Source of the DNA: Paragordius varius
Lineage: Eukaryota; Animalia; Nematomorpha
Length of the DNA stretch: 64,000 bases
Direction: 5' to 3'
Assembly (NCBI GenBank): GCA_964247055.1
Contig: OZ176054.1
Span: forward strand, 12,586,001-12,650,000
Every line of letters begins with the position of its first letter. The stretch's first letter is position 1. Of this stretch, positions 1-64,000 are shown piece by piece. A program made the position numbers and the translations under genes. Under the pieces are notes generated by a model. The model was not told where the DNA came from. It was given only the letters and a program-made list of their open reading frames with translations, and ran no database searches.

Positions 1-78
1 AAATTAAGACCGTTTCCTTCAGTAGTTTTTTAAAAATCCTAACTTAAATTTAGTCTGGGGTATATTCGAATCGAAGTG
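1..78 (-). mobile_element. Terminal fragment of a piggyBac-like MITE (family P)
   Basis: Reverse complement matches the left arm of the copies at 21787 and 28635 (ATACCCCAGACTAAA...CTACTGAAGGAAACGGTC). Ends GAAGTG|TTAA. Confidence 0.75.
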
Positions 79-94
79 TTAATGATGAGTTATA

Positions 95-188
95 TTAGCC
101 CGAAAACACATGATTTATTTTTAGGGTGAATTTAAATTGTTCGATGGTAATTTTGAATTGTTCAAAGGGGAATTTGAATTGTAAATGG
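95..188. mobile_element. Arm of foldback-like MITE family A (21-bp subterminal repeats)
   Basis: GGTGAATTTGAATTGTTCAA-type units ending TGTAAATGG|TA, as at 29580-29698. Confidence 0.75.
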
Positions 189-3080
189 TATATATATATA
201 TATATATATATACACGAAATTTATATTATAGCATATACTTTTGAATAAACAAATTATTTTATTTCCATAATTTCCCTCCAAAAAATGCAAGTTATATCAA
301 AAATATAAGTTACGGGTATATTCTGCCCATAAAAGCTCCAATATATAGTTAATGTATTAATTACTATCTATGGCATCAGATCCCAAAAAAATTTTCTTTC
401 TAGCAATCAACTAAATATACCTACCACATATATATTAAAATATGTGTGACCAAAAGGTGGCACGTATTAGAACAGTACATAAATATGTTGTATTTTTTAT
501 AATTTGTACACAGCGCACGTGTAATTTATATTATTATGTTTTTTTAGCACACAAAGAAGTGCCATAATTGTTTTTATCAAAGGTGCCGACACACAAAGTC
601 CAATAGATAGCTTTCTGTACTTTTTTTGCGCTTGTAAAGTTTTAGCTTTTTTAGTCAAAATATGGATTAAATTGTTAAAGGTAGTATAGAAATAATAAGT
701 ATAGCCGTTAAAGTTTAAAGGTATTACCAAATTTTTTTTTAACAGTGTTTTAACGAAAAAAAAATCAATTTTTCCTCAAAACATTTTAGATAGTGCATGA
801 AACCAGTCAGTTTTGACATCTAAAGTGCTCTGCACCGCTTCAGTGCAATCATAATTATATCTTATATATGAACTATGGCGGTATAAAATATGTGCTTAAT
901 AATAGGTGGTATAATTTAAACTGTTGTAACTATAAAGCAGTATGAGCTTATTTAATGTTTAAAAATACTCCTCGAGATAATTTTTAAGGTACAAAAAGTT
1001 TCGTTTCGTCCACTGAAAGATATAATTAAATGATTGGAATAACAGGAAACGTAAACCTTTGTCGGCATTCCCAATTAACAAAACACAGGAAATTCAAAGA
1101 GCCTTATTATACACTAATTTTGCATTACAATAGAATTACACATAATATATAATTATCTTGAACACTTCATTTTTGCGTGTAATTAAATGAATTAGCGCTT
1201 TTGTAAATAATATATAACTAATTTACCGACAAAAGAATTTTACAGTGTTCCCAACCTATCTAAACCATAAAAAAACAATAAAAAACGAAGCGGAGAGGCA
1301 AAGGTCCAAAATTTTTATTGATGTTGCCATGCAAATAATTTAATAACCAACCAGTAATTATTATTTTATAGTATAGTTTCAAATTTAATTTTTTTCTATT
1401 ATTTCATAAATGCCCTGTCTGTAAATTGAGATTTAGGAGTAATAAAATATAGACATAGTTGGAAATTCTCTATATTACAGTACCGTTTGTCATACATAAA
1501 GTTTCTCCATAATTAATTAAGCAATTTAATGTTAAAACATGGGAATTTATTTTTGATTTCAACCATTTATTCTTTGTTACCATACGCTACTGTATTTATC
1601 ATTTCAAAAAAAAATTATAGAAAATAAATTTTACAAAATTTTTTTGGAAGGATTGACAAAGAAACGTAGGAAAAAAATTAATTTTAATTAAGTTTTATAC
1701 ATAAATATGGAAGGATACTATACTATAAACGATAAATGGTGTCACCAAATTTAGGTTTTAGGAAAAATAATTATGATGAAGATCTGATCTGCTTCCAAGT
1801 AAGGAACGAAATATATATGTAATAAAGATAAAATAAGCTTGATTTATAGCCTTTTTGTGTTGTTAGCTATCTATCCCATTGATGTCTGGTTTTTTTTTGA
1901 TGATTTAAATGCAAAGAAAACACTAAGAGACAAATTAAATATAATATTTTATCTTTTTGTCAAACAAAGACGACTTACTTTAAGTTTGAGTAAGACTGAC
2001 CCCCTTCATGTTTGTGTGTGCCTGTATTTGTCATAAATTATAGGATAATTTTGTCAACTACTATCTTATCTTTTTTGCCAAAATTTTATGGACATATCCT
2101 ATCAGTATCTGTAAATGTATGTACTTGCTTTTATACTTTTCAAAGATAAAAAAATGTAAAAGATGTAAGGGAATCAATCTTTAAATATTTCAATCAAAAT
2201 TTTTTAAATTGAGCATGATATAATCTCAACACTTATGTTATATATTAAAGTCTTTATATATGTAATCAATTAAGTATGATATACATGCCCATGTTTAATG
2301 TTTTCTCATATATCATATAAAAAAGGGCTTTTTGGTTTTTTAGGCGAGGGTTTAAATTTTTACAGTTCATTCAGCTATAATTCGATACTGAAAGTTTAAT
2401 TTAAAAAATACCCAACCTATATTAATTTATAATTTGTGTCGCAAAAAATGGCAGATGCACCAAAAAACTCTTGATTAAATGGTTTCAATACACATGCTTA
2501 CATAAGTTGCGACACTAAAAATTGATAGTATAAAACAACGCCAATAATTAAAATAAAAAAAAATCACCCGAAAATATTTTTATTGTGAACCCATTGAGTT
2601 CTTCTAAAATTGGTCGCAATATGTTGCTTCCCAACAAATGTTTAAGAAACACATGTGAATTTCGGTCAAAGACACCGTCATGAGATCAATAATCGAAAAA
2701 AATATATAAAATAATTTAAAATAAAACGATTATATTTCACGGCGCAATTTCAATACAGCCTTCATATGTATGTTCAATTTAATTTCGCATTAAAATTAAA
2801 CTGATGTTAGAAGATATTTGTTTAAAAAAGTGTAAAACCTTTTAAAATACAGCAAAAAATTACATTTTAAAGACAAAATTTCAAAAAAGCTAATTTTAAT
2901 TTTAATATAATTGCAATTTGATATAATAGTGTATCCCAATTTCACCTCAGATTCCCATTTCCTTAACTAAAACCATGAGTTATATATATATATATATTAA
3001 TCTTTTAGTTTTTATTTCTGTGTCCAATTTTAATTTTTACTGTATAAAAGCATAAGTTTGGTTTGATTTTATAAAAATAC

Positions 3081-3206
3081 TTTAATGTAGAGATCAGAAC
3101 AATCCATAGATTGAGGCGTATGTTGTAATATCATATATGCTATCCAGGGTTCCTCAAAAAGTCTACTGGCATGTGTCCATGGATGACATAATGATAGTGG
3201 GTAAAC
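3081..3206 (-). CDS. ZNRF3/RNF43: Coding exon 2 of an RNF43/ZNRF3-like E3 ligase (PA domain): VYPLSLCHPWTHASRLFEEPWIAYMILQHTPQSMDCSDLYIK
   Basis: 126 nt, open, phase 0/0, flanked by CATATAG| and |GTATTT. Aligns by eye to ZNRF3 MHPLGLC...YGWVGVVKL...PCLTVLGK and RNF43 SHPLYLC...PCLSLASK (recalled sequences). Not in the ORF track. Confidence 0.85.
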
Positions 3207-3253
3207 CTATATGATATGAACAATTATATTTTCCCATCTAAATGCAAAAACTA

Positions 3254-3522
3254 CAGTAAAAGAAATTATACGAACAAATGTAAAAATATAATAACAAATA
3301 TTTTTTCATTAATTTTCCCAAATAAATTAATTAATTACAGTTGTAAAATATATGATTGATCGTGTTACCAATATACATCTCTAATTCATACTTTGCATTT
3401 GTTCTAAACAATGAATTAATTATAAGTAAAATCAAGATTTAAGAAATATATGGATGTCTTTTAGAAAAAAATATTTGTCTTAATATATTTACGTTTTGTC
3501 CGTATTATTCCAATTTTTACTG
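3254..3522. mobile_element. Tc1/mariner-like MITE family D, intronic
   Basis: TA|CAGTAAAA...TTTTACTG|TA termini, with inner inverted arms TTATACGAACAAA / TTTTGTCCGTA. Confidence 0.7.
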
Positions 3523-5007
3523 TAAAAGACAACGAAACAATCTTTTTTAAACCTTAATTTCTTCTGCATAATCTACTATTCTGCCACCCAAAATGCGTTA
3601 TAACTAAAATAATCAAGTTTTTTTTAAAAAAAGTCATTTAATTTTTACGTTACGTCTGCATTAATTTTTTAGATTATGATATAAAAAATACATTATACAT
3701 CATACACTACAAAGATATCTTGATATTCCTGACACAACCCACCAATTGCCTTATAGTAAACGAAAGATTTTTAGAACTCATGGGCAAAAATATTATTGAA
3801 GAATGTGCTTTGGCCATATTATTATACATGATAACTAATATGGCTAATATCATGAAAGTTTATTTTCAAATAACATTAATTTATATATGTTAAGTTTATA
3901 ACGGGGAATTTACAATTAATAAAATCAACGCTGTAACAATCGAAATGTGATTTGTTTGGTAGGAAAAAAAACAGGTCGTCTATGGGTAAGTTGCGTATTA
4001 TCAAAAAAAGTATATCAACTTCTATGGTATCTTAAAATTGAAGCCAATATTTCTTTCATTTTTGACATTTGACATGGTGAAGTCTAGATCGCAAAAATAA
4101 CCGAAATCGCGCGATATGTGTTTATTTTTTGAAAAGACAGACTTTTTGCTTTTTTTGCATAATTTGATATCTATATTAACTCACTCATATCACCTCAAAT
4201 TTACTTTGCCGAATTTGTTTCCTAAACTAAGTTATTAAAAACTTATAAATTGGTTGCGAACAAATTGTTTAATCAGAATTCTGAATGGATATTCTCTGTG
4301 GCATTGAATGATGTAAAAAAGTTATTTTTATGCCTTAAGTACTTAGAATATTTAACGTACATAAAATACACAGGTTTTAGCATAAATATTTTTTTATAAA
4401 TATAATTTTATTTTTCAATTTTGGAATATCCTATGGTATTTATACAACGATGTGGATAAAATATTACAATGCTCTTTTCCAAAAATAAAAAATGATATTA
4501 ATAAATGGGTTACTTTTTAATTCAAAAAGTTTTCGTTAGTTCCAAAAATCCGCTATTTACCTGCTTATTCTATTTTTAACGAATGATTAATCTAAATAAA
4601 TTTTTTTAAAAAAAATGGTAATATCCGATTGCGAATTGTTGACTATAACCATATTTTAATCATCGGAAAAAAGTGTAATAATACTTTTTACCCACTGATA
4701 ACACCGAAAATATTGTTGGGCTAAATGTAAAAACTTGATTTCGATAGCCTTTAAGGCGTAATATTAAACTATGCAAAGTTTCACATTTCTCGATTTATAG
4801 ATATTTAATCTTTAGTTTCATATATTTTACTATAACATGTGGCATAAAATTTCGTCAATTTTTTAATCAGCTGATTATTAAATAAGTTACCGTCAATTAG
4901 CTAGGCTTGTCAAAATATATTCAAATGTAACTTTAAGTATAAAATTTTTTGATAAGTTAACATATTATATAATGTATTTTAATCCACAAAATACATTAAA
5001 ACTATAG

Positions 5008-5050
<43 letters not shown>

Positions 5051-5466
5051 TTCTTAAACGTAGGAAAATGCGGGAAATATTAATTTTTTAAAAAAGTAGT
5101 TATTTAGTTAATTTTTACATTAAAACTTGTTCAAATTAATAATTAATACATATTAAAGTGTTAACACGTTTTACCTGTACATCCTTTCTTCTTTCTAACT
5201 ATTGTAGTTTTGGCAAAAAAATTCTTTCTATTTGCTTATTCATGGTTTAATCATCAGAATAGGATAAATTTTGTAAATAAAGTTATTTGCCTATTTTTTT
5301 AAAAATATTTATGAGATTTCCGCACTAAATTAAAATGGAAAAAATGAAAATTTTAACATTTACCTATATATGAATAAGTTAAATTTTTAAGGCTTAAAAG
5401 AATTATTGGAGCAAACACATATAATTGATAATATATTTTTTGTATATAAAATTTAAAAGATCTAAC

Positions 5467-5982
5467 CTCCATAAGAATCCCTCTCACATTCATCCGTGTA
5501 CCAATTTCATTAAAATTTCCAAAAACAGAAAAATCGCCAATGCGGTTTAAAATTGGCTGCTCTTTTTCTTTCATTGATTTGGAAATATTGTTTGGGGTTT
5601 TCCCGCGATGTGCATTATCATAAAAATAATTTTGCACATATCTGTAATGAGTGTTTTGCCGCGTTTCCAATCTTTGATAAATGGAAAAATTTAATAAAAC
5701 GTTATTTTCTGTAATGATTGCATCATGGGACTGATTGAACGCTTTTTTAACACCATACGAATTTTTCAGAGTTGGAGTAGAATAAAAATTATGATCTGTT
5801 ATAACTGTAGATGTATTTATATGGTTTGGCAAAGATTGATTTTTAGGACTGAGAAATGATATGTCTTTTGTCATATCGTTAAGTCTTATAGATAAAGAAT
5901 TGAAGCGAGAAATAAGCTGGAAAACCATCATTCCACCTATCATTAAGATCCATTGAAGCATACTGCGAGGCCAGCTTTTCAT
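5467..5982 (-). CDS. ZNRF3/RNF43: Coding exon 1 of an RNF43/ZNRF3-like E3 ligase: signal peptide, N-glycosylated linker and start of the PA domain (172 aa)
   Basis: Longest intact non-TE ORF. Hydrophobic N-terminus. Ends VFGNFNEIGTRMNVRGILME, cf. RNF43 [20 protein letters not shown]. Donor GAG|GTTAGA at 5466 is phase 0 and joins exon 2 in frame. Confidence 0.85.
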
Positions 5983-6004
5983 TAAATGTATTAACTTTTT
6001 AAAA

Positions 6005-6034
6005 CTGAAGGTTCAAAATATTTTAAAAAACTTG
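6005..6034 (-). promoter_or_regulatory. Candidate 3' splice site 22 nt upstream of the ATG (5'UTR intron)
   Basis: Minus strand reads CAAGTTTTTTAAAATATTTTGAACCTTCAG|TTTT. Confidence 0.5.
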
Positions 6035-6708
6035 TAAATAAAAAATAGTTGAGCGGGTTAAAAAAGTTTTATCAAAAAGTATTTTCGTTTTGGGACGGAT
6101 GAGCAGAGCAAAAAATTGGAAATGGGTGAAAAATAAATTTTTCTTGGGTATATATTCTATATATAATTAAAGAATAAATGCAGAGAGAATTTTATTATTG
6201 TAAGTGTCTTTATGGTGCGATTTTTTTGCTTGCTTTGCGTATTTATTCATCAGTAATGCTCCATTCTAGTATAAATAAGTAGTCTTATACAAAATTCACA
6301 ATGTCATAAAAAATAAGATAGTTAGTAAGTATCACATAGTAATGATAAATGAAATGCAATAAAACATTATATACATAAAAGAAAGTGTATATCGTGAGAG
6401 ATGAGGCGGTATGGAGAGAGGGATGGCAAATATCTTTTATCTAGTGTTTTTTTATTTTATTGTTTAACATTATTAATTTAGCATAGAGTTCCTTCTTTTT
6501 TTTCTTTGTGTAGGTAGAGGTAAACTGTAAGCGGAATTAAAAGTTGACACTTATCTGTAAACGCAACGGCTATATTTAATTAACGGGGAGATCTAAATAA
6601 AACTGAAGACGTCAAATATTAACAATTTGAATTAATAAAGATTGGATTTAAGAAAAAGAAAATTCAAATCGCAAATGTAAATATATTAATATAAATTGGA
6701 AATATATA

Positions 6709-6890
6709 CAGTAGCGTATGCAGTAAAAGATTGTTAGTGCAAAATAATCTTAATGAACACAAAACAGGGGGACAATTTTCATATATTAATTATCATTCAG
6801 TCCTATTTATAAACATATCCATAATATCCCCCTGTTTTGTGTTCATTAGGATTATTTTGCACTAACAATCTTTTACTGTATACGCTACTG
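6709..6890. mobile_element. Tc1/mariner-type MITE family C, 182 bp
   Basis: About 60-bp TIRs CAGTAGCGTATGCAGTAAAAG.../...CTTTTACTGTATACGCTACTG, with TA on both sides. Confidence 0.9.
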
Positions 6891-7375
6891 TATATACAAA
6901 TTGTTTTATTTCCGTAAAACTTTTTGACTTTAAGTAAAAATATGCCAAAACAATACAAAAATATATTTATTTTATATTTAGGAATGACAAAGTCATTTAT
7001 TACATATTGTGTTAACATAATATTATTACAATTTGATTACAAGAAAAATACAAATTGTAATATCCTTATTTCTAACTATTACTAATGTGGGTTGATGACA
7101 CCTAGGTTTTTTATACATTGTATTTCAGGGGTATTTTTACATAATATTAAATAAAGCACAAAATGAAAATTGCAACGTGTAATTCTGACTAGTTAGTGTG
7201 TGAAAGATACAAATGGGTTCATTGAAATTTTGCCTATTTTTTGGGTAAAATATGTTAATTTTTAAACAAATTTTTTACATGTAATATTCATGATTAAGCA
7301 TATCTTACTTATAAAGTTTTCCTCTATAATTATGTATTGTATGACATTGTCACACTTAATTTGAGAAGATAAATA

Positions 7376-7550
7376 CAGTAGCGTATGACATAAAACAGTA
7401 TTAGTCCATAAAAAAATAAAAAAATGTTTTTATTTTAAAAAAACAAGGTGATATTATGGATATGTGTGTGTACAACTAGGTTTACTTTTTTAAACAAAAA
7501 ATTATTTTTTTCTTTTATGGACTAATAATGTTTTATGCCACACGCTTCTG
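7376..7550. mobile_element. Related MITE sharing the CAGTAGCGT termini
   Basis: TA|CAGTAGCGTATGACATAAAAC...GTTTTATGCCACACGCTTCTG|TA, palindromic arms. Confidence 0.8.
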
Positions 7551-7691
7551 TATGTAAGTAGCAACATGTTGAAGTGTCAAAAACCAGATGCTTTTTATTC
7601 GTTCAGTTCTCCAAAACACATGTCGAATTCAAATATTTTACAGTAAAGTATGGCATAATTGTCCATAATATACACAATCAATATATTAAAA

Positions 7692-7981
7692 CAGGGGTGT
7701 ACAACAGGTGGTTCTGGAGCCACTTGTGGCTATTTAAAAACTTTGAAAAAATAATTTTTTTGCAAAAGTTTTAATTTTTGAGTGGCGATGTAGAAAATTA
7801 AATTTTTTTAAAGAGTGATAAAAAAAATTAATGTAATATTTTTTTATTATTTTTCATCGCATTCATTTAATCATTAATTTCCTAACAATCTAAAAATCAT
7901 TAGTCAACTAAATTTTTTTATTTAGTGAAAGAGCCATATTTCTTAAAACACAGTCTCATTTTTATTACTGCAATACCCCTA
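7692..7981. mobile_element. hAT-like MITE
   Basis: Termini CAGGGGTGTACAAC...GCAATACCCCT. No clean TSD. Confidence 0.5.
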
Positions 7982-9604
7982 TTATTATTATTGGAGTTAT
8001 AAATTACGTATTCGAAAGTATTTGCAATGGTAATTTTTTATTTATTTACAGTTGAGCAGGAATTCAAATGGGATAAGTTTAAGTTGTTTCTCTAGTGAAA
8101 ATATCCTACAATGGCAGATAAATTTTTTGTCCATGCGTTTCATCAAACTTTATTATTTTACGCATATTAGTACAATTTAACAGCAAATTCAGCAATATTT
8201 TTACTAGTTATTTTGTAATTTATATGAAAATTAACACATCTATATATGTTTATATATAATGAATAAATTTATTTGATACTATTAATTCAAATGTGGCTTT
8301 TCGGATTTTTGAGGTCGAAAATGTGACTCTTTAAGCCATTTGTCATATAAATACCCCTGAGTTAAAACATAGGATTATTTCAACCATTTTTATTTGTTCA
8401 TCTGCTACTCTTTTAAAACTTTCTATAAATCACTGCTTCGATAATAATAGGGCTTGGCGATACATGTAAAAATATTTTAAAAACTATGCATTTAATAGAA
8501 ATATCACAAGACGCACACTCTGTCCCCTATAAACCCCAATTTTGTGATTTAAGACCGAATATGGAGCATGGCTGCGTTTTGTCTGTATAATTTCAATTTC
8601 GTATATATAAAATATTGTTCTGTAATAATTCAATTTTCACTATTTTAAGCTTATTATGATCTAATTATCGGTTAGATTCTTTTTCCATATACTATCTATA
8701 GATATGCATTTGTGAATTAAGGGTATTTCTTTTGCCCGGATCCCAACATATAACATTGATACACAATAGCTTTGCGAAAATTTTTTCTAATTTTTAGCTG
8801 AAAATATAAATTTTTAAAATTTGCAAAATAGCTATTACCACAAAAAATGATAAGCACAACCACCCTTGTTAAATATTTTTTAAATCAATATAATATAATT
8901 GTGGGTTTTAATCCGTCGATGCACTATTTATAAAGGATTAAATTTAAGAATTGGGACAGTTTCTGAAAAAAGTTTAATTACATAAATTTTAAGATTTATG
9001 ATTCACTGCCCAGTGTGCAAAGATCTAGAAAGATTATTTTTACGGATGTTTTCGAACAAATATCTCATAAAACAAAGCGTTAGAGAAGAGTAATTACGCT
9101 AATATATTTTACTAGATTTCTGTGTATTGTTGTTTTGTGAACCCAACGAACCAAAGAAATTTTTACGACTTTTTTATTGCCTTTGTCGAATGTAAATTTT
9201 TTATCTATGGGCAAAATATCATAAAAAAATGTTTTACGATGCATGCGCCGTCAATACACAGAAAAGGTTTATTACTTAAATTATAACTCTGCACTTTGCC
9301 CAATTAACCCATTAAATCGTAAAATTTTATTATTATTCTATGCATGTCTAATATAAGATAATTAGAGGTTTTATAATTTATACCGCATATTTTCATTTAG
9401 GAATTACACAATCTTCTTGATTTACATTTTGGCAATTATAAAAAATATTAATATTTAAAGTTAAACAGTAGTTATTTGTAAAATATGACAATATAAAAAA
9501 ATTAGTCGCAAGATTTTAAATTAATAATATTTATATATATTAATAATTTAGGTGCTCAACAATTCATAGATAACGTTAGGATTGGTAAAAGGTTCAATAT
9601 AAAA

Positions 9605-11731
9605 CAGTGGTACTCACCAAAAAAATTTGACGGGCCAAATAAAATATATTTTTTTTTCGAGGGCCATGTCTTATAATGGCAAATATATAGCTATTTGACA
9701 CATATGCACATATATATACTCTAAATCAGCACGAATTTTTTGCGTATCCCATGATCCAACTAAAAATCGTTTTGCACCATTTAGTTTAAAATATTTATAT
9801 TAACCCATATGATCATCCGTTAAGCGATTTCTGTATGTATTCTTGACATACTTCATTTTTGAATATGCCGTCTCACACGTGTAAGAGGAAAAAACAGTTA
9901 GGATAACTGAGCATATTTTTTTATATTTTCATATTTATTTGGCACATCTTACCAAAACTTTACATATCTTTCTACTCTACGATTCTCCTTGAATATAGCC
10001 TCCAGATTGGAATCATTTTTAAAATCTACGAATTCTTTAATGATATGCGCCTGATCAAAACCGAAATGCTCAAATCGCTTAATATTGGATCCATATGACA
10101 TGGATTTTAAATGAGTTTTAAGCAATTTTTAATATTTCTTAATTCAAATCTGAATTTCATCTCATTAGATAAAAATGTTAAATGATTGTCTATTATTAAA
10201 TTAATCTCCGCGGTAAATTCTATATCTTCATGATTCGTTTTAAGTGTTGGAAAATATGGGAGTGTTTTATTTATAAAATCTGGAATATATATTATTAATT
10301 TTTCTTTAAAAGCAATATTTGATTAGCAAATTGGCTTATTATTTTGCTCCCTTGAAGACTTGGATTAAAACTAAGATAATAATGTCGCAAAGGTAGGCTA
10401 ATAAAACTCACTATTTGTCACTATTAATTTCCTCGTCAATTTTTCTGTTATCTTTATGATAATAGAATATAACTTACAAAAAATCACAGCGGTGCACAAA
10501 AAAATATCATCAAACTCACTGTGGATATCTTTCAGAAGGTTTTTGAATATACGCGGTTTAAATTCTATGCCACGGATGTGGTTAACCATATCCACAACCG
10601 TTTTAATTACTGAATTGAGTGATTTATCTTTTACACGCGAAACCATTTGCTGATGAATAAGGCAGTGAAAGGATAAAATATTTGGCAAATTATATTTGTT
10701 TTTCAAAAGAGGAATAAATCCTTTGTTTATTCCAATCACAGAGGGACAGCCATCTGTGCAGATCACCAATTTCATAATCCATTATTATCGAAAAAGGTGC
10801 TAATTATTTTGAGAAAACTTCCTTTCGTGGTATTATTCATTGGTAAAAATTTTAAATTTTCCTAGTTTATCATGTTATCGTTGCAAAATCTCACGAAGAG
10901 CGCACATTGAGGTGTTATGATATCAGTCCTAGAATCAATAGCAATGCTAAAATATTTGCAGTTTTTCAGAGCCAATAATGTATTGTTAAAAATATATTTA
11001 GACATATCTTGAATGCGCCGAGCACATGTTGAATCAGAAAGTTAAAGTTTTTAATTTGCCTCATGATTTGATCTTTATTATGGAATTTATTAAGAAAAGT
11101 GCAACCATTATTAGACATTCTTTTATTAATTGGAATTCAGTAAACGGTTTCATATTTTTTCCTGGGTAATATGAAAATGTAAAACGTCTTTCAATATTAT
11201 ATTTTTATATAATTATGTTGTACTTACATATACGGCAGTTAACAACATTTTTATTTTGAACGACAAAGAATTTTTATTCCCATTTTTAAGATGCGATTTT
11301 CATCGGATAATTTATGTTTTTTAGCATTAGATGTCATCCTTTGAATTTATGTTTAAATATTATGTAGATTTTTTCAAAAAATTAGGAATATAATTTGAAT
11401 TATGATATAAATTTTTATGGGAATGAGTTATAAAAAATGATACAGGATAGCAATGAAAAGAATATGTATATGGAAGTTTGAGTGAAATGCTTGCTTAAAT
11501 TCAAAAAAAATGCAATAAAAAATGGAAAAGAAAATAGAACAAAGAAACAGAAACAACGTGTGCCAACATTTTAAAATCATTCATATTGGGTAAAAAATAA
11601 AAACTACGAAAATTCGTTTATGTGTATAAAAATTCATCAATAAAAAAATAATATAAAATATGGTCATAGGGCAATTTTAAAGCACTCTAAGGGCCGCATG
11701 CGGCCCGCGGGCCGCGGTTTGAGTATCACTG
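9605..11731 (-). mobile_element. Decayed hAT (Buster/Charlie-type) DNA transposon, copy 1
   Basis: TIRs CAGTGGTACTCA / TGAGTATCACTG. 8-bp TSD ATATAAAA / ATATAGAA. GCGGCCCGCGGGCCGC subterminal palindrome. Confidence 0.92.
9850..11400 (-). pseudogene. Frameshifted Buster-type transposase (GTF2IRD2/ZBED5-like)
   Basis: ORF 10398-10775 contains CTDGCPSVIG and FHCLIHQQ (catalytic D and CxxH). Multiple stops. Boundaries approximate. Confidence 0.85.
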
Positions 11732-12329
11732 ATATAGAATATAAGTAGGAATCAATCCTATTAATGAAAACGTATTGAAACAGTCTATGTCCTTTTGGGG
11801 TAGTTTTTAATCCCAGAAGTCATAAAATTTGAATATCTTATAAAGTATTTTTAATATTAAGCTGAATTTATATGCTTTCTATCCTTTTAAGCGCATTCAC
11901 AATAAATTTTTTTAAAATGTAAAATTGTAAAAAATCATCATCTTAAAATGCCGTTATTTATTTTCATATTTTTAATCGCTAATTCAACAGGCAAATAAAT
12001 GTATATTATGGTTAGAAATACCAGCAAATTGATATATTTTGATTTTAATATCAGCTGTTCGTTTCAATTGTGTTTTGGAGATGTTTTACTCTAGTTATAA
12101 AATTGTAAAAATAACTTTCATTGTTACAAAATTGAGCACTGGGATACAAAAATATCCCAATATGTATATAAGGACAAAAAAATGAAAAGGTCATGAAATG
12201 CTATAAAACATACTTAACAAAGGTAATTTTTGAATCGAGTATTTGTACAATGCCGCTTTTTAAAGGTGTAAATTCCTTAATAAGTGTCTTTCTGTGAAAA
12301 TAATTTTAAGACATATAAATGCAGACTTT

Positions 12330-13440
12330 TTATGAAAAAATCTGCCTTAGTTTATATTTCAAGTAATATATTACTGTGGGTAAAGCTTTGCCATATTTGT
12401 GTATTAATAGTGCCACAAAAACAAATATAAATTGATAGGAAAATGTATCAGGATTATGATGGTGCTTTTGAATTTGGCCCCCTAGTAGTGATTTTATAAA
12501 GTTCCTTACACTTTTGTGGTAACTGCTCTATGCCAAAAAATGATTAATCTGCGTTCATTTTTTCAGCTATATTTTTTTGGTAAATGCTTCATTCCAAAAA
12601 TATCACTAAATTATATCATACATTACATATAAAAAACAATATTTTTACCACAAATTTTGAAAATCTTCAATGTTTGAGCCCCTTCAAAATAAGCAGGTTC
12701 TCCTAAAATAAAGGCGAAAAGATAGAGATTACGCGCTAACTTTTTTAAATGTATCTAAATTTTCACATTAAATTTTGAAAAATACATATTTTGTCAAAAT
12801 TTTATAACAAAATTTTGGTGAAGCGGTTTTATGATCCATTACTTAAGAGTTTTAATTTGTAGATTTGTTTGCTTCAAAATTCGGGGAAGTTTTTATAATT
12901 TATAAGCATAAATACTACTAAATAATAGTTTATTTTATAATGCGAAGTAATATAAATGACCATCATCAAATTAATCTGAAAAAGTGTATTTAATATGTCT
13001 TAAAGAATTTCAAAATAGCGTAAAGTACGATCCTACAAAATGCTAAATATTTAGCAAAATATGCATTTTTGCAATTTTGATGGCAAAACCTAACATATCT
13101 TTATAAATTTTCCGCTCAATCTAGGCATCTTTGAGAAAATTAGCTATTTTAAACGGTTAGGCACACATTTAAAATTATTATAATATTGTTTAGCTTATGT
13201 GTAGATATATATTGTAATATTTTTTGGAAAGAAGCAGCATTTAGCTTTTACAAATTTTTTTTTATAAAATATAATGTTCGTTATTTTTGCAATTTAACGA
13301 TGCCAAGTTTCACCACAAAGTGCATATAACTCATATATATCACTAGTAGGTCCAAAATCAAAACTAAAGCCAAAAGTAACTTGAGATTCTTCAGATAAAT
13401 TTATCTATCAGAATCAGTTATATACATATTTCACCAGCAT
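12330..13440. repeat. Old ~1.1-kb dispersed repeat family F (other copies ~54880-55800 and ~57600-63170, the latter split by the Gypsy)
   Basis: Shared blocks CTTTTGTGGTAACTGCT, CCAAAAATATCACTAAA and GATAGGAAAATGTATC, with inverted counterparts at the other end. Boundaries approximate. Confidence 0.6.
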
Positions 13441-13789
13441 TTTGAGATCCCTACTACCTCTCTGGGTTTGCCCAATGTATATAGTAGACCTCTTTTTTAA
13501 TATGTTTTTTTACTATTGCATCGCCACTAACAGCTTAACGTCGGTTTGTGAACATTACAAAAATAAAATGTTTTTTATAATTTTTTAAATATCTGTATTT
13601 GAAAAACTAACAAATTTCGAAGGTGTCAACAATTTTGGATTTTTTGATGCTTTATCTAAAAATTTAAAATTTAGTATGAATATTGTTTGCTTAAATATGA
13701 TATATTTTTTGATATTTTTATTATGTAACATTATAACTTTCATCAATATTTTCAATAAGTACAATATCAAATCTTGATTTTTAAATTTA

Positions 13790-16700
13790 AATTAGTTGGT
13801 TGTTATTTCTAAATCGTAAACGACTTTTTGGATATAGTTTTCACTATTGATTTCCACTTCTTTCTATCTTTTACCCGTATATTTAAATCATTCAATGTCA
13901 TCTTAGTCTCATCTTTTATCATGTCTAACCTCCTCATTGGTGGTCGGCCTCGTTTTCTCTGTCCTTCTACCTTACCAAACATTGTGTCTTTCTTTAGAGA
14001 TTAGATCGCATGACATGACCAAAATATGTTAACGTTATATTTAGAATTATCTCCAAGATATTTGTTTTTTATTTCTGTATTCATTTATTTTATATTTCCA
14101 GGTGTTTCCTAGTATCATAGGCCAGCAGCTCCTTTTAAAAGCCATGTCCAGCTCTCACAACCAAACGTGGCGACCGGAATATCAAAACAGTAGAATATTT
14201 TTTTTTGGTTTTAACCCCTAAGCTTTTGTGTTTTTAAATCTTTATTAATTTGGTCTCTCTACCCAATCCTACTCTCTTTCTGATGTCAGGAGTTGAAGAA
14301 CCATCCTCGGACATTATAGCACCCAGAAACGTTAATTGATTAACTACTTCTTTTTTCACTTCTTTCTCCCTTTTATCTTTACTTCAATATTTTTACCATC
14401 TAATTTTCTCATTATCGTTTCTGTGCGCATATTGAACAATAAGGGGATAAGCAACACCTTTGTCTGACTTCTTTCAAGATCGGTATGACCCCGCTGATAT
14501 TCTAATTCGCTCTTTGTTTTACATAGAGAGAACTAATCAATCTTTTTAAGTGGGACGATAACCTAGTAACTTTAATGCTTCCCACAAGGAGTCATAATTA
14601 TCGAATCAAAAGTGCATTTAATAAAACACATTGTGATTCTTCCTGAAATCTCTAGATCTTTATCCTTCTCATGTTGCATATATGGTTTCTTGTGCTTTTT
14701 GCCTTCATAAATTTGGCCTGATTTTTTGGTCATGACCTTAATAGTCTGGCTAATAAGAGTTATGTTACGGTAGTTTTCGTACTGGAGTACAACCTATTTT
14801 GTATATTGGGAGATACAGATGATATCCAGTCTTGTGGCCACTTACAAGTTTCCCACACTTTTGGCTTGACTTGTGTAACGTTTCTGAAAAAATAGCTTAT
14901 ATGAACTCTATTGGAATATTGTCTAATCTCATCGCTTTGTTAAGATTTTGTTATTGCCAATTCAACCTTTTGTGTATCTGGATAGCGTTCTTCCTCTTTA
15001 ATTGTGATCCTTTTTCTTGAGGGGCCTGATAAGTTTTGGGTGCATTCCCCCTATCTTTCTCGTACTTCTGTTTGTTTGCACAATATGGTGTCACTTTCTT
15101 TTGGAATTTGGGATGATATATGGGATTTGCGAATCATTTGCTTCAGTCTCTGGATAATTCGCTGCATTAATCTTTTTATTATATATTTTTTAGGCATTGT
15201 TTATTAAGAAAGTCTTAGTAATCCTTCCTTGTTTGTCGTTGAAATTATTTGTTATATATTTAAACCATATTATTATCCCCCCTTGATTGAGCTTTTCTTT
15301 GCTTCTCTCCTATTTCTTAACGACATCCATTTATTATCTTTCCTCTATACCCTTTGCTTTTTTTCCTTTATCACCTCATTAATAACATCTTCATCGTTAC
15401 CCATAGTTGCTCAGAACTACATTCATTATCTAATCTATCTAATCGATCTTTTGTTTTTGATCTAAAATATTTAAAATGTTCCGGGTTATATCTGCATGTC
15501 TAACATTTTTTAATTGTTTAAATCCATGATGGCTAGAGCAATCACTGCTTTTGCTTCTTTTTGTATTGAGCATGGAGCTTTTCCATTTTTGTGTACACAT
15601 TATATCGATTTGATATTTGTATTTGCCGCATAGAGAGGTCCATGTGCATAGCCGCCTATTGCGTTGTGAAAACCATGTGTGTTATGCAAATCTGAAAGAT
15701 ATACTTTATTTTTATATCATAATTTTCTGTTACATGCAAATGTGAAATACATACCTTGGTTATATATAATAACTTTCACCCTTATTTGAATTGTATTATT
15801 TTCTATATTTTTTGTGTTATATGTAAATATATAACCTTTGTTACTTGGAATTTTATTGATATAATGCAAATCATGGACAGTTAAAATTGCTATATATACA
15901 CCTTAAAAAACCAAATAAAAAGTTCAGTTCATTTCACATTTCGTTTATTATCTCTTTATCCTACAAGTTAACAACTGGTGGCCAAGACGAGTATCGAACT
16001 AATCTAACAACTAATCTAACACAACAGTGGAACCTCCGGGTTCCAAACTCGGATGGGGAGTTAGAGTCCAAAGTTCCACAACCATGACAATGTCAATTGC
16101 CAATATCACCAGCATGTCCAGTAAAAAATTTAATGATAATACCAATTAGAACAATGGTAATAATTTTTCGACAACAATCAACCTCTGACACATTCGCGCA
16201 AGGGTTATGGGAGTGTTCATGGGCCAAACAAATGTCCCGCCTGGAACCGCAATTGCAAATGCGGAAAACCCAACCACTTCGCTAATGTAGATCAAACTGC
16301 CAAAAAAATGTTCAACCGCCATTGCACTGAAAGCGAACGGGCTAATAATCTATAGAAACTTTGAAATCATTATCAACAAATGGCTGGGGAGGACTCCCAC
16401 ATCATTCAACAATTGATGGATGGGTAAGTAAGATTGGCGCGGACAAACTTGTAATAAGATTGATCGGTAAGACGCCTACCTCCCCAGGCCGAGTTAAAGC
16501 TACACCTAGACGATTTCAACAATAAGAGTATGTGTCAGTTACAAAAGGACACTGTTTAGATTCGTTACAGCGCCCATAGTATATCAGTGCGCCTGGACCA
16601 GTTTCAAAGGAATGGTCTAGGGTGGCAGGCAGAGATCAAAGGAAACACGTCGACACACATAACATAGAATGTTATCTTTCAAACTAAGATTCGTCGACAC

Positions 16701-17645
16701 ACCCACGACACCGGTCACTCAAACAATAGTAATGATAATGATCACGACAATAACACCAATATTAATGGTAACATTATTGATAATAATAACATAATAGCAA
16801 TAATGACAATATCAATGAAAATCCGCACGAGCGTCGTTACCCCGAGAGAATTCGGCGGAAGCCGGTCCGGTTCTCTTAAGGGGGAAGTGATGTTATGCAA
16901 ATCTGAAAGATATACTTTATTTTTATATCATAATTTTCTGTTACATGCAAATGTGAAATACATACCTTGGTTATATATAATAACTTTCACCCTTATTTGA
17001 ATTGTATTATTTTCTATATTTTTTGTGTTATATGTAAATATATAACCTTTGTTACTTGGAATTTTATTGATATAATGCAAATCATGGACAGTTAAAATTG
17101 CTATATATACACCTTAAAAAACCAAATAAAAAGTTCAGTTCATTTCACATTTCGTTTATTATCTCTTTATCCTACAAGTTAACAGTTGTTTATCATCATC
17201 TAGTTTTCCTGGCAAAAATTGATCAATGCCTGCCAGCCTCGTTTCGTTCTCCCAATCCATATGGCCCGACTATTTGATTTACTCTACCAACTTTGCTGTT
17301 CCACAATCAGCACCTATGACAACCATAGTTTTTTCTTTGTATGATTCAAAACTATTTGCAGCTCTGCATAAAAATCCTCTATGTCTTTATTAGTATGTTA
17401 ATTTAAGTGGCGTAGCATTCAATCTTATACTCATAATTCTGGGTTTATGTGTGTATAACTAACGAGATTTTCATTCCATTTGAAACGCCTTCTGATTTTT
17501 GGTCATTTCTCCCCGATCTTAACAATGTATACGTTTTGTACTTTTGCGCTACCTTTTGCTTAATCTCCGTTAAACCCAGTATATATAGGTTCCATCTTTC
17601 CATTTCTCTCTTATTATAACCTGTTTGGTGTCTGTTACGCACAAA
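13790..17645 (-). mobile_element. Decayed RTE-clade LINE, interrupted by an LTR element at 15680-17184
   Basis: APE fragment (LYILGLTE, 17445-17642) and RT relics. Colinear with the copy at 41111-43780. Confidence 0.9.
15680..17184 (+). mobile_element. Non-autonomous Gypsy-derived LTR element (TRIM-like), 1505 bp
   Basis: 294-bp LTRs at 15680-15973 and 16891-17184 (TG...CA), identical by eye. PBS-like TGGTGGCC at 15976. PPT AAGGGGGAAGTGA before the 3' LTR. Gag knuckle relic HGPNKCPAWNRNCKCGKPNHF (~16205-16290). Confidence 0.93.
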
Positions 17646-18952
17646 AAGAACAAATAATTTTAAATGTGTCAGGATAGTTTATTTAACAAACATTAAGTTG
17701 GCATTAGAGAAGCTACAAGTTAAATCAAAAAACCCTAAAGTGGAACGAAAATTATGTTGAGAATCTGTTTTTTTATGACTGTTAAAAATACACGAGTACT
17801 TAGAATATCTGCGTTGATGTTTAATTTTTTAACATAAAAAAATCTATTCAAAATGGGTATTTTATTAAAATTACACTTAAAATGTGTAGTCTGTCTTTTA
17901 TATAAGAGGATTAGGCATTATCTTATAAAGTTTAAATGTTTCTTTCCCCAGTGGATAAAATATTTTTAAACTTGGTGATTAACTGTAGTTGACCTATCAA
18001 GTATATAAATTTAAATAAATAAAACCGACCTTTTTAAAAATAACTTTTTAAATGATTCTAAGGTCAAATAAATTTATAATGGTAAATACTGTCCTATTAG
18101 AAGTTTCCATCTTTTGGAGATATACACGATTAAATCAATACTCTAATGCGAAAATATTCCCTTTACTTTAAAAAGTTGAGATGCACATGACATAGAGATA
18201 TTCGTATACTGCTTTTCTATAAAAAAAACAACATCTTGACTCAAAAATAGTTACTGCATACTGGTATGGAAAAAACCTAACTGTTATCTTGAATATAATG
18301 TGGGAATTTTTTTCTATGGTATTAACAATCAAAATTAAGGATTTGGAGTTTATATATATTAGTTGGCATCCTCATAAATTTGTATTTTTAGTATCTAAAA
18401 CTGTTTTTCGTTTGACCACATAGTTTTTATTATTCATAATATATAACATGAATGATTTATTAATTATTCAAATATGTTCATTTATCATAAAAATTAGATG
18501 GGATGATTGGCTGTCCTCAAAGTTGAGGTAAATTGGTTATAATTATCACAGTCACGAGTTATATTTTCGTATCTTTGGGCTAAGTTGTGTAAAATAGATA
18601 TAGCATATGTGATATATTGAAAAAATATTTCTGATATTTACCTAAAATATTTAGGTTGCGTCTTTCTAAAACATGAGACATGCATATTATGAAAATAAAA
18701 TTTTAACAATTTTTGAATTGGGCTCACTTTATACTTGGTTAAGCACCAAAAATAAGCAAATTCTGAAATAATTGGACCAAAACTATGATACTTATAAGCA
18801 AAAGATGTAACATAAATATTAACTATTGTGACCTTTTCAATTATTATTAGATAAGGATTAGCCTGGGTTGTTTTACATATATTTTTAATGTATATATATA
18901 TAAGACCTAAGACAAATGACGACTTTGAACTTCTAAAAGGTCTTTTTGTAAA

Positions 18953-19213
18953 CAGAGGCGTAGCTAGAGGGTGGAAAAGTAGGCTGATGAGCCGGGCGCT
19001 ATAGTTAAAGGGGCTCTGGATTTTAAAATTTTTTTAATTTTATTTAAAATAGGTATTTAAAAGTTATTATTTTTATACATAAAAAAATCACCCATTTATG
19101 AGTAGTCATGACCACGGTTTAAATTTGATATTTTTTTAATATCCAAGGAATCGCATTGAGGAAGGGGGGGGCATCACGGATTAATGCTCCGGGCGTCAGA
19201 AGCTAAGCCTCTA
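18953..19213 (+). mobile_element. hAT-like MITE (inverted relative at ~63260-63493)
   Basis: CAGAGGCGTAGCT...AGCTAAGCCTCT termini. Flanks TTTGTAAA / TGTGTAAG match at 6 of 8. Confidence 0.75.
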
Positions 19214-19871
19214 TGTGTAAGCATGATGGCAGGTAAATCAACATTATAAAAGACGATGGATTCCCTTTTTTCAGATCAAGCACATTTTAAAAAACTATTT
19301 TTGGTTAGTACGTTAGACAGTACTATTAAATATAGTTTTGCCTCACTACCATGGGTGCAGATTATATTTAGTATACAATTTTTTAAGAATGTACTTAATG
19401 TTTAACTTGACAGACAATTTATATTGCTAAATTTATAAAAGTCTATAAGAAAATTTAGTTTTAATCAAGCTTACAAAAACGTACCTGTAAATTAACACGC
19501 CTTTAATCACTACTTCAAATTGATTAGCCATTCGACAACTATTTTAAAAAGTAAGAAAATCAATCTTTTTACATTTGCCACCTACAACATATTAATATCT
19601 AAACAATATTTAAATTCCAATTTTATTACTGCATCTATCTATCATTAACGGCTGTTTTCACCCGTTACAAAACTAATTTCTTAATAATTTTTGGGTGAAA
19701 TTTGCGCTTAAATAATAAATATCCTTAGATTAAAAGCTTCAATACCATGTGTGATTTTTTAATTTTGGTGGATGTCCATCGTAATTTATAGGCAAAATAA
19801 GTAAAGATCCATCTTTTATAACAACACCAAATGTATTATATAAACTTAAGATAATACATTATAAATTAAAA

Positions 19872-20143
19872 TTATACGGACAAAAAGTAAAAAATATATA
19901 GACAAATATTTTTTTCTAAAAGATAACCATACTTTTGTAAAACCTTCATGTTTCTCATATAAGACATATAATTGTAAAATATAGAATCGAATTGTGTTAG
20001 TATTATATATCTCTATCTCACACTCATTTAAAACAATGAATTATATTGATATAATCTAAATTTAAAAAGTATGGTTGTCTTTTAGAAAAAAATATTTGTC
20101 TTTATATTTTTACATTTTTTCCGTATAATATCAGTTTTTACTG
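19872..20143. mobile_element. MITE family D copy (others ~32265-32510, ~38760-39015, 50986-51258)
   Basis: Inverted arms TTATACGGACAAAA...AGACAAATATTTTTT / AAAAAATATTTGTC...CCGTATAA. Confidence 0.7.
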
Positions 20144-20258
20144 TAATTACCAATGGGAATGTGTATCTCATTAACTATATTATATAATATATAAATTAAT
20201 CTTTGTTAAATTCAAATTACGTAAAAAAAACTTGATAATTACAGAGTATGCATTTTAA

Positions 20259-20413
20259 TGGTTGCTTATTGCATATTTTAATTGTGCAATTTGCAACTCT
20301 ACAGTAGTGTATGGAAAAAACAACCAAATGTTAAATAAACAATTATTTCCTTTCTTTTTTCCATATACTATTGTGTTACGAATTGCCTTACTATAGTGTG
20401 AAATAATCAACCA
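20259..20413. mobile_element. Small palindromic MITE (copies 38603-38743 and ~25945-26090)
   Basis: TGGTTG...CAACCA termini, flanked by TTAA on both sides at the 38.6-kb copy. Superfamily unassigned. Confidence 0.65.
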
Positions 20414-20739
20414 TAAAATGCATACTGTAAAAGTAATATTCATTCTTTATGTAATGATTGAATGGCATAAATCTATCGCTGTTTAACGTACTATATTTAA
20501 GATTACGTAACTTTTAACTATTTTACCAAGTATGTGTTACTTGAAGGTTTTTATATGACAGTGTTGAGATCACACACATCCTAAAAATTAATTCGTATTT
20601 TTATTTTTCTATATACATTTACACCCCAAATTTACCCTTGAACAATTCAAATTCGCCTATATTAATTTTTAATATTGTTAAAAATCATTTTGTTTTAAAT
20701 TAAAATAATACTGAAAAAATACAAAACTAAGCCGTAAAG

Positions 20740-20928
20740 ATGTCCTTGAACACTTCAAGTTGGTGAGTTGAAGATTTCAAGGGCCTAAAAAAATTTAAAT
20801 ATATATATATTCATTTAAAAAAAATAATTTTAGTCAAAAACGACCTTTTTAAACTAATTTTTTTTCAATTTAAAAAATTATTAACTTTTAAATATTTTTA
20901 AAGAGAAATTGTAAATAATAGCCTAGAA

Positions 20929-20968
<40 letters not shown>

Positions 20969-21200
20969 AATTAGGTGTTAAAAATATCTAAATTAAAGAA
21001 ATTAATAAAGATATACGGTTCCTGATGATTAGAAGTTGATAATTTAAAATTTATGTTAGTTATAGAAAATAGCTTACAAAGGATAAAATAGATCAATAAT
21101 ACACGATTTGATTGATAAAAGTTAAAAACAAAACAAAATAGTTAAATGACCAACTTGTGTTAGAACTTTAAGTGTTCAAGGCACTTTTAAACTGCAAATG
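20740..21200. mobile_element. Decayed MITE family B copy
   Basis: GTCCTTGAACACTTCAAGTTGG ... CTGCAAATGGTA. Boundaries approximate. Confidence 0.65.
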
Positions 21201-21786
21201 GTATCTTTACTGATTTATAAATAGCCCGAAAATATATAATTTATTTTTTGGGTGAATTTAAATTGTTCAAGGAATTCGAATTGTAGGGTAAATTTTGGTT
21301 ATTCAATGGTAAATTTAAATTGTAATTGGCATACTTTATGACATCCAATATTTTCATATTTGCATGAGCCATAAATATAGTATTTATGCGTAAATTTGAT
21401 CACCCCGTTTTAGAAAATTCGAAAAAAGGTATTTGCATTTAAGACGATAAAGCCCAAAGTTGTGTTTAAACGAAAAAACTATGAATAAATAAGCTTTAAT
21501 TGTATTAATTAACAGATTAAATATTTAGCTTAGGTATTTAACAATGCTAAATATATAAATAAAAATGATAAGATTTGAATGTATTAAGTAGAGGTTTGTA
21601 GCTTATCACTGCTCATCACAAATTAGAGAATAATATTTCAGTACACTGTGGAATTAATTATATGATTTTTTACTATTAAATTTAAAATAAAATTCTTATT
21701 TCTTTAAGATAAAATATAATTAACTTAGCGATATCGAAACTTTACAAACACTTTTTTGTATCATTACTAAATAGCAAAACTAGTAT

Positions 21787-22304
21787 GATTCAAATTGGGG
21801 TATCTAAATACCCCAGACTAAATTTTAGTTGGGATTTTTAAAAAACTACTGAAGGAAACGGTCCCAATTTTTTATGCTTCTATCCTAATAAAAATTAAAA
21901 TATGCCAAAATTACTTCGACGCCATTTTTATTTTACATAATTTTTGCAAAATATCGTCTTCATTTAATTTTAAGGGTAAAATTAAAGCTAATTTTTTTAT
22001 TTAAATTACATCTAAAATTGATAGAAATAGACAAAGCGGTTTATTTTGTATTATTTTTCAATTTATCTATTACATGTCGCGTTGACTAAATTTTTACCTT
22101 TCGGTTTTAGCTTAAAATAAGTAATATCAAGTATTTTTGAATTTTTTTTATATATTTCAGTTTATTTATGTTATAAAAGTGCAAAATTTTGCCATGGTTT
22201 CGATTCCTTCCATATTTTTTAAAGTATTTAATTTTAAACAGGCCTGGGGTATTTAACTACCCCAATGAATCGAAGGACTTAAATGAATGTGTTGTATTCA
22301 AGTG
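21787..22304 (+). mobile_element. piggyBac-like MITE family P
   Basis: TIR GATTCAAATTGGGGTATCTAAATACCCCA / TGGGGTATTTAACTACCCCAATGAATC. Right end AAGTG|TTAA. Confidence 0.75.
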
Positions 22305-22803
22305 TTAAGAGCCCGTCCACAGTTGTTAGTAAAACGATCAGCATAAAAAATGGTAATGATTTATCTTTTTTTGAAAAAGAGCCGAACATTAGTTGTAATT
22401 AATTCCAAATGCATTGTAATCTCCTAAAAAATGTATATGAAAAAATACGGAATCATGTATGCTATAAAATTAGACACTTGAATATTTTAGTTAATTTTTA
22501 AGGAAAGACATCATTTATCAGTAATTTTTTAAATGTTGTTTAGTGTTAAAGACTAGTTTTTATATTATAGGAATATTGCTAAGTACGATATTTAAATGAA
22601 TTGAATTGACATAATCATATATACGGAAATTTACCTCCAATCGTGCTATCTAAATTAAATATATATATATATATATAATAGCAAAAATAGACATAATCAA
22701 GGGTTATATCATCAAAAATACATAATTTACATGGATGAATGTAACAGCTAATAATGGTCTTTTGATTTTTAATCAAGAGTCATTTAGGGAAAAAGATCTA
22801 AAT

Positions 22804-23104
22804 CAGTGGTTCCCAACCTTTTTTGTCCGCGCCCCACCAAATTAAAAAATAAAATACTGCCCCCCCCCTCCCCTTTGAAAAAAATGCAAATGCAAAACTT
22901 ATTATAATATTTGAAAATCATGACCAATGAGCTCCTTCATCTGCGATTTCTGAAATATTTTCTGCATAGCGGGGACAAATATTGATAATTTGGTGAGATC
23001 CTTATTAAACTAAAATTTTTCAAGTTGTATTTTATAAGTTAATACTATAAATTTTTCGCGCCTTCCTCCCTAGATTTTTCTGCGCCTGCCTTTTAGGAGC
23101 CAAT
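22804..23104 (+). mobile_element. hAT-like MITE
   Basis: Left TIR CAGTGGTTCCCAACC. Right end degenerate (GGAGCCAATG). Confidence 0.5.
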
Positions 23105-23687
23105 GATTTGAAGTTTTCTGCTGATTCCTACACAAAATTTGGCAAAATTGGCCCATTTTAATAATTTTTTTATCAGACACATAGTTACATTTTTATTGTT
23201 TCACACTATAGTTTTGAAAAATATATTGTTTTAAAAAGTTAATTAATTCAAAATTTAATTATCAAATATGGTTACCGACTCATCTCAATAGATTCTAAAA
23301 TGTGCCAGGTTTCTCCAAATACAAAAAGATCATATGCTACTGACATAAATTTTTTTGAAATAATTGTGTTGGTCACGTTTGATTTGAATTATAATGTATA
23401 CGATAAAAAACACTTTTTTTATTCTCGATAAACACATTTCTTATACTATTATATGTTTTAGAATATAAATTGGTTCGAGTTTGAATATGGGTTGAATATA
23501 AATTTTAAGCATAATTTATAATATTATTGAAGTACAAATTAAGTTTTGAACAAAGTATAAATTTAAGACTTTTGGATGTCATAATCTAGCACTTAAATAT
23601 TGCGTCCGCATTTTTATAAAACGAACACCTAACATTAAAGTGCTAGGATTAGAGGTTATCAAAATAGTCATGAAATCTACTCGTATA

Positions 23688-24055
23688 CAGGGGCGTACCG
23701 AGGGGGGCAAGGGGATGCATCATGCACCGGGCGCCGTTATTTAGGGGCGCCTTGATTTTTTAAAAATTTTAATTATGCAAAATTAATAAATACTTTCAAA
23801 TGAGGGTAATAATCCCTATAATATATACTATATTATTCACCTAATTAGTACTATTGAATAAATTTAGTATCATATAAACATATATATTTAATAGATTTAA
23901 AATTTATATGACTGTGCTGTCTTATCAATGGTGTTAAGGTTACAACGTTGGTATTATTTTTTACTAAATTGTTATATTGGCTTTTAAAAATAAGGGGGGA
24001 GGGGAGCCATAAAAGTTTTATGCCCCGGGCGCCGCAAATGCTCGGTACGCCACTG
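23688..24055. mobile_element. hAT MITE with perfect 8-bp TSD
   Basis: TIR CAGGGGCGTACCGAG / CTCGGTACGCCACTG. TSD CTCGTATA at 23680-23687 and 24056-24063. Confidence 0.95.
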
Positions 24056-24201
24056 CTCGTATAGACACATTATGTCACACGTGAGCAGCCAATTTAGGTA
24101 TCATCTGTATATCTCCCTATATACGAAACAAAGTGCTGTATTACAGTGTTAAAACTAAAACATAGCATCTATCAGCCAGCTAATAAGGTCATGCAAATAT
24201 A

Positions 24202-24810
24202 CCATTTGCACTTCAAGAGTGTCCTTGAACACTTCAAGTTGGTCCTTGAACATTTCAAGTTGGTCCTTGAACAATTCAAGTTGGTCCTTGAACCGTTCAA
24301 GTTGGTCCTTTGACTTTTTTGTTTTGTTTTTAACTTTTATCATCAAATCGTAAATAATTCATCTATTTTATTGTTTTAACCTATTTTCTATTATTTAACA
24401 TTTTTTCAAATCGATAACAACTTTTAATCGTAAAACCGTATATCTTTATTAATTTCTTAAAATAATTTTGGATATTTATTAACACGAAATGAAAAAATAT
24501 ATGAATTTTCTGGGTTTATATTTACAATTTTTCATTGAAAAGATTTAAAAATTAATAATTTTGTTAAATTGGAAAAAAATTGAAACAAAAAAGTTGTTTT
24601 TGAATAAAATTTTTTAATTTTAAATGAATAAATATATAATAAATAGAGAAAATTAGGTTAATAAATAATAAAATAAAAAAATAAATGCAAAAATTATGGT
24701 TAAATCAAAATTTATAAATTTTAAGGACCAACTAGAAGTGTTCAAGGACCAACTTGAATTGTTCAAGGACCAACTTGAAGTGTTCAAGGACACTCTTGAA
24801 GTGCAAATGG
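24202..24810. mobile_element. Complete MITE family B (long TIRs built of 21-bp repeats)
   Basis: TA|CCATTTGCACTTCAAGAGTGTCCTTGAACAC...GTGTTCAAGGACACTCTTGAAGTGCAAATGG|TA. Confidence 0.9.
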
Positions 24811-24849
24811 TATATTACAAAATAGGATGCTCAATATCATGTCAATACT

Positions 24850-25720
24850 AGAAAATCAGGAGTAATATGTGCTGGGAAAGAGCACAAGAGATTATATATT
24901 AAACATAAGAGGTTATTGGAAACATTCGAAGAGAACTTAAGAAAAAATCATAGATGTGTATTGTATTATTTATTACAAACCTTTTGATTAAGATAGTCTT
25001 CCCCTTATTGTTAATCAAACAGGGATTATTGGAAGATAGCGGGTGACACAGAAAATGATCTTGAAAGGGTAGGGTGTTGGTTAGACCCTTACTGCTCCAC
25101 AGATAATGAGAATGTTAAATCTTAAAAATATTAGAGTAGACTTAATGTTTGCATTAGATACCACCTATGCAGAAAGTGTAATAATTTAATGGAATTGATT
25201 AAAAAGATTTGGAAGTGTAGTTTAAGTTAATGTTTTTGATAAACCCTAAAAAACCAAAATATTAGGCCCTGGAGAAAAGCCTACAATTAGAAAATAGAAA
25301 TAATTAATCAATTATTTGGGGCGCTAAAGTTTCTGATGGGTCATCAATCCGGACATTTTAAAGCGAATAGGATTGGGTGGAGAGTTAATGAATAAATTAT
25401 TAAAGATCTGGAAAAGAGAAACTTAGGAGTTGAAACCAAAACATGTCTAATCAAATGTTTAATTTTTTCGGTCAATAAATACGAAAGCAAAACACACATA
25501 AACAAATTTCTTAGAAATAATTTACAAAAGAATTATAACATAATGTGGGTCAATTCATTTAAAAACGTGATGTTTGAAAGGTTACAAAGAAAACAACGCC
25601 GACCACAGATGAGGTGGGTAGATGAAAGAAGAAACTAAGAAGACATTAGAAGTTGAGCGATAAAGGATTGAGCGAAGCGGAAATCAATAGTGCAGACTAT
25701 ATCCAAAGAGTTGTTTAGGA
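24850..25720 (+). mobile_element. Highly decayed RTE LINE 3' fragment
   Basis: AGGATTGGGT(A/G)GAG...TTAGGAGTTGAAACCAAAA matches the 41.4-41.7-kb copy in reverse. Boundaries approximate. Confidence 0.7.
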
Positions 25721-27013
25721 CTTAAACTAATAAATGTATCCCTTGTTTGTTAACATTAGTAATTACTAAAACAACACTACTTTTACCGTTGTGAAAGTAA
25801 ATTCAATATTTGAATGTAGTCTACTATATAAACATAAACCTTACGGCGAGGATGCAGGATTTTAACATGGTAATATACAAATATCAATCAACATGCAATT
25901 ATGCTTTTACAAACGTTAGCAAAGCGTGTTTTATAATATTTATTTTAAGGGTTGCTTATTTCATACTATAGTAAGGGGCGATTTGCAACACAAGAGTTTT
26001 TTGAAAAAAGAAAAGAAATAATTGTTTATTCAACATTTCGTTGTTTTTTCCATACACTACTATGTTGGAAATTGTCCTACTCTACATTAAAATGCCTACT
26101 GTATATTAGCGTAACCAAAACGGCTGAACATTTTTAACTTTTTGTTACTTTACCCTCTGATTTTGTTTTTTCTAAAGAAGCAGGCAAACAAATTTTTTCA
26201 AAATTCCGAGGTACAAATTACAATGCGTTTAAAACTTTATAAGATTGTAGTTTTAAAAATCCTTAATGACCACGATCTACGCTTTAAACTTATAAACTAA
26301 AATAAAAAGTGCGCCATTTCATAAAATATCTGGCTCATTTTTCAAATAAAAATTATCAAAATTTTTATATAATAATACATATCTGTTCCAATTTAAAGAT
26401 ATTTTGATGTTATTGGTTAATGGCAAAATATGGATTTCAATACTAAGTAATAAGAATTCAAATATATTCACAAAAATCCGGTATTTAAATTTTTTTTACT
26501 TCTTCGACCTAGTTTTTAAAATATGGACAGGATATATCAATTGGGCAAAAAGCGAAAATTTAGGATAATTAAATAAATAATGATAAAACTTGAGATATTA
26601 AAATTTATTATATCAGTTATTTACTATTTATAGATAGTGTAAAATCTAGGTTGGCTTTTTAACTCAGATGAAAAAGGGTGTTTTTCCTTTAATATACTTA
26701 ATTAAAAAGTCATAAACTCAATATACTATTTATTTAATAGCGAAATTGGAGAATTACGCATTATATATTATGAAATTTATTCAATATTAAGCTAAAATAT
26801 GATGAAAATATAAATTTTTATAATACCTTAGTAAAAGTCGAGAATTAAAATTTACATTTCCATCCTATACGCATTTTAGCTTAATTTTGAATAAACACTA
26901 ATTAAATTTATTTTCAAGCTATTCTCATTATTAATCAGCCTTCATATTTCAAAATAAAATTAACAATATGTTTTAGTGTATATTTACTCTTTCATTTTGA
27001 AATCTTACTGTTA

Positions 27014-27787
27014 CAGTAGCGTATGCAGTAAAAGATTGTTAGTGCAAAATAATCTTAATGAACACAAAACAGGGGGATATTATGTATTTATAAATAGGAC
27101 TGAATGATAATTAATATATGAAAATTGAGGACATTTGGTCGGCACATTTGGTATTGAAAAGCTAATACATAAAATTTTTGTGAGAAATATTTATGATGTT
27201 TTTTATTGAAAATTTATTAAATGTTTAGGAATACTCAGAGGAAAATGAAGCCACAATATTAAATATTCAACAAACTTCTAGAAATGTATCACAGGATATA
27301 TCCAATTTAGATAACGTTACTAGAAGTTTAGATGTTGTGAAAACTACAAAAAATTAAGAAATCTAAAAGTTTAGCAGTTAATAAGAGGTTAATAAATAAT
27401 ATAAGCAATGCATTTAACAAGTAAACTTATGTAATTTATTTTGAACAAAAAACCCTTAATATTAAAAATATTTTAATTTTTCACCTCCGCTTATTCAGTT
27501 TTAAATAGATCGAGAAAAGCAAATAATAATTTAAAAGATCTTGTATAATTTCTAATTGTATTTGTATACATTTCCATAATTCAAATCACAAAAAATAATA
27601 TTTTTTTATAAGAAATCTGGGAAATAATGTTTCACTTTTTACAATTTTTCATCGCAATAACGAAATGCGCATGTTTACATATACCAAGATTGTCCCCTGA
27701 TTTTGTATACACTATCCATAATATCTCCCTGTTTTGTGTTCATTAAGATTATTTTGCACTAACAATCTTTTACTGCATACGCTACTG
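27014..27787. mobile_element. Long (774-bp) family C element with ~560 bp of extra internal sequence
   Basis: Same TIRs as 6709-6890 at both ends, TA flanks. The extra segment lies between GAAAATTG and TGTCCCC. Confidence 0.75.
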
Positions 27788-28634
27788 TAAATCAAGCAAC
27801 AATTTGTACAAATCCCATTAATCAGTAAAATTATATATAAATCCATATTTTTACGAGGATTTAGGCGGATTGTTGATTGATATCCATACTTTGTAAACCC
27901 TATTTGTACCTTAAAATTCCGTTTCATCCAGATCCAAAATAAAACAGCAAAATTTTATACATTCATAAATCAGATGATAAAAAATATTAAAAAAAGTATA
28001 TTATTAATTTCAATATATAAAGTTTTTTTAAATTTATATTATATGAATGTAATATTTTAATGGTGAGTTTAGCTAGTTAATGGTTAAAGTAATTATTTTA
28101 GTATAGTTTCATAATGCTTAAATTGTGCATATAAGGAAAAACATAATTATTTTATCTATGATTTAATAAAAAGCCGAACTATTTGATTTTAGATTAGACT
28201 ATATATAAATTGTAAATGTTTAATATAATAATAATATAAAATGATCTCAAGTATCATTATTTAATTATCTAAAATTTTCACATTTCGCCCAATTTACATA
28301 TTCGGTCATAATATTTCAAAAATAGGTCGTCAACAAATAAAAATATTTGCGGCAGATGAATTCGCTGGTTATAACCTATCTTAGTAAATAATTTCCAAAA
28401 AGATATCTTTATACACAATGGAAATTATTTAAATGGTATAAATATTCCAATTTATTAATGGAGTTTTTAGAATGACTCAAAAAAGTTATATATTAAATAA
28501 ATACTTACTGTGTAATGTTTGATAATCGAGCAGAGCTTCACGTACTAAATGATATCAAAAAAATTTATGTAATTAATTATGTATAATACATATTTTATTA
28601 GAAGCACACTCCATGTAAATATTATATAAATTTA

Positions 28635-29014
28635 CACTGATTCAAATTGGGGTATCTAAATATCCTAGACTAAAATTGAGTTAGGATTTTTAAAAATCTA
28701 TTGAAGCAAACGGTCCCAATTTAAATTTATGCTTCTATCCTAATAAAAATTATATAAATATACTAAAATATCTACATAAAATTTTGTTAGGAAAAATAGT
28801 TCCATGTCAAACTACTTCGACGTCATTTTTATGTTGCAAAATTTTTGCAAAATATCGTCTTCATTGGTTTATTAATGTTATACAAGTGCAAGATTTTGCC
28901 ATGGGTTTCGATTCCTTCCATTTTTTTTGAAGAAATCAATTTTAAACAGGCCTGGGGTATTTAACTACCCCAATTTGAATCGAAGGTCTAAAATGAATGT
29001 GTTGTATCCAAGTG
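28635..29014 (+). mobile_element. piggyBac-like MITE family P, shorter copy
   Basis: TTTA|CACTGATTCAAATTGGGG...AAGTG|TTAA. Confidence 0.78.
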
Positions 29015-29139
29015 TTAATAAAAGTTCTGGATGAAATTTATATAACCTGGAATCAAGGTTGTATTCTTTGTGGTAAGACATTGAACTATTGTAATAAAGT
29101 ATAAATTTAAATCACAATAAAATACCATTTAAATTTCAA

Positions 29140-29142
<3 letters not shown>

Positions 29143-29200
<58 letters not shown>
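29143..29200. repeat. (TA)n microsatellite, the longest in the window
   Basis: About 29 TA units. Shorter runs near 190, 5010, 20935, 38330, 51120, 54845 and 63130. Confidence 0.95.
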
Positions 29201-29203
<3 letters not shown>

Positions 29204-29305
29204 AAAAATTAGTTCTATTATGATTAAATTATTTGTTGTTAAAATTAATGACGACCCAGTGAATACTAAGATGATGTATATCGTAACAACCACTTCTATT
29301 ATAGA

Positions 29306-29698
29306 CCATTTACAGTTCAAATTCACCCTTGAACAATTCAAATTCACCTTCGAACAATTCAAATTCACCCCTTAAACAATTCAAATTCACCCTCGAACAA
29401 TTCAAATTTACCCTAAGAATAAATTATGTGTTTTCGAACTAATATAACTCATTATTAATATAAAATATATCTTTATGGCATAATTAATTATTTTTTTCAG
29501 TATTATTTTAATTTAAAACAAAATTTTATTTTTTAAAAATATATTAAAATATAGGTAATATTTAATTTTAAAAAACATGTTATTTATTTGAGGGTGAATT
29601 TGAATTGTTCGAGGGTGAATTAGAATTGTTCAAGGGTGAATTTGAATTGTTCAAGGGTGAATTTAAATTGGTTAAGGGTGAATTTGAACTGTAAATGG
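29306..29698. mobile_element. Complete MITE family A (other copies ~39930-40168, 51830-52102; arms at ~20610, ~21220, ~63900)
   Basis: CCATTTACAGTTCAAATTCACCCTTGAACAA...TTGTTCAAGGGTGAATTTGAACTGTAAATGG with 21-bp periodic arms. Confidence 0.9.
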
Positions 29699-30744
29699 TA
29701 TATATTGCCCTCCCCTTCCCTCCAAAAAGTCGGGCTTCTTTTATTTTTTGAAACAATGCTGAGTAAATATATATATTAATTGAATATTTACTTTGAAGTT
29801 GAATGGATTCCAATATCACTAAATATTTAAGATTGCGTGCAATATATTATAAACAAACTATAAATACAATTAATTTAAGCAAAGGTTTGTGTATTAAGGC
29901 AGACATAGAAATTTTGGGAATATTTTTAATGGATAAACAAATTAGATGATGAGATAGGCTCTAAAGATTGGAAACTATTGTAAAAGGTCCTGAAGAAGAA
30001 ACGGGTGATATCGAAATTCTCGAATTGGATAAAATCGAAAAAGTGGTGAAGTCATATAATAAGGACACTTGTTTTGCATAAAACCTCACACTCACTCTAA
30101 AGAGAATAAATTGACAAATAATGCTATCCCGTTATGCAGCAAAAATATTAATATATATAAGATTTTATATAATAAGATGACTTATAACTTTACTAATAAT
30201 TATAAATAAGCCAACATAGATATATAATGAAATTAAGATTATTAAGGACAAAACATAAAAATGAATATGTTTATAATTGTGAACAATCAATCATATTTTA
30301 TACAAAGAAGTCATATAATTTCACTAGTTGATTTTTACAATATGAGCTGATGAATACCAATATCCCATGTGTACAACACCATAAAACTCAGGATTAATTT
30401 TCAATAAAGGACAATTGTGAAAATACATTCAAGGCAAAAACATTATTCACGTTCTTAAATATCATATTGAATAAATAAAAAGTTGGATTCCAAACATATT
30501 TTGGAGAATACTTTTATTAGCCTACCATTGCAATTGGAAGTTTTAATACCTTTTATCAAGAAGTAGGTGGATTTAAGTAACCACATATTTTGTGGACAAT
30601 GTTTACCAGGTATCATAGTGTGAGAAGCGTTTCCTCACATATTTGTTTTCACCAATTATAGTAAAATTAAAATTATGAACATATATATAAAAGGCATTAT
30701 TTTTGTCAAAAAAACTCATAATTGTAAGTATGTAGTTGATTTAA

Positions 30745-31595
30745 CACTGTGAGGAAAAAATTCCTTTAACAAAATACTTTTTTTTCATGAGATAGCTTAT
30801 GAACAGCTTCATTTGCCATAACTTTTTTTATTTGTTACGACATAGTTTTTGAAATATTGAGAAATTTTATTCGGTCAAGTAAAAATTAATAATAAATTAA
30901 GATTCAAAAAATATTTATAAAATAGGATATAATAATTTTATAAAAAATAGGATTTAAAAGTAGCGGAATATCAACTAACAATGCATACAACTCCCTGTAG
31001 CTAACACAAATTGATATTTGTACTGGTATATGTACCGATATTTGGATGTTCACTAAAATCCTATTTTAAAATAATACTTTATAATCCCCACTTATGTAAG
31101 ATTCCAAAAAACAGTATAAATTTTTTATACACTCATAAACCAGAAAATGAGAAAAATAAAAAACAATATTTTTTAGTTTTATTTTGTAAGGAAATTTTTT
31201 TACTGAAAAAAATATGAATGTTAAGATAATAGTGAGTTTAACTGGTGAATAATTTACAAAAATTATTTTAATATAGTTTCATAAAATTTTTTTGACTTTT
31301 ATGGGTGTTAAAAAAACGCCATCTTTTGAACTGAGATTTTATAAAAACTTATATGAATTTGCTATCATAATAGAAAATTTCTCCTAAAATGATAATCAAC
31401 CTAATCATAATTTTTTGAATTATCCTTAATTATCTTAATTTTTACTTTTTGCCTGATTTCGATTTTTTCTCAATATTTAAAAAACTAGGCCGTAAACAAA
31501 TAAAAAATTTTACGGCAAATGAATTCACTGGTCATAAGCTATCTCATGAAAAAAAATATTTTAAAAAATTTACCCTCTTTTTTTTGCACACAGTG
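30745..31595. mobile_element. Non-autonomous TIR element family G (copies 33732-34956 and partial ~27790-28420)
   Basis: CACTGTG...CACAGTG termini. Inner TTTTTCATGAGATAGCTTATGA / GCTATCTCATGAAAAAA. TAA on both flanks. Confidence 0.8.
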
Positions 31596-32634
31596 TAATG
31601 GTTATATCAATCAACATCTCTTTTCCATAACAAAATTTTAGCAAAAACTCAAGGTTAAAATGGGTTCATCATAAAAATACAAGGTTAGGATGAAATATAT
31701 CAACGCTAATGATATGATGAAATACAATATAAATGGCGCATTAGTTTAAGGCTAACTAAAGAATTGAAATTTACATAAACACGCTCTTTTAGAAATAAAT
31801 TAGATGCTTAGAAATACTATATATATATATATATTATGTATACATTAGAGTATAAATGTCGTAATACTCCTCCTAGCCCCTGGCAATTGTTTGATATTAT
31901 ATCAAACTACTTATATATTTTAATAATTTGAATATATAATTACGGGCTTTTTTGTAGGTCCACTCTATATATATCAATATAAATGGTATATTTTCTGTAA
32001 AAATATATCTATAAATGATATTTGTGCAAATTTTTAATATTATATAGTTATAGGGTAAAAGGTAGTCTATATAAATCAATCAAAATATAATGGTTTTTTA
32101 CTTAATTGATTGAGTTGTTGCTCTAAACATATATCAATGTGTAATTATATATGAAAAATTTCAGAGAAATATATACATTTTTTGCCCACAAAATTATCTT
32201 AACCATTAATTAAAGCTAAAAATCTTAATGCAAACCAACGCTATATAATCAAGCAAAAATTTAAATTATACGAACAAAACTTCAAAAATAAAAACATAGA
32301 TTTTTATCAAAATAAAAAACCATACTTTTGTAAATATCCATTTAAATATTATTTATTGTTTTGGGATGCAAATATAAGGCATAAAAGTATTAGTTAGTAT
32401 CAATCATCATTTATAATAAGATTATTGAAATAGAGGTTTCAAAGATTATTATTACTGTCTTTTTGCAAATATTTGTCTCTATATTATTACGTTTTGTCCG
32501 TATAATTTTAATGGTCTACTGAATCTAATGCACTTGAACGATATAAATCTGATCTCAAAAAGCAATTTATTTATATAACAGACAATTTCGGTATCAATCG
32601 TACATTATATAATTATTACAAGTATATCATATGA

Positions 32635-33091
32635 ACTTAGAACACTTCAAGTTGTTCCTTTAATTTCAAGTTAATCCTTGAACACTTTAAGTTTGTTTTT
32701 AACATAACTTTATATAAATATCAATTTTTATCATTCAGAAGAAGCCTATCTTTTTTAATTTTCAAAAATTATATAACACTTAAAAAGTTTCACGGTTATT
32801 ATTTACAAATTTTCAATACAATCATTAAATTTATTGAATTGGTATTTAGTTTTATAAGTGGTTTTTGAGTGAAAAAGTTTTATTTTTAAATGAATAAATA
32901 TATAATAAATAGAGATTGGGTTAAAAAATAATAAAATAATAAATCCATGTAAAAATTATGGTAAATCCGAATTTAAAAATTTTAAGGACTAACTGAAATG
33001 TTTAAGGACCAACTTGTAGTGTTCAAGGACCAACTTTAAAATTTCAAGGAACAACTTGAAGTGTGCAAGGACACTCTTGAAGTGCAAATGG
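32635..33091. mobile_element. MITE family B copy
   Basis: 21-bp AAGGACCAACTTG arms, right end GAAGTGCAAATGG. Left boundary approximate. Confidence 0.75.
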
Positions 33092-33504
33092 TGTATATAC
33101 ATTAAAAATTGAAATTATTCAAACTAAACTTAAATATATAAACATACAAATTTGGCCAAAAGACATCCATATTTTTTTTATGTCGTGTCTTTCTAAGTTG
33201 AAACAGTGAGCATTAAGAAACACAAGTTTCAAAAAGTACGGTAAAGGACTAAAGAGTAAATTATTTAATAATTAATCCTAATTTCAAATTTTACTGCATT
33301 TAGATAGTAATCTAAACTATCAATTAAAACAAAAAGATTTTATTTAAGAATCCAAACGTACCGATTCTAGTAATATATATATATAATATCATACCGTAAT
33401 CGTTTCTTAGATCTTAATAGTTAATTAAGAATGTTAAGAAAGTTTTTACCAAGGAATTCTGTTGTGTCCATATATGATACTAAAATACATTAATATATTT
33501 ACAG

Positions 33505-33718
33505 TCATGTATCCTTTATTTTATCAAAAAATTATTTTTTTTCGTTAAATGGATATAAATATTTGATAAAGAATGGAAAAAACAAGAGCTCTATGGTATT
33601 AACAATATCATATTCATCATAAAAGTATGAGAATTACCATAGAGCTTTTGTTTTTTCTATTCTATACCAAATATTTATACCTAAAGGAAAGATTTTTTGA
33701 TAAAATAATGGATACATA
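33505..33718. repeat. Palindromic hairpin element (probable MITE)
   Basis: TGTATCC...ATAAATATTTG...GAGCTCTATGGTA mirrored by TACCATAGAGC...CAAATATTTAT...GGATACA. Confidence 0.7.
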
Positions 33719-35039
33719 TATAAATAACATACAATGTGTGCAAAAAACTTTTAACAAAATTTTTTCATGAGATAGCTTATGACCTTAATATTAATTTTCC
33801 GCAAAAAAATTAATTTGTTGACGACGTAGTTTTTGATATTGAGAAAATTGGGCAAAAAGTGAAAATTAAGATAATTAACGATTAATTAAAAATGATAAAA
33901 GTTGAGTTATGGTTGATAATCATTTTAGGAGATATTTTTAATATGTAAATAGCTAAAATCATATAGTTATTTGTATAAAATCATCTCAATGATGGCGTTT
34001 TTCTTTTAACTACTTATAAAATTTATTTATGAAACTATATTCAAATATATTTTTAATTACATACTAGCTAAATTCACTATTAAAATCTTAATATAGATAT
34101 TTTCTTCAGTAAAAAAACTTATATATCAAAATAAAACTTAAAAATGTTGTTTTGTATATATCAAAATAAAATTTAAAAATGTTGTTTTGTCATCTGAATG
34201 TTGTTTTGTCATCTGGTTTATGACCGTATAAAAAATTTACTGTCTTATTTTACAATTTAACATGAGCGAGTTCTAAACTATATAAATTAATACAAAATAA
34301 AACTCATGTTGTGGAAAATCAACCAAAAATTCGTACATATCCCAGTTGAAATATGTGTTAAAACAAACTTGTTAATTGTAAGGATTGTTTGTTGATATTC
34401 CACTACTTTTAAATCCTATTTTTTATAAAATTATATATTTTATAACTCAAACTCATATGAGAATCCAAAATAAAACAGTATAAATTTTTATACACTTATA
34501 AACCAGATGGCAAAAAATGAAAAAATAAATAAGAATATTTTTAATATTTTAATATAGAAGTTTTTTACTAAATAAAATATGACGTGTTAAGATTTTAATA
34601 GTGAGTTTAGCTATAATAATCACAAAAATTTTTTTATTATAGTTTCATAAAAAATTTGTATACTTTTTAAGTGCGTTAAAAGTAAAACGCCATCTATTAA
34701 ACTGATAGATTAGCAAGAATGCCGCTGCTGTTATTTTTTATATATATATAATACTAAAATAACCATAATATCTCAACTTATATCATTATTTTTATATTAT
34801 CCATAATTTTCACTTTTTGCCCGATTTAGATTTTCTCTCAATCAAAAACTAGTCAACACATTAAATTTTTGGGGCAAAGGAATTCACTGGTCATAAGCTA
34901 TATCATGAAAAAAAAATTTTGGCGAAAAAAATTAACCATCTTTTTTGCACACAGTGCTATATATATATAATATATATATTCCAACGAATGTCCTCGAATA
35001 ATATGTCCAAAGTAACCAAATTTTTGTTTTATTATTTTA

Positions 35040-37200
35040 CCCCGAAGCGTTGTTTGTGCGTTGATTTTATTTACGATGACGATGTTCTTTATTTTGTCCT
35101 TCCACGTTATACTAAGTTTTTATCTCCAACAAAACATTTCAAAAGCGTATATTCTTTTTTCGTCTTTTAATAGTCCAGCTTTCACATCCGTATAACATGG
35201 GAAATATTAATGCGTTTATTAGTCGGATTTTTATTTTTAGATTTATGTCATGAAATTTCCATATCTTGTAGTGTGAGGCTAGAGCGCTTTTGGCGATAGC
35301 TATGCGTCTATTTTCTCGTGAACTGAAGCTTGAGTTGTTGATAATGCTTCCAAGGTATGTGTATTCGGTGACTACTTGAATTGTTTCGTTATTAATCCGA
35401 AGCGAGTCATAGGAATGAGTGGAATTAATAACCAATATTTTAGTTTTGTTGAGGTTTAATGTGAGGTTGTATTTTTGCAACATTTATAGAAGTTCGGAAT
35501 TGTTTTCAAGGTTTGTTTGTAGTTTTGCTAAGATTACCGTGTCGTCTGCGTAGTGGAGAGTCGTCAGAGTGTGACCCCCTGCTTTTAGTCCTGGCAGATT
35601 TAGATCCCTCATGATACATTCCAAATATGTTGAACAACATGGGGATAAAATGCAGCCTTGACGCAAACCTATGTTCATTGGACTCTAAGAGGTCGGGCCA
35701 TGCGAGGTGTTAAGTGATAGGTAGGAGTTAAAGTATATGGATTTAATTAGTTTGATTAAGTGATTACAAACTCCTGTTTGTTAAGGAGAATGTCATGTTA
35801 AACGGTATCGCAGGCCTTAGAGAAATCCATGGAACATAGGTGTAGCTCATTTTGGAATTCACAATATTTTTCCATTATCCGTAATGATTGAAATTAAGTT
35901 TCGGCATCCTCTTTTTTCTCTAAAGCCTGCCTTTGTCATTAAGATTTCCAAGTTGGCATATGTTTGTAGACGGTTTTGTTTTATTTTTAAGAATTCTTTT
36001 AAGATTTGATTTATGCTATTGTGCGGTATAGTTTTCATATTTAGGGTCGCCCTTTTTGAATATCGGGACCACTAGTGATTTCCAGTCCGCCGGGAATGTT
36101 TCCTCACTGAAGATTTTTTGGAATAATGAATTAATTAATTTTATGAGAATGTGGCTTAGAGCTCTGTAGGTATGTCATTAAATCCCTCTGCTTTGCCTAT
36201 TAATGAGTGCCTTAGGACCCATTCGTTCTTTAGTATTGGTGGGTCATTAGTCAAGGTTTATAGCGATTATATTTGATTGTTTTGTAAATAATGCATGTAT
36301 TTCTCCTAAAGTTTAATTACTTCTTTCTTATCGGTTGGAAGTTTTCCGTTTGGGTGAGACATGGGACCTTTGTACATTTGTTTTTTGCGCGGTTTTAGGT
36401 CTTTAATGTAAGAAATATAGTTGTGATTAAGTTTGGCAGCTTCCTCTAAGTTAGCGCATATTGTATTATAATGATTTGTTGGATCCAATGCTTTTTTGTA
36501 GTTCATTCTTAATATTGTTGTACTCAAGGGGAGTGCCTTTGGATTTTGCTATTCTTCACTGTTCAATTAAGTCGATGCCTTGTTGTGATATGTTTAATTT
36601 TTTTCTTTAGTTGGGCAGGCGGAATACTTTCTTTCGCTATTTCGGTGGTAATTTTGTAAGCTGTTGACCAAAGGTTATCAGTATTTATTGTTTCGTAGTT
36701 TAAGGATTCGAATTTATTGTTTAAGATTGGAGGGAATTGGGCAGGTATGAGTTTATAGTTCAATTTGGTTTTGGGAAAGTTTTTGTGTGGCTGGGGAAGT
36801 TGTAACTTTATTTTCATTTTGGCTATCTATGATCTGAATTACAGTCTAAGCTCGCGTAGCATCGGATTTGGAATGAGCGTTTGTATTTTTGCATGCCCAA
36901 TATATAATCGACTATATTTACGCTGTCAAGTTCAAGTGTAGAGACGTCTGTTAGCCTGTTAAAACGAATTCACTATAAAGAGATTGTGTTTTTGACAAAA
37001 ATCAATTAGCCTTACACGGCGGCGGTTTTTGTCTTTACCAAGGCCTTTTCCACCAGTGACCTTGTTTGTTTTATCCTTAGGTATGATTGATGAAAGTTAA
37101 GTCTTTTTTTGGATCTCTTTTATGATCGGCTAGGCAAGCGATGAGAAGAACTTGGTATGTTTACTCCTGAGATGCGTATACCTTTTAATTTTATGGGAAA
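35040..37200 (-). mobile_element. Decayed RTE LINE of a second family
   Basis: ORF pieces GLRQGCILSP, LHYADDTV and LYGCESWT. APE C-terminal relic RLIDFCQKHNLFI. Confidence 0.9.
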
Positions 37201-37254
37201 TCTTGTTTACATTCGGTGATAAATGGACTTTATCTTATTATAATAATTTCTTAC

Positions 37255-37363
37255 CCCACCTTTGATACTGATAAACAAAAATTTATCCCAAATAAATATT
37301 ACCATGTACTCACCTTCATATAATCCATCAATCCATTATTAGTTTTATCATTAGGAAGAAATT
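37255..37363 (-). CDS. Candidate micro-exon pair of an unidentified gene: (E)FLPNDKTNNGLMDYMK (37363-37314) and YQRW (37267-37255)
   Basis: Donors AAG|GTGAGT and GGG|GTAAGA, a 46-nt intron ending TTTTGTTTATCAG, open frame. No homology recognised. Confidence 0.35.
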
Positions 37364-37539
37364 CTATCATTCAGAATTACAAGCACACTTTAAAAATCAT
37401 TTTACATAACATACAATTCTAAATATTTCATCGACAGTTTTTATCCCCAACAATTAAATTATTTCCTAAAAACTATTTTCGAACATCAGACGACATATCA
37501 TACTAATTCTTATAAAATCATATATCTCATTACACCACC

Positions 37540-37925
37540 AATATGCCAAATCTCTACGTAAAAAGCAATAGCTCTGATATAAGCTCCCGTAATTTACCAA
37601 TAAATATAGCGACATGGAGTATTCGTGGCAGTTCAGACGAATAGGATATATAATTCGCGAGATAAAACGTTTAAACATCCATGTCTTAGGGCTGTGGGAG
37701 ACTTATATGCAACATAAAGCACACAATATTCTTTATCTTGTTTTATAGGTAAGGCGGGGAGCTCACGAAATGGATGCGGTTTTAATATCCAATTATCTTG
37801 CCTAACATATCTCGATCGATTTATATCCCTACGAATTAACACGAAACCCCAAGCTATAACAATATATCAAGTCTATGGCCCCACAAGTTCACCCAAAATG
37901 CGAAAAGTTCTATAATGAGTTACAA
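37540..37925 (+). mobile_element. RTE LINE 5' fragment (APE N-terminus)
   Basis: Relics NIATWSIRG, IHVLGLWET and IYQVYGPTSS...KFYNELQ. Confidence 0.8.
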
Positions 37926-38323
37926 TGGCTGTTATAGAAACATCCAAAAAAGACATTAAATTATTACACATTTGTAAAATATTCATAAATCGCAAAAGGA
38001 GCTCCAAAAAGTAATTTAAATTTTTTTCTGCAATAAGATACCAAATATTTTGTTATATTATCAATGGTCAGTTTTCCATATTAGAAAATAAAATAATCAC
38101 ATTTGTGGGTCTTTTTCGATTTGATTCAATAAGGGTTAAAGGCTCTGGAAAGAAGAGATAATTACAATATAAATTGGCCATATGGTGTTTTTTATTTTGG
38201 TTAAAATTTTTAATTGCAATAGTGTAACGGTTAAAACCCGAAAATTTGACGCATGAATGATTGCAAAAAACGACAGTAATCCGATCGGGTGAATAAGATT
38301 AATTTAAAAATGTTTGGTATACG

Positions 38324-38362
<39 letters not shown>

Positions 38363-40858
38363 TAATGGCGGTAAATAGAATTTTAATCAACTATAAATAA
38401 TTATTTACCTGTTCTTATTCCATCAGCTTGAACGTGCACTGTTTCAAGATTAGCGTAAGCTTTTTGATATTTGAGATATTGAATCATATTAATAATTAAA
38501 AATATTTATAAAATTAATATATACCGATAACTAATTTTCTTTTATTTGCTAAATATAGTGATATTAGTACAATAAAATATTCAAATTATTGTATACATTT
38601 AATGGTTGCTAATTTCATATAGTAGGGCAATTTGTAACACAGTAGTATATGGGAAAAGAAAAAAGTTCAATAAACTATGTTTTGCTTTCTTTCCATACAT
38701 TATTGTGTTGTAAATAGCCCAATTATAGTTTGAAATACAACCATTAAAATGCTTACTGTATAACAGACAAAACGTAATAATGGAAAAACAAATATTTTTT
38801 ATATAAAAAAAACCATACTTTCAAAGCATATTTTTTACCTATAGAATATTTCCTTAAAATATATAAGTGATTGTGTTACCAATATACTTGATTTCATATT
38901 TTACAATTAAAAACAATAAGAAATTATGAAAAAATTCAGTAAAAGTATGGGTTGTCTTTTAAAGGGTGTTGTCTTTATATTTTAAGGTTTTGTCCGCATA
39001 TTCTGATTTTTACTATAAATACTAATATAAATATAGTATTTAAACTAACAACGTTTATTTACTTATGGTATAATTTTTAACACGATGTTAATATAAGATA
39101 TGATATGCCAATATATGATATTGTTAATAAAATTTATGTTCTAAGCTTTCAAATAAAAGTATATAAATTTGCTTGCTTGTATAAAAAAATTAGAGTAAGA
39201 ATTGGAATTATAGCGACAAAATGCTAAATATAAAGGCAAATATTTTTATCTAAAAGATAAGTTTACTTTTTAAATCCTGATTATATTGAGTATAATATAT
39301 ATATATTGATAGAAAGTTACTATAGCAAAAGCATATGCAAAACACTTATTATTGGCTAATAATAGTTAAAAAGTGAAAAAATAACTTTAAGCAAATAATA
39401 CTGCCCTTTCTTGTATATTCCGTTTGGCAATATTAATGCAATGTTTACCTCTTCATACTGTAAATAAATCTAATTCTTTAAATTGCTATGGATTAATATG
39501 TAATCAATAAATACCAACAATTACCTTTTTAACAAATTCAATAAAATTTATATGGGAAAAAATAAGGTTTAAAAAGCATGGTTGGTTGTCATTTGAAACA
39601 ATATGTTATATTTTTACGTTTTGTCCGCGTAGTAAAATTTCAATTTTTATTATATGTTAATCAATAAAGGGCAATTCCTCATAAATTATACCTAACTCAT
39701 CACATCTCCTGGTAAAAAATTGATATTGTGCTAAAATCATATGTTTAGATTTAATTTAATATATAATTAATACAGTGTGCATAAAATTTTTGGTCAATCG
39801 GCAAAACGGTAGCATATGGGTATAAACCAATAAATGGTTGCAATATAATATTTTAAATACGAACAAAATTTGTTTTATATCACATGCTGCTGTAAATGTG
39901 CCGAAAATAATGTGAATTAATAACGTCTTGAACAATTTAAATTGACCCTTAAATAATTTAAATTTACGCTTTATCAAACTGACCCTAAAAATAAATTATG
40001 TGTTTCCAGCCAATACAACTCAACATTAATATGCAATATATCTCTATGGAATAGTTTATTATTTTTCAGTAATATAATTTTTAACAAACTTTCGTTTTTA
40101 AATATAAGTAAAAAATACGGTAATTTTTAATCCGAAAAAACACATAAATTATTTTAGGGTGAAACGTAAATGGATATATATATATATATATAAGGTAATT
40201 TTACTTGAGTTTGTAAATAGGTAACATTGACGAAACACTATGATATTAAATTTAAATACTCTTGGCTTCCAGTTTTAATTGTTCATCTAAAGTGGATAAT
40301 AGGAAAGTTATTTTGAGTCCTTTATTGTTAGAGAATCTACATTTTTCATCCAAGAGTTACAAGAATCAAAAAATCGCACCTGGAAAAATTTCTGCTGAAA
40401 AACCGTTTTTATGTGGTAAAATAGTTTTTAATTTCTTTATTTATTATAAATAACATTTGCATTTTAGGAGTGTCTTTTAACACCTCCAGTTGATTCCTGA
40501 AAGTTTTAAATTGGTCTTGAGCACTTAGTTGGTCCTTGAACATTTCATGGTGAACACAATAGTGTTTTTGACAACTTCAAGCTTTTTTAATTTGTTAAAA
40601 TTAATCAATTAAACAGTGTATCATTCATCTATTTTGTTATTTACCTATCAACAAAACCTTTATATCAATATCAATTTTAATTCAGAAACCGTACATCCCT
40701 ATTAAGTTCTTAAAAAATATTCCAATTTTCTGGGTTATTAATTACGGTTTTTAGTTGAAAAGATTTATAATTGAATATATGAATTGGAAAAATTTTGACA
40801 CAAACATGTGGTTTTTGGTTTTAAATAAAAATATTGATTTTAAATGAATATAATAAAT

Positions 40859-43800
40859 CAGTGGTCCTCAAACCGGGGCCCGCGGGCCGCACGCGGCCCT
40901 AGCTTTAAATTTGCCCTATGACCATATTGATACTTAAATTATATTTTTATTGATAAATTTTTTAAAATACACATGTTTCGCTAATTTTAATATTAATTTA
41001 TTTTCATTTAATTGGTAATTTTTAATATTTATCCATACGTAGAAAAATTCCCTATAAGATGATATAAAAATTTTAACACACGTTGTTTTTATTTCTGTAT
41101 TCTATTTTCTTTGATTGGTTGGTTTTTCCAAAGTCGTAAACGACTTTTTGGATATAGTTTTTACTATTTCTTTCCATTTTCTTCTATCTTTTGCCGCTAA
41201 AATAGGATCGTTTAATGTCATTTTAGTCTCTTTTTTTATCGTATCCAACCACCTCATCGATGTCGGCCTCGTTTCCTTTGCCCTTCTACCTTCCCAATTG
41301 TATCGTTCTCTAGAAAATTCGATCGCATGACATGACCAAAATATATTAAATTTCTTTTTAGATTTATCTCCAGAATGTTTGTTTTAGGTTTTATTTCTGT
41401 AGTTAGATTTCCATTCTTAATTATCCTTCCAGGTGTATCCTAGCATACGCCAGCAGCTCCTTTCAAAAGCCATGAGCATTTCTTTGTCCCTTTTTCTGAG
41501 AGTCCAACTCTCACATCCATATGTGGTGACCGGGAGAACGAAACAGTAGGGTAATCTTTTTTTGGTTTCAACTCCTACGCTTTTGTTTTTCCAAATCTTT
41601 ATTAATTTGGTCATCGCCTCTACCCAATCCTATCTTTCTGATGTCAAGAGTTGAAGACCCATCCTCTGAAATTATTCCCCCCAAAAATGTTAACTGTTTA
41701 ACTATTTCTATTTCTACTCCTTCTATAATAATTGTAGGCTTTCTCCAGTACAGTTTGGTTTTGTTAAGATAAGAGTGGTATCGTCTGCAAATGTTAAATT
41801 ATTGATTGTTCTTCCTCCTATTCTTACTCCAATATATTTACCACTAACTTCCTCATTATTATTTCTGTGCACATATTGAACAGATAAGGGGATAAACAAC
41901 ACCCTTGCCTGACTCCTTAAAAGATAGGTATTTCGTCTGTGTCCCCCGCTGATGTTCTAATAATCGCTCTTTGTTGTACATAGAGAGAGCTAATCAATCT
42001 TATTTAGTGAGACGATACCCCTACAAACTTAAATGTTTCCCACAAGGAGTCATAGTTAATGGAATCGAAGGCTTGCCTGTAATCAATAAAAGACATGTAT
42101 AATTCTTTCTGGAACTCTTTAGATGTTTCTCTTATCCTTCTCATGTTTGAGATATGGTTTCTTGTGCCTTTTCCCTTCATAAATCCGGCTTGATTTTCTG
42201 ACTGTATGATACTGTGCATCCTGTTTTGTATTATTTTTAGTAAGACCTTACTAGCGTGGCTAATAAGAGATATGTTCCGATAGTTCTCGCACTGGAGTAC
42301 ATCTCCTTTGTATATTGGATGATAAACCGATGATATCCAGTCGTTTGGCCACTCACATGTTTCCCACACCTTTTGACATAACTTGTGTGACGTTTCTACC
42401 GGAATAGCTTTTATGAACTCTATTGGCATATTGTATAATCCCATCGCTTTGTCGTTAAGAATTTGTTTTAAGGCTAATTCAACCTCCTCTCTTAGTATAT
42501 CTGGATCACGTTCTTCTTCTTCTTTTAATTGCAACACATTTGCTTGAGGAGCTTGATAGAGTTTTTGGGTGTATTCCTTCCATCTTTCTCGTACTTCTGT
42601 TTGTTTGCACATAATGGTGCCATCCTCTTTTTTAATCTTTTGGGATGATATAAAAGGTTTATGAATTCTCTTCAGTTTCTGGAACATTGGTTGCATTAAT
42701 CCTTTTTTATTATTAAAACTTCCAGACATTGTTTATTAAGAAAATCTTTTTAATCCTTCCTTGTTTGTCGTAATTTAACCATTTTATTATCACCTCTTGA
42801 TTTAGCTTTTCTCCTCTTCCCTGCTATCTCTAAGCTCTTTTCTGATATCCATTTGTTATCTTTCTTTAGTCTCTGCACTTTTTCTTTTGCCACTTCATTA
42901 ATAAAAATTTTTATCGTTCCTCATAATTGTTCTGAGCTACATTCGTTGTCCAATCTTTCTAATATTTTAAGTTTGATTTTGAGTACTAAAAGCTCATGAT
43001 CGCTAGAGCAATCGCTGCTTTTGCTTGTTTTGGTATCGAGTATAGAGCCTTTGCATTTTGAGGACATATTATGTAATCAATTTGGTTCTTATATTTACCA
43101 CACGGATAGGTCCATGTGTATAACCTCCTATTGTGTTGTGGAAACCATGTGCTGGTTATCATCATCTCATTTTCTTGACAAAAATTGATCAGTGCTTCCC
43201 CGGCCTCGTTTCGTTTTCTCCCAATCCATATGGGCCAACTATTTGATTTACTCTACCTCTACCAGCTTTGCTGTTCCAACCCCCTCCTATGATAATCATA
43301 CTTTCTTCGTTTCATCCAAAACTATTTGCAACTTTGCATAAAAATCCTCTATGTCTTCTTTGGAAGAGTTTGACGTAAATAGACTACTATGTATATAAAT
43401 TTAAGTGGCTTGGCATTCAGCCTAATACTCATGATTCTGGATGTATATGGTGTATAACTAATGAGACTTTAATTTAATTTGTTTTTTTATTAATACTGCA
43501 ATGCCTTCTGATTTCTGGTCATCTCTCCCCAATCTTAACAATGTATAATTTTCGTGTGGTTTCGCGCTACCTTTTTGCTTGGTTTCCGTTAGACCCAGTA
43601 TATCTAAGTTTAATCTCATTTCCTTTTCAATTATCACCTGTTTGGTTTCTGTTAATGAACGTACGTTCCAGCATCCAACTTTGAAAAGTCGCCTTAAGTT
43701 CATATAGTAAACTATTTTTTGGCAGTAATAAAACGAGGGTGGTTTGCCATTGCCTTCCCTCTCACTTACCCTCTTTACAAAAAAAAATAAAAAACACAAA

Positions 43801-46230
43801 TATCTAGGATTATAAATAAAATAGAGTAGTCCTTATAAATGTTGCCAATTTGGATAAATAATAAATATTAATATTTCACTTTGTCTAGCAATCATAAAAG
43901 AAAAATATAAGGAAATTATGGCTACGCTAGTAAAAATAAAATAATTAGGCACCAAGGAGTAGAGAAAAAAAAGAGCTAATATGTAAACGATGATTTTTTG
44001 ATGAATTATGATATATTACTCTTTAAATTACATACTTAGCATACAAATAAAAAAACTCTACAAAACAAAAAAAAGATTAATAATTACAAAAAGGAACCTT
44101 TTATATATATTTATAGATAATCTAAAATAATTTTACTCTCCTTAAATGTCTTGCCGCTTTTAATCATGAAATTATTGCATTCCTTTTTTCATGCAAGCCT
44201 TTGATCTAAACTTGCATATACTTATTCTTTTCATTGCTATCTTGCATCATTTTTTATAACTCATTTCTATAAAATAATTTTCAAATCAACATCATTTAAT
44301 TTCGACCTGTTTTTTATAGCATAATTCAAATTATACTTCAAATTTTTTTTAAAAAAACTACAGAATATTTAAACATAAATTCAAAGGATGACATCTAATG
44401 CTAAAAAATGTAAATGATCTGATGAAAATCGCTCCTTTAAAAAAGAATTGGAAGAAAAATTCTTTGTAGTTTAAATAAAAATCTTGTTACCTAGCAAAAT
44501 AATTATAAAAAATATTGATAGACATTTTACAATCCATCATTCTCATAAATTAGCAGAAAATTATGAGTAAAGATACGAAAAATATAAAATTAAGGAATTA
44601 TACCAGAAAGAAAAATCTGTTATGTACATATATTTCTTCCAGGAATAAGCTATAGCTTTGAGATTTGCTATTATAAAAAATATAAACGTTCACTGATTAT
44701 CAACTAATAAAAGTTTGTCTAATAAATGGTTTCCCTTTTTTATTTGATATAAAGATCAAATTATGCTGCAAATCAAAAAACTTCATCTTTTTGATTCAGC
44801 ATGTGCTTGACTCATTAAAGATATATCTAAAAATTTTTTTTAAAATATATTATTGGCTTTGAAAAAACTGCTTATATTTTATTGCTATTGATTTTAGCAG
44901 TGATATTGGTTCATTACCATAATGTGCGCTCTTCGGGATTTGCAACGACAACAATCAACGACAATATTTAAAATTTTTACCAATGAACCACGAAAAGAAG
45001 GTATTTTGCCGAAATAATTAGCGCTTTTTTCCATAATAATGGTATATCTGTAATTGGTTTCAATTTGCACATATGGCTGTCCCTCTATAATTGGAATAAA
45101 CAAAGGATTCATTCCTCTTTTTAAAAACAAATATAAATTGCAAAATATTTTATCCTTTCGCTTTATTCATCAGCAAATTGTTTCACGTGTAAAAGATGAA
45201 TCACTCAATTGAGTATTATAACGGTTGTGAATATAGTTAGCCACATCAACCACCGTAAATTAAAACCTTATGATATCCACATTGTGATATTACATCGTGA
45301 GATGGCTCCTTAGCAAAATAAATAGATTTTATGTTTAAGACATGAAATTTTATTATTTTTAAAGATAACCAAAAGTTTGAAGAGAAATCTAATAGTGAAA
45401 AATGGTGGGTTTTATTAGCCAACCTTTGCGAAATTACTTAAAAACTTATTTTTTAATACAATTCTTTAAGTGAGCAAAATAATTACCCGATTTGTTAATA
45501 AGATATTTGCTCTTTTTAAAAAGAATAATAATATATAACCCAACTTTTGAACGATTCATGAAGAAAATATGGAATTTACCGCTATATTAATTTAATAATA
45601 GACAATCATTTGACATTTTTATCTAATGAGATGTAATTCAGATTACAAGAAATATTAAAAATTGCTCAAAACTCGTTGAAAATCCATGGCTTATGGGTAT
45701 ATCCAATATTAGCAACAACATTTCGGTTTTGATCAGGCGCCATATCATTGAATAATTCGTAGATTTTAAAAATGATTCCAAAGAGGATAAAAGAGCATCG
45801 TAGAGGAGAAATAAGTGTAGAGTTTTAAGTGGTATTAAATATAATAAAATTTTCTCAAGCTAATCTAACTATTTTTCCCTCAAATTACACGTGTGGGGGT
45901 ATTTGAATTATGTCAAGTAGAGAAATCTTTTAATCGATGATTAAACAGACGACGTATTAAGATTGCCCTGTAGAGGCGAAACTAAATTTGTCAAAATTAT
46001 TGGTTAATATCAAAATAAATGTTCTTAAAATATTTTAATTTTTTTTAACTAAATGGTGCAAAACGAGTAGCTGGGTATACATCCGATCCGCAAAAAAATT
46101 ATTTTTTAGAGTATATATATCTGCTTATGTGTCAAAGAGCTGTTTAATATTTGCTATTATAAGGTTCATGGCCCTCAAAATAAAAATATATTTTATTTGG
46201 CCCGTCAATTTTTTTTGGTGAGTACCACTT
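40859..46230 (+). mobile_element. Decayed Buster-type hAT, copy 2, with a nested RTE
   Basis: TIR CAGTGGTCCTCA / TGAGTACCACTT. TSD TAATAAAT / CAATAAAT. Transposase relics ~44170-45950 match copy 1. Confidence 0.9.
41111..43780 (-). mobile_element. Near full-length but decayed RTE LINE
   Basis: KVGCWNVRSL...ILGLTET (APE). 241-aa RT piece NYRNISLISHASKVLLKII...QAGF...FIDYRQAFDS. 5' leader motif GGAAGGCAATGGCAAACCAC. Confidence 0.92.
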
Positions 46231-48644
46231 CAATAAATTAAGATATTTAGGTGTACAAATAATTAATAAATTGTGCAAATATTATGGTTTTATCTAAACA
46301 TAAAAAGTGGAAAGACCAACTTGAGGGCTTAAGGACCAACTTCAAATCACAAAGACCATGTAGAAATGTTCAAGGACCAACTTAAAGTGTTCGGGATACA
46401 CTTCAAGTGCAAATGATATATAACCAATATATCGTGTAATAAAAAAAGTTTTTTTAGATAATTTGCACTCTAGCTTATAATTTGTACATCCATATTTTTA
46501 CAATTCGATGCGGGAAAAAGATGAATATTACAACACAGTTTTTCTGTAATATAGGAATTTTAACCTGAAAATTGTCATTAAAAATTTTATAATTTTGGAT
46601 ATTGATATCAGCTTTTGGGCATAAAAACTCTAAATTAAAATGTTGAGTCGTCGTCAAATCTTTTATTTGTTAAATCTATTAACTATGCGACTAATAAATT
46701 TAAATTTAAAATTACCACATCTCTGTAAACTATACATATTTTTATTGATTTGGCTTTATTATTTTGTTGGATTTATAAACGATAAAAAGGAAACATTTAG
46801 CTAATAACAGAAATATTTAGCTTTAGACATTACACCATTACAAAATCCTTTATAAATCCAAAGAAAATATAACTTGATATTTATATTCAAAATTGCATGT
46901 ACCTGTAAATATATGGTTTTCAGGGATTCCTTTAAATTAGAATAAAAATTAAAATTCCATAAAATTTATAAAAAAAATTAATGTGCATATAATTTTATTA
47001 CAATAAAGAAAATTTATCCTTTTAATTAAATTAAGGGGCTAAAGAATGTTGCGCAATTCGGATTTTTTTTCCATTACACCAAATCCGAGTTAAATAAAAA
47101 TGTGAGTTGATAACGTGACTGCCCCGTCATTTATTTTTTAATTAAAATTAATAATAAAGTTAGTGGGGAAGTTAAGATTTTAAAGAGTATGTTTTTACAA
47201 AAAAATATTTTTGTCAGTTATGTTAAATTGAAAAAATACATTAAAAAAGTACGGTTGGAAGGTTGTGTCTTCTTAATTATATAACTTTTAATTTTTAATG
47301 TAAGTCAATTACATAACTTTCTTACTGTAGAAAGTTATTTTAACTGTATATTTTAAATTGTAATCAAAGAATGAATAAAACCTGTATTAATTGTTAGCAC
47401 AATATAGTTTAGTATCCATGACAAGAGAATCAAAAATTTTGGCATTACGGCTTTATAAATTGTAGAAAAAAAATTGTGATTTTTTTATATCGAAAAAAAA
47501 TTATATTTATAATATTTTGTTAATTATTATATAAATGTTGCAATATTAAAGTTCTTTCTTTAGGTAATACAAAAAATTTTGTTAACATCAACACAAATTT
47601 TGTTTGGATTAGCGTTTTGGGAGAAACTCAGTAGTTTTTGTACCCATATTGTATATATAGAGGGGTCAAAGATCATTATACTTGTTGTATATGTTAAGTA
47701 TGTTGATCTGCACATTCAACAAAAGTCAAAAGTTCCCCTCTAAAATCAAACCTAAAAACGTAAATACTTTTGTTATTATACGCATATTATATATAGGGGT
47801 TAAAGATCAAATTTATAGTTTTTGTATATATGTTAAGTATGTTGTTCTACACATTCTACAAACAAAATTTCCCCTCTCACAAGTACGATAAAAATTGAAT
47901 AAAATTAAACAAGCAAAACATAAAAACAAAAACAAAATTTCTAGATAACCATCACGTATTTAACCTTAATTCGTATACATATTGATAAACAGTTCATGAC
48001 CTTTTCACTTTATCGTCAGCGATAACATATTGAGATAGTTAAAGCTCAATCTTGTGTTTAAATTTAATTATCAAACATGTTGTCACCTCGATCTGTGGGA
48101 CAGCTCCAAAATAATATTAAACATAACTGCTGATATCAAGTTTTTAGTGGTCAAATGCACGTTTCCAATTCTTGAATTATATAAATATATCATAGAATGG
48201 TCTTTATTTTCATATAATACATTATGCATTAGAAAAATCTAAAGTATAGAAATTTAGCATAATTAATAACTTATGATTACCATATAATTCAGTAATATTG
48301 CGCTCTCCCTTTTTTAATTAAATACTTCTTCTCTTTTTCACTTGTAAAAATATATATATTAATATTTGTCTCTATGAGCTATTTGTAGCAGCCTAGGTTC
48401 TTTATGATAAGTTTGGACTATAAATAGTTAGTCGTCATATTCTCTGAGATCAATTTAAAAAAAATCGAAATTACAGCAGGAGAAAAAACATTGCCAACTT
48501 TTCATTAGATATTGTAAAATAGCATTAATTTTCTCTGCGTAAAATGATTTAGAAAAGTATAATATTTTTAGCTGTACTTAGGTAAATGGACTATATATTC
48601 TCTTAAATGCTAAAGCAAGTCTAATATTATTATCCTAAATAGAG

Positions 48645-48912
48645 AAGGGGTGCCCGACACGCGGGCCGCATGCAGCTCTTGAGAAATTTCAAATACAAAA
48701 TTTCACAAAATGCAAGTAAAATTAATTTTATTTTTAAATAAATTTTCCAAATAAATCGCTTGCAATCAATTAGCAAAAAATGAAAATATATAGTAGTTTT
48801 TCACAGTCCTCTAATAAATATTTGGTGTTGCCCATATATTTTGCTAATACGGCCCATCAAATTTTTTAATCCAAATATGCCCCCGCGAAGTCATTTTTAT
48901 TGGATAGCCCTG
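48645..48912. mobile_element. hAT-like MITE
   Basis: AGGGGTGCCCGACACGCGGGCCGCATGC ... TGGATAGCCCTG. Confidence 0.6.
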
Positions 48913-49265
48913 TTGTAGCGTGTAAAATTGGGTTAATTTTAATGAAAATTAGATCATATTGATGATATAAATTTTTATGTTTAAATTGAATAAATATGTT
49001 AATGTGGGTTTTATAATGATTGATTTTAGTCATTTGGGGAGGATTTTTGCATATTTTATTTTTTTATAAACATAAGAATATTGTAATTAATTTTTGAATG
49101 ACATCGAATGAAATTGCTAACTTAATATAATTATAACATTTTTTATAAATGTGGAATGAAATAGGGTTACTATTGTTATTTTTATTATTTTTATATATTT
49201 TGGACCAATAAACTTTTGGTTTAATATATTTTCAAGCTCCTGTAAGATAATTATTATAATATAAT

Positions 49266-50890
49266 ACTAGCGTAAATCTCGTGGTGTTACGCAGCCCGAG
49301 GAAATTCTTCGGACTTCTGGGGGGAGGGCTATTGGAAAAACGGGACAATAAAATGATCCACATATGTGGATTATTTCGAAACATTATTTAATAGATATGA
49401 TTTTATAGGAATTTTAAAACGGAGCATTCATATTAACATAAGGCTTAATTGGGGGAAAAATAGATTTAAAAAATTATTTTTGTGGACTTTGTTTTTTGAA
49501 AAAAATGGCATTTTACTGGGGGAGCGGGTAAAAAGAGGGACTAAATCAAAAAAGCGAGACGAGTATGTTCGGCGCAATCGAAAATAAGTAAACAAAAATC
49601 ATATTTGAAATTGAATGGACCAACACGTTCTCCAGAAAATTGTCTCAAAGACACGATTTTGGTGGACTTCTGTTTAAAAAAAACCGTTTTTCACACGGGG
49701 TGGGCCCGAACTGGCGAAACGGGCGAAGCTATTATCGGGGCGTTCATTAATGATTATATTTTTTCGAAGTTTGGATTTGAATGGGTCTACCGGTTTTCCG
49801 GTACCAGATCACAAAGCCAGCATTTTCCATTTTTATAAATATATAGATATAGATTACCATAAATAATGTTTTATTATCCATATATTTTTAACATCCTATG
49901 CATATGATAGATACTCCTTACTCAGCAGATATCATCAAAGTAACGCTTGACTAAAATTTTTGCCTTTTAACAGGGAATACGAAAAATCCTTATTGAATTT
50001 TTACAGTCTCATACCTTGGGCAACAAAATACAATCAAAAAATTATTTTTGTGGACTTTGTTTTTTGAAAAAAGTGGCATTTTACGGGGGTAGCGGGTAAA
50101 AAGAGGGCCTAAATCAAAAAAGCGAGACGACTATGTTCGGCGCAATCAAGAATAAGTAAACAAAAATCATATTTAAAATTGAATGGTCCAACACGTTCTT
50201 CGAAAAATTGCAACCCGTTTTTCACACGAGGTGGGCCCGAACTGGGGGCCTATTACAAAAAAGGGAGAAACTATTGTCGGGGCATTCATTAATGATTATA
50301 TTTTTTCGATGTTTGGATTTGATTGGGTTCACCGGTTTTCCGGAAACAGATCATAAAGCCACATGAAAAATCAGTTTTTAGCGGGTAGCTCCTTATCCAG
50401 CAGCTATCATCATAGAAACGCTTGACTAAAATTTTTGCCTTTTAACGGGGAATACGTGGAATCTTTATTGAATTTTTACAGTCTCATACCTTGGGCAAAA
50501 AAATACAATCAAAAATTATTTTTGTGGACTTTGTTTTTAAAAAAAAATGGCATTTTACGGGGGGAGCGGGTAAAAAGAGGGCCTTAATTAAAAAAGCGAG
50601 ATGACTATGTTCGGCGCAATCGAAAATAAGTAAACAAAAATCATATTTGAAATTGAATGGACCAACACGTTCTCCAGAAAAGACACGATTTTTGTGGACT
50701 TCTGTTTTAAAAAAAAAATCGTTTTTCACACGGGGTGGGCCCGAACTGGAGGCCTATTTCAAAAAACGGGCGAAGCTATAGTCGGGGCATTCATTAATGA
50801 TTATATTTTTTTGGATTTGAATGGGTCTATCGGTTTTCCGGTACCAGATCACAAAACCAGCATTTTCCATTTTTATAAATATATATAGAT
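49266..50890 (+). mobile_element. Helitron-like non-autonomous element in a tandem array of about three units
   Basis: Starts ACTAGCG. Units of ~480 bp. Subterminal hairpin ACCGG-TTTT-CCGGT. TATATAGAT ends at 49854 and 50890. Confidence 0.6.
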
Positions 50891-51117
50891 ATCGTCAAAA
50901 GAATAGTTACGGTTGAACTAAAGGACAATAATTTAACAAAAAAATAAAATTTTTATTATTTTTTAGGCCCTAAATAAAAATTGAATTATAAGGACGAAAC
51001 GTAAAAATATAAAAAGAAATATTTTTTTTTCAAAGACAACCTTACTTTTTCAAACCTTAATTTTTCTTCTAGAAGCTATTTAATAACGATGGTAAATAGC
51101 AAATAGGTTGTTTTATT

Positions 51118-51152
<35 letters not shown>

Positions 51153-54100
51153 ACTTCTCACTTTGCAATAGATAAAGAGTTATATTCAAAAAATGAAAAT
51201 AAAGTATCTATTAGAAAAAAAATATTTGTCTTTATTTTTTTTAATTTTGTCCGTATAAATATAATTTTTATTTATAATACCTTGATCATAAATTCAATTA
51301 TTTTAGTTAATGTTAAATATTTCCTTATGAGTATAATATGTCAAATATTTCCTTGCGAGTATAATATTTACATTATAATATATATATTTATATATATAAA
51401 AGAAATAGTTCCGTCCCACAAGATTTGGTTTGCAGCATTATAAAACACCTAATACTGTCGTATAATAATTGCGAATTTTCTATAGAATTCGATATTTCTG
51501 AACATTTTTTTGCCTCAAAAATTAAATTAATTCATGTGTATCTCCATTAAAAGCATAGTATGAAATGTGTATATAACAAAAAATTTAATTAAATTTTAAT
51601 ATAAACATACGTTTTAATCGAAATGATAATTGAAATGTTTTAGCGTCAAATACTTTACCTAAATCTACCATCCAAATTACATTAACTTAAATTACAACTT
51701 TAACAGGTTATGTCGAAATTCAAATTTTAAAGCAAAATATGTATTTTTTATAAAGTTATCTTTTTTGATGTCATAAATTAGATGTATTAAATTTTTTTAT
51801 CCCGAACATCAGCATTTTATCATTATATACCATTTATTCACCCAATAACCCAAACCCTAAAAATAAATTATGTGTTTTAGGGCTAATATAACTGATTTAT
51901 CAATAAAATATATATCTTTATGGCTTATTTAATTATTTTTTCAGTATTATTTAAATTTTAAACAAAATTTTATTTTTTTAAATAATTTTTAATCTTAAAA
52001 ACAAATAATTTATTTTAGGGTGAATTCGAATTGTGCAGGATGAATTTGAATTGTTCAAGGGTAAATTTAAATTATATAAGAGTGAATATGAAGTGTAAAT
52101 GGTATATATTGTACAATAATATTTTTTATTAATGTTTTAATCAAAACATTTATATCCATTTTTTTAAAAGGCACTGTATATTGATTATTCTTGATAGATA
52201 GATAGATACGTTACCTTACAATATTAAAAAAATATTTTTACTTTAAAAATAAAAATTAACTGCGCCCTGTAATGCGTCGCTGTGGTTTAATTGAATGTAA
52301 AATCCTACCAATATAATTTGGAAAAATTGGGGAATCCAAAAGAGTTAATGTAAGAAAATTGATTGCAACTAATTAAATAAAAAATCTTTTTTTGCAATCT
52401 GGATGGCACCGTTTTCTAGAAATTGATTTAGAGACGCATTTTTTGGACTTTTCATAAAAACCTCTATTTTTTACGGAACGGGATACTGCATTTAAAAATA
52501 AAAATATTTATCATCTATTTGGATGGTTTATAGAGTCGTATCAATCTAACTTTGCCTTGTCATTACATTGTTTTTAACCAATATTTATCCTATATTCAAG
52601 GTGAAGCATTTCATAAAGAATGGAGCTCTACCCAGTAATTAAAAAGGGCGGTCAATAATTAAAAACAGGTAACTTTCACATTGAATTACAAAGTGACTCC
52701 TTTAAGGGTGGAGCTCTACGACCAAAAAACCCGGGTTAAAATATTTGACTTTAAATGGGAAATATCTAAACACTATATTTATCTTATTTCACAACTTAAG
52801 TGCTTGTTACTGAAACCCGCTTAGTACATGATCGTATTGTTTACAGTGGGTGTATCCATTTCCATCGGAAAAGCCTAGTAAAAATATGCTGTGTACTGAA
52901 AATTAACCACTTTTTAATTTATATGGTTTTTTTGGTTTTTTTCGCTTCGACGCCACGTTATGTTAGTCACCCCTTTAATTTGAGTGAAACCCTATCTAGT
53001 TGCTAATTTTAAAAGCGCTGACAGAAACTTTTGCATTTATGCAGGAAATATATAAAATTATTCATATTACATGGTGTCGTAGCTATCCAAAAATTTACTT
53101 CGACGCCAGGATATTTCTATATGATGATTCATTTTACAGAGGTTGGACCCATAATCAGATTCTAATTGGCGAGAACATTGAATTATACATTTCTTTTTTA
53201 CTGTCAATAGCTAAAACTATTATTGTATTATATGTCTCAAAATTAGACTTTCACGTTATTCTAAATGTTGGTATTTTATGGGCCTACCCCTGGATTAGAT
53301 CGCATACTAAACATTTTGCCTGAAGGGAAATATATGAAATCATGTGACCTCATAGACGAATATTTGGTTTCAAAGTCAAGTTATTTTTTTATGATGGCGC
53401 ATTTTACAGATGAAGGAGTCCTAGGGGCTATACAAAGTTGCTGGATCGAATTTTATGTATGCTGAAAATAGCTAAATCCTAATTTAAACGATATGGTTTG
53501 TTATAGCTTATTTGATTTAAAGCTACGTCATTATTTGGTGGTGTATTTTAAATGGGTTGAAACCCGGTTGAACTGCTAATATAAAAAATTAGCTAAAATT
53601 TTATTAATGTACTGTCAAAATCGGTATTACTATTAATAGTCTCATAACATGGGCCATGAAATTCTTCGAAAATTTGATTTTAGTAAGATTTTTTTGCACA
53701 TTGTCATATTATGAGTGAAAGTGTGACTATGTTCAGCGTCCTTAAAAATAAAGAACTTAATTATTAAATCTTAGTGGGTATTTTTTTAGGAAAATAGTCC
53801 TAAAGACAGGATTTTTAAGGTTTAAATCTCTTTTGATAACCGCAATCTAATAGGGGTGGGCTCAACTCAATGGCGTATTCAAAAAGGCACAACCATAAAT
53901 GAAAAAACGTTTTTAAATAAATGGTTTATTTTCGGAAATCAGGTAAAAACATTAATATAATAAATTATATTATTTATTTAATTATTTTTATTTAGCACAA
54001 AAACAATAAAGTCAAAAGCCTTTTAGAGTTTATTTTAGCCTCATGCTTTAGCCACGACAACAATTTTCATTTTTAATTTGTAAGGTTTTTTAATGATAAT

Positions 54101-56039
54101 TATTTTAAAATTTATATTGTATGTTTTCTTACAACCGAAATTTGGATTTTCTCACAAAGCTATAGGTAATAAACTAAATACTTTGCATATATATAATCTT
54201 ACTCACAGGCTTTATCCAAAAATGGGTACACATTTAAAAACAATAATTCGCTAAATTTTAAAATATTTAACAGAAAAAGATTGCAAGGCGAAGGGTTTAA
54301 GCCTTTTAATTTTACGTTTAAAAGTTTTTATTATTTTTCGGCGCAGCGACCGAATATACTGGACACGGCTGAGGAAAACCTTATAATACTAATAACTGTT
54401 AAAATTGGTTAGCGGCCCTTATAGTTTTTTGTGGGCTCTGTTTTATTTTCATTAAATATTTTTATGTAATTTAAACTAAAATATCTGCTTTGTCAATATT
54501 ATACGGGGTGCCCTCCTACATAAAAATATTTGGCCCATTTAATATATTTTTAAACACATACTGATATATGTGTTTTATAAATGTAAACCGGTTCACCCAA
54601 ATCCCCTAATTAAAAAACCAATGTAAGAAGAAATTTCATTAAGGCAAGCCTTATTACTCTTCTGATTTAAAACCTTTAATATATTTACTTTTTACTTATG
54701 CAGATTTGTGTGCGGTTGATTTGCTATCTCCCATAAAGCTAAACAATGTTACCTTAAAATCATGGTACTTAGTATAATATTATTTCTATTTACTTTTTTG
54801 ACTAGTAGCACTGCACACCAGGGTATATCAAAATCCTGATGAAATATATATATATATATATATATATGTATAGTGATGGTTAACATTGAGATTTCATGTT
54901 GGGGGCAAGTTATATAAAAACATTATTTTACTTTTGTGGTAATTGTTTGATATCGTAAAATTAAAATATTAGCGCATATTAGGTTTAATAAATATTATTT
55001 GGTAAAAGCAACCTTCATTTCAAAAAATATCACTAAAATATATATAAGTAACTATTATAAAATGCAATATATATTTTAATAATTTTTAGATGTGGGCTCC
55101 ATCCATAGGTCTCAAATTTTTGCCCACCCTATAAAATAGGCTATTATTCCTAAATGAACGCAAAAATGCCGAAATTTCCCAGGAATTTTCTTTATAAAGG
55201 CTAGATTATGGCATTAAAATAATATATTTTAAATCCATAGTTTGTTTAAATTATCTTCATGCTATTTTAAGGATGTTGGAAACGGTATAAAAACGCTTTA
55301 ATACATTATAAAAGCATATTTTCTAGTTTAATTTATGATTCCAAATATTTCTATGGCTTAAGTTTAATTTAAATGTTCGTTTTAAAAAAATTAAATTTTG
55401 AAAAAGTCATTTTTTAAAAAATGGTTTTTGATATCAAAATTTAGCTGATATTTAAAATTTTTATCGCGCAATCCCGGCATTTTCGTGTATTTTGAAAGGA
55501 ATATCCTATTTTAAAAGAGAAAAAAAATTGGTACTTTAGGAGCCCACATATAAAAATTAAAAATTTTGAAAATATTGTTTTTTATATGTAATTTATGATC
55601 TATTTTAGTAATATTTTGGAATGAAGCATTTAGCTTCCACCAAAAAAATTATTTAAAAAATGTGCGCAAATTTTGCCATTTTCTAATACGAATTCCTACA
55701 AAAGTGATAATAACTTTCTTATATCAGAAGGGCCAAAACCAAAAGAACCATATTAATTCTGAATTTTTATATCAGATTATATATATTTCATCAGGTTATA
55801 ACGCCCCGATTTCGGACACAGTGTAATAAATGAGAACAATGTTTGAGAATTAAATTCTAATTAAAATGACATGCAAAACAGTAGCTCATTATCGAAATTG
55901 AGATAGGGGACATAAAACTAACTACATTGTAGACAAAAAAGTAAACAGGTCATAAGTGTTAATGACCAAGTATGAAACAAGGCTTCGAACCGACATCTTA
56001 TAAAACAAGAAAAATTCTCACCCCGGTTTTATTTTAAAT

Positions 56040-56830
56040 ACTAAGGAACCGGTTCGATTTCGGTTCCAACCGTCCAAAAACTATTTCGGTTCTTATTTCA
56101 CCTCCAAAATAAGTTCCCGTTTAATAAAAATAATTTATTTTTTTAAAATAATTATTTAATATTGATTGCATAATTACATCTTTTTAGTTTTTCATCAGAA
56201 TGTAATGGCCACCATAATTTTAAAATTTTTTATTTAAATGTTATTTTTTTAAAAAAATTGATCAATTGAAATTATTATTCTGTTGGCAATTTGTGAATAT
56301 CTTACTTGTGACATAGAAAAGAACCACAATCATTATATTTACGTTGATTTTTAATAGATACTGATTAAGAACATTTACTTCTTTAATTGATAAATCTGGT
56401 AAAAATCTAAAAACTATAGCGTCCATAATCAATTACTTAAACGTTAAAAGAACCCACTATATATTAGTACAAACCGCGGCTTACGGGCCTCATGAGATCC
56501 TTATGATTTTTTGGACACAGATTTGAAATTTTATCATGAAGGTTGCATTAGCGATAATAGCTCACACATTGAAAGAAATTTTCCACGCTAAATTTTATAT
56601 TTTCAGATCTGAGAAGTATTCTGACGACCGAATTGCTTGCTGCAATCATTTTAAGTTCAAAGGTTTCCATCGATGCAACAGTTAAATACAAATACACTGT
56701 TTTATGCATTTGTGTAGGGATTTTTTTGATATATTATGTTTTGATTTACAATTTATGAGATTTTAGTTAATATTAGATAAAAATTTAATAAAAATCTAAA
56801 AAATGCAGGAACCAAAACGGAACCGGCTTC
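56040..56830 (+). mobile_element. hAT relic with the C-terminal dimerisation domain
   Basis: GAACCGG subterminal repeats at both ends. Relic peptides HIERNF and DLRSILTTELLAAIIL at ~56490-56665. Confidence 0.55.
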
Positions 56831-58519
56831 AGATACAATTTGATCCAAATTTTGAGTTTTATATACCTCTTTAATATTTAGGGGTCTTAATATATCCGAA
56901 AAATCATACTACCTACACCGAGATAATACAAATATTATTTGGTCAGTTCGTACAAATTGTGTACCGTTTCTGGGAGATTTGTGCAAGCATGAAATCGAAG
57001 CGAATAAGTTGGATGATTTAATATCTATTTGGAAAAATCTGAAAAACGAGGTTGTATTACATTTTATATTGGCATTAAACCTTTATAACTACTCTGGAAA
57101 TGCAGATATTTATTAATTATATGACTCAATGGATAAAAACTGGAATAAAATATAAATTAAGTTAAAACATAATATACAAAAAGAAATGCTTCAAGTGTGG
57201 TGCTTTTATTTGGTAAAAATAGAAGAATAAAAGTGCATTGAGGCAAATTTTCAGTAAACCCGTGGAATCATTAAATTTAAGAATAAAATTTTTTTAAGAA
57301 TTTGCCGAACATAGATATATCACCCTATAAAAACACTAAGACCTAGTAATAGTTTTGGTATAGTTGCAATATTTCGCCCTTTTATAAATGGAGAGAGTCC
57401 AGCGTCTATTAAATAACCACCGCCTATAAAAAACGAAACTTTGAAGCGTTTTATCACAAGTTATGAGCGTCCGAAAATAGCTACAAATATTTTCCGTATA
57501 TAAATTAACTAAAATTAAACTATCGATAGACCATAACCATATGTGAATATAATCATATAAAAATAATCTAACTTCAATTTTTTTTAAGAAAGGTTATGGG
57601 ATCATATGGATTCAATATTGCCATTTAAAACAATCTAGTATAAAGAATAAATTTCAAAATTATGATGTTATTTATAATATGATAGGAAAATGTATCCGAT
57701 TCATGATGCTTTTTTGGTCCTTACTAGTCATTTAAAAAGATTTTCACACTTTTGTGGTAACTGCTTGTGGTGACTCGAGAAACCGCAAAACAATAATATT
57801 TATTGATATAAATTACAAAAACTAAACTATATAAAATTTGCGATGTTTATATACTTTTTGTGAATATAATATTTACACGTTGAACCAAGGTAAAATAACC
57901 GGTGCAGGTTAAATACAAAATTGATACAATAGTTTATTTCAAATACTAAGAGGTCATCAAAAATGTATTCAAATCTAATATATAAAATCTAGTCTAAGGT
58001 TAGCTAATCTATCATATCTCCTTATCCGAATCCGAGCTGATCTGGTGCTTTTCTTTCCCTAAGAGAATATCTTTTTTCAGATTCTTTCTCAGTTGTCGTT
58101 TCCGTTTTCATTTCACACTGGGTGTCTTTCTCATTTTCTTTTTGTTTGCTTTGTTCATCCCCCACCTCCCGATTATTGATTGTAATACATTCATCCGTTT
58201 GGTTTATCGTTGGACCACCATCATCCCGGCCGTAATTGATCCGCATGTTTGCGAAGGGTTCGATTTCCATCTTTTACCGGGTACGAGAGTACCTTCTCCA
58301 AAGTTGAACTTTTTCGCCACCCTAAACTGATTTCATTCTTTATGTACACTTCTTCGTCCGGTGTGAAAACTTGATTGGGTATGATGTCGTCATCTAATTA
58401 TTGTGAAGTGTTTCCCTAACCCAAGTGAAAGGGGTATTAATAGTTCTTTTGAGAAAAAAGTTATAGGGGCACTCTTTTGTGGCGCTATGTACGGCGGAGC
58501 GATAACCCCATAGCACTTG

Positions 58520-61210
58520 ATTTATTTTTTGTCAGGAGGCAGCTTAGAATCCGTTAGCGATTTATAGTGTACTTTTAAGGTGTAAAAGACACGTTCCACC
58601 AGCCCATTTGTTCGTGGATGATAGGGGGCACTAGTGACATTTTTAATGTTTATTCGTTGCAAGGTATATTTAAAATCCTTTGATGCAAAATATGATGCAT
58701 TATCGATTATCATTCAGGGAAATCCGTACCTTACACACCAAATTTCAAACCAATGTAATATGTTTGCGGAATTAACATTTCTCAGCAACTCGACTTCAAC
58801 CCATCTAGGTACTATCGATAGCTACTAACCAATAAAACCCATCAATAGGACCGGCAATATCCAGATGTATCCGTTCCCAGATACCCGTATTAAAATTCCT
58901 TTTGTACGTGGAATAGCTTTTTATGTTACTCCGGTTTAACTCCCATATCTCACATAACTTTCGGTGTCTATGTTTATACCTGGCCAACAGAACCCTTGCC
59001 TTGGCAGACTCTTTCATAACATTAGCCCCTGAATGTCCAAAATGCAAAAATTTTAACGTTTCATTGCGCCACGCCCTGGGAATAAAAAGACGATCGCTCC
59101 AATACAACAAACCATATGATTCTTGTATTATGTTTCTTATACTCAATATCGAATTTAAAATTGGAGATGACCAATCATTATGATGTAGAGCCGCTTGTAA
59201 TGTCAACAACTCATCCCGTAAAGTATTTTTTTTTGATTCGCTGTACGTTTAAGTTGTCTGTTGTTAAGTTGATTTGCCCTACTGGGTGCTTGCTCCTCAA
59301 CCTCCTCAGTCGGTTCTTCATACGGTAGACGTGATAACCATTCCGCCAAATTTTCCGAATATTGTATATTAAAATTATAATCGGCTGTTCTGAGTATCCA
59401 TCTTACTAATCTACTATTGTTAATATTACTTATATCTCTCTTAAAGTCAAACAACTTGATTAGGGGTTTATGATCGGCTAATAATACGAACTTTCTGCCA
59501 TACACAACCATTTTAAACTTTTCTAGCGCATATAAAATTGCCCTTGCTTCTTTTTCAATCACCGAGAAATGCCTTAGCACATTTTCGAGACGCAAAAGCT
59601 ATCGGCCGTTTTCCATCACTTGTCATATGTGTAAAGACTGCTCCGAATCCGTCATTCGATGCGTCTGTTTCCAAAACTAACGGAAGCGTCGGGTTAAATT
59701 GTATTAGACATAATGCATTACTCACCAACAGTTTAGCTATATCAAAAACCATCTCTTCTTTTGTCGACCAACACCATTTCTTAGAACCTGTAAGCGCATG
59801 TAAATCCGCGATCGTAGCATGCAAGATGGAATAAAACGAGCGTCAAAATTTAATATTCCCAAAAAAGACCGGAGTAATGTTTTATTGGTAGGTGTAGGTC
59901 AATTCGAAATTGCTTTTACCTTTTCGTTATCAGGTTTAATTCCTTTGTCTGAAATTATATATCCTAAGTATGACACTGAGCAACGAGTTAATTGGATTTT
60001 ATCCCTTTTCAATTTCAAACCCACAGCAGCTAATTTGTTCAACACTTTTTCTAAGTTATCCTTATGCTCCATTACCGTTGTTCCACTATTAATTACATCA
60101 TCTAAGTAAACCGCCGTACCTGGACAATCTTTTAATAACTCATCCATAATTTGTTGAAATATCGTGGGTGCACTAGATATTACAAATAGCAGTCTTTTAA
60201 ATCGAAAAAGACCTATATGCGAACTAAACCTGAGTAAATGTTGATAATTTTGGTGGATAGACATTTGCGAATAGGCTTCTTTTAGATCTAGGGTCGTTAA
60301 AACTTTTCCCTGCCCGATTTGAAACACTAACTGATCAAACGTTGGACTCAAATGATTGACAGGAACCAGACTTGGGTTAACAGTAACTCTAAAATCACCA
60401 CATATGCGAATATCATTATTATTCTTCTTAACTATCACCAACGGAGTTACCCAGTCAATTCGTGTTTGCGAGGTGTTTATGGCCTCAATGATACCCAGAC
60501 TTTAAGGCCTTTTCAATTCACTCTCCACCTTAGACTGAAGAGGGATAGGTACCCTCTTGGATGCAAATCTTTTGGACATACTCCCTTTTTAAAGAAACAA
60601 CTTGATGGGTGGTCTCGTATAACACCCAATACCCTCACAACAAATCCTTAAATTTATTTAAATCCACATAACTAACATTCTTACACAGAGAGCATCTGGA
60701 AATCTACATTGAAAACTTTTCATTCACGGTAACCCAAATATGTTACCCCAATGTTTGACCATACCATTCCATTTAACATCCACCACGCATTGTCTCATCA
60801 TCTCTACACCTTGCATCCACGTGCTTTTCCCAATCAATGATATTTGAGCTCCGGTATCGTACAACATCCTCACCCAATGGCCATTTAGTCTTGCTTGCGT
60901 TCGGGCTTTATTATTATTATTGTTACCATTCACTATATTAACTCGCCGGCAACACCTGCCAAAATGACCTCGTCCTTTGCATCGGTAACACTCTTTGTTT
61001 GAAGTGGAACACCAGTTGATCGCATACACGTACCCACATTTTCCACACTTCTTTTTTATTATCATCACCTGCCTATTGTCCGAACCCTGTTCAATAAAAC
61101 AACTATCCGCCTTTTCGTACGACATTGCCATTTCTACCATCCTTTCCAACTTAACAGGTTTCCCATCAGACATTTCATCTGGAAATTTCGTGAACAGATC
61201 TATCTCCAAT
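58520..61210 (-). pseudogene. Fragmented gag-pol: CCHC knuckle, protease (LYDTGA), RT (YLDD), RNase H (LETDASN), integrase (IIDN...YHPRTNGLVER)
   Basis: ORF track pieces 60724-61209, 59899-60441, 59555-59824, 59203-59595, 58805-59209 and 58522-58713. Confidence 0.9.
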
Positions 61211-62059
61211 CTTTTGAGTTGTATCCTGTTACGTTGGAGATGGTGGTAGAAATGTCAATGGCGTACGAAAAGGCGGATAGTTGTTTGATTGAACAGGGTT
61301 CGGACAATAGGCAGGTGATGATAATAAAAAGAAGTGTGGAAAATGTAGGTACGTGTATGCGATCAACTGGTGTTCCGCTTCAAACAAAGAGTGTTACCGA
61401 TGCAAAGGACGAGATCATTTTGGCAGGTGTTGCCGGCAAGTTAATATAGTGAATGGTAACAATAATAATAATGAAGCCCGAACGCAAGCAAGACTGAATG
61501 GCCATTGGGTGAGGTGTTGTACGATACCGAAGCTCAAATATCATTGATTGGGAAAAGCACGTGAATGGAGCTTGGAAGGCCGACCTTAGCACCCGCGGGT
61601 CCAATAATTGGGTTCAACCATCAAGGTATAGAGGTGATGGCACAATGCGTGGTAGATGTTAGATGGAATGGTATGATCAAACAGTTGGAATGTATGGTTA
61701 CCACGGTGGATAGGGGTAATTTTGGGTTACCGTGGATTAAAAGTTTTCAATGTAGATTTCCAGATGCTGTCTGAGTAAAGAATGTTAGTTATGTGGATTT
61801 AAATAAATTTAAGGATTTGTTTTGTGAGGGTATTGGGTGTTACACGGGACCACCCATCAAGTTGTTTCTAAAAAAGGGAGTATCCACAAAAGATTTGCAG
61901 CTAGGAGGGGCCTATCCCGCTTCAGTCTAAGGTGGAGAGTAAATTAGAAAGCTTGGTCTTGGTATCATTGAGGCCATAAATCCCTCTCAAACACTAATTG
62001 ACTGGGTAACTCCGTTGGTGATAGTTAAGAAGAATAATAATGATTCGCAAATGTAGTGA
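60395..62059. repeat. Long inverted duplication inside the Gypsy (arms ~60395-61160 and ~61226-62059)
   Basis: The right arm is the reverse complement of gag/PR/early RT, about 90-96% identical by eye, with a ~65-bp spacer. Confidence 0.92.
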
Positions 62060-64000
62060 CTCGAAAAACCGTAAAACAATAATATATTGATATAAATTAC
62101 AAACTAAACTATATAAAATTTGCGGTGTTTATATACATTTTGTGAATATAATATTTACATGTTAAACCAAGGTAAAATAACGTGTGCAGATACAATAGTT
62201 TAATTTAAATACTAAAAGGTCATCAAAGATATATTCAAATCTAATATATAAATTTGTCTGGTCTAAGGTTAGCTAACTGATGTATTAAAATCTAGCACTG
62301 CTTCATAACAAAAATGACAAAATTTGCCCATTTTGCTCAATAAAATATTTTTCGTGAAAGCAAAATGCCTTCTTGAAATTACTACTAAAACTACATATAA
62401 AGGCAAAACAATATTTTTAAACTATTTTTAGATGTGTAACCATAAGTTCTAAATCGTTTTGCCCTTTTAAAGTGGGCTAAAATAAACGCAAAAATGTCGA
62501 GATTGCGCTTAAAAATATTAAATTTTGACATCAAAAAATGATTTTTTCCATAAATTTTTTTATAAATTTTAATTCAGAGCAAAATTTTGTTGAGGCACGA
62601 TGCAAACGGAAAAATGCTATAAGATGTTAACACTTTTTCTACATAATTCGATAATGCATTATTACCGAGATTTTTGATTTGAAGGTTCGTTTGCTTTTTT
62701 GATAATTTGTTGTAAAAATATTTACATTTAACATAAGTTTACTACGAGCGAATTTTTAAATCAAAATTCTGAGGTGAATATTTGGCTTTTTATACAAAAA
62801 GTTTTTAATAATTTTCTTAAAGCGTTAAACCGTTTCATGCCTCAAAATATAATAAAGTGCACTACAACAAAATTTTGTTAAATCATTAAGCAAAATATTA
62901 ATTTTCGCAAAAAACTAGTCTCTGCATTCTTCTTTCCCAGTTTAGGGGAAAAAATCGGCATACATGTTTAGCTTTTATATGCAGTTTATGATACAATGAT
63001 ATTTTTGGAATGATTTAGCTTTTACCAAAGCGCAAATTTTGTCATTTTCTAATATGGAATAGTTACCACAAAAGTGTTAACCAAATACAAAATCGCCATG
63101 ATAATTCTGATACATTTCCCTATCAGAATATATATATATATATATATATATATATTTCATCAAGATATTTGTGGATACTGTAGGAAAGCTTCTGAAAGGA
63201 TTTTTAGGACAGCTCAGAAGTTTTTAACATGCTTAGGGCTGCACCTCATGGTAAATTGGCATGGGTGTAGCTAGCTCCGTGATGGCGCCCCTTCCCCTCC
63301 ATGCGACCCGTTGCATTTTAAAAAAATATTTAAATTCAAACCGTGGTCTTGATCACTAATAAATGGGTGATTTTTTTATGTATTAATTAAAATAATAATT
63401 TTTAAATACCTATTTTTTTAAAACAAAACTAAAAATTGCTAAAATCCACCCCTTCAACTATGGCACCCGTTTCCCCCCTATTGCTAGGCCCATGTAACTT
63501 AGCCTTAAAACATATTGTGTTTGTGACTAAATCATTTTCAGTGTATTGCAGAAGAAAATATATAATCATATTTGCTAATGATAATGTTGAATATATCACA
63601 GCCTGTATTTAAATAAATATGTTGTGCCATATTTGTATAGATATATATTGATGTTTGGGGTCCAAAGTATTACATTGAAAAGGTGTGTGGAACTCGTACC
63701 TTTACGTCAAATATCTTTTCCCACCAGATAAATAGGGAAGAAACTTGTGTGAACATTTCTACCTTGTATGACAACCTGATTGTCCCGAATCTGCGATATA
63801 TACGGGTTCATATTATATATATATAGAGTGAATTGAATAGCGGCAAAACGTATAATTGATTGTTTTACCAATGCTATGATTTTCAGTTTTAAGAATTAAC
63901 CAATGAACAATTCAAATACACTCTCGAACAATCTAATTTCACCATCGAACAATTCATATTCACCCTTATATGTTTTTAGGATTAAATATTATCTATATTT

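Follow-up and report, generated by a model that had tools for sequence, protein, structure and literature searches.

The closest described counterparts of the probable ligase reported here belong to nematodes and vertebrates. In vertebrates, the tail that follows the RING domain of ZNRF3 and RNF43 carries a Dishevelled-binding region, recruits Dishevelled and bears a phospho-switch. In Caenorhabditis elegans, PLR-1 (Y47D3B.11), a RING-H2 ligase of 487 aa, crosses the membrane once, carries a signal peptide and has a PA-like ectodomain; it acts in an animal devoid of R-spondin/LGR control. PLR-1 reduces surface Frizzled by means of its ectodomain and its RING (PMC3937510, PMC7291719, PMC13208016), the latter being located at residues 317-358 and followed by ~130 further residues (PMC13208016). 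R-spondins are missing from invertebrate models, and PLR-1 nonetheless down-regulates Frizzled (PMC3937510, PMC7291719). A review table contains an entry for plr-1 in C. elegans and none for Drosophila (PMC10686798), in agreement with the original prediction for this locus, which had stated that C. elegans has PLR-1 and that Drosophila lacks a clear orthologue. The succession of signal peptide, PA-like domain, transmembrane (TM) segment and RING-H2 is also that of the Goliath/Godzilla/RNF13/RNF167 type, and PA-TM-RING ligases share an ancient common ancestry (PMC3937510).

We analysed a locus of Paragordius varius that, judging from its sequence, probably codes for a very divergent ZNRF3/RNF43/PLR-1-type membrane RING-H2 ubiquitin ligase, a reading to which we assign a probability of about 0.68.

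Exon-intron structure

The window, i.e. the whole 64,000-nt stretch of DNA that was analysed, contains two exons that most likely constitute the 5′ end of a predicted single-copy gene of seven exons on the minus strand. Exon 1 (5982-5467, minus strand) starts with ATG, is single-copy in the genome and comprises 172 open codons ending in phase 0 at GAG/GT, the last codon GAG (5469-5467) being followed by GTTAGA. The entry of the open reading frame list that contains it extends over 5353..5982 on the minus strand (209 aa). Exon 2 (3206-3081, minus strand) has 126 nt or 42 codons, is in phase 0 at both ends, has a G+C content of 0.37, and is flanked by catatag before and gtattttt after, which provide the AG and GT borders. 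Joining the 172-codon frame at GAG/GT to this 126-nt exon, as originally proposed, was borne out, with open frames, AG/GT borders, phase 0 and the translation as quoted. At 25% G+C, stops should make up 8.8% of codons, which gives a 172-codon open frame a probability of ~1e-7. The corresponding value for 42 codons is ~0.02, and the length of exon 2 is therefore not significant by itself.

Intron 1 (3207..5466, minus strand; 2260 nt, GT..AG, G+C of 0.23) harbors an (AT)n run as well as a non-coding MITE-like dispersed repeat of ~275 bp with inverted ends (3252..3524, unstranded), which lies 46 bp upstream of exon 2 and has more than 100 genome-wide matches on both strands. Repeat matching against the whole genome revealed that every exon is unique. 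A repeat-derived origin of the exons was ruled out, as repeats are confined to the intronic stretches.

Intron 2 (minus strand) measures 3827 nt in total and occupies positions 1..3080 of the window, the gene running on to the left. There, on the same strand and reaching up to 11.5 kb beyond the window, lie two further ectodomain exons, exon 3 (L010 9253-9179; G000:C5 12585253-12585179) and exon 4 (L010 8742-8542; G000:C5 12584742-12584542), followed by the TM exon 5 (L010 7899-7798; G000:C5 12583899-12583798), exon 6 with the first part of a RING-H2 domain (L010 5412-4966; G000:C5 12581412-12580966) and exon 7 with the rest of this domain and the stop codon (L010 4601-4473; G000:C5 12580601-12580473). 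TM and RING-H2 exons had been anticipated to the left of the window, and both are thus present in the expected orientation. All six introns of this sequence-level model are GT..AG and in phase 0, and the G+C content is 0.30-0.40 in exons compared to 0.19-0.26 in introns. For exon 6, another possible acceptor is located 33 nt further on.

The long introns (2.3-3.8 kb) with their transposons, together with the weak splice acceptor of exon 6, could suggest that these exons do not form one functional gene at all, exons 1-2 instead coding for a secreted protein and exons 4-7 for a separate TM-RING protein, or that the locus is a decaying pseudogene. However, none of the seven exons contains a frameshift or an internal stop, and each of them is open, compatible in phase and enriched in G+C; the ectodomain signal is complete only when exons 1-4 are joined; and exons 4-7 alone lack a start codon plus signal peptide. 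We thus consider both scenarios highly improbable and retain the single seven-exon gene.

No convincing open, G+C-enriched frame was found past exon 7 before the next gene, an NSDHL-like gene (L011 ~7111). For this reason, the stop located 13 codons past the RING was taken as the end of the protein.

Predicted protein architecture

The predicted protein of ~531 aa, a type I membrane protein, comprises a signal peptide, an ectodomain, a TM helix and a RING-H2 domain. The start methionine is followed by basic residues and then by a signal-peptide-like hydrophobic stretch of 19 residues (aa 7-25, Kyte-Doolittle mean of 1.54). The remainder of exon 1 is largely a long N-rich extracellular stretch with five N-x-S/T sequons, forming a predicted N-glycosylation-rich N-terminal extension of ~95 aa. 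We propose from the sequence that the last ~30 aa of exon 1 correspond to the first strands of the ectodomain, which would then span ~145 aa, encoded by the 3′ end of exon 1 together with exons 2-4. The ectodomain contains just two cysteines, both in exon 2 (exon aa 7 and 36), where 14 residues separate the W and the C that correspond to the PA-type motif, with no C-x-F. Exon 3 contains the motif R-G-x2-A-x-I-x-D.

In exon 5, the highest Kyte-Doolittle mean over 19 residues is 2.69, compared to at most 1.6 for all other exons, which points to a single TM helix between the ectodomain and the RING. A predicted cytoplasmic linker of ~135 aa connects this helix to the RING-H2 domain at about residues 478-520, beyond which 13 residues remain before the predicted end of the protein. 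All eight zinc ligands are present, in the arrangement C-x2-C-x14-C-x-H-x2-H-x2-C-x10-C-x2-C. The domain is split between two exons, C-x2-C ending exon 6 and C-x-H-x2-H-x2-C-x10-C-x2-C being encoded by exon 7, and in a Pfam scan exon 7 scored 39.7 bits against zf-RING_2, over the 27.3 cut-off.

Family assignment

A six-frame search of the whole genome (110 Mb) with ZNRF_3_ecto (PF18212) returned a single candidate, exon 4. Located 643 bp upstream of the TM exon and in the correct orientation, this candidate aligns with the C-terminal third of ZNRF_3_ecto (68-105/105). In a Pfam scan of exon 4, ZNRF_3_ecto was the sole family match (E of 0.017, 15.6 bits, model positions 70-105/105), below the gathering score of 26.2. 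This test was independent of the first reading of the locus, because that reading had used exons 1-2 only. The proposed RNF43/ZNRF3 (PLR-1)-like identity gained partial support in that the one Pfam ectodomain match at this locus, on exon 4, is to ZNRF_3_ecto and not to PA; with 15.6 bits, below 26.2, orthology stays putative.

Searched one at a time, exons 1-3 had no match in Pfam or the PDB, and exon 4 had none in a PDB sequence search. The solved ZNRF3/RNF43 ectodomains were not reached from single exons with phmmer, the similarity being too low. No homologue of exon 4 was found by phmmer at E ≤ 0.001 among 1.84 billion representative proteins, none was found for the exon-1 open reading frame (209 aa) or for exon 6 in a search whose length limits excluded full-length kin of single exons, and the ESM Atlas yielded no usable match for exon 4 or exon 1. 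Single exons are unlikely to reach distant kin. These blanks, i.e. exons 1, 4 and 6 lacking a homologue in very large protein collections and the Atlas and PDB searches remaining empty, are what would be expected of a lineage-specific single-pass RING-H2 ligase whose ectodomain is unrelated to that of ZNRF3 and whose Pfam match is due to chance. Against this explanation, a chance match is improbable for a family that had been predicted beforehand from other exons, the per-model probability being ~7e-7 (E of 0.017 over 24,736 models). Furthermore, the match falls at the right place, on the right strand and in the right segment of the model: only 23 exon matches to zf-RING_2 exist in the 110-Mb genome, exon 7 is among them, 4 kb downstream of the exon 4 candidate, and we estimate at ~5e-4 the chance that a ZNRF_3_ecto candidate and a RING exon co-locate within 5 kb on the same strand. 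A lineage-specific origin therefore appears quite improbable.

The RING half of the protein is, by its sequence, a generic RING-H2. Compared with solved structures, it scored 25.6 bits with human ZNRF3, 28.2 with RNF13 and 50 with RNF4, scores by which ZNRF3 and RNF13 are not separable. The slightly higher score with RNF13 is in line with another possibility, namely that the gene codes for a divergent PA-TM-RING member of the Goliath/Godzilla/RNF13/RNF167/GRAIL branch, acting in endosomal trafficking and not on Frizzled, with the ZNRF_3_ecto match merely reflecting a shared PA-like fold. The overall architecture is identical in that branch, the R-G-x2-A-x-I-x-D motif of exon 3 is generic to PA-like domains, in which it is widespread, and the PF18212 score is under threshold.

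A genome search with PA (PF02225) nevertheless gave C2:9841643-9841870 as its sole candidate, which belongs to a different gene of Goliath type on a contig other than that of the ligase, and no candidate at the ligase locus. This Goliath-type gene displays the classical W-x8-C-x-F-x2-K motif, with C-x-F-x2-K near the W strand, and a Goliath-like juxtamembrane stretch. Its R-x-G-C-x-F-x2-K core motif is absent from exon 2, and its own equivalent exon shows no cross-match to ZNRF_3_ecto, whose only candidate in the genome is at the ligase locus. As a control, the PA-type gene of this genome was scanned exon by exon, and its 40-aa exons were also missed; exon-level scans are thus too insensitive to exclude PA, and the missing PA match at the ligase locus counts as weak evidence. 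Altogether, we consider membership of the Goliath branch unlikely and favor the ZNRF3/RNF43/PLR-1-type assignment.

According to the original prediction, human RNF43 has phase-0 introns after Q84 and K125, and the phase-0 introns between exons 1 and 2 and between exons 2 and 3 of the present gene would fall at these alignment positions. A literature search on RNF43 splice-site variant names for human exon boundaries turned up only other genes. If true, shared intron positions with RNF43 would be the most informative point in favor of orthology.

Comparison with known ligases

Compared by description, the predicted protein resembles PLR-1 in its signal peptide, putative PA-like ectodomain, single TM segment and RING-H2 domain, and the two are of comparable size (about 531 aa versus 487 aa). 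The two differ in that the P. varius protein has the ~95-aa N-terminal extension and the ~135-aa linker from TM to RING, and in that its RING is followed by 13 residues instead of ~130. The domain order equals that of vertebrate ZNRF3 and RNF43, exon 4 has its sub-threshold match in the C-terminal third of ZNRF_3_ecto, and there are two ectodomain cysteines in each case. We take the RING-H2 spacing of ZNRF3 to be identical to that given above, and the W-to-C spacing of the ZNRF3/RNF43 ectodomain to be about 14-15 residues, likewise similar. Unlike the vertebrate proteins, the predicted ligase seems to have no long C-terminal tail, and the Dishevelled-interacting region would thus be absent. 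This point counts against the ZNRF3/RNF43/PLR-1-type assignment. A further difference is that no R-spondin was detected in this genome.

Proposed function

By analogy with PLR-1, ZNRF3 and RNF43, the ectodomain and the membrane part would position the ligase beside Frizzled-type Wnt receptors. The RING would then recruit an E2 enzyme and ubiquitinate the cytoplasmic loops of these receptors, which would be endocytosed, thereby damping Wnt signalling. On this analogy, the ligase would lower surface Frizzled. The genome contains at least two Frizzled genes, and a search for R-spondin-type furin domains gave none over the cut-off. This combination fits the published R-spondin-less action of PLR-1 (PMC3937510, PMC7291719), and control of the ligase by R-spondin would not be expected in this animal.

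Significance

This gene is an expected gene of a known ligase group and not a new kind of system, and it reveals no new mechanism. A very AT-rich worm genome thus gains a probable Wnt-receptor ligase of the ZNRF3/RNF43/PLR-1 type, whose gene is too divergent for ordinary annotation. This gene would also provide a ligase that naturally lacks the tail, with which one could ask what parts of these enzymes are required to find Frizzled. As a tentative extension, possible but on balance unlikely, the protein could represent a PLR-1/ZNRF3-type ligase reduced to a minimum, which stops directly after the RING and dispenses with a cytoplasmic tail, having instead the long N-terminal extension of the ectodomain and the TM-to-RING linker. 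Should a tail-less ligase still clear Frizzled, targeting would proceed through ectodomain or membrane contacts or through the linker, which would argue that targeting by way of Dishevelled and the tail was a later addition. PLR-1 is already known in nematodes, the sister phylum of horsehair worms. If our assignment is correct, the PA-TM-RING branch that Drosophila lacks would be retained not only in nematodes but also in another lineage of ecdysozoans.

Structure of a seven-exon TM-RING-H2 ligase gene

A gene model proposed earlier for the minus strand joined a 172-codon open reading frame, cut at GAG|GT, to a 126-nt exon. The observation was confirmed in the sequence: within a 209-codon frame opened by an ATG at window position 5982, exon 1 (5982-5467, minus strand, 172 codons) ends in the codon GAG (5469-5467) followed by GTTAGA, and exon 2 (3206-3081, minus strand) stays open over all of its 126 nt, between ...catatag on the 5′ side and gtattttt on the 3′ side, with a translation identical to the one first quoted and both junctions in phase 0. 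At the base composition of this extremely AT-rich window (C5:12586001-12650000, ~25% G+C), an open frame of 172 codons has a probability of about 1e-7 and one of 42 codons a probability of about 0.02, which is no proof by itself. G+C content is 0.37 in exon 2 compared to 0.23 in the intron.

The original prediction also called for TM and RING-H2 exons left of the window, and both were found there on the minus strand. Examination of 30 kb of that strand in three frames revealed five further exons, each AG/GT-bounded and all in phase 0, in L010, the adjoining stretch of the same contig (C5:12576001-12586000; L010 coordinate = window coordinate + 10000). Exon 3 (L010 9253-9179, minus strand, 25 aa) carries an R-G-x2-A-x-I-x-D motif and is followed by exon 4 (8742-8542, minus strand, 67 aa) and exon 5 (7899-7798, minus strand, 34 aa), which codes for a TM helix (Kyte-Doolittle mean over 19 residues, 2.69). 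Exon 6 (5412-4966, minus strand, 149 aa) ends with C-A-I-C plus 8 residues, and exon 7 (4601-4473, minus strand, 42 aa and a stop) supplies C-x-H-x2-H-x2-C-x10-C-x2-C, so that the RING-H2 ligand pattern is complete over the exon 6|7 junction, with a first spacer of 14 residues. Exon 7 alone scores 39.7 bits against zf-RING_2 (Pfam cut-off 27.3). Searches were run by single exon; only base-composition figures were computed over exons jointly (G+C 0.30-0.40 in exons, 0.19-0.26 in introns). All seven exons, including 1 and 2, are single copy in the genome searched (110.6 Mb, 44 contigs), repeated DNA being confined to introns 1 and 5. From its sequence, we consider the gene to be real; that its pieces do not form one working gene is very improbable.

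The predicted protein, ~531 aa from summed exon lengths, consists of a signal-peptide-like N-terminus (aa 7-25), an N-rich extension of ~95 aa containing five N-x-S/T sequons, a ~145-aa ectodomain with just two cysteines, both encoded by exon 2, the TM helix, a linker of ~135 aa and the RING-H2 domain. Since no convincing additional exon was found 3′ of exon 7 up to the next same-strand gene, the protein probably ends 13 residues past the RING. That neighbour is NSDHL-like, has a Rossmann-type G-x-G-x2-G in its starting exon (6755-7111, minus strand, in stretch L011 of the same contig; C5:12572755-12573111), and offers a syntenic anchor for locating the orthologue in other assemblies.

A MITE-like element of ~275 bp (window 3252-3524), whose inverted ends measure ~55-65 bp, lies in intron 1, 46 bp upstream of exon 2; over 100 matches to it, 70-85% identical, are spread across all large contigs and are frequently clustered, as at C1:14449-14451 kb and C5:13012-13031 kb. 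The same intron holds an (AT)n microsatellite of ~40 bp (window 5019-5062), and similar runs elsewhere give short spurious DNA matches. A foldback element of ~1.9 kb occupies part of intron 5 (L010 5591-7512, or C5:12581591-12583512); its two ~650-bp inverted arms are 89% alike, and many genomic copies exist, often as two arms separated by about 1.6-1.8 kb. Elsewhere in the window, G+C-richer patches result from retrotransposon remains, namely a reverse-transcriptase fragment at 42004-42729 (minus strand) and, at 58805-61209 (minus strand), a set of RT, RNase H and aspartyl-protease-like ORFs split among several frames.

Probable assignment to the ZNRF3/RNF43/PLR-1 branch

Because the proposed RNF43/ZNRF3/PLR-1-like identity drew on exons 1 and 2 only, the exons outside the window can test it independently. 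When the whole genome was searched in six frames with ZNRF_3_ecto (PF18212), a single candidate emerged in 110 Mb (C5:12584614-12584727, minus strand), namely exon 4; the alignment covers model positions 68-105 (of 105), where the ectodomain ends, and the TM exon follows 643 bp downstream. Among all 24,736 Pfam models, ZNRF_3_ecto was the sole match of exon 4 (E = 0.017, 15.6 bits; per-model P about 7e-7), but this score is below Pfam's cut-off of 26.2 bits, the exon spanning just one third of the model. Exon 7, which follows 4 kb further downstream along that strand, is one of only 23 exon-level zf-RING_2 matches in the genome at E≤0.001; by our estimate, the lone candidate would by chance lie no more than 5 kb upstream of such a match with a probability of about 5e-4. 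Exon 2 has 14 residues between the W and C corresponding to those of the classical PA core W-x8-C-x-F-x2-K, and lacks its C-x-F motif. We take the W-to-C spacing of ZNRF3/RNF43 to be 15, similar to that of exon 2, and assume that these proteins have just two ectodomain cysteines, at matching places; human RNF43 may, as first proposed, share phase-0 introns after Q84 and K125, residues that presumably fall at the aligned positions. We assign the gene to the ZNRF3/RNF43/PLR-1 branch with a probability of about 0.7; it would be a new, highly divergent addition to a family already known.

Exons 1-3 searched singly matched nothing in Pfam or the PDB, a homologous-protein search with the exon-1 ORF and exon 6 within a restricted length range returned nothing, exon 4 had no match with E≤0.001 in a set of 1.84 billion representatives, and the ESM Atlas yielded nothing usable. 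An unrelated lineage-specific TM-RING ligase would fit this silence, yet given the ZNRF_3_ecto match of exon 4 we consider it improbable. Against solved structures, the scores of the RING half were 50 bits (RNF4), 28.2 (RNF13) and 25.6 (ZNRF3); by these values it is generic.

The whole-genome search with PA (PF02225) also returned a single candidate (C2:9841643-9841870, plus strand). The open frames there contain the W-x8-C-x-F-x2-K core in its classical form, together with a basic juxtamembrane stretch resembling that of Goliath; this is the animal's Goliath/RNF13-type PA-TM-RING gene. In L013, the stretch around it (C2:9840143-9843370), a short intron interrupts the PA domain and a separate exon carries the basic stretch; its RING exon is absent from the 23 genomic zf-RING_2 matches. 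As the 40-aa exons of this bona fide PA-type gene were likewise undetected when scanned singly, it is weak evidence that exons 2-3 gave no PF18212 match and our gene's exons no PA match. The equivalent PA-type exon did not cross-match ZNRF_3_ecto (one control). A divergent Goliath/RNF13-type ligase, with which the RING scores are compatible, is unlikely. In the six-frame searches, exon-level matches for common animal domains were very few (one PA candidate and 23 zf-RING_2 in 110 Mb), reflecting either a reduced gene set or poor exon-level detection in an AT-rich, intron-rich genome.

Predicted function and relation to known members

ZNRF3/RNF43 multi-ubiquitinate the cytoplasmic loops of Frizzled, leading to its endocytosis; C. 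elegans PLR-1 acts likewise, requiring its own ectodomain and RING and the Frizzled CRD, and invertebrate models lack R-spondins (PMC3937510, PMC7291719, PMC10686798). The originally noted presence of PLR-1 in C. elegans and lack of a clear Drosophila orthologue agree with a table in PMC10686798. Our gene is predicted to encode a protein with a signal peptide, an ectodomain poor in cysteine and one TM helix, its complete RING-H2 facing the cytoplasm. Two or more Frizzled genes are present in the genome, where no furin domain of the R-spondin type scored above its cut-off. From this layout, these genes and the published mode of action, we infer that the ligase would most likely clear Frizzled in a PLR-1-like manner, independently of R-spondin.

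The long N-terminal extension and long TM-to-RING linker set this protein apart from known members. The tails of vertebrate ZNRF3/RNF43 run to several hundred residues and include a Dishevelled-interacting region, whereas this protein apparently has no tail; if the 3′ end is right, no tail-borne Dishevelled site would therefore be usable for substrate targeting. PLR-1 (487 aa, RING at 317-358; PMC13208016) has about 130 residues after its RING, compared to an apparent 13 here. A PLR-1-type gene would be expected in a horsehair worm, whose phylum stands next to the nematodes.
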